Positions 1-64,000 of a stretch of 64,000 nucleotides of DNA are shown here, piece by piece. This DNA comes from Takakia lepidozioides (lineage: Eukaryota > Plantae > Bryophyta), in NCBI GenBank assembly GCA_030704615.1, contig CM060731.1, positions 50,654,001 through 50,718,000 on the forward strand. The letters are read 5' to 3'. A model generated the notes under the pieces. The model was not told where the DNA came from, did no database searches, and was given only the letters and a program-made list of their open reading frames with translations. The position numbers were made by a program, and so were the translations under genes. Every line of letters begins with the position of its first letter. The stretch's first letter is position 1.

Positions 1-3000
1 ATAGGAAGGAACTCTCTGCCAGCCAGGTACCAGTAGGGATGGATGGATCTGGCTCGGGGTTCATGTCTTTCGTGGGGGAGCTCCAGCAGCAGACCCTTAT
101 CGGTGTATGAGCAAATAGTGGAATTCGTATTGAGTCTCTACTTTGAAGGGACATGATCATTGTTATAGGGTTAATGTGGAATAGGAATCCAACGAAGCAG
201 TCATGTAGCCTGTCCTAGATAAATAATACTGTCAGTTTGCTATTCGTAATCCCTAGAGACCAGAAGTTAGTGTTGGGTTTAACATGACCTGCTTGAAGAG
301 TTGGGATCTAGGCAGAGGGGATGGAGTCTTTAACGATTTGGTAACCATGATATAGTCTGGCCCTTCCTACTTTGAGAACTAAGTGTTCGGGCTCATGAAA
401 GCCCCGGCTGTTCCATAAATCATTAATTTGGCTGATACCCTTCCTGTCCCAGAAAGACCAGCGATGCGCCTGCGATTTTTGCGTGAGAGAGGGGGGGTTG
501 TCATTCAGGAAGATGTGTTGTCTCAATATTTCCTCATGGCTCTGTGGTTCCGATTTTTTGAGGAAGGGTCTCAATCTCCCCTAGGCTTGTCATATAGAAG
601 ACCATAGAGATGATCCATGCGATTTAAGTCTGAAGCCTTGAGACACCCATCTAAAAGAGGGGTTCCACTGGGAATTTTTGAGGGGGGACGAAGCCTGAAT
701 GTGTCCTGCCACCAAGAATTTCCACCAACCCCCCTCCGGACCGAAGAATCTGGGCAACCATTTACCTAGCAGTGCTGATATTTGCGTGTCCGGGTCTATA
801 AGGCCTAGCCCCCCCCATTTTTTTGGGGAGACAGATCTGCTTCCACGATACCTGCGGTCTTTTGCGATTCGAGGAGCTAGTTTGTGCTCCCCAAACAAAG
901 TTCCTGAGAAAAGCTCTGATCTGTTTGGTTTGTGAAGAGTTGGGCCTCCAAGAGGATGAGAAGAACCAAATCCCTGCCGAGTGGATCTGATTTACTGCTA
1001 GCACCCTACCAGTTATTGAAAGGTGTTTGGAACCCCAGAAGGTGAGTTTTTTTTTCAATTTCGCAATAGTGGGCGCGAAGCGTTGCTCATCCGTGAGGTT
1101 CACTTCATAAGTATAGCCCAGGTAGATCGTTGACTGACCAGGTCTCAACCATGAGAGGCCCAGATTTGATCCCCAGGTGGGGTCTGTCCCTATCGTGGAT
1201 TTGGACAGATCCCCGGCCAGGATTGCACAAGTCTTGGCCCAATTAACCTTAAAACCGGAAGCCTAACAGAACGAGTCCAGTGTTTGCGAGGTGTTGTGAA
1301 GGTTTTCCGAGGAAGCTTGCAGCATGAGAAGAGTGTCGTCCACAAACATCGAGTCTTTGACTTGCGCTGGCTGGTTGGTATGATAATTGGAGACTTGAAG
1401 GCCTACAATGTCTGTGTTGTTTTCTAGCATGTATCCCAGGGAATCTGCGACGAAAAGAAATAGGAATGGAGCTAGGGGGCAGCCTTGCCTGACAGATATC
1501 TGAAGGGGGAATGGTTCAGAGAGCTGGCCATTAATCATGACCCTACTAGATGAGTTCTGCAAAAGAATGCTAACCCACTGGCATAACGATTCTGGAAGAC
1601 CGACCTTAGTTAGGGTTCCTAGTAAGAACGACCATTCCACCCTATCGAAAGCCTTTTCAAAATCAAGAAGCAGCAAAGCTATAGCTTGCTCGGTTTGTAG
1701 GGCATAGTGTGGAGCTTCCTGGGCTAGAAGAAGATTGTCCATAATGTAGCAACCTTTTATGAATCCTATCTGGTTGGGCCTAATCAATTTAGGAAGTAGG
1801 GGTTGTAGTCTTAGAGCCAAAGCTTTGGCAATGATCTTATAGGCTACGTTTAAAAGGGTGATAGGTCTGTAGTTAGATATGTTCGTGCGGTCTCCTTTTT
1901 TGAAGAGCAGTGTTACCACTCGTTGAGACATAGAGGCGGGCATTCGCGCTATCAGGAAGATATGATTCGCCATGGAGAGGAAATCTTTTGAGATATCCTT
2001 CCAGAGAGCCTTGTAAAACTCCACAGGCATTCCGTCCAGTCTCGGAGATTTGCCGTTATGCAACTTGGAGAGAGCATTCTCGAGCTCCATGTCTGTGAAT
2101 GGGCCTTCCATGGAGGCAGCTAGCTCCTGGGTGAGCAATGTTGGAGTGGATTGAAGGCAGTGATTCTGATGGGGAGATGTTGCAGTGTGACCTCCGGAGA
2201 GACTGCTAAATAAGGATTCAAAGTGTTTGCCTGCTAAGCTTGCCATGTGTTTGGGAGAAGAGGCGGATATACCCGAAGGCTGGTCAATCAGTTCAGTGAT
2301 GTTTTGAGAAGCTCTACGCAGCTTGGATTTTTCGAAGAAATATTTGGTCATCTTTTCCCCTTTTGTAGACCAGTTTATGCCTGCTTGAAGTTTGAGTTTT
2401 TGTTCATGGGTAGACTGAAGAATCTCAAGGTTTTCCTTGGCTTGGAGGTAGGTCATGTATGTGTGCTCATCACATCTACTGGATTCTACTCTAGATTGAC
2501 ATGCCGAAAGACATTTATGAAGGGCCTTGATTTTGCAGGAACGGGCTTGGGCCAAGCTTTTGCTCATGGATTGGGCTTTATTGCAGGCGGCTTTGAGTTT
2601 AGCTTCAAACTTGGAGGATGGGTCAATCGCTGTTTCACCCCCTTCATTCCAAGCTTGAAGAAGGCCTTGTTTGAAAGAGGTTAGTTTTAACAGGGAGGAG
2701 TTCAGCTTGAACAAGCCTCTCCCCCTGGATTGAGTATTTGGGATTTTGATTGTTGCCGATATCAGAGCGTGATCAAAGCCCTGTTGGATCGGAATCTGGG
2801 GGATTCTAGAAATCCACTGAACAAGGTTGAGTGACGTATAAAATCTATCCAATCTAGCCATTTGAAGGTGAGGGAGAGATCTATTATTGGTCCAGGTAAA
2901 GGATGGAAGGGTAGGGCTTGTCCCATAGGACTGAGTGATGGCTTCTGTGAGGTTGTGGTTCTGAGTGAGAGTGTTCCAGGAATCTATCTCTATTGAGGAG

Positions 3001-3260
3001 GGGTTTACTGCTGATGGACCTCTACGATCACGAAGATCCTCCACCATGTTGAAGTCTCCCATTAATATCCAGCTGTCTATGTTTGGAGCATATTTCATTT
3101 TGCTGTCTATGGCGGTCCAGAAATCTGCCCTGTCTATGGTGGAGTTCGGAGCGTAAATGTTGACTATTCTGAAATGACTTGGGCATGAACTTTTCCTCTT
3201 AAGCTTACATCCTGTATAAAAGTCCTGTGGGCTCAGAAAAACTGGGTGGGTCAGTGTTTT
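1..3260 (-). mobile_element. Decayed L1/Tx1-type LINE ORF2 (AP endonuclease + reverse transcriptase), running off the left edge
   Basis: ORF 1263..3341 has endonuclease motifs (VNIYAPN, MGDFN, RLDRFY, DH) and RT motifs (YRPITLLN, LDFEKAFDRVEW, RQGCPLAP, FVDD). It continues past a stop and frameshifts in ORFs 762..1148, 590..898 (KKWGGLGLID) and 308..574. The 5' boundary is uncertain. Confidence 0.92.
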
Positions 3261-4807
3261 ATGGGCCCCTTGCAAAGAAAAGCCACCTATAGTCAGACGG
3301 GTCGTTTTCCCTGTACATCTGGATTGAGAGCCACCGCACAAATATCATGCTGCCGACCGATGCACTGTTCCATTCATCATGCCGTGCGCTCACATCCAAC
3401 ACTCTGCATACATCTACCACCCATACGCCCACTTCCCTTCGTTTTCAAGGGCGACAGGATTTGAACTGGCGACCTCGGGGAGGGAGTCAGCAAACGCCCT
3501 CTGCTATCTAGCCAGTTGAGGTGATTGAAAGCGGCAAAGCCCGACACGCATTTGTAGCCTACATACAGGGATACGGGCATATATCCCGAGATATGAATCC
3601 CGATACTAGGGGGTATTAGCGGACCGAGCGTGAAGAAGACGCCACGCTTCAGCCGCACGATGGAATGATCTGACGGTGATGATGCGGTTCCCGTCCACCT
3701 ACTTCGGCTAATTCAGGCGATCCCAAATCACGGGTTTAAGGGATATCTCGGGGGGATTTGGGGGATTTGATAGCCCTTGCCTTCCGGAGCCTGTCGCTCT
3801 AGCTCTATAGCGATGGCGAGGGCTTTTGCTCTCCAGGCTGAGCGTCTGCATGTCTTTGCACGATTTTCGTCTCAGGATTCGCTGTCTCGGTGGGATTGAA
3901 CGAAATCTGCTCAATTATCCCTTTGATTGCCTTCACCAGGTTTTCGGTTTCTTCAACCATGTGTCGACGCGCATTGCTGTTTCCTTTGTCATCGATTGAC
4001 TAGTGGGAGTGGTCTGGTGTCTCGCTTTGTTTTTTGAAGTCCGAGACAGTGGGATGAGTAGATCTCCGTCTCTCATTATCTCTCTAGGAGTTTCTGCGAT
4101 TTTTCCTCTTGATCAGGGGCCTTTGGAGGATTTTTGACACCTGTGGAATTGTTGCTTTTACTGCACGAGTTTTAGCAACACCTACGCCTCTCTGTAGAAT
4201 CTTCCTCCGAATCATCCCCCACTCACACTCACACGCAGATTACCTCCCCTCGTTCATCACCGCGAGGAGGTTCGCAGTTATCTGCTGTGTGAATCTCACT
4301 CCCTTTTCTCTGTTTTTGTCTCTCTCGTCCCGTCCTCTGGAAATCTCTTATCTCATCTTGTTCTGTTACAGGCGACAGAAGTGTCTTCAATACAAATGTA
4401 TCTGTTTTGTCTAGTTCATTTAATTACCTTCTCCACGGGTCTTCTTGTCCACTCCATGCCCTCAGGGGGTCTTGCTCCCATCCCTGGCCTGCCCTGCTGT
4501 CACCAATACGTCTTGTTGTAATTGCTACCGCAACATTGAGATAGGAATGTATCGCCTGTTTCTCCCTTTCTTTCATACTTTGCCCCTAATTGAAAGCTAA
4601 AGTAATTCCCAGTGCATGGAGTACACAGAGCTGTTGTTAGCTTCAAATAGTCCGCATGAGTCACCGGCTCTTAAACCCTATAATCAAGTGGAAATGAGTC
4701 ATGCAAGTGACACAGACAGTTCCTTAAAGTAGAGACAATGCATGGTTGAAAGTGAGGACATTCGCAAACAGATACTGGGACTTCAAGCAGAGATTGTACA
4801 GAATATC

Positions 4808-7800
4808 ATGAATACTTACAGGCTGACAAATACATCACACACAGAAGTAGCGCAGAGTTTGCCGCTGGTGAATCTTCCAATTTCCTTTGGAGCGAGCAGT
4901 CAAAATCTATTTTTATTTGATGAGAATGACTCTGCTGCCAGACTGCAAACTACAAGTGGTTCTAGTGTTGTTGCTCAAGCCGGGAAGATCGCGGAGCTGC
5001 TCAGGGCCACAGACATCAGCTACTTGTAAATACTTCTCCTCCACACCTTCTGGCATACTGCATCAGGGCTTTTGTCGGGTAGGGTCAGTTGCAGACTAGG
5101 AGAGTGACGATGTATGTAAATGCCTTTGATGTAGGAGTTGTATTTAAATGGTGCTGGGGGGATGGAGAGCCACAATGGTACAGAGAGGGGATAGAATGTT
5201 CGCATTGAAGATCTACACATCTCTGCTTGGAGTTTGACGGCAATGTCCAATTTTGCGGAAAGAAAAGTTTATCAGAGAGGAGCCTTAATTGAAATGTCGG
5301 GGATGGGAAATATAAGGAAGAAAGAAACTCTATAATGTCCACTGGAAACCCAGAGAAAAAACTTATTACTGCATGGGAGGCAAAGGAAGGGCTTATGGGA
5401 TGCAGTAGCACAGCAAGAGAAAAGCGGAAGTGAAGAGACATGCTAAAACTATGTCTCGATCTAGAGGGTGCTGAATGTTGCCAATAGGTGGAGAGCTCCT
5501 TGTCACATCAATTTTTATTATGTCCTTTTGGATCTTGACTTCTTCAGATCTCTCAGAGAGGAGGCAAAGAATGGTGCCACTCCAATAACAGTGGAACCTG
5601 GCAGCCTGATGGCTGCTGTCCTTCAGCATGAGCCTGATGCTTTCTCGTATGCCCCTCCAGGTGTGCTCTACTTGATGCACGTGACCAGTTTTACTTTCTG
5701 AATGCTCTGGTCTGCTACTTCTTTTCTTCATAGACTGCAGCCTTCTAGTGGAGATGGTGTAGCAGTCCATGTAGCTTATGCTTGCAATCTTCATTTACTA
5801 CCAATCGATGACAGCTCACCTATTGAAACGAATAGGATATTCTGCGTCACATATCACTCTAGTGCTCCCTGCTTTACTTGGGCCACAGTTTGCTGTCCAT
5901 TAGGGCAATTAAAGGTCAGCATTTGTTTTTGTCTAGGGGCTAATTCCGCTTATGACAAAGCTGTAAGCAGGATCTTTTTGGTGAGAGTTAATGATGACAT
6001 TGCCGATGCTTTGACGTGGGAGTAACTGAAAGTACCAAACTATAAAATAATGGGGGTTTTCAGCTCTAATCCAGCAATGCCATGTACATATTTGCAAACA
6101 GGGCTTCTGAGACGAGGGGGATGGCGGATCTCCGCTGCTGAAAAGAGGCATCCTCAGTCAGTTCACTTGGATAGCCATGGTGGCGCTTCGTCGCAGGTCA
6201 CTCTGCAAGCATTGCAGCCCTCCCTGAATACACCCCCTTTGGTATGTTTGAGCATCCATCTGAGTGTTAATGAGTTGTATTGTATTTGACCCTCATGTAT
6301 GCACTGCTTTGTCCATGCATTTTTCCTTGTTCTATCAAGGTCGCAACCTGCCATAGTAGAAAATGGACCTTTGCTGAGTATGTTTCAGCAATATCTTCAT
6401 CTTCTAGTACAGTGGTTGATCTTTAACTGAAAAGTAATTCAGAATTTGAGAGGGTAAACTGGCTGGTGGTTACACGTGGCCTCTTTGAGTTTCTACATAT
6501 AGGGTATCCATCTTCTAGAACTGAATGGCCATCTCTCCTCTGTTTTGTAGGAATCCCCTGCCACAAGGAGATCAACTGGGATTAAAAGGAAAGAGAGCAC
6601 TGGTCTAAAAGTGGATAGGAGGCACACGAAAAAGGCTGCCACTGGGCTGAGTCCTGTGATGAATGATCATGGTATTGACTCTCTATTACTCACTGATTCT
6701 TGCGAGAGGTCATTCAATGTTTACTCTTCCCTGTACTACAGTTTGTAGATGTAGATGTGCTTTTGTCTCAGCGAGTGGTAAAATTCACCTACCTCCAGAT
6801 TTCGGTGACCCCATTGAAGCTACAGAGGCGGGGAACAAATATTGCAAGGTGAATTAAGGTGGAGAGTGGCAGCTCATCACAGATATTTCCACTGCACATC
6901 TAACTAAGTTGTTTTCCACAACAATGAGAATAGACTTAACTGCATTTTGGAGTCCACAAGCTATAATACATAGGAGCTTTTAATGGGTGTTGTCTTCTCT
7001 ACTGTGTTGGACGCAGACACTGTTGTTGGTGACCTGTGTGAGGTGCTAGATGAACTCTTTGAAAGGACAGAGGCTCCTGGTGAAGATGAAGGGGAGGAGA
7101 CAGGAACTTTTTTGTCTTCAGCTGAAATTAAGTCCATTGGGGAGGATATTATCAAATTGCGTTCGAAGAATGCCCTGCAGGCTGTTCCTTTGGATCATCT
7201 TGTACGGTTACTAAGCCTGCTGGATCGTCATGTTCGACTTGCTCATGACAGGGAGGTGGATGATGCAGACGATGTAAGTGCCTCCCTTCTTTGCCTTCTG
7301 GTTGATGGCAGTGTACATGATAAGTGTCAGATTGTTAAAAATGCATAAATTAGTCGCTGGCTTCTAAGCTGCAATAGGCTTCTTGTTGGTTCTATATGTT
7401 GGAGATGGATACTGTAGATATTGCCGGCTGGATGAATGATAATGTATGAAAATCAGAGGAGCAGGTTTAAGTTGGTCAATTGGGGAAACACTGCTCCAGT
7501 TCTCAAGAGTGCAAATTGATGTACAATTCATGGTTGGTTGGTCACTGTTCAGGAAGGTGCTGATGCCAATGTGGTAGAAATGGATTTATTTCTCATCTCT
7601 CTTCCAATGGTGCTTATGTACATTTTGATACCTATTTTCGGAGAGAGGTATATGTAGTGGGACATGCTGGAAAGGTTGAGCATGTAATTGAAATGGTCAG
7701 TAGTGCTCACTGACTTGCAGGCAGATGCAGAAAATTTTGGGGTTGTGATGTTGGCGCTTGAGGCAATTCAAATATCATTGACAATTATGACCAGCCCTGG

Positions 7801-10800
7801 CATGGGCAAGCAGATTTATACAGAGGAGGTATGATCTTATTGTGGTTGCCCTTTGGCTTTGTGTTTTTGTGGTGATCAAGATGGAACTGCCAATGAAGAA
7901 ATTTACAACAAAGCACAAGCAACATGGACCTTATTATGTCACTGGCCTCAGCACAAATTGAGTATGCTCCCAGAGCCAAAAGCACATGAAATCCTTCACT
8001 TTATCGGTTCATTACCTGTTCTGATGGGGATATCCGGTTTGCGCTGTCTCTCAGATTATTGACAGAATTATTGATTTTTCGAGATATCAAATTGTTCACA
8101 GTGTGTTCTCGGCATATGATCCGCTCTACCGCCAGATTCACAAGGGTACTGTAGCTGGTGAGGATGAAGGTAATTGAGATTTGTATCTTGGGATAATAAT
8201 CATCCCCCAAGTCTGCATAGATTATCTCAAGGACCAATCAGAATGGAACAAGCATTTGAAAGTCATTTTGCAAAATATTTGAAAGTACTGTGCTTTGATC
8301 AAATCAGAGGATAATTGGTCTCATTTGTAGTAACAGATGGAGAGACTTAAGAGTATATGGCATTTAGTGAGGTGGCTGATGAGGGTGGGCTTGGCCAGTA
8401 GGGGTGACACTGCCTTGTTGTGTTGGTGATATCATGAGTAGAGAGTCTCACACTGTCTATGTCTGAAAAAGTGGTTGGTACCCAGACCAAACCTCCCTCA
8501 ATGTTGGATTTACTCTTGATAGTGGCTGTTTCATGTTTTTGTCTCCTAGGATGGGAAGATGAGGACATGGATGCAATGGAGAATGGAGCAGGCTTGGGGA
8601 AGAAAGGCCGACGCAAGAGCAAACCTGCAGCTAGACCTAAGAAGGCAGCTCCAAACAAGTGAGTATGAGGTGTGAAGCTCATGGCTTCTATTCTGTATCA
8701 TCCTTGACTCATAAAGATATCTTCAGTGTAGGTTTTGCAGTTTTGTGCTGTTTCCATTAATGTTGTGTTCTGGGGAGTAACATGTATGGAACAAGTTGTG
8801 ATTGACAGGTCTTCAGGCTCTGTCTCAAATGTACTTCACAAGCTATGCAGTATTCTGGCCCTATTGAAAGACCTCCTCTCGGTGGCAAAACTAGTGGATA
8901 GTAGTGTGTTGCAGCTGATCAAGACAATGCTCGAGACTTTTGGTGTAGACAACATCCAACTCCTGCAGCTGAAGGCTATTGGCGTCGCTTGCATGGTGCA
9001 ATTAATACCTTCTTTTGTTGCTAGTTGGTGTTTCTTGCCTGGTAATTCTCCCTTGTATCTTTGCTATGCAGAGTGTGTTGTCTTCCACTCTTATGTTCTG
9101 GATAGTTAGCCAAGAGGGATTAAGGCATGAGCCTATCCTTCACCTTGAGGACAGTAGATTCAGAACTTGGGACCTGGATGTTGTAGTTGTATGTGCTCTT
9201 TATGAAATGTGACTTTTGATTGCAATTGGGTGCTCAGGTTTTTGATGTATACCCCCAGCACCGAACAGTGATCATTGATGAAATCATATCATTGCTCTGG
9301 AAGCTTCCATCTTCAAAACGGAGCCTGCGGACTTACCATTTACCTGATGAAGAATCCAAGCAGATCCAAATGCTAACAGCTTTGATCCTCCATCTAGTGC
9401 AGTGCAGCGTGTCTCTGGGTGAAGCCATTAGTCTAAGTGCTGAAAAGAAAACTGGAACAGGTGGGGTAGAGGCCAAAGGTGAGGGGGTTACCATAGAGAA
9501 TTCTGTTACATTAAGGATTTTTGAGCCTGCCATGGAGACAGCCAGCTACTTTTGGCGGAATGTGTTGCAGCGGTGGGCCGCACCAAAGTCCCAAGATGGG
9601 GCTGACGTGAAGGGAATTGTGGACAATTTGATTGTGGATTTTCTGACCACTCTTAATGTGCCCGAGTTTCCTGCAGCTAGCCTTCTACTTCAGGTAACAA
9701 ACCATAACACAGTCTTGTTTGTATGGTATGTATCAACACTCAAGACTGAATACATGCAATGTCTTCCAGCAATGACTGGCCTGTATCTAAATATTGTTCT
9801 GATTACTGTGAAGAGTTGGTTTCTGTTTAACACTGCTCAGAACATAGTTGAGTTTCTTCCAACCACTTTGAGTATCTGCAGGTTTTTTGTGTACTTCTAT
9901 TTGGGAATGCGGGTCTCAAGGCAAAAGATGCAGTTGTGCGTGGCACTGCAATTGATCTCCTTGGCCAGGTGGCAGCTCGCTTAAAACAGGATGCTGTGGC
10001 CTGCAGTAAGGAAAGACTATGGATTTTGAAGGAGCTCCAGGGGAAGAGTGGTGATGAAGCTGACAACGATACAATTAAGAACTGCTTAGTCTGTGGGAGT
10101 GGGAAAGGATCGAAGATCATGGTTCCTTGCAATGGATGTGACCGCTGGTTCCATGGAGACTGCATTGGAGTCACAAAGCATGACTTGTTTGACCGTGGCT
10201 GGCTCTGCCATTGCTGCCTGTGTAGGCGACAGTTAGCGTCCCTGTGTTCGGATGATGAATTGCAGGCCAATGGACGTAAACCCCGGGCCACCAAGAAATC
10301 AGATAAAGTGGAAGCTCAAAAGGACGGAATGGCTGTGGTCCAACAGATTCTCCTGAACTATCTTCTGGAGATAGCTGTCAATGACAGCACAGCAGCGTAT
10401 GCTCGCAGGTAGGGTACTGCATGCCAAGACTTTACAAGTGGTGCTAAAGAATGCATACAGCATGTGTTAAGATTGCACCGAGGACACAATTGTGAACATA
10501 GAGAATCCAATCCTGATACCTTGCCTTGATGATATACTATGAAGAAGAGTCAGTCAAAAGGGGGGAAAGTGGAATCGGTCCAATAAAGCTGTGGAAGATA
10601 TGTTTGAGTAGGAGATGTTCATGTCAAAATGAAATTCATTTGGGCTCCCCAGGATAGCTCATTAAGATAGCGGCTATATTATTTGATGCCATTATTCACC
10701 CCAGCATATATACCCCAAGGTGGTTCACAGTTGTGGAGTTTCCATAAGATCGTATGATTAAAAGCTTTTGAGTTTATACGAGACCTACAGGACCTATTGG

Positions 10801-13800
10801 ACCAATGTTAAGTTCAAGAGTAGATTCCCAAGACGAACAGGAGGCTTTATTTCTCGATGGACTGAGTAGGTTCTTCTAGAAGAGGTGCAGTGACTGTCTT
10901 TTTAGGGCCTCACCTTCAGAATGATAAAAGAAACCATATGACAAATCTGCAACTATGAGGATTGACAAAGTGGGTTCAGGAGTAACAGACCATTGCCGAT
11001 TTTTATTCAAGCAGAATTCTCTCTTATGCTAGGGAAGCCTCCATGAATGTGGATCTGGGTCTGATCTCAGCATTTTGATTCTGTACTTGCTACCAGGTTC
11101 TATTTGTGCCAGTGGTTGCGAGATGAGACAAATAGTATGCAAGAGCTTCAGTTCTATCAGGACCGATGGACTTCCAAAACCCCTCTCCAAGACTTCGGTG
11201 TTGCATTATCGCCCCTCTCTCGGGATAGTGTTCTTCGGATCTCTGTGGCATTGAGTCAGCAGAGACCTCTTGCCCGAGGTTTTGACAAAATTTTGGAGAG
11301 GCTACTGGTAAGCTCAGAACAACTGAAGAACTTTGATACTAATATGACAGCTACTGTCTTTCTTAATTAGTAATGAGATACTTCATGGAATTGGTGTCAT
11401 GGCCTCGTCTTTCTTTGCTTCCGTCCTAAGATTCAAATTGCAGTTTGCTCTTTGGATCTCGCAATGGTTCATTGAGAAGCATCTTGATTTTCATGCATTT
11501 AATTAGTGTCAGTCTCTGTATATAGTGGCTAGTTGTACTCAGACAGTCTTACGTCAATTCAATATCCAATTGAATTCTGTTTTCTGGTTAAGCAACTCTC
11601 GCTTGGAGTTTTAGGTTGGTTCTTAACAACAAAATGCAAGGAATGCTCCTGTGTATGTAAGCATGTGTTCGTGTGTCAGTAGGTGTGGTTTCGTATGTTG
11701 CTGGATTGGGGTGAGAGAGAGGAAAGGTGGCAAGCAAGGAAGTTTCTAACCTTCACAGGAAGCCGAAGAAACAACTAGTAAACCAGAAAGAGAAAGAAAT
11801 GACATCTACGACAATGGCAGAGAGATATAAAAAAAGAACAAATGAGATGAAATGAATTGGTACTTCATACCATCCGCGGGAAGCTCAAAGAGCTTACGGG
11901 ACAAGAGGAAGAACAAAGAAAGAAAGAAATTTATAACTTCCATGGGAAGCCCCAAGGGCCCATGATGGGACATAGGAAAACAAGGAAAACCACATCAAAA
12001 GACTCCAAATAAGGTATGAAGGGTAAGTATCTCTGCAGGGCTTAGCAGATAGAAATGTACACATGAGATGTTTGCTGTAGCCTTGTGGGCATAGACCTCG
12101 TGCCCAGTTTGGGCGAAATTTTTGCAGGGCCAAGCAGATAGAGTGATAGAGTTTGATGTAGAAGGCTGACGAAGCTTCAATTTTGGGCCTCTGGCCTCAA
12201 TTGGTGCTTTTTTGGGAAATTGACTTTTGGCTTTTCACACCTGACGTAAGTTGTAAAACACAGCACAACCACAGAACCTAAGAACATCTATGTAAAAGAA
12301 TGTATTCATATGACGTTGTTTACCGAAGCCTTGTGGCCATTGACCCGTGCCCAGTTTGAGCAGAACACAAAGGGACAGAACCTGCCTTTGTCAGGCGCTG
12401 ATGCCGGTAGTAAGACTTACCTTGGAATATACCTATGTAAAATGAGAGAGGGGGAGAGTAAAGAGCTCTTGCTAAACTTGGGAGCTTCACTCTGATCATC
12501 GACAGTGTGGCATTTTCTTGCAGGTAAGTCTCACAGAAAATTCGCCAACACCTCGAGCCAAAGCTTTGCGAGCGGTAAGTTGCAGCTGCTTACCTGTTTC
12601 ACTGGTTGAGCACCATCGTATGGGTCCTTGATGCAACTGAGCACCTCACTCTCGACCTGGAGTGAGGGGGTGTGATCTGCTATTTTCATGGCATCATAGA
12701 TTATATTTAAAGAGTGAGTTACTTCTCAAATGTGAGTTTAGAGTTTGCAAGGCTCTCTTGTTGATCAATAAATTCAAAGAGCAAATCTGCGAATTTGTGA
12801 GCACCTTGAGCTGAGTGATTACCTATTCGTTTGTTACAATTCACTTGTATTAGGTTAATCTCGTCGTGGAAGCGGACCCGGGAGTATTGGGGGACGAACG
12901 AGTGCAGCGAGCTGTGGAAGGACGGTTTTTGGATTCTGCTATTTCCGTAAGAGAAGCTGCCATGGAACTTGTTGGGAGACATATTGTTGTTCGTCCCGAC
13001 TTTGCTGTGAAGGTATATTTCAATGGAGCTGTTTTATACCTCTATCTTGTACCAGTGGCATAAATTCGCTCTGGATAATTGTGGAGTAGTATGGACGAAA
13101 CCCCCACATCAGTTCAGAACCCTGGTTGGAGCAGCAGGGTAACTGGCAATCCAACTGCTCTATTTTAATGATCACTAAAGCAGGTACCGGGAAGGAAGGG
13201 AAAACATCAATTTTCGTGTTCCTGTCACTGAAACCCGGATGCTGCAAGGCACCTTTCTAGAGACAAGTACACCATCATGCCTTCATACCTCTTGGTTAAG
13301 TTCTCAATATGAGGAAAACAGATTGTACTCATAAGACATTGTTTGCCGTAGCCTTGTGGCCATTGACCCCGCGCCCAGTTTGAACGGAACATAAAGGGAC
13401 AGAAACTACCTTCGTCAGGGGCTGACGGCGGTAATATGATTTACCTTGGAATAAACAGTTGATCCAGATTTCCAGATATCCTCCAGATATCCCTTCACAC
13501 AAGCATCAATCTGATGTGTGTGATTTGCCCAATAGCTAGACCCCAAAAGGGCCTGGGCTTTTGGCTCAGCCTCAAGATTTCCAAAGTTGTTCAAATGAGG
13601 AAAACAGAGAAAGCCACAATGGCCGTAAGGCCCTGCACGGCACATTAATGTGATGTAATAATTGACTGTACTAATATATTTTGTTTATCTTCTTTTCACA
13701 CAAGCATACCCGAATACAGTAGAGGTTTTCAGCTGCAAATATCTTCTGCTCAGGAGCCATGTTTGTTCTCTTATACTATTTTATGTGCTCCTTTGATTTA

Positions 13801-16800
13801 TCTGTGTTTACAGTATTTTGAAAAGATCGCTGAGCGAATTATGGACACTGGTGTTAGTGTGAGGAAACGTGTAATCAAAATCATCCGCGACGTTTGTATG
13901 TCAAACTCTGGGTTTGCTAAGGCGACTGATGGCTGTGTCCGTATCATCTCACGCATTAATGATGATGAATCTAGCATACAGGTGAGAGTCTTACTGGATG
14001 TGCTTTACATGATTGGCTTGAGTGTGGTAATTGTTGTGAAGGGTGAGGTTGTGAGGGTTGTGATAGGTAGGCTGACTTGAGGTTGAGCAAGTTGAGCAGG
14101 GTTTCTGGAAGGTGTCATGAGATGGCATGAGATAGAGAAGAGGATAGGAAATTTATTATGTCGATGAATTGAAAACTGTATAGTGTTTGCTGGCAGTGGA
14201 GGGAGGTAGAAGAAAATTTATGAGAGAAGGAAATGAAATTTATGATGTCCATGAGAAGGGAACAAGGAAACTCCTTGGTGTTCTCTGGCGATGCCAAGAA
14301 ATGTTTTTGCATCCACTTGAAGCTCAAGATATAGCAACTTTCAGGCTAAAGAATTAGCTGTGTATTGGTTTTACTTGTTGGATGAACAGTAACTGACTGA
14401 CATGGCCATGTGAATGGATTGAGATTGCACCTCATCAAATTAAAAGTTCACAATCACATCCAGAAGACTTTGCATCATGCAAACCCTGTGGTTGAAGTAA
14501 ACTGCGCAGATGGGGGTGGTTTTAATTTGAACTCTGTGATGCTGTGAACCCTGCAGGATCTTGTGGGCAAGACTTTCTTTGAGTTGTGGTTTGAGGAACC
14601 AACAGGCCATCAAACACAGTTCATGGGAGATGGAAGTGTGGTGCCCTTGGAGATTGCAGAGAGAGCCCAGCAGTTGGTTGATGTACTAAGATGCCTGCCA
14701 AGCCATCAACCTATGGTGACCATTATAAAGCGTAGTTTGGCCCTTGATTTTTGTCCCCAAAATATCAAGAATGCCGCAATAAGCATGATGACTCAAGCTG
14801 CTGTCAGACATCGTTGCGAACTTATGTGCAAGTGTTTGCTGGAGAGCGTTTTAAAGGTGAATAAATAGGTTTTTTATAATCGGAGGATGGATTAGCTGAA
14901 TCACACACATGGAACAATTTGGTACTTGGGGCTCTCACTGGTGCCACTTTCTTAGCAGTTGTTGTCGCGTGGCTCAGATGCAAAGCTTGGTATGCAGCTT
15001 GTCATTTTGTTTTAGATGTAACATTTATTGTGCGAAATGGTCTCCATATGGATCTCTGCCAGTAGGTGTTGATCTTTCTAAAAGAGTCTATTAATCACCC
15101 ATGATCTTCAAAGCAAGTCACATATTGCTTAGGAGCATTAGTCCATCACCAAGGCAGAGGGTGTTGAACTTGGCTGGTGGGTTGCAGGTAGAAGAGACTG
15201 CATCAGATGATTCGGAAATTCGTGCACTGCCCTACGTCCTCGCATTGCATGCATTTTGTACCGTTGATCCCACGTTGTGTGCACCGCCATCAGATCCATC
15301 TCGATTTGCTGTCACTCTTCAACCATATCTGAAGACCCAGGTATGAAATTCTATGATGGGGATAGGTGGCAGCTGGTCTGTTGATGGAAGAGTTATGTAG
15401 AAGTGTCAACGGGGCCCTCACACTTGTGAAGTACAACAAGTTTGGATTTCTGTTTAGCCGCTGTGCAACAGTTCAAAGCTGTGGCTGGTTTTCTCATTTC
15501 AAAGGTCTATGTAGGCCTCAACTCTCATGTTGAACTTCTGGATGAGAAAGATTCAAACCATGACTTGGTATGGCTGAACAGGTTGGCAGCCGGGATTCAG
15601 CACAACTGCTTCAGAGTATCGTGTTTGTAATTGACACGGTTCTGCCATTGCTACGGAGGCCCCCACAAAGCTTTGTGGAGGAGCTTGAGCATGATTTGCG
15701 GCAACTCATTTGCACATGTTCTTTCCTCACTGTTGTTCATGCCTGCATAAAGTAAATCTTCAAAGACTCTTCTAATGCCTAGTCAATCTCTGTTGTTTTT
15801 CCTTTTTTCCTTTCTAATCAAGTAAAAGGGAGAAAATCCTAATATTGGACATCCTGAGCTCTCTCTTTCTCTCTGATTATGTCTGTCTGTTTCTTTTTCT
15901 CAAGCCCAGCCAGAAGATAATACAGAATCACATACAGGAGCCCAATGTAATCCTTTTCCAGGTATTGATGATAATTTTGTGTTAATGGATGGATGCTACT
16001 CTGCAGGAGTCTCTGTTCCCTCAGCAGGGTGGCTTTAAAAGGAGTTGCGTCATTTGAGTTTCTTGTTCGACGGTTTTTTAAGATCCTAGATGTCAACCGC
16101 AAAAAGCAAGTTGTTGCTTCCGAGAAGCCGGTAAGTGTTCTCTATTTTTCCGAGTTGATGGGCTCTGCTTTACGCTTGGTGTGATACAATAAAAAGCCTC
16201 AATGCAGCATGTGCTGCACCATACCATTGTGTGATTACAATACTTGGCCCACATGCCTTGGATTTCTGGTTTTGAGCAATTTCCATGGGACCAGAGTTTT
16301 CTCTGCTTTCTCAGCTCTCCAATATAGGTTATATCTCTGTCCTTTTAAGGGGAAAGACTTGTACTAATGAGAAACTCATCAAAATTGTATCAATTTTCTT
16401 GTTTTTAATGCCAACACTTCCTTACTTGCCAACCAGAAACAGGCCGAGTAGTATCAGATTTGATGTTATTTGTGGATAAATGACATGTAGGAGCTGACTA
16501 CTGCATTGCATCCTTGATGTCATTGGCTGATATTTGTTCATATGACAACTGAAATTCCAATGTTTTATACCTTGCTTCTTTTGTGTGTACAGAATGTCTT
16601 GCGATGTCTGTTCTGCCTGGGTTTGCTAGGCCGTTATGGGGCTGCTCTGGTAGATGGCATTGGTGAACAAGAGATCGACATGGGGCAATTGCTGGAGCTT
16701 TACAAGTTTTATCTTGAGTCTGAAGACTTCGATGTGAAAGTCAGAGCCCTGCAGGTTGGGTTTTCCTACTCTTTGCTTGCTTCTGTGTGCATTAACATGC

Positions 16801-19800
16801 AGACCTTGTTTGAGGCATGCTTATGCCAACAAGCACATTGGCTCAAACGTTCTGTTGAGCTAAAGTCAACAGTCTGCTTGTTTAAACAATGTCAGTTTCC
16901 AGCTAGATATGTAACTCAAAGACACTGGTGAATGTGGATAGCTTCCTAGTTCCTCACAAACGGACTTCTATCTTGAGACTTTTAGTGATGGCCGATTGGG
17001 TGGGATAGGAGTACTATTAATCGCCATGGTTTTGGTTCAGGCTCTAGGTTTCATCTTCATTGCAAGGCCGGATTTTATGATGGTAAAGGACATGGACAAG
17101 ATTCTGGAGACCACTCTTTCAGCCACAGCTGATTCCCGCATCAAGGTACGTGCTTAAAAGCATCTGGGACTGCAGCATGTGAGAGTTTTAAGGATGTGAT
17201 TGTTACACGCATTCCCCTGTGGTCAGGTAATTTGCACAGCTCACTAGACGTGAAATTCTATGTACATGGTAAGTTCAGTGATGAACACTCCAGAATAACC
17301 AGCTCATCTCACCACAAGATTATTATGACAGTGATGCCTTCATGTTAAGCAACACGTGGTTCTTTCTAGTTTACCAGAATATCTTAAGGGTGAGGTATTT
17401 ATTGAGTTGATGGATCCGTATTTCTTTTGGCTGTTAAGTCATATGACAGCTTGTTCACTGGGTCAAATCTTCATGAGGCCTGGCACTGAATGCTGCTATC
17501 TGCAGCCATCAGCCATATTTTCCTCTATCAAATGCTCAACTCTTCTACCCTGTGAGCTCAAACTAGCTGCAATTGAGTCAGCTGTTTGATGCACTCTTCA
17601 CGCAACACCATGAAGTGCTCTGCCACCTCCCAACCCAATATGTTTGCTTTACGATTCTCTCTCTCGAATTTGGTTCTTGGAAGCAAGACCGTCCTGTTAA
17701 ACAGGCAAGTCTTGGTGGAGAGAGTTAGATGAGATTTTCAAGTGTCTGAATATCAGTCCTGATGAAGCTGACGTGGAGGGGGTCGTGTCCAAAGCCATGT
17801 CTGATGGCCAAAGACTGTCCGATGAAAATGAAATTAGGCATAAAACTTCCCTGAGCTTGTTTCCAGTCTGTGACATGGGCAAGGACCTTAAGGATGATAT
17901 CAAGGGCCTACCTACCCTTGGGTGGCAAGCCTACCTTTGAACAATAAACAGATGCAGAGAGGAAGAGGAGATTGTAATTGCCGGATGTGCGGCAACCTGA
18001 AGACAACATCCATTTTCTGACATTGTCTGGGATATTCTCACGAGAGAGTGACCCTCTTCAGGACAATCAAGAACATTGTCTAGGCACCTCTGTTCACCAA
18101 CTTTCAAAATTTTGAGGCTGAGCCTAAAGCCCTGGCCCTGTCCGGGGTCTAACTCTGGGCTGCTCACACATAGCAGATTGATGCCTGTGTGAAGGGCTTC
18201 CTAGAGGATATCTGGAAAGCCCAGACCAACTGTTTGTATCAAGGTAAGTCATACTACCGGAGTGACCCCCTCACAGAGGTAGTTTCTGGTCCCTTTTGTT
18301 CTGCCCAAACTGGGTGGGGGGTCTATGGCCACAAGGCTATGGCCAACACAGTCTTACGAGTACATCTCTCGAATTTGGCTGAAAGCTTGCAATGGATTTG
18401 ACATGTATGCAGAAGTCAAAATTAGATAATGGATCTGTTGTTAACACATTACAGTTAGATGACCTCACAAAATATTAGCAGGTAGCTGTTAGGTGAATAT
18501 TGTGCAACTATGTTACTTAACTTCCTTTCCTTGACGTCTAGTGTTATTATGAACTGCCAGTAGTGCACATCTGCATACACAGTCAATGCACAAACTTAAG
18601 AGATAAATGTATAGGGAACTCCATGATCTCCTAGCAATTTCAGACAAGACGTGTCTTTCTTAATTGAAAAATCCAGTCTTTGGATTGATCTTTGCAGATG
18701 CAAATGCTCCGGAACTTCAGTGACTATCTGTTTGATGTGGAGGAGCAAATGGCCATAAATGAAAAACTGAAAGAAAGCGCCAATGGAGAGAAATGTGAGG
18801 GGGGCAATATAGTCCCAGTGGCTGCAGGTGCTGGGGACAGCAATATTTGTGGTGGGATCATTCAGTTGCATTGGGAGCAAATCCTCGAAAGATCTCTAGA
18901 CCTCAATGATCAAGTGCGCCAAGCTGCCCTTAAGGTCCCTCCTCTCCATCGGAAACAAAGTAAAATGATTTAATGACTCCTGCTAGGAGGGCACTATGTA
19001 TTTAGTTGCCAGGTTGACAAGCTGTTGATTTCACATTCAGCTGTAAGCATTCTGGTGGTGTTAAGAGGTTGGTACAGATCAGGATTTGTTAGTGGCTAAG
19101 GTGGAGGCGTCAGCCTTATTCTAGCAGTAAATGCTTGAAGAAAACAGAAAGCGAGAAAGCTGTTGGTTGTTTAGCTGCCATAATGGCTCAGGGACTCCAG
19201 GCAAGTAGCGTATAACAATTGCTTGTAGGTTTGTTGTGAAGTACAAAAACTTTTATGAGAACTGTATTGACGTTGGCATTGACTTTGTAGTGTAACCTGG
19301 GATTACAGGTGGTTGAGATAGTTCTGCGGCAGGGATTGGTGCACCCAATGACTTGTGTACCTCAGCTCATAGCCATGGAGGTTGACCAGCTGGAGTTTAA
19401 TTCAAAGCTTGCACACCGCTTGTTGATGCAGATGAATGAGAAGTATGTGATTTTTTCTTACTAGCTCAGAAATCTTTTTCTTGATCACACACTGTTTCCT
19501 TTTGTGTGAGTAATCAACCAGCGTCAAAGAGGTTAGAAAACGTTTGTGCCTTCTCATGTGTCACCGTCTGTTGAAGGTGCAGTTCAATGTGTCAAAGCTC
19601 TTTGTTCAAGGGGTCTCTGTCTCTTGGTTTACCTGGTTAGATTGTCCTAGGCTTCGCAAAAATGATATCTGCACTGGCATTGATGTGCATTATGAATGTT
19701 CTTTCATTGTTCACTCATCTTCCAACTTTCTTGTCCTTGATGTCCCCCACTCATAGGCTCGGCTTTCCAATTTTGGGCATGAAGAAGGTGCAAAGTTAGC

Positions 19801-22800
19801 TCAGTTGGAATTTCTGTTGCTGCAGGTACCCCTCGTTCATTGAAAGCCGTTTAGGAGATGGCCTACAGCTCTCCTTTGCATTTATCCAAACAGGGGCAGC
19901 AAATTCTGTCCAGGGAGCCCTTGCTGCCAGGGCTACTAGTAATTCCAAATGTAAAGATCAAGGCTGCACTTCAGCATTTGCAAAGGCAGGCATTTCACGG
20001 ACTTACAAACTTATTCGAAACAGCCGAGCATCTCGAAACAAGTTTTTATCTTCGGTTATACGCAAATTTGACTCTGGAGTATCTGGCATATTGTCAGTTC
20101 CATTCTTAGTGTGAGTGGCTGTACATTTCTCTCCCTCCTCTCTGCCTTCTTTCCCTCTTTCATTCTACGCATGTGCCCTTTGGACCCTTCAGACCTTCAG
20201 ACCTGTGGATAGTACCATTTCATTTCTCTCTTCTCTCCTCCTCCTGAAGTAGTACATTTTTTGGCTGTGGTTTTGTCTCTTCTTTCTGGTTTCTCCCTTT
20301 TGTCCCCTAAGCTCTTTGAGCTTGCCGAGGACGTTATAAGGTACCATTTCATTTCATTTCGTTTCGTTTCCTTATGTCTAGATTTCTTTGTCCTGTTTTG
20401 TCTCAGAGTTTTACATGGATGTTGTGAAACCCTTTCTTTCCTGCCTTCCTGCCTTTCTTCCTTATTTTCCTCTTGTTTCCACAAGTTCTGCGACTAGCCA
20501 TAGTGTAAAGATCTAGATTGGTATGCAAATCAACTGTATACTGCAATTGCTACCTACCAGAAAGTGCTGGATTGACTGGACCTGGTGCTTCTTGTTAATT
20601 GTGTTAGAAAGAATTGTGCTCAAATAAATGAGATCCATGATTTTGTCAAATGTCTGTGGTTATTGGAAACCAACTTCAACAGGATGAACCTCTAGCTTGC
20701 AGCTCCAACAAGTTCAGAGCTGGAAAGTGTTTGAACATACCTATGCTTGATGTTCCAGGTACTGCTCTGAGGTGCTTGCGTCACTGCCCTTCAATACACA
20801 AGATGAACCTCTGTACGTTGTCTACACAATCAACAGACTTGTGCAAGTGCGGGGAGGAGAGTTAGAAGCCAACTTGAAGGCAGCCGTCAATGAGGGAGCG
20901 CTGGGCACCATAGCCAAGCAGGTTCTTGAAATCATGGCAGCTGAGAAGTTACAAGAAGGGGATGAAGCTTATGATCTTAATGCCACTGCACAAGATCCCG
21001 ACAGAAAACTTCGCAATGTAGTGGTGGAAGACACACAAGGGATTCCTGATGATGCACTAGATAGTCTAAGGGTATGAAATTTCTCCTTTCCATACTCTAC
21101 AATGTACATAACATGTTTTGTGCCCCAGGCTCTTTGCTATGTCATGGGTCTTGGCTCCAATGGTTTCACAGTTTCTGCCTTTAGAACAGCCTTTATGCTA
21201 TACCAGAATCCTGGAGATTTGCTTAGAAATTGCTCTGATTTTCTGCTGAATTGGACACTGCAGGGTTACTGCAATTCGGCCATGGCATTAGCGTTGCTGC
21301 TTCGCTTGAAGAGGCACTTGAAGATTGTTTACAACTTGAACGATGCACGTTGTCAAGTAATTGCTTGCAAACCTTTTTGCTTTCGAGTCTACCTATTCAG
21401 ACTGATAAGTACAATGTTATCATTCGTCTAATCACCTTACTGTACTCCAGAGTAAGCCATCCTGAATACATCCTGATTCAATTCGTACATTTAGATTGGA
21501 ACCAGTGTGATCTGTATGAAAGGAAAAACATGAACTTACACAAGCCAAATATAGAGGAAGGGAATGCCAGACAGACAAAAGGGCCAAGTTGCTACGCACG
21601 AGCTGGGTGGCCTCTCTGTAACGCTCTTTTGTATAGATTTGTGTCAAGATAGCTTGTTGTTGAATATTGGGTCATAGTTGCTGGATACAGAACAGTGAGA
21701 TAACTCCTTCTGCGTACTCTTCATAACTCCTACGCAGATTTTTGACCTTGATGTACATTATGGTTAGTCGTTTGCTGGATATGAACGGTTATCTACAGTA
21801 AAATGGCCATGGATACGAAATGTTCTGTATGACAAATTAGATGCCCATGTAGTTTGGCCCCTGCTTTCTGAGCTTACCATTCACTCAGCCTTGTAATTCA
21901 TATATCATATATTGATAAGGAAGTGCGAAAGGGGCAGTAGCCACAAGGCGAAGTGGGTCTTACTTATCCTACAGCCGGAGTCTTCTCTCTGTCTCTCTGT
22001 GCAAAGACTTGTTTCCAGTCTGTGACGTGGGAGAGGCCATCAGGGATGACCTCAAGTGTTTACCCACCCTCGGCACTAGACTAAAATTCAAACCAGGGCG
22101 GGGAGCTACCTTTGAACAGCAAACAGATGCAGAGAGGAAAGAGGGATTGGAATTGCCCGTTGTGTGGGCAACCTGAAACCAATATTCATTTTCTGATTCA
22201 TTGTCCTGGGTACTCTCACTAGAGAGATGCCCTCTTCAAATCCATCAAGGGAATTGTGCCTGAAACTCTGTTTGCCAACTTTGAAAGTCTCGAGGCTGAG
22301 CCAAAAGCCCAGGCCCTTTGGGGGCCTAGTTATTGGGCAAACCACACACAGCAGATGGATGCTTTTGTTAAGGGATTTCTAGAGGATATCTGGAAAACTC
22401 GGATGAATTTTCTGTTCCAAGGTAAGTCGTACTACCGGTGTCAGCCCCTGACAGGTAGTTTCTGTCCCTTTGTGTTTTGCTCAAACTGAGCACGGGGTCA
22501 ATGGCCACAAGGCTACGGCAAACAACGTCATATGAGTACATTCTCTGTGCAAAGACTGTCGGATGAAAATGAAGTTAAGCATAAAACTCCCTGAACTTGT
22601 TTTCAGGCTGTACATGGGCAAGGACCTTAAGGATGATCTGAAGGGCCTACCTACCTTTGGCACTAGACTGAAATTTAAACTCGGGGGGGAGCCTACCTTT
22701 GAACAATAAACAGATGCAGAGAGGAAACGGAGATTGCATTGCCCAATATGCGGGCAACTTGACGACAATATCCATTTTCTGACACATTGTCTGGGGTATT

Positions 22801-24509
22801 CTCACTAGAGAGTGACCCTCTTCAGGAACATCAAGAGCATGGTTCCTACACCTCTGTTCTGCAACTTTGAAAATCTCGAGGGTGAGCTTACAGCCCTGGC
22901 CCTGTTGGGGTCTATCTTTTGGGCTGCTCACATGCAACAGATTGATGCTTGTCTGAAGGGTTTTGTAGAGGATCTATGGAGCCTGAACTAATTGTTTATA
23001 TCAAGGTAAATCACACTGTTGGAGGGAGCCCCCTCACCAAGGTAATGTCTATTCCCTATGTTTCTGTCCAACCTGGGCACGGGGTCTATGGCCACAAGGC
23101 TATGGCAAACAAAGCCTTATGAGTACATTCTCTCTTCCTCTCTCTAGAAGAAGTGATGGCTGTTATACCCATGCTTTATCGCAGGGGAGAATACCTTCCA
23201 TGGTTGGGTGATAATGGCAGGATGGAACTGCCATAGTTGGGATATAGCTAATGGTATCCCATTTGCAAGATTGATCTTTACTCATAGCGGCTCATAGACA
23301 TGGATTTAGATTGGTTGGCAAAGTTTCCCACAGGTTTGTCCAAAGTGGCAGGACTCGCTTAATGGCTACTGCATTATGGTACAACACAGCTATGTCATAA
23401 GAGATCTCCCATTCTATTGCAGAGTCAAACAGGAAACAAGAAGTTTGATTGTGGATTCTGCATGGTGGAATTGCAGGCTTTTACACCAACTGAGGCCATC
23501 AAGGCGGGAGAGGTTTTGTCGAAACGAGAGAGTGTAAAGGAATTTAGTACCAAGGAATTGCCTGTGGAAGCCCCCACAACCGTGCGTCAAATGCTGGAGC
23601 AATACCAGGTAAGCTCGCCGTTTTAATATCTTGTCATTTGTTGTTCTTCTAGTGTCTTGTGCTATATGGCAAGAAGTAGCCCTGCCAAGGGACCCAAGGG
23701 GAATGCTGACTACTTGGAAACAGAGTGATTCAGCAGAGTGAGCAGTCCTTGATATTGATTCTCCGTAAACCATAGTGATGAAGCAGTCCTTGGCATGGTC
23801 TTGCAGACCCTAGTGCACTAAACCTTCTACCCCTCCATTGCTGGATATGGAAAGTTGGAGTGGAGTTTGGTTCTGAAGGTGCCGGATAAGATTTCCCTGT
23901 GACCTTCGCCCTGGTTCAACAGATATTTGCAAAAAAATGTTGTGGTGGAGGCCTTCCACCACTCTGCAGTATGATGGGCCATGTGATTGGCCAAATTGTT
24001 GTCCAAGTCACTCATGCACAATATTTGTTTCTCACCCTTGAAAGTAGGCAAGCATCTGATGAGAAATACGTAGTCTACGCTACAAAGTGGGTTTGGGTTC
24101 TTGTTCCTAGTAACAGTCACCTGGTCCCAAGTTTTTCCTGCTATGCATTGACTTCAAGGTGCTGATAACGTCAATGCCTAACTACCTTCAGGCATTCAAG
24201 CGGTTGCTGAAAGAAGATAGCATGGATTACTCCGCATACACAGCTAACATTCCTGGAAAGAAGAGAGGCAGCCGGGCAACAGCTGTCCATGCAGATGGCC
24301 CGTACGATGCCATGCATGGAAATGGGCATGTACCGACTAGGACGATGCCCAGACGAAAGAGTGTGGCCTCCACTGTCATGGATGGTGAGGGGGGTCTATC
24401 AGATGACAATGAGAGTGACGAAGAATGGGCAGATAAAGCCAAGCGGAGAAAGAGTGCAACCCCAGGAGGCAGGGCACGAGTGCGGGGAAACAAAAAGCAA
24501 TCCTTGTAA
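4808..24509 (+). CDS. SCC2: Cohesin loader SCC2/Nipped-B-like protein with PHD finger, about 27 coding exons
   Basis: N-terminus [16 protein letters not shown]...TDISYL resembles plant SCC2. HEAT-region motifs include [34 protein letters not shown] and [16 protein letters not shown] exons join in frame, e.g. 4808-5025, 5548-5660, 7721-7828, 9238-9693, 9882-10408, 12524-12574, 19826-20110, 24192-24509. In-frame ATG 4742 is an alternative start. Exons between 5.7 and 6.7 kb are uncertain. Confidence 0.95.
10083..10223 (+). other. PHD finger within SCC2
   Basis: CLVC...[12 protein letters not shown]...WLCHCCLC fits C4HC3; a PHD finger is a known feature of plant SCC2. Confidence 0.9.
11845..11905 (-). 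repeat. 3' end of a second retroposon family with (CATTT)n tail
   Basis: Reverse-complement match to 20300-20370, including hairpin AAGCTC-AAA-GAGCTT at 11881-11895. Confidence 0.55.
12054..12122 (-). mobile_element. 3' end of TCT-associated non-LTR retroposon, copy 1
   Basis: Family 3' motif (revcomp of GCCTTGTGG...GTGCCCAGTTTG); 20-bp TSD with 2 mismatches at 12034-12053 and 12123-12142. Confidence 0.75.
12298..12432 (-). mobile_element. 3' end of TCT-associated non-LTR retroposon, copy 2
   Basis: Same 3' motif; TSD core CTATGTAAAA at 12288-12297 and 12433-12442, next to GAGAGAG. Confidence 0.75.
13323..13594 (-). mobile_element. 5'-truncated non-LTR retroposon, copy 3
   Basis: Encodes [35 protein letters not shown]; perfect 14-bp TSD ATGAGGAAAACAGA at 13309-13322 and 13595-13608. 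Confidence 0.85.
17674..18364 (+). mobile_element. 5'-truncated non-LTR retroposon, copy 4
   Basis: Decayed ORF2 C-terminus with CCHC knuckle; perfect 14-bp TSD TCTCTCGAATTTGG at 17660-17673 and 18365-18378. Confidence 0.87.
20300..20370 (+). repeat. 3' end of a second retroposon family with (CATTT)n tail
   Basis: Hairpin AAGCTC-TTT-GAGCTT (20309-20323) followed by GTACCATTTCATTTCATTTC. Confidence 0.55.
22010..22541 (+). mobile_element. 5'-truncated non-LTR retroposon, copy 5
   Basis: [17 protein letters not shown] (CX2CX7HX4C); perfect 16-bp TSD TCTCTGTGCAAAGACT at 21994-22009 and 22542-22557. Confidence 0.88.
22550..23128 (+). mobile_element. 5'-truncated non-LTR retroposon, copy 6 (older, abutting copy 5)
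   Basis: Aligns by eye with copies 4 and 5; ends ...TTATGAGTACAT followed by TCTCTCTTCCTCTCTCT. Confidence 0.85.
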
Positions 24510-25247
24510 CATAACCACACTGACGAAATTTGAATCTCTTCAACCAAATAAGCGAGCAGCCGGAACATAAATTGTGCAGTTTGTCGCAGGCAATTTTGAC
24601 TTGTGCAATGTCAAATGTATTATATTGTAAACACCCACAGATTCTTGGGCGAGAGAGAGTGAGAGACAGATAACATGTGAAAGACAGCAGAACAAAAATT
24701 TGCATGTACCAACAATGCAAACACCCCAGAAACATGGGTCAAAGGTTTTTACTTGATCAGTTCAGCCAGTACCTTTGTGGAAAGCCCAGATTGGCAAATT
24801 CTATCCTACACTAGACTAAAGTTTGTGGAACAGATGCGAGGAGAGTGAGAGCCCATACCCTGGGGAGTCTCGCAGAAAATATGCATGGGAACCAAATCTT
24901 TGGTGGTGTTGAGCGTGTATGCCTTTGGTTTTTCTCATGTTTCCCTTGCCATTAACTCCATTGTGATCTGAAAGACGCACTCTATATTCATGACAGGCTC
25001 AACTCCATCCACACACCAGAAAAACGAATCAAACCAACGTTCCTGCTGCTCCCCTAGATACATCATACCGAATGCTCGCTCTAATTCTCTTGAATCCATA
25101 ACTTTGCTGGAGCTCCTGAATGCTCTCATTCTCTCTCTTCCTGAGAGCACACGCGTGATGGGAAAACCCAACGAGAAGGACAAACCAAGAAGACCAAAGC
25201 CTTGATTATCATCACACAGGGATCCAAGTAGACGCGAGGGCAGCATC

Positions 25248-28200
25248 ATGCTGCAGCTGCTGCCAGGAGTTGGCCACCAGGTTGGGCACTTTGACGCTCC
25301 AAGCTCGGCATGGTTTGAAGGCATTGTGGGGTTAGGGGTAGGCGTAAGAGGAAAGAGCTGGGGTGCATTGCGGCATTCCAGGGGTGTGCATGCGATTGTG
25401 GAGAGGCAGGTAGGTTTTACAAGCTGTGGGCTCTGGACATCTCGCGATTTGGAGACCAAGGCCATGCTAGGCGTTTCTGTTGGTAAGTGGAATTCCTTAC
25501 TTCTCTCACCCTCACTGCCTCTCTTCCACACTTGACGGTCAGCTAGATGGACGTTTTTTACCTTAGCTAAATCCTTCGCGAAGCTGCATCATGCAGGAAG
25601 AGATTTGTGCATCCTGGTCCTACCCCATTTTCTATCCCATGTTTTAAGCTTCTCTTTTGACTGCAGACCAGTTGGTGCAACCGAGGAGGTTATCAAGCAA
25701 GTACTTGCCACTACAAGGGCCAAAATCTGTGCTTGTATATAATCCTCGAGTAGAGATGTCACCCTTGTTAGTCATCTATAGTAGTCTGCTCAATGCACTC
25801 TGCAGTTTGACTGCAGTTAGACTGCAGAAACTAAATGTTTGAAAGCATGCAGCCCCATTGTGGGACACTTTGAAGTTACTTGGGTGGCGTGAGTAGAAAG
25901 CTTGGTCCTATCATTGTCTGCTGACAGACAAGTGCACGAGGTATCTTGTACTAGGGAATGCCTTAATCAATTTATTTGATAATTTGATGTTGCTTGCAGC
26001 TCCCATTGATACCCCAGCACCTTCATCCATAGTAGCTCAAGTTGCAGGTCAATTCTTGCCTCCACACAACTCAGTCACTTAACAGTCATTCAAGAGATGT
26101 AGGTTGTGCATAGAGGTATCCACCTAAGGATTTGAAGGATTTGGTGGAATGATGAGTACTTGTTGGGGGGAATACCACATTTGACTGGTTTTAGTGAGAT
26201 TTGGCAACTGTAACAGTTTACTGGGCATTATTTGCATTCACTTGCTATGGTCTGTTCGATATAAACCTTCAAGAGCAATGGATGCTATCTTGCCTGTAAC
26301 TGGATATTGGCAAATGGTGGGGTTTTTCAGCTGCTCAAGAAGATGTCATCAAAGCAGTAGGCCTGAAGATTCATCGGCTGAGTGAACTTAATGCTTCTCA
26401 AGTCCAGGACCTTCGAGCCCGTCCCCGTATCGACTTCACTTCCATTTTTGATACGGTAGCTTTTTGCCTTGTTTTGGTTGAGGCTCACCTTCATGGCATA
26501 GTTTATTGGTTGTATATGTATGAGATTTGCAATGGAGTCTCATTGGAGTATGGTATTTTGTTTATGGGTGGTAGGTTTCACCCATTGTTGAGGATGTCCA
26601 CAGGCGGGGAGATGTGGCGGTGAGAGAGTGAGGTTTCTAACCCATCACACAGTATGATGTGTTGTGTTCAGAACATCAATCATGTGCCAGCAAGCTGAAG
26701 TTTAGAGAGTTTATTAAATATCATCAGGGACAAGCAGATAGACTCAGGGTTGTCATGTCAAGTCGACTGACGGCATAGTGCCCGGTTTTGTCCACATGAA
26801 GAAGTTTGAAAATATTTTGGCTTGTTTGAGCAGATATACATCCCGATTCGATGGGGTGAACTTTGAGAAGGTTGTCGAGAGGGTTTCCGATTTGCCAGAT
26901 CCTATGGTAAGCAAGCCTGTATTATCAAGATATGTATCCCTCTCAACCACGCACCAATGAACCTTCTGAAGGGATAAAACAATTGTGGTGGAGAGTTGCA
27001 TCCGTGTTGCTTGGTATGTATCTTCATCTGTGCTTTCATTTGATGAAACATATGGTCATGTGTTTAGCTGGAGCCAGAAGTAAAGGCAGCATTTGATGTG
27101 GCATACAACAACATCTGGGTCTTTCATGCTGCACAGCAAAAGACACAACAGCTGCAAGTGGAGACTATGCCAGTGGGTGCTACCTTCCTTTAACCTGTGG
27201 TAGTGATATTGTCTTTGTGCGTATGCTTTCATAGTCCCATCTGCTGTGTGAGGTCTGCAATGGGTTGAGATTGTGCTAGCTTAGGCTTGGTGCCTGATGA
27301 AGCAGAAGCAGAGGCGACAAGTTTTGAATAATGCATTTTCAAAGCACCTGTGGAGAGAGAAGTAGAGGCAAGTATGAAAGCAGAGTATTGCGACTGTGGT
27401 GAAACTAGCTAGTCTAAGGAGGAATGCTTGATGAATTGATTAAACTCTTGTGATTCTGTGGCTGTTGAATTGGGGATTGCATTTGTTTCGGCAGGGGGTG
27501 AAATGCCGGAGAGTGGCAAGGGCTATCAATCGAGTTGGCCTCTATGTCCCTGGTGGCACGGCTGTCCTTCCATCCACTGCCCTCATGCTTGCTGTGGTAT
27601 GCAATTTGAACTACAACATTTGTCCATATTGAATGTTCCTGCACATACTCTTTCTCTCCCTCTCTTGTGTAATATTATCTTATGTTCTTTGACGTACGTT
27701 CTTATGAGGGGATTTCATGCAATACGAAGAGGTAGTGAAGACCATCGAGCATATAATGTCCAGATCCCGTGATATGCATGGTTAGGGTGGTGGGTGTAGC
27801 CTGCACAGATTGCGGGATGTCGAACTGTGGTTGTTGCAACACCACCAAGAAAGGATGGTTCTCTTTGCCCGGTAAGCACATTGCCTGCTGTTTACATACT
27901 AGCTGTGTGATTGAGGTTTCCCCAAAGATTGGTGAAACAGCATGCTTTATTGCAAACCCTACACTTGCGCTTTAAAGAGCTTTCAGGTTGGAACTTAGAA
28001 CTCTATACATGTTGAATAGTTATTGGGAAATTGTAAGTTCCACTTCTTGCTGATATCCCTTGCAATGCTCGCAGGAAGTTCTCTACTGTGCAAAGAAAGC
28101 AGGTGTGACTCACATACTGAAAGCTGGCGGAGCTCAGGCAGGCACTCAGTTTCCCTGCCTCATGGTCTACCTTTTATGTTTTCATTGTATCAATTTTGGC

Positions 28201-31200
28201 TTTTGACAGAGACTCTCTCTCCGCTGCTCAGCACAATCCCCCTCCCTGTCTTTAGCCAAATCGGGGGATGAGCAGTTTTGCAGCAACCTGTGGTTTCTAG
28301 CATGATGTTTAACCGGTATGTACTAGCTCTTGCTGGCTTTATGTAAGTACTCTCGCACATCCTCCATACTCTAAGGGTTAGAAACCCTGCATCTGGCTAG
28401 GAGATGGTTGATATCCCCATTGAGGATACGTACGTGGTCATATGGAGCAGTCAATAGAGTATTTGCCTAGCAGGGCCAGTCCATAAAGAGGAATACTAAT
28501 TCTCAATGCCAACCGATATTCGCACATTATGCAATTGTTAGCGAATAATAAGACGACTGTTCTTGGAGACTGGAAAGAAGTGCAGGAATTGATCTTCTCT
28601 GTATTGGGATTTGCATGCAGGCTGTTGCAGCCATGGCTTGGGGCACCGAAACATGTCCCAAGGTTTGTATCCTCTTCCATTCAAGACTATCGGATTCTGA
28701 TCATGTTGTGGATTTTCTAATTCAATCAACAAGAGCCTCTCAGCAATCATGTTAGAAGTCCTATATGCTAAACAATTCTCCGTCCTGTAACCGAGTGGCC
28801 CTTTATTGAAGGGGTAAACTGAGCATGATAGTCAATGATGGATGAGTAGTCGACTATTTTCAAAGGCTGACTGGGATGCTGACCAGAAAGCCAGCTCCTG
28901 CAGTACATGCTAAAAGGCCAGTCACAGGGCCTCTTTCCATGTGAAACCCCACGCGTGGATGACCTAGGCCAGAGAGCAGGTCACTCCAGGAAGGCCTTGC
29001 TATGTGCAACCTGTTGAGAGCAGCGGCTACCGGGATCCAGTTTCTCTTATTGCTTCTATCACACATAACTACTTGCTGTAGTAGGTTGTAGAGATTGTAA
29101 AGACTCGAGATAGCAGGTTACAGAGCTGCCTGTGACCGGCGGAGCCCAAAATCCGCTATTTGCGGTGGCTACAAACCCCCTCACCCCAGAACGGGTTGAT
29201 GGAGTGCCAGGTCACACTACAAGGTGCTTTGACCCACGCTGAGATATATGACGTCAAGTTCAGGGGTTAAGGGGATCACATGGAAAGATTCCCTTAGCCC
29301 GTATAAACAAGGCATCCCAGTCTTTGCAGCTAGAACCCATGTATTTGCTTGCGTAAACACAATTAGGTGCATTTGGCCAGAAATCTATCTGCTGACTATG
29401 CCTAGACTGAGTAAATTCAATTGCAATCAAACAACACTGGTAAAACATCCTAGTGAGGGCTAGAAAATTAATACGAAGCACACATCCCTGTATTAGATCG
29501 TGACGACAAGAATATGGTGCCCAAAACCTTATGGAGTCATGTGATGTTGCCTTCCTGAAAAGGTCTTCACTTTTTAATGGTCAGTATTAATTGGGAATTG
29601 ATCTCTCCAGGCCCTATTTACCCTTTTTATAAGATACCCACCTACTAGTAGCTTTGCAGAAAAGCTGATTTATCCACAAACAATAGCCTATTTTCTGGAT
29701 TTGATCCCAAATGGGTCACATTAAAATTAATTTAAGACTAAGGTATTTAGGAATAGGTCAGTGCACTGTTGAAGAGCATGTTTACAGGCTGCAAGCTTTG
29801 GCTATATGTTGGAAGCTGACATGTCCAAGAAAGTCTCTTTCAAACGGAGGAAATCCAAAGATGCAGACGATCTACCATATCTAGAACCATAAATCAACAT
29901 GGAGTGTGGTTAAAGTATTCTGGAATCTCTACCTTCTGTGAAATTGGGACTCGACTGATTTTGTTGAAGGCTGGCTTATTTATGCAGGTAGATAAAATTT
30001 TGGGCCCTGGGAACCAGTATGTTACAGCTGCCAAAATGATCCTGCAGGTATGAGAAATTTGAGACCTAGCAGTCGAGCCTTTTCCTTCTTTTTGCCTTCA
30101 TCAAACTGGGGGTTTCCCCTTCAACCTTAGCCAGTTATTCCCAGGAACCAGTGGCAATTGCAATATGCATAATCCAAGGTGCCCGTTCATTCAATGGGAT
30201 TATTATCATGGTGCTGCTGCAATATCTATGTCCAGAGAACCCATGCACTCATCTCAAAACACAGACTCTTAAGACAATTCCTAATTTTCAATATCTCTGT
30301 AATGTCGGGTCTGCAGAACAGTGAAGCAATGGTGTCCATCGACATGCCTGCTGGTCCATCAGAGGTCTTGGTGATTGCGGATAACCATGCCAACCCTGTG
30401 CATGTTGCTGCTGATCTCCTGTCGCAGGTATTTTGTTCCATAGTGATCTGAGTGGTTCATGCCATGGAAAGGTGGTATAGTTCTTGCATGGGATTTGGAG
30501 TGCCGATAGCTCTGTGCTCTAGCATGTGGATGTTAGTATCAAATTTTCTGCCTTGCTTTGCTGTATGAATTGAATGTATGTTGGTCTAGGACAGAAGACA
30601 CTAATTGGCTGTTTGGATGTGTATGAAGGCGGAACACGGACCCGACAGCCAGGTGGTATTGGTTGCTGTAGGGGAGAAGGTAGATGTAAGCGCCATTGCG
30701 CGTGAAGTGGAGAAACAGTGTGGAGAACTTCCCAGGGGCAGCATTGCTGCAGAAGCTCTATCTCACAGCTATATGCTGATAGTGGCTGATATGGCTGAGG
30801 TTATATTCTCCTCCCCTTGTATGCCAGGCCCAGTTAAATGATTGTATACCTGACTATAGCTTGTTTATTCCCCTAATTACGCAATTGTTCGTACTTTCTG
30901 TCTGGAACATCTTCATAAATCTGTGGAAATTCAGGGCACCTACGTGAAATCCTATGCTAGAAAGCTTACTAGTTAGTGGGAATATATTTGGGAGACAGGC
31001 TTGCGAATTCTCCAACATGTATGCCCCTGAGCATTTGATAGTCAACGTCCAGGACGCAGAAGTTTGGCTGGACAACCTTGATAATGCTGGTCAGTGCACC
31101 TTTTCCCTCCCCTTCCCAAATTCTCTTGAAGTCTCTCCCTTTGTGTGATCCAATCTGTTTGCAAGGCGTAAGGCCAAAAGGCTTCACCCTGTGCAGGGAA

Positions 31201-31619
31201 AACGAAGTTGTTTGTACTGACACACAGTATGCAGGGGTCTTTTTTTCTGAATAGCATTGGAATTTGAAGTACGTGCTGTTTTTGCTCATGCAACAGTGGC
31301 CTGATATCCTCATCCAATCTTCTCTTGAGCAGGGTCTGTCTTTTTGGGGCCATGGACGCCGGAGAGTGTCGGCGACTACGCAAGTGGTACCAACCATGTG
31401 CTGCCAACATATGGATATGCCCGCATGTATGGGGGTGTTTCACTGGACTCATTCGTTAAGTACATGACAGTACAATCTTTGACACCAGACGGCCTGCGGG
31501 CGCTAGGTCCCTCAGTTGCCAAAATGGCCGAAGTGGAGGGTCTTGATGCACACCGACGAGCAGTCACTTTGCGGCTGCGTGACATAGAGGCATTGAGCAG
31601 CAAACCCAGTCTATCATGA
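25248..31619 (+). CDS. HISN8: Histidinol dehydrogenase, plastid-targeted, multi-exon
   Basis: Motifs [91 protein letters not shown] and EGLDAH. Exon 1 (25248-25482, phase 1) looks like a transit peptide and joins in frame. One GC-AG intron. Confidence 0.96.
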
Positions 31620-32602
31620 ATTGTATTTAGTTTTTTCCTTCTGATTTGCTACAGTGAAGTGAGACCCAGCTGCAGGAAAGACGTGGAAGAGAGAATGATC
31701 TACTACAGTCTGTACTTTCCATAGCATTATTGTGACAGACTCAGTACATGGTTCTCTAATTAGTGGAAGATGCATAGCCAATCACCATTGAGGCATTGAG
31801 CAGCAAACCTAGTACAAAAGAGCTATTCGAGCTCACCTCTTCGTAAAGCATCCTTTCTAGTTCCTCTGGAACCTGCTATAGCAAGGCAGGTTAACAGCAA
31901 TTGTTAACCCAATTTCAGTGCTTTCTGTGATACCACTACATTGGCCCATATGGAAATCAGATTCCTATTATGTGTGTCGATATGCATGGCCAGCTAGACT
32001 TACCTGTACATAACACAGTGCACAGTGTTTTTTTTTTTTCGAAGTTGGACAACAGGAGTGGCAACTGAGTTTTGCAGGAAATAGCCATATTTTCTGTTCG
32101 TCCACTGAAATTTCCACAGAATCATCGTCCTCTGTAATTTCATCCATGTATATCATCCATAATAGGCGAATTCATCCTCAGTTTGGCGAATTCATCCATG
32201 AGAAAATAGGGAATTTACGACAGAATATTCGATTTGTTTTTTGACGTCGAAAAAGTACGAAATTCGCCAGAAATAAAAACACTCGTACATATGCCCTTCA
32301 ACAATTTGCTTTGCCCTCTCTGTAATAAGCAGCCATGGATGATGGAACAGGCGATGCGTGTCGTTCGTGTATTGACGAATGATAGAAAACATCCATCGGG
32401 ATGCCTTCAGCAATAAATGCAGGTTTCATCCATTAATGGATTAAATAAGCAAATACTGAGCAGAAATTGGTCCCTCTACGGCGTTTTACGAGGTCTTTTG
32501 TTCCTTTTCTTTTTTTTCCGTAAAACATTTTCCTCGTGTTAATCTGTTTAACCGGGCACTCAGGTTCCCGTTTCTTCCTAAGAATAAATTAAGAAAAACG
32601 GA

Positions 32603-32621
32603 TTTGGCGCGTGGCGGCAAA
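32603..32621. promoter_or_regulatory. Pair of inverted E2F sites upstream of CDC45
   Basis: TTTGGCGC (32603-32610, +) and TTTGCCGC (32614-32621, -) both match TTTSSCGC, about 440 bp before the ATG of a replication gene. Confidence 0.65.
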
Positions 32622-33053
32622 ACACGAAGTTGGATTCAAACAGAAAGAAAATTCAAACGTGCTCTCCCTTTGTGCGACCAGACCTTCCACGCCATCGCTC
32701 AGCCCTGCTCCTGTTCTCACTGCGCTTGCTGCAGACATGCTTCTCTGCGATGGCAGCAAGGATTGAAGGAAGGAAGGGAGGAAGATAGGAGTTTGTGAGC
32801 AGAGATGAGACAGGGTGCAGACAAGCATGGGGGCGCAGGCTTGGCTGCAGATCGCACAAGGAAAGTATGGAGCTTACATCACCGTCACGGAATGTCTAAT
32901 CAGGTCGTGGAACAATCACGGGGAACAGAGATGACAGCGGTGGAGATTAGTATGTAGGTGTTAGTGTGTGCATGGGGGCGGAGATGAGACAAGGGAGGAA
33001 GAAGGGATTTCAGAGCTAGAGTGGAACGCAGGGGGGGCAGGTGAGTGGAGACG

Positions 33054-35082
33054 ATGGTAAGGGAGACGAATGTGGGAGTTTTTTATGAGAAGCTCCAGCA
33101 GGCGGCGGTTGCCGCCAGTGGAACCCCTCTGCTCATCTTCCCCTCGGCCTGTGACACGGATTCCTTGTGTGCCATGAAAATTCTGCACAGTTTGTTAGTT
33201 ATGGATTCTATACGTTACTCCATGTATCCCGTGGCCAGGGTTGGTGATATTCAGAGCGTGGCATGCCGATCTTTGAGTGCGACTGACCAGGCAGTGGTAA
33301 TTCTGTTGATCAATTGGGGGGTCTCCTGTAATCTGCATAGGCTGCTCAAACTGGGCCCGCAAGCAAGGGTGTTTGTGGTGGATAGCCACCGTCCCATCCA
33401 TTTGCACAATTTGAGTGACGCGAACCAGCAGGTGACTGTGCTCTTCACCCATGAAGATGAGCTGCAGGCCGACATGTCCCACAGCTCGATCTTGAAGAGG
33501 CTGTCAAGTTTCGCCGACACCTATTCTTCGGAGGAGCAAGATGTTGACAACAGTAAGAGTGACGATGAGTCAGATGAGGATGATTACAGAGATGAAGACG
33601 ATGACGGGGAAGCACCGAAAGTGAAACGCAGGAGAAAGGAAGGGGTGGGTGACCGAAAGGAGGAGCAAATGCTGAAGGCCGAATACTACAGGATGGGATG
33701 CTTTCATGGGCGGCCGGCTGGTTGTCTCATGTTTGACATGGCCCACGCCTTGCACAGGAACAAAAACGAGTTGCTCTGGCTTGCTTGTGTCTCCCTCACC
33801 GATCAGTTCGTTCATGAAAGGCTTACCAAGGAGAGATACACGGTAACTCAGGGGGAGCTCGAAAGGCATGTGACCAGCGCTGGCAATCTGGAGAGAGTTA
33901 CTTCTGTTACCTTGAAGGATGGTACAAAAGTGAGGGCACCGGATGTATCAAGAATTGTTTTTGATGTTGAACCCCGTCTGATGCTGCTGAGAGAGTGGAG
34001 TCTGTACGAGGCTATGCAATGTTCCCTTTACGTGGCACCCAAGCTGAAGACCTGGGGTGATCAAGGCTTACGCAAAATGAAGCTCTTACTTGCGAGGATG
34101 GGCATCCCACTCACAGAATGCCAACAGAGGTTCAAATACATGAAAAGCGAAACGAAGAAGAGGCTCGAGACACAGTTCGAGCAATTCGAGTCCGAGTCTG
34201 GTCTTACAGAGCTTTACTTCCGAAACTTCCATAGGCACCACGGATACAACGACCGAGTATCTGCTGCTGATGTTGTCTATGGAGTGACAGCCCTGCTGGA
34301 GACACCAGGTGTGAATGGAGAAGGTGATTGCACTGACAACTTTTGGGCGGCATACGAAGCTCTCTCCACTGATAAATGGGAGGAATTGCGAGCAGGGATG
34401 CAGCTGGCGATCAAGGTCCAACGTGCCTGTCTCCGCCTCGGAAGTGCTGCCATTGTCAAGAGTGGCGCCATCGGCATGTGCCGGGCATTCAGGTAAGCAA
34501 ATTTGGTCCTTCATTTATTGATACTGCCTCCTGAGATAGCAAAGAAGTAGACCTAATCCTAAGTAGAAAAAGTAGAAACTGTTCGGTTAAGTGCGTGGCA
34601 GGTTTTCAAATTTTACTGTTGATTTCCCCCTCCACAGGTCACCGCAGAAATCTGAACTCACACTTTGGCATTACCTATGAAGCTGATGACTTCTGACGTT
34701 GATAGCATTATTTGATTTGTCCAGGTATCACAAGCTTCCCGACAGCCCAGACTCACAGCTGCTGGCACATCCTCTCTCCCTCACAAAATTCTGCTATTTT
34801 CTCATGGATTCACTGCAGGAGCAAGGCCGCCGAGCATTGCCCATAGTTTGTGTAGCACCCATCCCTGGACCTGCAAATATGGCTCTAGTTGTTGGAGTCA
34901 CCCACCGGCCTCGCTTAGGAGCTGCAAATGGGAACAAGTTTGGCTTAGTGTTTCGTGCAACTGCAGAAAAGTTAGGAGCCAATTACAGTCACGATGCCTT
35001 TGAGTCTTCATGGATACATTTGGATGGAGCTGCTGTTAGCTCCTTCTTGAAGGAGTTGTGTAATACCTACAGTCCGCATTGA
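33054..35082 (+). CDS. CDC45: Cell division control protein 45 (CMG helicase component), 2 exons
   Basis: DTDSLCA, FVVDSHRPIHLHNL, acidic loop, LLWLACVSLTDQFVHERL, EPRLMLLREWSLYEAM, VSAADVVYGVTALLE. Exons 33054-34492 and 34725-35082 join in frame. Confidence 0.96.
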
Positions 35083-37045
35083 CACGTACATACCCTCTCT
35101 CTCTCATTCACCATTTGCTCCTCTCAATCACCGTCATATTGTACGGTCAGGCCCCTAGGCCCCTGTTATAATGTTGATCAACTGTCCAGTCTACTAGACA
35201 GAAAAGCTGGCCCGGTTCTGGTTAGTCCTCATTTGTCTTGTTTATAACAAAGTGAGCTGGCTCATCCTCAGAGATAAGTGAGACAAATGTGCCAACAATT
35301 TCTACATTCAAAAAGGAGTTGGCGACCTTACCATCAAGAAAAGTTCCACATTCTGGCTGAGATGGGCGGCCTAAATGTGTTTTCATTTTGGAAAGAGTAT
35401 GCGGTTCCTTACATCAAGTGTCTTCCAGTGTGTGCGAGGCAGCTGTCTGCATTCCCAATTTTAAACATGGGGTGCGTTAATGTGGAACCACTGGGTTTTC
35501 GATTACAGTATCCAAACCTATGACCTGTACATTGCATGTCCATCTTCTTTGGATTCTAGTTATCCCCTCTCTAAAGCCTCAAGGCCCCAACTGGTTAACT
35601 TGCTGGATCTCATAACTGCCGTTAAGTGCTTTTACAGAACGGAGTTTTTGGGAGGGTTTCAGAGATCCCTTCGCTTCTCTGGTTTGCTTTTGCTACAGTA
35701 CAGTGTGTCAGTGGCCTCATAAGTGCAGGTTTGGTGTCCATGTTGCAATTGCCTTGTTTTCTTTCTTCTCCCCTTCTGCCCAAACAGTGCGCTGGGCCAG
35801 AACTGACTCTGGCACTATTCCAATGAGCCTTCGGCAACTATAGTCATCCCTTCTCTAAGCCCAATGCAGAAGAAGAAAACGGTGACATACTTGCATTACG
35901 GTGACACACTTGAGGTTGGGGAAGGAGGTGTGCCAAGGCCATGGTGAAGTCACTGCCATTGAAAGAGTTTGAACTTTCAACCCTAACCTCCCACCTGACC
36001 TTGCCACAATGTTAGATGACACTGCATGTCAGCGTAGTCCCTGGTGCTCTTGCTACACAGGCAAACAACAAGGTTCTCTTGGAAGCAAAACAGGGCATGA
36101 TTTAGACTCTGTTGCCTAGCATTTATCCACTCACTTTGCGATGGCAGTAATGACACACAAAATATTAACACAAGGGTCCAGACAGGAATAACTTAGTGTA
36201 TGGTCTACATTACATTTTCCACATTTTTCTTCACAGATCAAGACCATAGTCTTATCTCAGAAGAAAGCAACTCTCCAGGGAAGGAAAGAAAGAAGCATGA
36301 AAATCAGGAACTAGCCAATGAATGTGAGCGAAATTTCTATGCCATTTCCCCGTAGGCAACATAAAGCATCAGCACTCGCTGCATTGCATATGGCCCAATG
36401 GACAGTTAGACATTGCTGCTCTATCCCAACCAGGCATGGGGTCTTTGGTTGCAAGACTAAGGTAAGCAGCATGCTTCTTCATGGTCTCCTTCAGAAAAGA
36501 AAAGAAAAGAGAAGAATAAAAACTAGCTTTTCCCTTCCTCATCATGTGATGCCTCTCATGTGGCCATTAAGTTATTTGTTGTGTCGTATGATGGAGGAGG
36601 GATGTCCCATGGGGCTATTGCCGTGTTACTGAGAATTTTGAATAAATTTTATGTTCCAAGCAGATGGGAACTCATAAAGTATGCCAGTGGCCACCAGATC
36701 ACAGAGAAAACTGACTGGTGATCGACAGATGAGCTGATAGCTCTTCATTCTGCAGCAAGCAAATCAAACTCTACTGTGTACATTTCTGTCTGTCTCTCTC
36801 TCACAAATACACACTAATGAGCCAGCACTGTATGGGTTTGTAGTTGCACTCTTTCTTAAGAGAGAGAGTTCAGATTTGTAAGCAGTCTTCCAGATGGACT
36901 GGCAATCACTGACCTTTTGTCCTAAAATGATGGTTGCACCTAAGGCCCATTTACAGCTGCATATATTTACAAGGTTGAAATGTGGCACTAGTGCAACAGC
37001 AGGGGTCTACTTCTAAACTTCTCCAAATGTTTCAGCTGCCCCAAC

Positions 37046-40000
37046 CTAAAGCCTCATTGAGCTTGATTGTCCCCGAGGTAACCTCTTCGCGATTTCCTGC
37101 CAAAATCGAACCAACCCCATATTCAGGCCAAGCAGGTCTTGGTGAATCACACGACAATGCTGAACATCTGACACACTATGCTTGCACTCACAAACACGAC
37201 TTCACTTGGAGAGTGTTCTGTGCTCTGGGGCATTCATAAGGTGGTCCCTGTAATGGGTGTACAGTAGACATTTCAACTGAGTCTAGTGTCTGCATAGTCA
37301 AGCTATTTAACGTATTATGTTGGCAAGCATGTACACCAGTTGACACTGAGTGGTAATACAAGTAGGCCTTACTGGGATATGTTACCTCAAATAGTTGATT
37401 GACATTGTCTGCTGTTTTGGCTGAAGTCTCTATGAAAAACATGCCATTGCTATCCGCATATGCTTGGGCATCCTGTAACACAAACACAAGCTTCAGGCAG
37501 AGTTCTCTCTGTCTCACCATGTGGACTGAATTCTCATTAGCAATGGAAAAGTACTGCAGTGAATCAAGATGGATGCATGATAAATCCACAGCAGGCTTCG
37601 GGCATGATGATATTGTGCAAAAGCCTTTGCCGCAAGGCAAGTAACTGCTCTCTGAAAATGGCTCTGAATTCAGTTGTTACACCTGGTGCCTTGAGAATTG
37701 GGTTCCTAGGCTCACCAGGGAGTGTTGGAAGACAACCATGGAGCCACTTAACACTGCTTCCTGTGAAGAATCTTACGAGCTAAGAGCAACACATCAGGGG
37801 TAGTTACACGGGAAGAGATGGATACTCTCGCCCTCGAGTACGAAGCAAATTCCATGTTTCACTCTTCCTCTCCCTGCTTCACTCACTGCCATCATGTAGG
37901 TTACCAGTGAGAGCTTTTCAAGTGGTACGATGGTTAGCTCAAACAGACATCTTCCAACTGTTGGTTTAGTGAAGTGCAAGGAGTCCTCCACCGGCATGGG
38001 TTCAATGGGAGACTCTGCCTCATTTGCCCATCACAGATGTCCTCCACACAAACAGGAGCAGAACAGCGTGATCTGAGAGGATCTCAGCAATTATATGCAA
38101 AGGATGTGAAGGATCCAAAAAATCAATTCTATAAGGCTGACGACATGGTCATTTGAGATGACTGGATTATCATGGCCTCATACTTCTCAGCTAAATTCTC
38201 TACTTCTCATCCCAGGGCCCTAGGCAAAAGTAGAGTGGGCTCCACAGCCTCTTAATTGAGACAGGCAGATGGGCTGGGACAGCTCATGAAGACATGATCT
38301 GCCTACATTGCACCATGGGCAAAGTGGGCGAGGTGGGGACTGAGAACCATTTCTCCGGCCTGCTACTATATCCAGGGACAATGTTTGTGTGACAGAGCAG
38401 GACTTCACGTTCAGAGACGAAAACTTACTTCCTGCGAAACTGAGCGAGCATCTTGAAGGTCAGCCTTGTTGCCGACTAATGCCATCACAATGCTAGGACT
38501 GCCATGTTTTTGCAGCTCCTGTTATAACAGAGATCGATCACACATGAGAAGTTTGTAAAGTAAGTACGAGTCTATCTAGCCAATGCCAAAAGTTGGCGTG
38601 CAAAGAGTTCCAGTGTACACTATTCTGAACACACGTGACTCGTGCTGAAAAACATGTGTGGCAGATGTCGAGCTCATGATGGTGAGGAAGGTGGAAAGGA
38701 AATGAACCTTAACCCAAAACTGAGCTTTGTGAAATGTTTCAGGACTAGTGATGTCGTACACAACCACCGCAGCTGCTGCCCCCCTATAATACAGAGGTGC
38801 CAATGATGCATACCTGTTGGCAAATACAGGACGCAGTCTGTCATTTTGAAAGATAAACATAGGCCCAACCCAGTAATTGGAACTATAGTTAGGAGTATCA
38901 AAGAAATCTACACTAAGAAGGTGAAGTGAGGAAAGGAAAATTGCAGCACCAGCACTCACAAAACCAATGGGGCCAAAGACAAGTATATTCCTTCCCACTA
39001 CCCAGACCAAAAATGCTATATTTTGTGTGAAGAGAAGGCGACAAAAACCCAGCAGACCTTTCTTGGCCTGCGGTGTCCCAGATCTCAAACTTGACCGTTG
39101 TAGAGTCTTGCAAAGCAATTGTCTGTGAGAGAAATGATGCCCCCACTGTGACCTACACACCCCCCACGCTTCCACAGCCTCAGTTTCAGTCTATAAAGCT
39201 ACCAGGAGCTGGGGATGCTTCAAAGACTTTGTTCATTTGTGCACACCCACAAAACACACTAGCGAAGTAAACATTTAAAGGGGCTTCTATTTCATCTATG
39301 TAATTACTGAGTAACAACTCGATACAGACATAAAAAGGTCAAACTGATGTTGCACCAGTCCAAGTTAATACCTAAACTAGCACAACATCGAGAGCACAGC
39401 CTCAACATTGTCAATCACAAAGTCTCAGACCATCACCTTCATCATGTGGGGCAGTGAGAAGCTCCCATCACTCCCCACTGACTTCAACTCCCAACAATGG
39501 GTGTATTTTACATATAATTCTATACTCAAAAGTCATGGGCATACCATTATACAAATCTTCATACTGAGTGTCTGCCACTCTTCCTGAACTAATAGGAACA
39601 CTTCTATCTTTGCTTACCTCTCCAGCGTGAGCTCAGAGTCAAATAGGCTCTCACATTGATATATGGTTAATTGGAGAATGTCCCTGACTTTCTAGACTTG
39701 TCTCTCTTCTAATTTGCAGTGTTGCAGTTGAAATCATGACTGCTCCTACATTTGGATGGCACAAGTCCTGTTGCAGATGTACTGTCATGGTTTGATTTGC
39801 TAGGATGTATTCTATCTTCAACAGCTTTGTTTACTTCTGGCTTGATCTGCCGTTTTGTCTGTCAATAGATGTCAGACTTGAAATTCCTGATATAAGAGTA
39901 CTTACTTGGGTTAGGAGTTAGGCGTTCCCAGTATGGAAGAATTTCACACTGTTCTCTGCTTGTGTTCTCCACCGGAAGTTAATTTGGCTCAGTTGTGCCA

Positions 40001-41619
40001 ACTTATTCTCCAAAGGGCACCAAAGCTCTCCGGGAGCATACAGTCCTATTAAAGCTGCTGTCAGCTAGCACTCAGCAGGCAGCTTATCAAAATAGTCAGC
40101 AGCTACCAACCCCTTCCGAAGGAGGACCTGAAATTTCACTTTAGCCTGTCAGCAAACATTTTGAGCACAACTGCTCAAAAAGACCTGCTGGAAGGGTAAG
40201 GAATGTGCATACTGTGCTGGACCAAAGTGGCTATGATTGTACCTTAGAGGTGGGGTCAAACTGACCACGCACAAACCGCAGCACAATGCAACTCTTGCCC
40301 ACCCCTGAGTCCCCCAGCAACACCAACTGCGATGGGCAAAGGATGATCACCAAATTAAAATTGGGAAAACAAGTAAACTTGCACTTGTTAGACTACGGAT
40401 AAGAGATTACCAACCTACTGGAATGGCATGAGGGAACAGACAAGCAAACCATGACAAGTGGAGAGGAAGGGAGAGAAGATGTTCTAACTGACTGTCCCGC
40501 AAACATTGCTATGATTTCCCCATAGTGCCTAGACAGCACCAGGTACCAGTTCTAGGTGAGACTCAACAACACAATCTTGGTACTTGATTGTTGATTGCAC
40601 GTGGTTAGGGCCAAGTATTGATTAATCAAACATACGGAAAAACATGACACTGATTCCAGCACTGTTGCTCACTGTAGCTGACAACAAATGTGTCCAATGT
40701 GGCTGTGGTTGCACTGGCAATCACACTGTTGAAGACAAAGAGACAAAGACAGAAGACGGTTGGGATTCCGCATTAAAAGACCATACCTTGATGCGCAGAT
40801 TCTTAGAGTCGAAACCCTCAGATGCATCAGGGTTGACTCCTTTCAGATGCCCAGATGCTTTGGCTGTCCAACCCATAATGCAAAGCTTGAAAAGCTAAGA
40901 ACATTAATTTTGCAATGGTTAAAGGCCAACAATCAGTATTCTATGACACAATTCGCCCTTTGTGCAGCTGGACCTTAACCTCTATGAAGGTGGAGGCACA
41001 AAATTACCAAAACACAACAGAAATGCTGAAGACTCTTCACAGGCGCATGTGTTAGGTGTTCAGCTATCCTGGGCTACTGGATAGCCCAAAAGTTGTTGGT
41101 ACCAGCTCCAGTGTCTAAGGGACTGCAGCACTGAATGAGCTGCTACGTAAACCCTAACCAGGAGTAAGAATGGTGACAGTTTTCTACAGGAATGCGATAT
41201 GTATAACCCTGTTTGACATGACTACCGATCCACGGCAGACTCTTCCGGTAAGCTGGAATTGAAGTCAATTCATCAAGTGAATCCAGATTTGGCACACTCT
41301 GCTGACAACAAGGCTCAGAAAGAAAATGAATGCAAGTGTAAATATCCCTCGCTCTTCCTTCGTCCGTCTAAAAGAAAAGCGCCTTCACGCACGACTTGCA
41401 GTCCGCTTGGTTTCCCCTCCTGACAATCTTTCCTCTGCCCTCTGTATGCTCTTTAACCAGAAGGCTATTGAAAGAACAGCTCTAAGTGAGTACATATCTC
41501 TCGCTCGCTCCTGGGGGGCGTCCCATAATGATACAGAGTCCCCCACCCCCCCAAAAGAACTCCAAGGATGCAATGGTCAAGGGGAAAGAAAGACCAGGGG
41601 AGGACGCGGTGCAGCCCAT
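37046..41619 (-). CDS. RABF1: Plant-specific Rab5 GTPase RabF1/ARA6, 8 exons
   Basis: N-terminal MGCTASSP acylation motif (exon 41595-41619); [48 protein letters not shown]; C-terminus [16 protein letters not shown] has no prenylation cysteines, as expected for ARA6. Confidence 0.96.
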
Positions 41620-42791
41620 CGCAGCTGCTCAGCACTTCTTCCGCCTTCCTTCCGCCTCCTTTAATCTTCAACTTGGGTTTGTCAGACAAGATTCCGCGAA
41701 ATATGTGCAAAGAAGGGAGCCAATCGACACCGGCAAGCACGACGCAACAGACTGATGTCGCGATCAAGGAAAAGGATTGCAAGTTATGGAATTCCAGTTC
41801 AGCACGTGGGTATACCTTGATCTTGTGGCGAATTCTTCACATGCTGCCATGAATGCAGACAGATTGCAGCATGGTTTGTGAAATTATGGAGAGAGCCAGG
41901 TCCGAACAAGAGGGCGATAGAACATGAAAGAACTATTCCTGATCTCTTTCATTATCTTGTACTGAATATTTTGTAGCTGGATGGATCCACAGTAAATGGA
42001 AAGGATTCTGTTGAGGAGATGAAGAATGCACCGACCCCACATGTGAGAAAGATGGGGGCATTCTGAAATGATTCACACATGAAGGACAGCAGCTCTTTCA
42101 AACCCATCATTCATTGCTGATGCAGGATTGATTGTTTGCTGGTATGCTATGCAAGTATATAAGCCATTGGAACTTATACAATACCATCTCCCTTAACCCA
42201 TAAACGCCAACAACTTCTTTGCAAAATCTGCACTGCTCCCTCAAGAGGAGACCACGCATCAATGTTGGAAAAATGGATGATCCTGATATACCTTCACTGG
42301 AAAACACCCAAACATAACAGATATACCTCCACTAGTTAACAGTACTATTAAGAAGCATCAAATATACAATGATTTCTATGAAATATGTTTTTAATCAGTC
42401 ACATCCACCGGTAAATGGCTGGAGAGTGGACACCTAGGGAATTCCAAATAGGCCTTGATGTGAAATGCAGCGCAATTCACTTGATCAGATGCCAATTCAA
42501 TTGAACTAACCCTAATTTGCAATTCAATTGAATTGCCAACTGGCGATTCAATTGAATTGTAATCTATAATTTTTAACGCAGTTTTGTATATGATATATAT
42601 ATAATATATTATCATGTGTATGTATATGTATATGTATCATATACACATATACATATGAGAGTATAAGATGAATATACATGTTGGCCCGTCTATTCCTGCT
42701 GCCCGTCCATCCTTTGCTTGTGGTAAGGCCTAAGTCACGACATGAGTCGCGTACCCTAAAGGAGAGATATATACTACACATATATACTAGT

Positions 42792-43040
42792 AGAGGTATC
42801 GTCATTAGGTTGTAGCCCTGTTTGATATATCTACAGAGGTATAGTATTTCATTTTACAAGAAAAGTTGGCCAAATTAATCTATATTTATGCGGAGGTATC
42901 GTCATGAGACAGTAGCCCTGTTTAGTATACCACCAGAGGTATAGCGCATGACTTACAAAGAAACCTGGTCAAATCAGCCTATATGCAGGTTGAGGTATCG
43001 TTATGAGGTAGTTGCCATGTTTAGTATACCTACAGAGGGA
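42792..43040 (+). repeat. Three degenerate tandem units with ~100-bp period next to the left TIR
   Basis: GAGGTATCGT...TGTTT...CAGAGG recurs near 42792, 42892 and 42992. Confidence 0.7.
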
Positions 43041-43445
43041 TTGGCAACGTACGCATTCTTATCTCTGTTTTTATCCCAGTCCTCGCTTGTTAGATTCTAC
43101 AGCTGTTCATCGTGTAGCACTTGGCTACATGATGTCTATTGTTTCTGGTTTACTCAATAAGAAGAGTGGGATAGAAATGTCAAGTGAGTTTTTCATGGTA
43201 CGTGTCATGGTTGGGTGGACAGGAAGAGGCCAAGGAAGAGGCAGCAGCAGAGCTGACACATTTGGTAAGGCAACCGTGTCCATCCTGAGTATGAATGATG
43301 CTGCACCCTCGGAAATACAAGATGCTTCAAGTAAGTTCAAAGAGCTTTCTTCTCTTTCTGGTGTGCTGGATATGTATGCGGAGGACAACTAATATCACCT
43401 TAGGTGCCAAGGCAGAAACAAACAACCAAACCCTATTTCATTTCA

Positions 43446-43477
<32 letters not shown>

Positions 43478-43805
43478 GTGTTTCTCCCTGTCCTCTAGGA
43501 AGCCTATTGACATTGGGTGGACTTGAAACGGGAGTACATTAATGTCTCTGTCACTAAATGCCGGCCTTCTGACCTCGTGTCCTTGTTTGTTTCGACCTTA
43601 AGCGTTTTGCTTCAGATAAGGTAGTGCATTGGATTTAGTTGGAAAACTTGGGGCCTTTCCCTCTTTAGAATATGCCTACACGGGCCATTCCCTGCAACTC
43701 CCTGGAGTGTGATCTCTGAATGGTAACAAGCGGACTCCTACCGCTTGGGGGCAGCTCCTCCGCCCAAATTGGGCAGTCGTATGCTCTGTCTAGCATACTC
43801 GGCAC

Positions 43806-44270
43806 TTGGGCTCGGGTTGGTTCCTGTGCTTAAACTTATGGCCTGCGAAAACAATAAAAAATTTAGCTCCTATCAACATCAACACTCCTCAGGGTGATCC
43901 CTCACAAGTGGTTACTTATGCCAAATCTAGGGCTTCATGTGTAGTTTTTGGGGTGAATCCCAGGATGGACGATGTGTCCTTTAAAACTACATGCTCTACC
44001 TTAGGCTTGGATTTCATGGTTAATGGTACCATCTCAAGACTTGATAACAGGGGTACGTTGAAGGTTGCAATGACCAAAAGTGCTTCTAATAGAGTCCCGC
44101 ATCAATTCAATCTCAAAGAAGTTCGTTCGTGATTTCTTGTTTGACAATTGTGAAATTATCAACAAGGGTTTGAGGTACGAGCATAGTATCTGGCTAAAAC
44201 TGAATTTGAAGGGCGGCATGAGTACTCTGCTGGACCTCTTTGTCCGTTGTGTTTACATGCCCACAGAGGG
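43806..44270 (+). mobile_element. Possible LINE 5' fragment (ORF1-like plus partial endonuclease)
   Basis: HSIWLKLNLKGGMSTLLDLFVRCVYMP resembles the WLKL...VYxP strands of non-LTR AP endonucleases; similarity judged by eye only. Confidence 0.4.
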
Positions 44271-44324
44271 GACCCTGTGTGCAAACACGGAGGATGAAGA
44301 AGGGACAAACAATGATGGAGGAGA

Positions 44325-44480
44325 TGAGGGAGATGAGGAAGAAACAGATGACGACGATGCAGATGAGGAGGAGGAGGAGGAGGAGGAGGAGGAGGAGGAG
44401 GAGGGGGAGGGGGAGGGGGAGGCGGAGGGGGAGGGGGAGGGGAGAGGAGGAGGATGAGCATGATGATGATGAAGAGGAAG
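44325..44480 (+). repeat. (GAG)n/(GAGGGG)n purine microsatellite
   Basis: Directly visible; produces the poly-E, poly-P and poly-R ORFs in the track. Confidence 0.9.
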
Positions 44481-44927
44481 GAATGTAGAACAAATCGAAT
44501 CAGGGCCTCTTTTTTGGCTACCTTCACCTTGTAAGTATGGAGAAAATTCTGAGACTTGTTTGTGTGTTTCTTCTTACTCTCTTTTTGACATTCTAGTTGC
44601 CTAAGAAAAGTGCCCAAATAATGGTACAAAGATACGGACTACACTACTCCATTGTAGGGAGGCTATGTCGCTATTGTCCTACCAAGAGGAATGTGGTTTG
44701 CAGGCTGTGTAGGCGCCGGGTGGTTTTCCTAGCCTCAAGTATAGCTCCCAGGAACCTTTGCTAAATGGGTGCATACAACATAAAAGTTGTAGGCCGAGGC
44801 TATGTACATATTTTGAGGCTGTGGATACAGTGACTGCTTTAGGATTAAGCATGTAAATGGGTACATTGGGAGTCCAATTCACTTACTCTTTGGCCATGTT
44901 GCTGATCTGGTGCTTGTGCATTTGTAG

Positions 44928-45047
44928 GATTTTAAGCAGAAGTATCCAGACGTGATTGTGCCAAACCCACTAGAAGCCATTCAACAGCTGCGAAACAGGC
45001 AGTCGATGCTTCAGGATGTGGCCAATCTAGACCTTTGTGACTATGTG
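44928..45047 (+). pseudogene. ITPK: Captured single exon of inositol-tetrakisphosphate 1-kinase
   Basis: After a TGTAG acceptor: DFKQKYPDVIVPNPLEAIQQLRNRQSMLQDVANLDL, resembling plant ITPK (HPEVTVLDPP..IQ.L.NRQSMLQ.VA). No other ITPK exons seen. Confidence 0.8.
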
Positions 45048-45786
45048 GTTGGTTTTTCTCCAGTACACAGTGCCTTCAACCAGCTCTTATATCTATTTGA
45101 CCTGGAGTTTCGGTTTAGGGGCATCAATTTAATCAATTTTACTCACACTGAGAACCAAATTTTGAGTAACCAGTCATATTGCAGACTTAAGTTAATTTAA
45201 ATCTCAGTGATTGAGTGAGTGAGTCCACGGCAATGCCTGGATACATGAGAAGTTGACCTGCATTTTGTTGTTTTCCATTTCTTGCAACTTTTGGAATTTG
45301 AATATGGTCCTGGACGACCATCCGATCTGCTTCCTTCTTTTCATAGCCCCGTGTTTTCATTTTGCTCGTGTTGTTTGCAATCTGAGTATCCCGCAACAAA
45401 GAAGAAAATTTAAAGAACTTAGTTGATGAATTATGTTCTGCATGATTCCCACATCTGAGGAACGACGGAATCACCAGTCATGAAGCAGGTTAGAGGTCTG
45501 CTACAAGTGGTCACTTGCGTATGGGCTAATATGGACTTGGTAGTGATCTTCCTGTGCAGACCGTTGTCCATGTGCTTTTCAATCAATCTGCGGTTCCAGT
45601 ACAAAAGAATGTAGAGGTATTGACCACAAGAGGAAGCAATATAACTTGGCATAGGGGCTGATATGGACTTGACATTGATCTTCCATGTGCACACCTCTCT
45701 CCATGTGCTGCTCATCCATCACTCTACCCACTGCCTGCGTATCGCTGGTTTGACTAAGTGACTGGTCACTAGATCACCAGTCACAC

Positions 45787-45918
45787 CTTCATAGGAGTGG
45801 GCATGTGGCTTGCAAGTGTTGGGCTGCCAATAACAAACCCACTACAACGTTGCACTACAACCATAATCTCATCACTATTGTAGAACTTAGCATTCATGCT
45901 CTCGATTCCCACTCCAGC
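45787..45918 (-). pseudogene. FLV: Captured single exon of a flavodiiron protein (flavodoxin domain)
   Basis: 132 nt bounded by AG and GT: AGVGIESMNAKFYNSDEIMVVVQRCSGFVIGSPTLASHMPTPMK, resembling FLV AGV.VE..N....GF.IGSPTLGGH.PT. Confidence 0.75.
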
Positions 45919-47788
45919 CTTTCAAATTCCTCAACTTCCATTCAGCATCCCATGAACCCCACATGCAGCCCGAGTGTTATTACAAGCACGTTATGTGCTT
46001 TGGTAAATACTGTTGTTGGAATGAGGCAAAGCCCTCAAACCTTGGCCAAATGTTTATGCAAACCTCCTTAAACTGCTTGTGAGCTAAATGGGTTTGATGT
46101 GCATGCCAGGGCTAGCTCCATCTCATTTTTTGGGGGACCCTTTGGGAGACAGATGGCTTACTCAGAAGTGCTTCAGCTTCCTCTGATTCACTGGCAAAAG
46201 ATATATGGCTACCTCTGAAAGAAACAAACAATTTCAAACCTCACAATTGATGAATGGCTTCCCCTGCATCATCATGTACTCCCCTGGCACTAGTATCTGG
46301 CCCCCATGACACAACCCCAGAGAAAACAAAAGACATGTTCATTTCGAGAATTATCTCCAATAATCTTGTTTCGATACCCTTGCAAAGGTATCATGTTGCA
46401 ATTGGGCTGTGTGTTCGATAGAGAGTTTAATATATCAACTCTTAGACGTTGATACTCTTACAGTGGTATCATGTTTGGTATATGTACATAGCCATATATT
46501 GGCACTATAAGGGCTTGGCAGTATGAAATTGGTTAGTGTCTCAAGGTGCAGATGAAACATGCTAACATATTTAGATTGTAAGCAACACCCACCAGTCAAA
46601 CTCATCCTCAGAAGAGATTGATACACAAAAATTTCTCAGGGTCGTTGGTGCGCAGGCTATCCTAAAATGTATTAGCAAACCACAGTACACAATGTGGGCA
46701 GGTTGAAGACAAACCATGTGATCAAGCTCTTTCTTTCAGTGTATGTGTTGAGGAGCGTTTGGTAACCCACTCTACTACCCCTAAAGTTCTCTCCTCAAAA
46801 CTCATGAGTCACCTGCACGTACACAAGAACTACAGCTTTAGCTAAAATGATATCTTTATCAATGATTGGGGAAACTCATGCCAATATGGGAATGTGCTTA
46901 CTCATGGGCAGATCTTGTCATTTGGTGATCCAAGAAGGCTTCCATCATACATAGCGCCACCACCGCTCCACCACCGCTCAACCCTAAACTTGTTGTTGCA
47001 TTCTTCTCTCGTTACTTCTCGTCCTCCAACTGATTTGATCCTTTCACTTTTAGGGCACCTCTGCCCTAAAAACCCTTCATCACTTCATTTCTCTCTCCCT
47101 TTCCCCTCTCGCTCTCTCCTAGTATATATCTCTCCTTTAGGGTACGCGACTCATGTCGTGACTTAGGCCTTACCACAAGCAAAGGATGGACGGGCAGCAG
47201 GAATAGACGGGCCAGCATGTATATTCATCTTATACTCTCGTATGTATATGTGTATACAATACATATACATATACATACACATGATAATATATTATATATA
47301 TTATATACAAAACTGCGTTAAAAATTATAGATTACAATTCAATTGAATTGCAAATTAGGGTTAGTTCAATTGAATTGGCATCGCAATTCAATTGAATTGG
47401 CATCTGATCAAGTGAATTGCGCTGCATTTCACATCAAGGCCTATTTGGAATTCCCTAGACACCTGTGAAAGCCGGTCGCTTCTTCTTCCTTGCTCTCTTG
47501 TTCGCAAAAGACTTGCCTCCACCTCCACCTGGGAATCTGGGCGTGGAGGAATTGGTGCGATTCATCCTCACAGGGAGGAGAAGGAGATTGCACGATGAGG
47601 GCATGCTGTCATGGTCACCCTCCTCTTCCTCATTCTCTTCCCCTTCCCTATTCTCTTCCGCGCTCCCTTTTGTCAAACTGACTGCAAATGGTAATCTTAG
47701 GTTTTGAGATTTTGACCTTTTGAGATTTTGACCTTGGAGTTAGGCATGTGGCACCCTAAGGGGTATAACGATAGTTTAATAGTTACAA

Positions 47789-48455
47789 ATGCTAAAGCAA
47801 ATCTCTCATTTGCAACAGGGCGAGTTGGAGGGATCGGTGCGAGGACCAGATTTCAAGCAAAACAGTGCCAACAAGGCACTGATGATTGATGCCTACAAGG
47901 AATCTCCATGGGTGGATAGTCAACAGGAAGCAGGGGCAGGCCGATCTTTTGAATCGGGTGGAACGACTGCCATTGAAAGAAGACCAAGAGATGGAGTCCA
48001 CCAGAGCTCTTCTGGCACTTACGGGGATGTGAGGACACTATGTAAGTCAGAGAAACTTAAAGATGCATTGTACATTTTGAACCAAAGGGGCTTTACGGCA
48101 GATTGCAATACTTATGTCTGTCTCTTTGCAGGCATGCATCAGGAGAAAAGGCCTAGCAGAAGGAAAGCAGGTGCAGGCCCACATTATCCAAAGCAGATTT
48201 AGGTCAAACATCTTTCTACTCAATATCCTTGTTAGCATCGAAGATGCACGCTTAGTGTTTGACAAAATGCGTGAACGAGATATGTGGACATGGAATGTAA
48301 TGGTGGCGGGATATGCCAAGCATGGGTGTGGTAGGGAGGCTTTGGAGACCTATGAGCAAATGATATGGGGAGGGGTGACACCCAACCAGGCCACGTTCTC
48401 TTGCGTTCTGAAGGCTTGTTCCAGCCTGGGTGACCTGGAGAAAGTGTGTGTATGA
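47789..48455 (+). pseudogene. PLS-class PPR gene fragment
   Basis: LQAC...EGKQV, EDARLVFDKM.ERD..TWN.MV.GYA.HG.G.EAL, TF..VLKAC. Frameshift near 48120, the MY.KCG segment is missing, and it stops early. Confidence 0.85.
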
Positions 48456-48582
48456 AAATAGACAAGTTAATAGTCTGTCCCTTACTATCTCCATTCTTCT
48501 TCCCTCTTTTTCTGTCTAAAGAGTGACTTTTATTCAACTTTCTGTTGGCAATCAAAGTGATTATGAGGACCATTAATTACAG

Positions 48583-48685
48583 GCAGGCGTTGGGGGGGCT
48601 TTATTTGCGACAATGTTGATGCAAGGCGAGATGTGGGATACCTGTCCGTGGAACACACTCTCATGCATTTGTATCATCTTTCATG
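48583..48685 (+). pseudogene. NAPRT: Degenerate exon of nicotinate phosphoribosyltransferase
   Basis: GIPVRGTHSHAFVSSFM followed by a GTAAGT donor resembles plant NAPRT GIPLRGTHSHA(F/Y)VSSF; the upstream part is frameshifted. Confidence 0.75.
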
Positions 48686-49799
48686 GTAAGTGTCCCACTC
48701 ATTTTGTTTCTTTTAGAAGTCAATTCTGAAGTTCAAACTGTTAAGCTCAAACTTGCACATATGACATCATCGGCAGTGGGAAAGTCATGGAAGCTCCATC
48801 CTTATATTGTCATTCAACCATATATAACTGTCTCTAGCTATAAAACGTCTTGATAATAGCGACAGGGGAAATTCATAAGGGTTCTCTCACCCTGTGTGCA
48901 GTCTCCCCATGTCAACATGTTTTTCCTCTGAACAGTGGGACTGGAAATCAGCCCCGCATCTGTCACCTCTGTTTCAAGCTAATGTCCAGAGAGTAGTGCT
49001 AGAATCAGCCTTTGGTGATGCCTTTGCTAGCCCATAAATGAACAGTTAATTATCCGGGACCAGATTTTTGTCAGCTGTGTCCAACCGCTAGTACGTACAG
49101 TCTGAGCTGAGTCTTCTACACCCTGGTGGGCTACATCTCCAACCCTATTTATCACATTCCTTCCATACCTCCACCTTATTTTCTCACCAACTTGGACCAG
49201 CACTGGGTAGACAAAAACCAATTACATGTGACAGGCTTCAGTGCAAAGATGGGTTGGAGTCAATGAGGTTGTCAGGTTGATTGTAAAAATCTAGCGTGAA
49301 GATGTATCTGATCATTTTTCATTATCAGAGAGTGGTTAAGCCTGGGCGGAACATTCAACAACCCACTAGTTGGAGGAGGGGAGAGTATCATGATCGTAGG
49401 CCTTCCCTTTCCTGTCAGTTTCTGGGCTACTCATTATCAACTACTCATTATCAACTATTGACATTTTCTTCTGCATTCCTACCAGTTGTGAGATGGGGTA
49501 TGTCTATATATATAGTTGGTTCCTTATGATATCTATTGGTACGTCAAAAAAGTCTAGTCTTTGCATCGCAAACAATAGTTGTCTAGCATTGAAGGCTTGG
49601 ATGCTTGACTTGTAGAGCATCAATATGGTGGTGCTTGAAATATGTAGTCAAGTTAATGGACCTTCTGTGGACTGTCTCATTTACCATCAAATTCCACTTC
49701 ATGAAAGCTCACCCTTCAAAGAATGCAGTACCTTTGATCTGAGGAGGCTTGGCCACACTTTAAACCAAGGAAGCGTTCCAGAAGATTCAAATGCCTACA

Positions 49800-50085
49800 A
49801 TATTTCAGTGCATCAAAATTTTAGTATCAGTATCAAGATTTTCAGCCAGTAATATCAGTCAGATTTTCAGCGAGATTTTCAGCGATTATTTCAGTAACTC
49901 AGCTAGATTTTCAGTGAGATTGTCAGCGAGTATTTCAGTAATTCAGCGAGATTTTCAGCCAGATTTTTAGCAAGTATTTCAGTATTCAGCCATATTTTCA
50001 GCAAGTATTTTATTATTTCAGATAGTTCTTCAACAATTATTTCAGTATTTCAGATAATATTTCAACAAGCATCTCAATATTTTAA
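49800..50085 (+). repeat. AT-rich degenerate minisatellite ((G)ATTTTCAGC/TATTTCAGT units, ~8-13 bp)
   Basis: Repeated TTTCAG cores are directly visible. Confidence 0.8.
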
Positions 50086-50324
50086 TAATTAGTAAATTTG
50101 AAGATCAGTTTTGTAATATCATACATCAATAAAGTTCCACCGGTCCCTGCCTTTAGAAATAAGTAAATATTTTTTCTTCTTATGCAGAACATGTTAAAAA
50201 CATAGCTTGAATAGGTATGTACTTACCTTATTTCAATATAATATTTTAAGGAGATTTTATGCTTAGACTTCTAGGGTGGAGTCATTAAGCAACTAGCCGC
50301 ATGTTGTAGTGACTCCCAGTGATA

Positions 50325-50470
50325 ACCAAGTTGTAGCCCAGTGGTAATGGGCACATACAACCTTGGAAGTGCTTGTGGGTTCAATCCACGGATTCGTGTC
50401 CACCTTCCCACTGGAAGGCAGTAGCCATTCCAGGGTCAAGAGGCATTATATATATGTATATATTTATATA
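50325..50470 (+). mobile_element. tRNA-derived SINE-like sequence
   Basis: A box TAGCCCAGTGG (50334-50344), B-box-like GGTTCAATCC (50378-50387), no acceptor stem, TA-rich tail. Confidence 0.4.
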
Positions 50471-51208
50471 AGGCATCATCACATCCATTCTAACACATTG
50501 ACTGCTATTTATCTTCTTGGGAACCTTCCGCCATACTGATCACCTTCTTATCTTTTGGTCATAACTTCTTTAATTGAAGCTCTTTTAACAAGATATGTAA
50601 TCTTTCAATCCACACCCAATGTTGTACCTTGATGCACCTCTAAGAGGAGGTTGGGGTGGGAGGTGGGTGTTTTGAAAAGCTAGAAATTCATATGGGTATA
50701 TCCATATGTCTATACTTCATGCTGGTTTGAATATTGACAATAACGGTAACTTCAAAGGTCAATAATTATGCTGTCATTGCATAATCTGAAATCTTAATTG
50801 CAGTTCACCATGACTCTCCAATGAGTACAATCATACTCCACGACCTCTCATTGGACTATGTGCAACATATGGACTTCATATGTATCAAGTTGAGCTTATG
50901 TCAATATTATGCTGCTATCCTTATAGTACTGTTTTTCTGGACCATCAGCCTGATATCAAGAATTTAATGTTCAACATATAACCTTGAAATGAACCTCATT
51001 TCCTCATTAAAGTTCGTGCTTAAGAACAGAGTTATCTCAACTCTATGTGTGACCAAAGTGCCTAGGAGTATTCAAGGGATCTTGATACATGGAATAATCA
51101 AAAGAAGAATGTAGAGTTTCAAAAACTTAGCACCATATTCTCTGCCAGCAAAATGACAAAGTCGCCTGGTATAGGTCAGAAAAGATTAGTAATTCCTTGT
51201 GAGAGGGT

Positions 51209-52570
51209 TGTTAGAAGGATTAGTAAATCCAATGTAGGTTAGTAAGTCTAGTAAGATGAATAGTTAGTGAAGAGAAGTTACGTTCCCTGGAACGTTCACT
51301 GGAACCTTCATGTAACTGCTGAGCTCGGGGGTGAAGCACTTCTGAGTGACTTCTAAGGAACTCATTCAAATATATAAAGTCTTATTCTTATATTGCTGAG
51401 TGTATCTGATTAGAACTTTAACATGGTATCAGAAGTAGGTAATTAGAAATTACTCATAGATTTTCATTATCTCGTTGAACATGGGTCTCTTTTGTAGAGC
51501 GCCCAGGACGTCAATGAGATATCAGATGAATAAAGCAGATTTTCGCAAGTTTAAGATTCTATTGACATAGATTAATATTGCAGTATCCTGGCAATGGCAG
51601 ATCAAACTAGGAACATCGAGAAATTAGATGGGCCTAATTTTTCCACATGGAAAATCAGGATGTCTTATCTGTTTAAAAAGGAAAAACTATGGGATTTGGT
51701 AATAGGTACTGAAGTTAAGCCTACTAGTACTAATCTCCCGGGGGTACAGGAATAAATGCTCTCTACGTAAAAAATCTGTTAACTTTATTATGAATGAAGG
51801 TGGTGATGTCCTCACCCCACATTCATGAATTTAAGTTACTCATTGAGTAATTGGCTTCGTTGGGGGTTACCTATAATGATGAAGATAATGTATAAACTCT
51901 CATAGGGAGTCTCCCTGATTCGCTTGATACAGTCGTCATGACTCTAGAGAACACCATAGGATTGACTTTTCAAGACGTGTCAGCCCGATTAATGCAAGAA
52001 AATATGCGCCGAAATAAATCTCAGAATTTCACAGACAATGGGGGCTCCACAGCATTGTGTGTTGGCAGAAGATCCCAACAAAAGGGTCAATCAATAAAAC
52101 CTCCGGGTGCAGATCGCAGAGGTGAAAATTGTAGTGTTGGATCCATGGGTTCACAATTAAGATCCAACAGTAATCCGGCCAGATCTCACCAGAAACTTGG
52201 AGTTTGATGTAATTATTGCAAATAGTACAATCACATTAAAACAAACTGTAGAAAGTACTTGCGCGATATTAAATCAGGGAAAGTCAAAGTTGGTCATAAT
52301 ATATCTATGACATTTGTATCAAGTGCAGACGATTCGTGGTTCCTAGACTCAGGAGCTCTGACTCCTCATCGAGATTGGTTTATTAATTATGAATCATATT
52401 TGACAAATTCTTGGAGATAATTTCTCATAGTCAAGGCAATGTTGCCATCCATTTATATAATGGGGACGTGAAAATGCTGCAGAAAACACTCCATGTTCCA
52501 GGTCTTCGCCATAATCTAATTTTTGTGCACAAAGTTGTTGCTGCTGGGTATACAATTAAATTCACCAATA
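51209..52570 (+). mobile_element. Ty1/Copia remnant: 5' LTR, PBS, decayed gag-protease
   Basis: LTR TGTTA...TAACA at 51209-51423; PBS TGGTATCAGA (tRNA-iMet type) at 51424; gag MADQTRNIEKLDGPNFSTWKIRM; knuckle CNYCK*YNHIKTNC; protease WFLDSGA. It has stops and deletions and is truncated before integrase. Confidence 0.9.
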
Positions 52571-53485
52571 TGTCGGTGACGGACATTCTTTTAGTGGCGG
52601 ATAATCTCCAAATTTCGACCTCGCGTGGGTATTGGCGACATGGGCAAAGGGAAATGAGTCTGAAAAATGCAAACTTTATGCCAAAAATTGATTTGGTGGG
52701 CCCACCATTCGCCATAGGGGCCGTAAGAGGGAGGCACATGGCGCCATATTGAATGAAGGCAATTTACAATAGAGGAGCCAGATCCCACCGACCACCACCT
52801 GCATGACATCGCCCGTTTGGAGTGGGCGGGAAGACGTGGAGGCAGCTATGCTGCCCATTTTTCTATATATATATATAAAGTATGACGCCTCCTTAAGGGA
52901 GCGTAACAAGGGCTACTACCTTCCAGCTGAAAGGTGGACACGTTATATATATGTATATATATTGGTAAATATAGTCTGGACTCTGTACAGATACACTTTG
53001 TAGTGATAAATTAGCAACATGTATATGGGAAGCTTAGCGGTAGAGAATTCCCTAGGTAGCCATATGGTGTTCAATTCCTAACACCTCCGTACTTTTTTCG
53101 ATAGTAACCTGGTTTGGATGATAAAGTTCCTAAATATGAAAAAGGTGGCCGCGGAGGAGGGCAAAAGGTGACTGTAGAGGAGGATGATAATCAAAAGGGT
53201 GGTAGAGGTTTACAAAAATAGAATGAGAATGTCACTTATTCATTTTTTTGGATTGCCATAATTTTTGCCCAGTCTCCATGTTGAGAGCATCCAATTTGCT
53301 ATGTCAATTGTGGGCAAGTCTAATAGGTTTTAGGTTCATTCGCCCAACACCCATTCAAAATCTCATATTATCGCCAGCAATTTCAACTATATATTTTGTC
53401 CAAGCGCCATATGTGCTCCTCTAAGGTTCTCCATATGTGCTCCTCTAAGGTTCTCATGGATGCCACTTTGCTACAATGTAAATAC

Positions 53486-53724
53486 CAGTGTTGGGCGGTT
53501 ACCCGCCTGGCCCCGGGTAACCGCCGGTTCCGGTTCCGGTTATGTGGAACCGGACCAGAACCGGACCCGCCTGTGCAGAACCGGAACCGGAACCGGAACC
53601 GGAAATTGGGGATTGTGTGGGAACCGGAACCGGCGGTTCCAGCTACGACCACATGTGTGGGAACCGGGTTTGGGGTTTAGGGTTCCGGTTTCGGTTCCGG
53701 TTCCACCCGTGGGCTGTAGCCCTA
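53486..53724. mobile_element. Small element with GGAACC/GGTTCC subterminal repeats (hAT MITE-like)
   Basis: Begins CAGTGTT and ends GCCCTA, with many (GAACCG)n and (CGGTTC)n units; no 8-bp TSD found. Confidence 0.5.
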
Positions 53725-53740
53725 AGTGTCTCTAGTCTCT

Positions 53741-56246
53741 ACGTGCGCGGTTCATGATGCGGCGATGCGGAAGGTAATCGGCCACGCCGTAGTGCTGCAA
53801 TATGCGGTTGTCCCAGAAGGCCACATCATTGGCTTGCCATCTCCATCTCACTGTGAATTCGGGCTTTGTAGCATGCGCAAACAGAAATCCCAGCAATGCA
53901 TCGCTCTCGTCCTTTTACAGATCCACAATGCGGGTCAGGAATCCTTGGCTCAGGAAGAGAGCCTTGCGCCCACTGTCAGGATGAGTGCGGATGAGAGGGT
54001 GCACCACTGGCGGGTGCTCTTTCACAGCTTCCTCCCACAGCGCCTTGGGGTCCCCTCGACCTTCGTAGTGGTACCGGGGCTGCGAGAATGACTTGACAAA
54101 GCTATGCTCTGCTTTTAGCCCAAGAAGAAATTGTTGCAATGGGCTTTGAGAGCGCCTCGAAGGCTGCAATGCCGATTGCATCGCAGGCAGGTGATCTCTT
54201 GTTCGCTTCGTAGTGCTGCAACACTCTGTCAAGCACAGTTTTGTGGAAGTCCGTTGTCTTCTAATCTGTCTGCTTCTTTATGCCGTCTTCATGGGCTCCC
54301 TTTGTGCCCTCTCCTTTACTGGTCTGCCTCTCGTTCTCTCTTCTGTTTGTCTTCTTCTCTTTTACCTTTGCGCGGATCCGCTGGGGAACGAGCTGGGAAC
54401 AGCTCGATGTATAACTCATTAGAGTTATGTTGTCAAACTCATGGCAACTGCCTTCTTGAATTGTGACGCTGATCGCACGCCCTGAAGCCAAACATGAACT
54501 ACCAATGTAGCTCAGAGATAGCAATTTCCGCCTTTGCCCCTACGATTGTAATATCTTGGGTGAGACGAGTGCTTTGGAGTTTTAGAATGCCCTCTCCTTC
54601 CAGCTTATTTTGTTACTCAGTATAGTTATATGCAGAAGTGAAAGACATTGCAATTACATTTTTGAATTCCTACGTCGATCAAGCGCCCTGAAGTTCGATA
54701 CAGCCAATTCCCCTCGTGTCCCTACGATTGTAGCATCTTCGGCGAGCTTTGTATTTCCAGGTAGTTCTGTAATATATTTGTATGCAGCCAAGAAGTAATA
54801 CACTTTGCAAATACCTTCTCAAATTTTTACCGTTTGATCAAGTGCCTGAAGCCAAACATGAACTGCACATAGTGGCTCAGATATAGTGAAGTCTCCCTCT
54901 GTCCGATTGGAACAACTTGGGTGTGACAGGAAATGTGCCTCCTTGTTCCGAGCTCTGGATTTTCCTGTGCCCTCTCCTTTCTAGATATATGTTTTCTTCT
55001 TTTTCTCTTCTGTGATCTATTGTGTATTCCAAGATAGCCAATATTTCATAGAGGTCTTCCATTACGAGGATCAGAAATGCTTGGCAGCATATCTACAAAA
55101 GTCCTTGACTCTTAGACAATCCCTTGATTATCAGTTGTTTTTCAGTTGCTTGTTGAGGGCCCCACTCCCTTTCTTGTTTCATTCTTTCTCTAGTCCCTTC
55201 AGTTCTTTGGGATTTCAATAGAAAGTATCATTTCATTTCTCTTTCTTTCAAATATATCTCGCCTCAGGAAGCTTTTACATCTCTATCAATCAGTCTTTCA
55301 ACAGCCTTGGCTTCTATTTGGGGGGTTCTACAAAGAAGCAGCTGGCATCTGTAAATCTTAAGTTGGCCTTCTTTGTCTATTGTATGAGCTCTTTACCTGC
55401 ACATGATTGTGTATACGTGAGAGCTAGAAAGAAAATGAGCAGGTGAAAGGGATGATGCATGCTCGTCCCCATCCTTATAACTGGTAGCGTTTAAGCTTGT
55501 AGTGATGTGTGGCAAGCATGTGTTGTTTCTTGCACAGAGAACCTGTCTTTCTCACCTCCTATGTAGTTTCCTGGATGGCCTAGACCACAATGTCAACCTC
55601 TTAATTAGTGGAATTCTGGTGCTTATCAGGGCAAGAAATTCTCAGATCAGTATGCTCAGATCTGAAACAGTTGCAAAGATGGTATGGCTGCAGAGATCGG
55701 GATAGGGTCGACAACAGCACCTAAGAGGAGGCTCTGTCTGCAAGTTTGAACAGAACCCAGGACTGGAGTTGAATGTGCAAAGTGTCACAGGTGAAATGGG
55801 AATTGCCGGGGATCACTGAAATTGCTCTTTAAGTTCATCCATCTGTACTTCAAGAACGAGGGAAACAGGGTATCACCACCCACGGGAGGTATGAGCTTGC
55901 CGCTCAGGATTGTGCCCAAGGGCAGTGTCTCAATGAAAGTGACGTCGGTGTGCCACTTATCATTGTCTGGGGGGTGATCACCGTCAGAATCCAGTACCAT
56001 GATTTCCTCTAACTCGGGGCCTAAGTTTGGGTAGATTGGATGTATGTGCAAATCACCGAAACGCTTGGCGAAGGCGTGCTGTTGGTGTGGAGTGATCGGC
56101 TGGTTGCGGAAGAAGAGCACCTGATACTGAAGTAAGGTGTCGTTGATGGCTGCCTGCTCTGCATCCTGCAACGGTTCCGCCAGAGAAATACCTTCGACCA
56201 CGGCGCCGATGGCCCTCGTGAGTGGAGTGATTTGCAGAGTACTCAT
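53741..56246 (-). pseudogene. tauD: Bacterial-type taurine/2-oxoglutarate dioxygenase, intronless, split by a ~1.68 kb insertion
   Basis: 5' half 56246-55863: FGDLHIHPIYP, PPDNDKWHTDVTFIET, GGDTL. 3' half 54179-53741: [56 protein letters not shown]. Frameshift near 54141, in-frame TAA at 53915-53917, last residues missing. Confidence 0.93.
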
Positions 56247-57126
56247 GGATCCAGTAAACTTGTTGTTACTGAAGCTCTGACAATAAGGTGTAAGCCTTCA
56301 AGGCTGTAGTGTCCAATTGCTCTTGGGCACCTGCATCATAACACGAAAGATCAATGCGCTTACCCATGTGTTGTTCAGAACGAGGGCCCTAGGAGTAATT
56401 TGCTTATCTAGAGCGAGCAGCAAGACAAGTGTATTGACTCAGACAGCGCAAGTGCAGAATGGCCCACATCGAGTCACCTAGACAATATATTGGAGCAACG
56501 AAGAAATAGACCAACAACTGTTGCTGCTCCCCGAAGATCAAATCGGTTGTACAGTGAGATAGATTCTGCAGGTTTGCACCTCGCGCTGTAGTTGGTCAAC
56601 AAATTTGCCACTTTGAAAATTGTGGGGCTTAAATCTCTCCAAGGGAAGGTCAACGCGTACACCATACTTCTACCTCAATTGCAGCGCCATCATCAGCACT
56701 TTCCATAGTGGAAATCAAAACTTGCTCTCTTGGTACCACTCGAACATCATTCTCGTATAGCTGAATATCAAACATGCAATTAGACCCTGGCAGTCCCACG
56801 ACCATCAACTGAGACTTTTTGCTTCTGTGCTAGCTACATAATCTAGATGAATTCAGACCAACCGAGAAGAATTAACCCAGAAAGAGGTCAGCTCTCTGCC
56901 CCTCTCTTGTACAGTGCTTAGTTGTACAATCTGGATGACAGCCAGGCTAGCTTTGGATGACCAATTTGTACTTTTGCAGCACATAATGGATAGCAAGTTG
57001 GTTGGGGCGTAATGACAGTAGGTTGCTTCCTTGCCTCAGTGTCTATTGCCATGATCAATGTTGTTCATCGTGCAACAGAGATTTATACAGAACCTCGGCG
57101 CCTGACTGTTCCTGTATATGTGGCAG

Positions 57127-58131
57127 GTGCACACATACTTTCGGGAAATGTGTTTGAACCACGGGCACTCAGTGAGCTCCTTCCAGATTGGAAGGATCAA
57201 GGCGTATGTCCTCAGTCCATACTTATGAAAACTGGATGATGCAAGAGAGGTAGATGGCTTGGGGAGTGACTGTCTTCCGTTCATGATGTTATTCAGCTGG
57301 AAATGGATTGATTGCTGATGAGTGCTAATCAATTGAGACACATCCGTTCATGATAATTTGATAATAGCAGATTATCGCTGATGAGGATTGGTTGAAGGAT
57401 ATCAATTGGATCTTTTGACACAGGCTCCACTGCGTGTGCCAGTTGTGGAAGACAAGTTTTGGATGTTATTTGAGAAACGAGCACTGCCACTCCCATCTCC
57501 CTTCAACAACAATAGTAACTTTGTTATTAGGTCAGCTTCTACTCTCCTACTCCGGCTTGAGTGCAATATTTTTGTTTTCTCCACATATTCAACTTTGTGG
57601 AAATTATGCTGCTACTTTCCAATGCATAACAGGTATTGAAGTGTACAGAGAGACGGGGAAGAGACAGTTGCATGCAGGAAACTAGCATACTAAAGTCTTC
57701 CACCATGATTCAGTGGGCCACCAAATCCCAGGAAGCTTGGTAAATCCTAAACCCTCGATTGGAACAAACACTTGTGCTTAACCACAGAGACAAAGGCAAG
57801 GGGTATTATTCTATGTGAGAGCCAGCTATTTGGCAATGCTTGTTGAAGCCTTCCATAACCATGTGCTATGCTTTGAATAGCTTGAGTGAGCTGGTGCGGT
57901 GGCTAGGAGGGAAAGCAGAGAAACTTGGGGTTGAAATTTACCCAGGTTTTGCAGCGAGTGAGGTAACCCCCTTTTCTTTTGTTCACCATTCTATGGGTTA
58001 TTGTATTGGCAGAATTGATTTGCACCAAATTAGAGGGGTCTCCGCACTGTTCATTTCCAAGAAGTTCTATTGTGGGATGGTAGGATAGCTGCAGGTGGAG
58101 CTGAATAAGGTGCTTATGCAGGTTTTGTACA
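57127..58131 (+). pseudogene. ETFQO: Intron-containing internal fragment of ETF:ubiquinone oxidoreductase
   Basis: Exons 57127-57203 (GAHILSGNVFEPRAL), 57424-57530 and 57881-57962 (SLSELVRWLGGKAE.LGVEIYPGFAASE), plus the start of a fourth (VLY) at 58122. No N- or C-terminal exons nearby. Confidence 0.9.
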
Positions 58132-59041
58132 AGGGTGTTCCTTTTTTCGCTGTGTGTCAGGGAATCTTGAACAATGTTGACTGGCAAGAGAAGGTATGTG
58201 AGCAGCCATCCCCCTGTCTCTTCCATCCTCTCCTTTAGGGGCTCTCTCGTTCATAGTTTCTGGCTACTCCACGTGGCACTGCATTCTAGCTGTCTTCACT
58301 TGAAAGTCAACCTGGTCTTGGTTGTCAGTGATTTAGTCATCCAGTCGTCTCCAAGTGTTGTTCAGCTACTGAAGAGGGCTTTTCAAAAGAGAATGATCTA
58401 AGCAATCGAGTGGATATCAATGCTGTAGCAAGTAGAGTTAGTGACGTTGGTAAGCATCCACCACTTTTGGTTATTTTACTGTTTTTAGCTTTAGTTCACC
58501 ATGAAGCTAATCAGCTTCCTCCTTTTCTGCTATGGCATGTGGTGCAAGAGGTAAGGAGGACGAGTAAGGAGGGCCCACCTGCAACCAGGCCCCTTGGTCC
58601 ATGGTAATCATTGATCATCATTCTTCTTCTTTTTTTTTTTTTTTTTCCTGTTTTCTTTTATGATATACCAAGGGGCTGATAGCCCTTGCTCCACTATGGT
58701 AGATTTTACATTGGAGGGAGCACAAGCAAAGAGGGGCCCGCCAACCAGCCCACATTGATCATCACTGGTAAGTATCTTCCCTTTCTTTAAATTTTTTTTA
58801 TTCTTGATACAATTGGGGGTTGATGAGATAGCCCCTTTGGCTTCTGTTATAGCAGATTCTGCATGAGAGGGAGGGAGCCCAATGTAGGGAGGGACCTGCC
58901 AACCAGCCACCATTACCCGCTTGTAACTCCCTTTCATTGAGCTTTATTTTTTTAGTTGTTTACATTTTTAGTTGTAAATATATGAGTTGTGCACAATTAT
59001 TAAATGCCTTTTGGATTCTTTGTTTGCATTGTTTTTACACA

Positions 59042-60252
59042 GGAGTTGTTCCACAAGCTTTTTATGTCATGGAGCCCAATATTTTTGATGAACTAGAAAG
59101 GGAAGTTGTTCCTGACATCAATGTTGATAATGAGAGAGCTTTGGTGGAGTGCCATGTTGCGGAGGATGCTCATCATGAAGCCTCATTTACATCAGCTCAT
59201 CAACCCTCGGCTGCAACGTCATCTTCCACAATTTCGCCATCACACACGGTGTTGGATGTGGAGGCGCAGCTCCCAGTACTTGACAAACAACGGGATTTTT
59301 GGAAACCCCACAATCGCACTGCTTCGACATGGGCATTCTATGCAACAAAAGACTCTGCTCCAGTGGACATAACAAATCCACAACAAATGAGGTGTGTTCT
59401 ATGTCATCCTGTTGGTGTCACTCCTGCAAGCAAGAAGGGCATTGTGACCTATAATAAAACCAATGGTATCTCTGCCATTCGAAAGCATGTGGATCAAGAA
59501 CATGACATTGTTTTGCGTAGGTGGATTGAGAGGGAAAATGAAGGACCTGAGAAGGCCCGTAGGCCAGCCAAAAAGAGGCCCGGTCCCACTCCTGGAAACA
59601 TAGTTTTTTTTTTAGGAGCTCCACTCCATACAACCAAAATGATGATCAACAGAAGCAGTTCAATGAGGATTTAGTCTTATTCATTGCAAAGGAGTTGGTT
59701 CCACTGTCTTTGGTAGAATCCCCTTGGCTAAGAAGGATGGTGTTGAGGCAAAATCCTCGGATTGTTTTCCCTTCTCGACGGACATTTGTGAATGAGGCCA
59801 TTCCAATCTTGGCAGAGAAGACGAAAGAGCGCTACATGTCCCCATCTCTTCAGAGTTGTGCTACTTGCTCCGTGAGTTTTGATTTGTGGATGTCAAGAGG
59901 GGGAACTGACACTTTTGTCATCATAGCGCACTTTATTAATGAACAGTGGGAGCAATGTCATGTGACTCTTGGCCTGTTTGAGACACCTGACACATCTGGG
60001 GCTGCCATGGCACATCAAGTCAACAATCTTCATGTGAAGTATGGCCTCAATACTCGCATTATTGCTTACGTCAAAGATGAGGGAGGTAACTTGGCCACTT
60101 TGACCAATGCTTTGAATTCGGTGGTCTCATGTGCGTGTTTGGGGTTGGATTCTCCATTTGTGGGTAGCTGTTTTGGGCATGCAATGTCCAAGTGTTGCCA
60201 GTATGCAACAAATGATGCAAAAGTATGCGCAGATATGAGATCGGTTTCTATA
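59042..60252 (+). mobile_element. hAT transposase remnant (BED-like finger plus N-terminal catalytic part)
   Basis: W.FY...CVLC...HVDQEH, PLSLVESPWLRR, FPSRRT, SFDLWMS. Frameshift in the T run near 59604-59613; truncated at ~60252. Confidence 0.85.
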
Positions 60253-60559
60253 AGCACGAATGAGTTTAATATAATAGCTTGTAAGAAAACATTCATGACA
60301 TTCATCATTTTCATAACAGTCATGGAGTATTATCATTCATTCATCTCATAGAAAGTGAATACATAAGCCAATTCTGCAAAACAATCATTGATCTCATTCA
60401 AAAAAGTGTTTCCAGTATCAAACACTAAGCCAGATACAAGTCGACCTAGTTGGAACATGAACATGCATTGAAAAACAAGATTGAGAAGAAATCCTCATTG
60501 CAAAATAACATTGATCTCATTCAAAAATGCATCCTTGAAGCAAACGTACCCATCTCCAA

Positions 60560-63500
60560 AGTCCGATACACCCAGATTTGAGTAACAATGACAAGGAGGG
60601 CAAATGGGTAGAGTTGTAATGCAAATCCAAACTACATCTCAATTTGTACCCGAAGTATCTCGTTGTAGCAGTGTCTGGGTCCAATTGTACATTGGTGAAT
60701 GTACGTATCTCGTTTTGGATCACAAAACATTCTCCGAATATAGATGTAGTACAACTGCTTGCACGGGACAAATTTTACTCTCTTGCCAAGAGAACTTGAG
60801 AGCGTGTTCTAACAGTCCGGACAAGTGCAATTAGGGAAATCGCCAATAGTAATCTCATAGGTCCGGTCATGAACAACTGATCCAGAGGTTGCCATGGTAT
60901 ACACCCGACCATACCCTAACAAGGGAACATTCATAATTTGGGTGACGCAACACTATATGGTATGGTTCTGGCAGACTCCATCTTGCACTCATTGTTTGCA
61001 CCAGCCTCAACCAAACATACCGCTTTTCCATCCTTTTTTGTGGGCCTATCATTGCCCTGTCGAGGACGTGCCGTAAAGTTGGAAGGGAAAGCCATTGGGT
61101 CAACTGGTGTTACGACAGGAGGGGCTCTCGGAAGGCGAAACCTGGCCTCCTCCAGCATGTCAATCTCCAGTTTGGAGAGTGTGGTTCCAAACTTCACTGG
61201 CCACACGGCTGGAATTTGAGGCTTCATTATCACAGATTCCCGAACAGTCCCTATGACACAACGCACAATGTCATCCGGGCAGAACCAAAACTTGTGAGGC
61301 CTAGACTCCCGCGACTGGTAATGCTTGAACAACCCGGTGAATGTCGGGGCTGGAGTTCCGCAAGTCACTTTGGAAGGGACTTGCACTTCTGGAACGAGGG
61401 GGCCCTAATAGCGGCACATTTGACTTTTGATCCATGGGGAGTCCGTTCGATATGCCACATTGCGTCTGTACAGTCTGACTCCTCTACCGGCACTACTACG
61501 TTTGGTGGGGGGGGGTTTAGCGATGCCCCAGTGACCTCCAATCGCCGCGATTAGCGACGGAAATACTCTACAGCGCCCGGGGCGCGTCGGGGGCATTTTG
61601 CGACGTCGGGAAGTCACAGAGACGTCGCTCCCGGAATGTCGCTAATTAGCGTCGTCGGGGAATCGCAAACCCCTCGGGACCCACCCGGTCGCGGCGCCGG
61701 CGCGACTTGCGACGTCCGGGCATCGCAAAAAATAAAATAAATAATAATAATAATAATAATAATTCTGCGACGTCGCATTAAGGACGTCCGGGGGTCGTAA
61801 ATGCGACCCCTAGACGTCACAGTACGGGGTACATTTGAATTTAGTTGGGAAAATTTTGAATTTGAATTTTGAATTTCAAAAACTAGTTGACCATTGACTC
61901 AGCGTTGACAATTGACTCCGGTTTTGTCCAATGGCAGTTCATGCATTGTTCTACATATATTAGGCAATGCATATTTGAACCTAGGACCTCCACATTATAA
62001 CACTTCTAAGACACTGCACACTAACTAACAAATCTACAATACATCTATGTATCACAAAAGCAGTCCAAGTATATATATACATATCAAGAGTTAGTTCCTA
62101 GTGACTACCACTATCTAAATCCTATCATTGTGTTGCATATTATGCGTACTCTACAGGAGCTCTCTCAGCTAGAACTTGCACCGAGACTTGTCCCCAGAGT
62201 TCTTCAAGAACAAATATCTATCAATGGCCTAAGTTTTGCAAAGTTGCATTGCAACTTATTGTTGGACAATAACTATAGTCTAAGGATGCCAAGCCCATTA
62301 TGCTCTACAATCTACTCCCATAATCAATTTTCTGCGACACCCCCAGGACGTCGAGGAATCAGAGCGCCGCAACCCTAGCGACGGCCGGGCGCTTTTGCGG
62401 TGGCGGGGAATTTTTAAAGAAAAAAAAACGGGTTTTTTTTTTCGGGCATTGTGATTCCCCGCCGTCGCAAAAGCGTCGCCGAGCTGCGGCGCTGCGACAT
62501 CTCGTTTCGATTCCCCGGCGTCGCAAAAAATTGTTGCGACGCAGTGGCATCGCAACCCCCCCAGTGCGTTGGCGGGGGAATGGGGTCAGGCCCCTTTCCG
62601 GCGACGCATGGCATCGCAAGATGCCACAACGTTGTCCGAGCGCCAGCGTTACGACGCCCCGACGTCGCAAGTCCCGAGCCGGGCGCCTATGCGACGCTAC
62701 AGTTGCAAGGTGGTCGGCGCGTCTGGCGCGCCCGAGGTCTTGGCGTCGCTAACCCCCCCTAAGCGTAGTAGTGCGGCAACATGTTCTTCTCTTCACTGGG
62801 AACTATGATGGTTAGAGACTCCTGAGGAAACGAAGGCAAAGAAGACTCCCCCACAAAGGGAGTGACACCCACGAAAGTGGGGGGCACAGGCACACGTGGT
62901 ACTGAAAAAGTTCTCCCAATCGTGGCGGTGCGAATCTGCATCCGAGCCTGGTGGGGTGTCAAGTTTTCTTTTGCACAAACCAAACCTCTCCTCTCCTTCC
63001 AGATGTACAAGCCGTGACTGCAATGGTGTTCCCATTGTGCACTCGTTCACAGCCCGTGCCATCTTAGTAGGGTCTTTCAATCTGTTTGCAGCCCTTAGCA
63101 GCAACTCTGCCCTGTTTGGCCCCTTGCCTGTACCCTGTCCCCGAAGGAAATCCCGGTACCGTGTTTGTATCAGCTGTGGCAATGTACAGATCCCGCCCGT
63201 TCTTCCCGGATTGCTTCATCCAAACACTATGCACTGTCTCCGAAAGATTGCCAGAGGGCATGTCCGCAATATCCTCAAGCGTCATATCCTGCCAGCCACT
63301 AGATTATGCAATGAGTTTCATGTTTTGAGTGCAGTTTTACTGGACAAGAGCAGGCTTCAAACTGAAGGAACAAAACCCTCTAACTCTTGGAACTTACTGT
63401 TGTTATGAAACCCCCCCCACTGTCTGTATCGGAAATGCCAAAACCCAAACCAGTCGTCCAGCTCTTTGAGGTCTTCCTGGCTTGATGCATTCGAGGAGTA

Positions 63501-64000
63501 CCACCATGCTCGGATAGTTTGATACAGGGAGTTTGTACAAGCGGCATAGTCTCATGTGCTCGTCCTGCAATTCCACTTTTATGCAACTCTTTAAATGCCT
63601 TCGAAGGGACTGCGTCCAATGAAAGAGACAAGTGTGCTCCCTACCTTCCATAGGTGTTTTGGGGTCTCCAGATCCAAACACACACCGTACTACATTCCAG
63701 TTTGCCTGGGCGCTGTCAGCCATGAATCCATTGAAGTTTGGATCAGGCACACCATTCAAATTCATGACGTTCACAAGAGACCTCCACATCAGAATTTGAG
63801 ATTGTGTGTCCTTGGATTGCATGTCGCAAACGGTTATAGTCATTGCTCTTTGGTAAGTGGGATCATACACATGACAAGCCATGGTTGTCCACTCTTTAAC
63901 ACGTTTGACATGGTCGAACATGAGCCACGATTTCTGCAAATCGCCTCCAGGTTGCATTCTTCGGACCGGGCTAGCTCCACTACCCTCCCCCACCGTGGAC
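60560..64000 (-). mobile_element. Decayed MULE-like transposase gene with SWIM-type finger, interrupted by a CACTA element
   Basis: MFDHVKRV, GFMADSAQANWN and CLFHW resemble MULE DDE/CxxH motifs; NCTCPDC...PCKQLYY near 60740-60830 is SWIM-like. Multiple frameshifts; runs off the right edge. Confidence 0.65.
61491..62773. mobile_element. Non-autonomous CACTA (En/Spm) element, 1283 bp
   Basis: Termini CACTACTACG...CGTAGTAGTG; 3-bp TSD CGG at 61488-61490 and 62774-62776; GC-rich GCGAC/GTCGC subterminal repeats around an AT-rich centre. Confidence 0.93.

Follow-up and report, generated by a model that had tools for sequence, protein, structure and literature searches.

A disrupted TauD-type taurine dioxygenase gene in the nuclear genome of the moss Takakia lepidozioides, and its place in a land-plant family of probably ancient bacterial origin

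In the 64,000-nt stretch of Takakia lepidozioides DNA analyzed here, which we refer to as the window, a member of the TauD family lies in pieces on the minus strand. Its two parts, 55863-56246 and 53744-54179, together represent residues 1-273 of a TauD protein of about 281 residues, and a non-coding block is found between them. The features needed for the discussion are listed below, with positions counted from the first letter of the window.

53483..53736, no strand assigned: terminal part of a high-copy repeat that contains GGAACC/CCGGTT motifs, recognized by summed read depth and motif counts, adjoining the cut 3' end of the gene
53744..53914, minus strand: TauD codons about 217-273 (KDESDALL...RRIMNRA); Pfam TauD E 8.4e-14
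53915..53917, minus strand: in-frame TAA stop
53918..54136, minus strand: TauD codons about 143-215 (QQFLLGLKAEH...TRIVDL); Pfam TauD E 4.1e-09; 82% identity to Ceratodon
54141..54141, minus strand: extra C in a run of C, shifting the frame
54142..54179, minus strand: TauD codons 129-141 (AIGIAAFEALSKP), ending at the frameshift
54180..55862, no strand assigned: non-coding block of 1,683 nt between F128 and A129 of TauD; GC 43%, versus 54-55% in the gene pieces
55863..56246, minus strand: TauD codons 1-128 (MSTLQITPLT...GGDTLF), open from an ATG of its own at 56246; Pfam TauD E 9.8e-26
58937..60351, plus strand: hAT/ZBED-type transposase remnant in two adjacent ORFs, 2.7 kb upstream of TauD and divergent from it

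A first-pass annotation of this DNA had pointed out that two minus-strand halves join seamlessly, GGDTLF to AIGIAAFEALS. This join is seen in the DNA, where the codon row ...ggt ggt gat acc ctg ttt ends at 55863 and gca atc ggc resumes at 54179, and the same join is present in a contig assembled from public reads, which is described below. All three open pieces score above the Pfam TauD cut-off, covering positions 1-133, 143-207 and 217-266 of the PF02668 (TauD) profile. On NF007104, the NCBIfam taurine dioxygenase equivalog, the scores from codon 1 onward are 175.1, 79.9 and 89.7 bits, and their rough sum of 345 bits, compared with a cut-off of 313 bits, is a sum over pieces that were searched separately and never as a joined protein. 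For trees, the copy was entered as one alignment row with an X at each break. The piece containing codons 1-128 is 85-86% identical to two TauD proteins of Ceratodon.

We take the contacts of E. coli TauD to be H99, D101 and H255 for iron, T126 and R266 for 2-oxoglutarate, and H70, Y73, N95, S158 and R270 for taurine. In an alignment to E. coli-type TauD, the iron triad and the 2-oxoglutarate contacts are kept in both the window copy and the plant orthologues, and the taurine contacts H70, Y73, N95, S158, F159, F206 and R270 are all kept in the window copy; S158 and F206 are variable in some TauD orthologues in the same alignment. The residues of all three classes are therefore in place, as had been read from the letters. 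Assignment to TauD proper, and not to clavaminate-synthase-like proteins, also stands, since the intact plant orthologues (6/6 proteins scanned) reach 420-440 bits on NF007104 against the cut-off of 313.

The window copy is a pseudogene member of this family. Interrupted by the 1,683-nt block, the frameshift and the TAA stop, and truncated at its 3' end, TauD in the window has no ORF able to make the enzyme. The first three lesions had been recognized earlier and are all present; the 3' loss was found in addition to them. TauD homology ends at 53744, eight codons before the natural terminus, and the replacement tail reads RRD followed by a stop.

We compared 5,001 letters of the locus with public sequencing runs, and four runs from three studies contain the stretch. 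Runs X1 and X2 represent one sample, X5 comes from another study and is labelled as a plant metagenome, and X6 is RNA by guess. None of these four runs has the stop or the frameshift, both of which occur in the window alone. The extra C at 54141 is left out at full depth in all four, restoring ALSKPLQQFLLGL in agreement with orthologues (without this letter the sequence reads ALSKPLQQFLLGLKAEH, as it does in the orthologues), and position 53917 is G instead of A, also at full depth, giving CAA (Gln, the orthologous residue) in place of TAA. In the window, L also replaces a conserved P of IETPP, and T replaces the A of INDALL; the runs keep the conserved residue at both sites. Five coding substitutions that distinguish the window from the runs are all C-to-T or G-to-A, and across 5 kb most of the sites that differ have G or C in the runs and A or T in the window, which could stem from deamination-type decay in the assembled individual or from errors in the consensus. 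Only two lesions are common to the runs, namely the block (X1, X2 and X5) and the 3' truncation junction (an X5 contig).

Linkage of the gene to its surroundings is observed in independent samples. Depth in X1 and X2 is even over the whole stretch, and their contigs cover the block up to both of its edges; the gene/block edge at 54179/54180 is bridged by an X5 contig only. Contigs of X5 bridge 53635-53877, 53848-54278 and 55912-56867, joining the 3' end of the gene to its flank, the gene to the block, and the gene start to the 5' flank. As these joins of the gene with flanks and block come from an independent sample, it can be ruled out for practical purposes that the gene is a bacterial contaminant or a chimera of the assembly. 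The bacterial look of the gene, and nothing more, would speak for either, while the X5 junctions, the even depth of X1 and X2, and the location of the closest relatives on plant contigs of 11 to 63 Mb speak against both. The plant nuclear setting proposed in the first-pass annotation is likewise upheld by the X5 junction contigs and by the neighbors of the gene in the window, which include a LINE reverse transcriptase, a CDC45 ORF, a PPR fragment, a Copia-type fragment and the hAT-type remnant. The best named relatives of the CDC45 ORF are from land plants (57-59%), with other matches up to 71%.

The block itself is of mixed composition. Degenerate tandem units of about 182 nt are present at 54430-54930, a core of 35 nt (55054-55088) belongs to a family of roughly 90 copies in the reads, and the first 95 nt (55768-55862) are found again in an unrelated X6 contig of 2.2 kb, at its end. 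On the gene strand the ends of the block are CC..AT, or TC..GA if moved by one ambiguous base. Because these ends are non-canonical, being neither GT-AG, GC-AG nor AT-AC, we rejected a spliceosomal intron. No terminal inverted repeats of the block were found, and no target duplication beyond the one ambiguous base. A search with blastn gave no second copy of the block within the window, and membership in a repeat family of the window, including the retroposon placed in SCC2 introns, was rejected on this ground. A Helitron, which one phasing would permit with a TC start after A, was dropped for lack of a CTRR end and a 3' hairpin. This mosaic would seem closer to filler DNA, or to a non-autonomous element of composite make-up, than to a clean transposon.

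At its 3' end, the gene adjoins repeat DNA. Summed depth in the high-copy repeat reaches 49,836, compared with about 400 for single-copy sequence, and loose ends are found at 53734-53736. The GGAACC/CCGGTT motif has eight matches in 53524-53704 and nine in the whole window, versus 0.08 expected. No partner of either high-copy repeat end was found anywhere in the window.

On the other side, the transposase remnant is recognizable from several features. The first of its two ORFs has a CxxC...HxxxxH BED-like zinc-finger motif that is visible in the sequence, and homologues of the second at E 1e-60 carry PF27041 ZBED1_RNase-like; the atlas score to RICESLEEPER-like clusters is 0.95. The ORF pair had no match in the Pfam library, a PDB sequence search gave nothing useful, and no Pfam match was obtained for ten ORFs located in the interval separating TauD from the transposase. 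A search of the window for terminal inverted repeats with an 8-bp duplication around TauD and the transposase (9-nt seed, at most one mismatch) found none, and one end could lie outside the window. With the transposase remnant 2.7 kb upstream as the basis, we give an even chance to duplication of TauD by a hAT transposon. No gene order is common to the window and the TauD neighborhood of Ceratodon; TauD alone matches.

An uninterrupted and apparently expressed TauD copy exists in the same species. A contig of 1,413 nt from X6 joins 54179 to 55863 exactly, skipping 54180-55862, and has no block, stop or frameshift. It covers 86 nt 5' of the ATG and extends 509 nt beyond 53745, reading ...NRATILGDKPF and a stop, so its C-terminus is complete; the predicted full-length coding sequence is 281 codons plus the stop, or 846 nt. 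The intact copy elsewhere that the first-pass annotation had supposed is thus represented by this contig. The depth of X6 is about 62x over the gene parts and none over most of the block, in which two short segments are covered. This form is about 99% identical to the window locus, including the 86 nt of 5' flank, and its private differences are two only, at 53785 and 56166. Its 3' continuation from 53745 differs from that of the window, and 30 letters of this continuation were not found in the window. The block-free join is also present as a minor form in the DNA run X1, at about 59x compared with about 400x for the interrupted form (about 13% of total depth, as contig-based shares that are unreliable).

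These observations bear on where the window copy stands relative to the uninterrupted one. It could be the ordinary TauD locus of the species, the block being an insertion polymorphism and the assembled individual carrying a knocked-out allele. The joined and interrupted forms have the same flanking words in X1, and their depths of about 59x and 400x agree less well with a fixed single-copy paralogue than with one locus that is polymorphic for the insertion. The close identity of the X6 contig, with its shared 5' flank and only two private differences, agrees with this, as does the occurrence of the stop and the frameshift in the window alone. We nevertheless consider an ordinary locus unlikely: the block is present in X1, X2 and X5, which come from two studies, the 3' truncation junction recurs in X5, and the X6 contig diverges from the window from 53745 onward. 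The position of the copy in repeat-rich DNA beside a transposase remnant and the lack of gene order in common with Ceratodon also speak against it.

A quite improbable variant is exact removal of the block from the locus, with either precise DNA excision, confined to some of the cells or individuals, or non-canonical processing of the RNA at the CC..AT ends as its mechanism. It is allowed by the join of GGDTLF to AIG in the RNA-like X6 together with the roughly 13% depth of this join in X1, a DNA run which carries the block. If it were true, the interrupted locus would still yield a TauD message in individuals that do not have the stop and the frameshift.

Relatives of the gene are found in other land plants. 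When 1.84 billion representative proteins were searched with the N-terminal piece, a single match reached 85%, namely M758_6G134800 of Ceratodon purpureus, and all others were at 67% or below. Further plant relatives are a second Ceratodon gene (M758_6G135000), two genes each of Diphasiastrum complanatum and Calypogeia fissa, and four additional sequences; those that are named sit on the large contigs mentioned above. Identities of the N-terminal piece are 85-86% to Ceratodon, 72-74% to Diphasiastrum and 70% to Calypogeia. The best bacterial match is from Chitinimonas, with 66% identity to Ceratodon TauD over the whole length and 70% to the N-terminal piece of the window copy, and TauD of Enterobacterales is 60-64% identical. 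The scope of these comparisons was 5.8 billion proteins, 185,579 species genomes and the JGI metagenomes; in the latter, no further copies from this species were found, only relatives at 61% or below which are presumably bacterial.

We calculated a maximum likelihood tree (51 rows, LG+C20+F+G4) with distant TauD-like proteins as the outgroup and with 15 long-branched outgroup rows left out; a quick tree including those 15 rows agrees with it. Among the sequences sampled, the land plants (mosses, Diphasiastrum and Calypogeia) form one clade with an ultrafast bootstrap of 96 and an SH-aLRT of 91. The moss clade has support of 100/99 and includes the window copy, weakly placed beside the other moss sequences as their sister, which would suggest a moss host, possibly of an early-diverging lineage. 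Branching inside the plant clade roughly tracks plant lineages. The plant clade is nested within beta- and gammaproteobacterial TauD. No donor can be named, because the plants form a three-way fork with a clade of Chitinimonas, Silvimonas and Rhodocyclaceae and a clade of Gammaproteobacteria and Burkholderiales. We infer from these relationships, for direction as well as for age, that the best account of the family's origin is an ancient transfer from a bacterium to plants followed by vertical descent.

The horizontal transfer proposed in the first-pass annotation thus has to be divided. As an ancient origin of the family it agrees with the nesting of the plant clade inside proteobacterial TauD; as a transfer into this plant it does not hold, since the copy belongs to a vertically inherited land-plant clade. 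The tree accordingly goes against grouping of the gene itself with bacteria, and a place in a green-lineage family was one half of what that annotation had named as counting against its view. A recent bacterial transfer into this plant, with the copy now decaying, would account for the proteobacterial gene type, the intronless coding sequence and the GC island that TauD forms relative to its flanks. However, its signature, which is a bacterial sequence much closer than those of plants and no copy in related plants, was not found in the sets searched: bacteria reach 66-70% and a moss reaches 85%, and all plant sequences fall in a single clade. The GC island simply reflects coding sequence against repeat DNA, and GC3 is similar in the window TauD (0.63), the host CDC45 ORF (0.60) and Ceratodon TauD (0.62).

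Compared with the Ceratodon coding sequence, dN/dS of the window copy is 0.09 (NG86) to 0.13 (YN00) and dS is 0.66-0.90. With dN/dS this low, nearly all of the divergence took place under constraint, and the window copy therefore died recently. The same values, together with the host-like GC3, are at odds with a recent arrival from bacteria, which we regard as extremely improbable. Ceratodon TauD is a single uninterrupted ORF of 843 nt, and because this gene is also intronless, the intronless structure is uninformative on the origin of the window copy.

This structure also bears on whether the window copy is a processed retrocopy of a TauD mRNA. An intronless coding part and about 99% identity to an RNA-like contig that includes the 86-nt leader could be read in this way. 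Yet the Ceratodon coding sequence is intronless to begin with, and the window copy, which ends eight codons early, lacks a 3' UTR, a poly(A) tail and a target duplication. A retrocopy is therefore very improbable.

Taken together, we put at roughly 80% the probability that a nuclear TauD gene of land-plant type was duplicated, possibly with the help of a transposon, that the duplicate at this locus was inactivated recently, and that the family goes back to an ancient proteobacterial transfer. An early ancestor of land plants would have acquired TauD from a beta- or gammaproteobacterium, and its descendants in mosses, liverworts and lycophytes would then have been inherited vertically, with purifying selection acting on them. 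The duplicate presumably began at least 86 nt before the ATG and extended as far as codon 273. The 1,683-nt mosaic block would then have split it, its last eight codons would have been lost at the high-copy repeat, and the assembled individual would have added the stop, the frameshift and two damaging substitutions, all of which except the frameshift are C-to-T or G-to-A changes.

TauD is an Fe(II)/2-oxoglutarate-dependent taurine dioxygenase that frees sulfite from taurine-type sulfonates. Taurine dioxygenase is otherwise bacterial and fungal and is used for scavenging sulfur from sulfonates, and the nutrient supply of bryophytes is dilute and fed by deposition. The window copy is an ordinary pseudogene, and the interest lies in the plant TauD family, which purifying selection appears to have kept in mosses, liverworts and lycophytes and whose genes are already in public databases. 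The Ceratodon genes are annotated there as "hypothetical protein", and a literature search on TauD of plants or bryophytes gave no relevant paper and no assayed plant enzyme. Judging from sequence, TauD is predicted to be an active enzyme in plants. A sulfonate-to-sulfite route in plants would extend the picture of plant sulfur nutrition in a way open to test, and plant TauD would be a clear entry among the ancient bacterial gifts to land plants. If the gene was amplified by a hAT element, the locus may provide a small example of a mobile element multiplying a formerly foreign gene.

Several known systems can be compared with the locus. Like gene fragments carried by Pack-type hAT elements, it combines a partial host gene with a hAT-type remnant 2.7 kb away in repeat-rich DNA, although element ends and an 8-bp target duplication, which such elements have, were not found in the window. 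The TauD proteins of Chitinimonas, Silvimonas and Enterobacterales are the closest from bacteria and the tree neighbors of the plant sequences, and at 58-66% identity they are too distant for a recent donor. E. coli TauD (PDB 1GQW and 1OS7; NF007104) aligns with the Ceratodon orthologue over the whole length at E 1e-112 and about 60% identity; unlike it, the gene described here is a plant nuclear gene, the window copy is broken at four places, and mosses have F for W128. The closest counterparts are the two Ceratodon genes and those of Diphasiastrum and Calypogeia, which share a clade with the window copy and all exceed the equivalog cut-off. The Ceratodon proteins are the nearest to it in identity, are of equal length, and are encoded without introns as in the window copy. 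The genes of Ceratodon, Diphasiastrum and Calypogeia are intact, whereas the copy in Takakia lepidozioides is interrupted, truncated and out of frame, and is surrounded by other neighbors.

Across positions 52500-57500, which include the disabled minus-strand taurine dioxygenase (TauD) copy, the majority of differences between the window and the public reads are sites with A or T in the window and G or C in all four public runs (X1 and X2, from one sample; X5, labeled a plant metagenome; and X6, RNA-like by guess). Of the roughly 54 differences in this interval, read from the window to X1, 18 are A>G and 13 are T>C, and all five differences in TauD coding sequence follow the same pattern. Two explanations would account for this bias: the assembled individual has undergone deamination-type mutation, or the assembly contains systematic consensus error.

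The 1,683-nt non-coding block that splits the TauD copy (54180-55862) contains a 35-nt core (55054-55088) at a depth of about 90 times single-copy, the remaining copies of which diverge on either side of the core. In the RNA-like run, an unrelated contig of 2,214 nt carries the block's first 95 nt (55768-55862) at its end. A separate high-copy repeat lies beside the 3' end of TauD:

53483-53736, repeat end, roughly 100 or more copies

It contains GGAACC/CCGGTT motif arrays in both orientations and has a sharp boundary at 53734-53736; no partner for either end was found anywhere in the window.

Other ORFs and ORF fragments in the window are as follows:

1263-3341, minus strand, LINE ORF of 692 codons encoding endonuclease/exonuclease/phosphatase and reverse transcriptase domains
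33045-34496, plus strand, uninterrupted CDC45 ORF of 483 codons, covering profile positions 3-507 of 624
48114-48455, plus strand, PPR-repeat ORF fragment, downstream of the TauD locus
52411-52752, plus strand, fragment of a Copia-type Pol beta-barrel, also downstream of TauD
58937-60351, plus strand, hAT/ZBED-type transposase remnant, two ORFs with a stop between them
63403-63993, minus strand, ORF of 196 codons extending to the window's end

The hAT/ZBED-type remnant gave no match in a Pfam library search, and a C-terminal dimerisation domain was not found downstream of it; PF27041, a newer Pfam family, is present in its relatives. A family search with the 196-codon ORF was also without a match, and by its sequence it may be transposase-like. 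The best database match of the CDC45 ORF has 71% identity, with named land plants at 57-59%; as an intron-free plant CDC45 ORF, it may be a retrocopy.

Two TauD genes, 6G134800 and 6G135000, are located near each other on one chromosome (CM026439.1) of the moss Ceratodon purpureus, and two are likewise present in each of the lycophyte Diphasiastrum and the liverwort Calypogeia, indicating that TauD duplication is recurrent across lineages.
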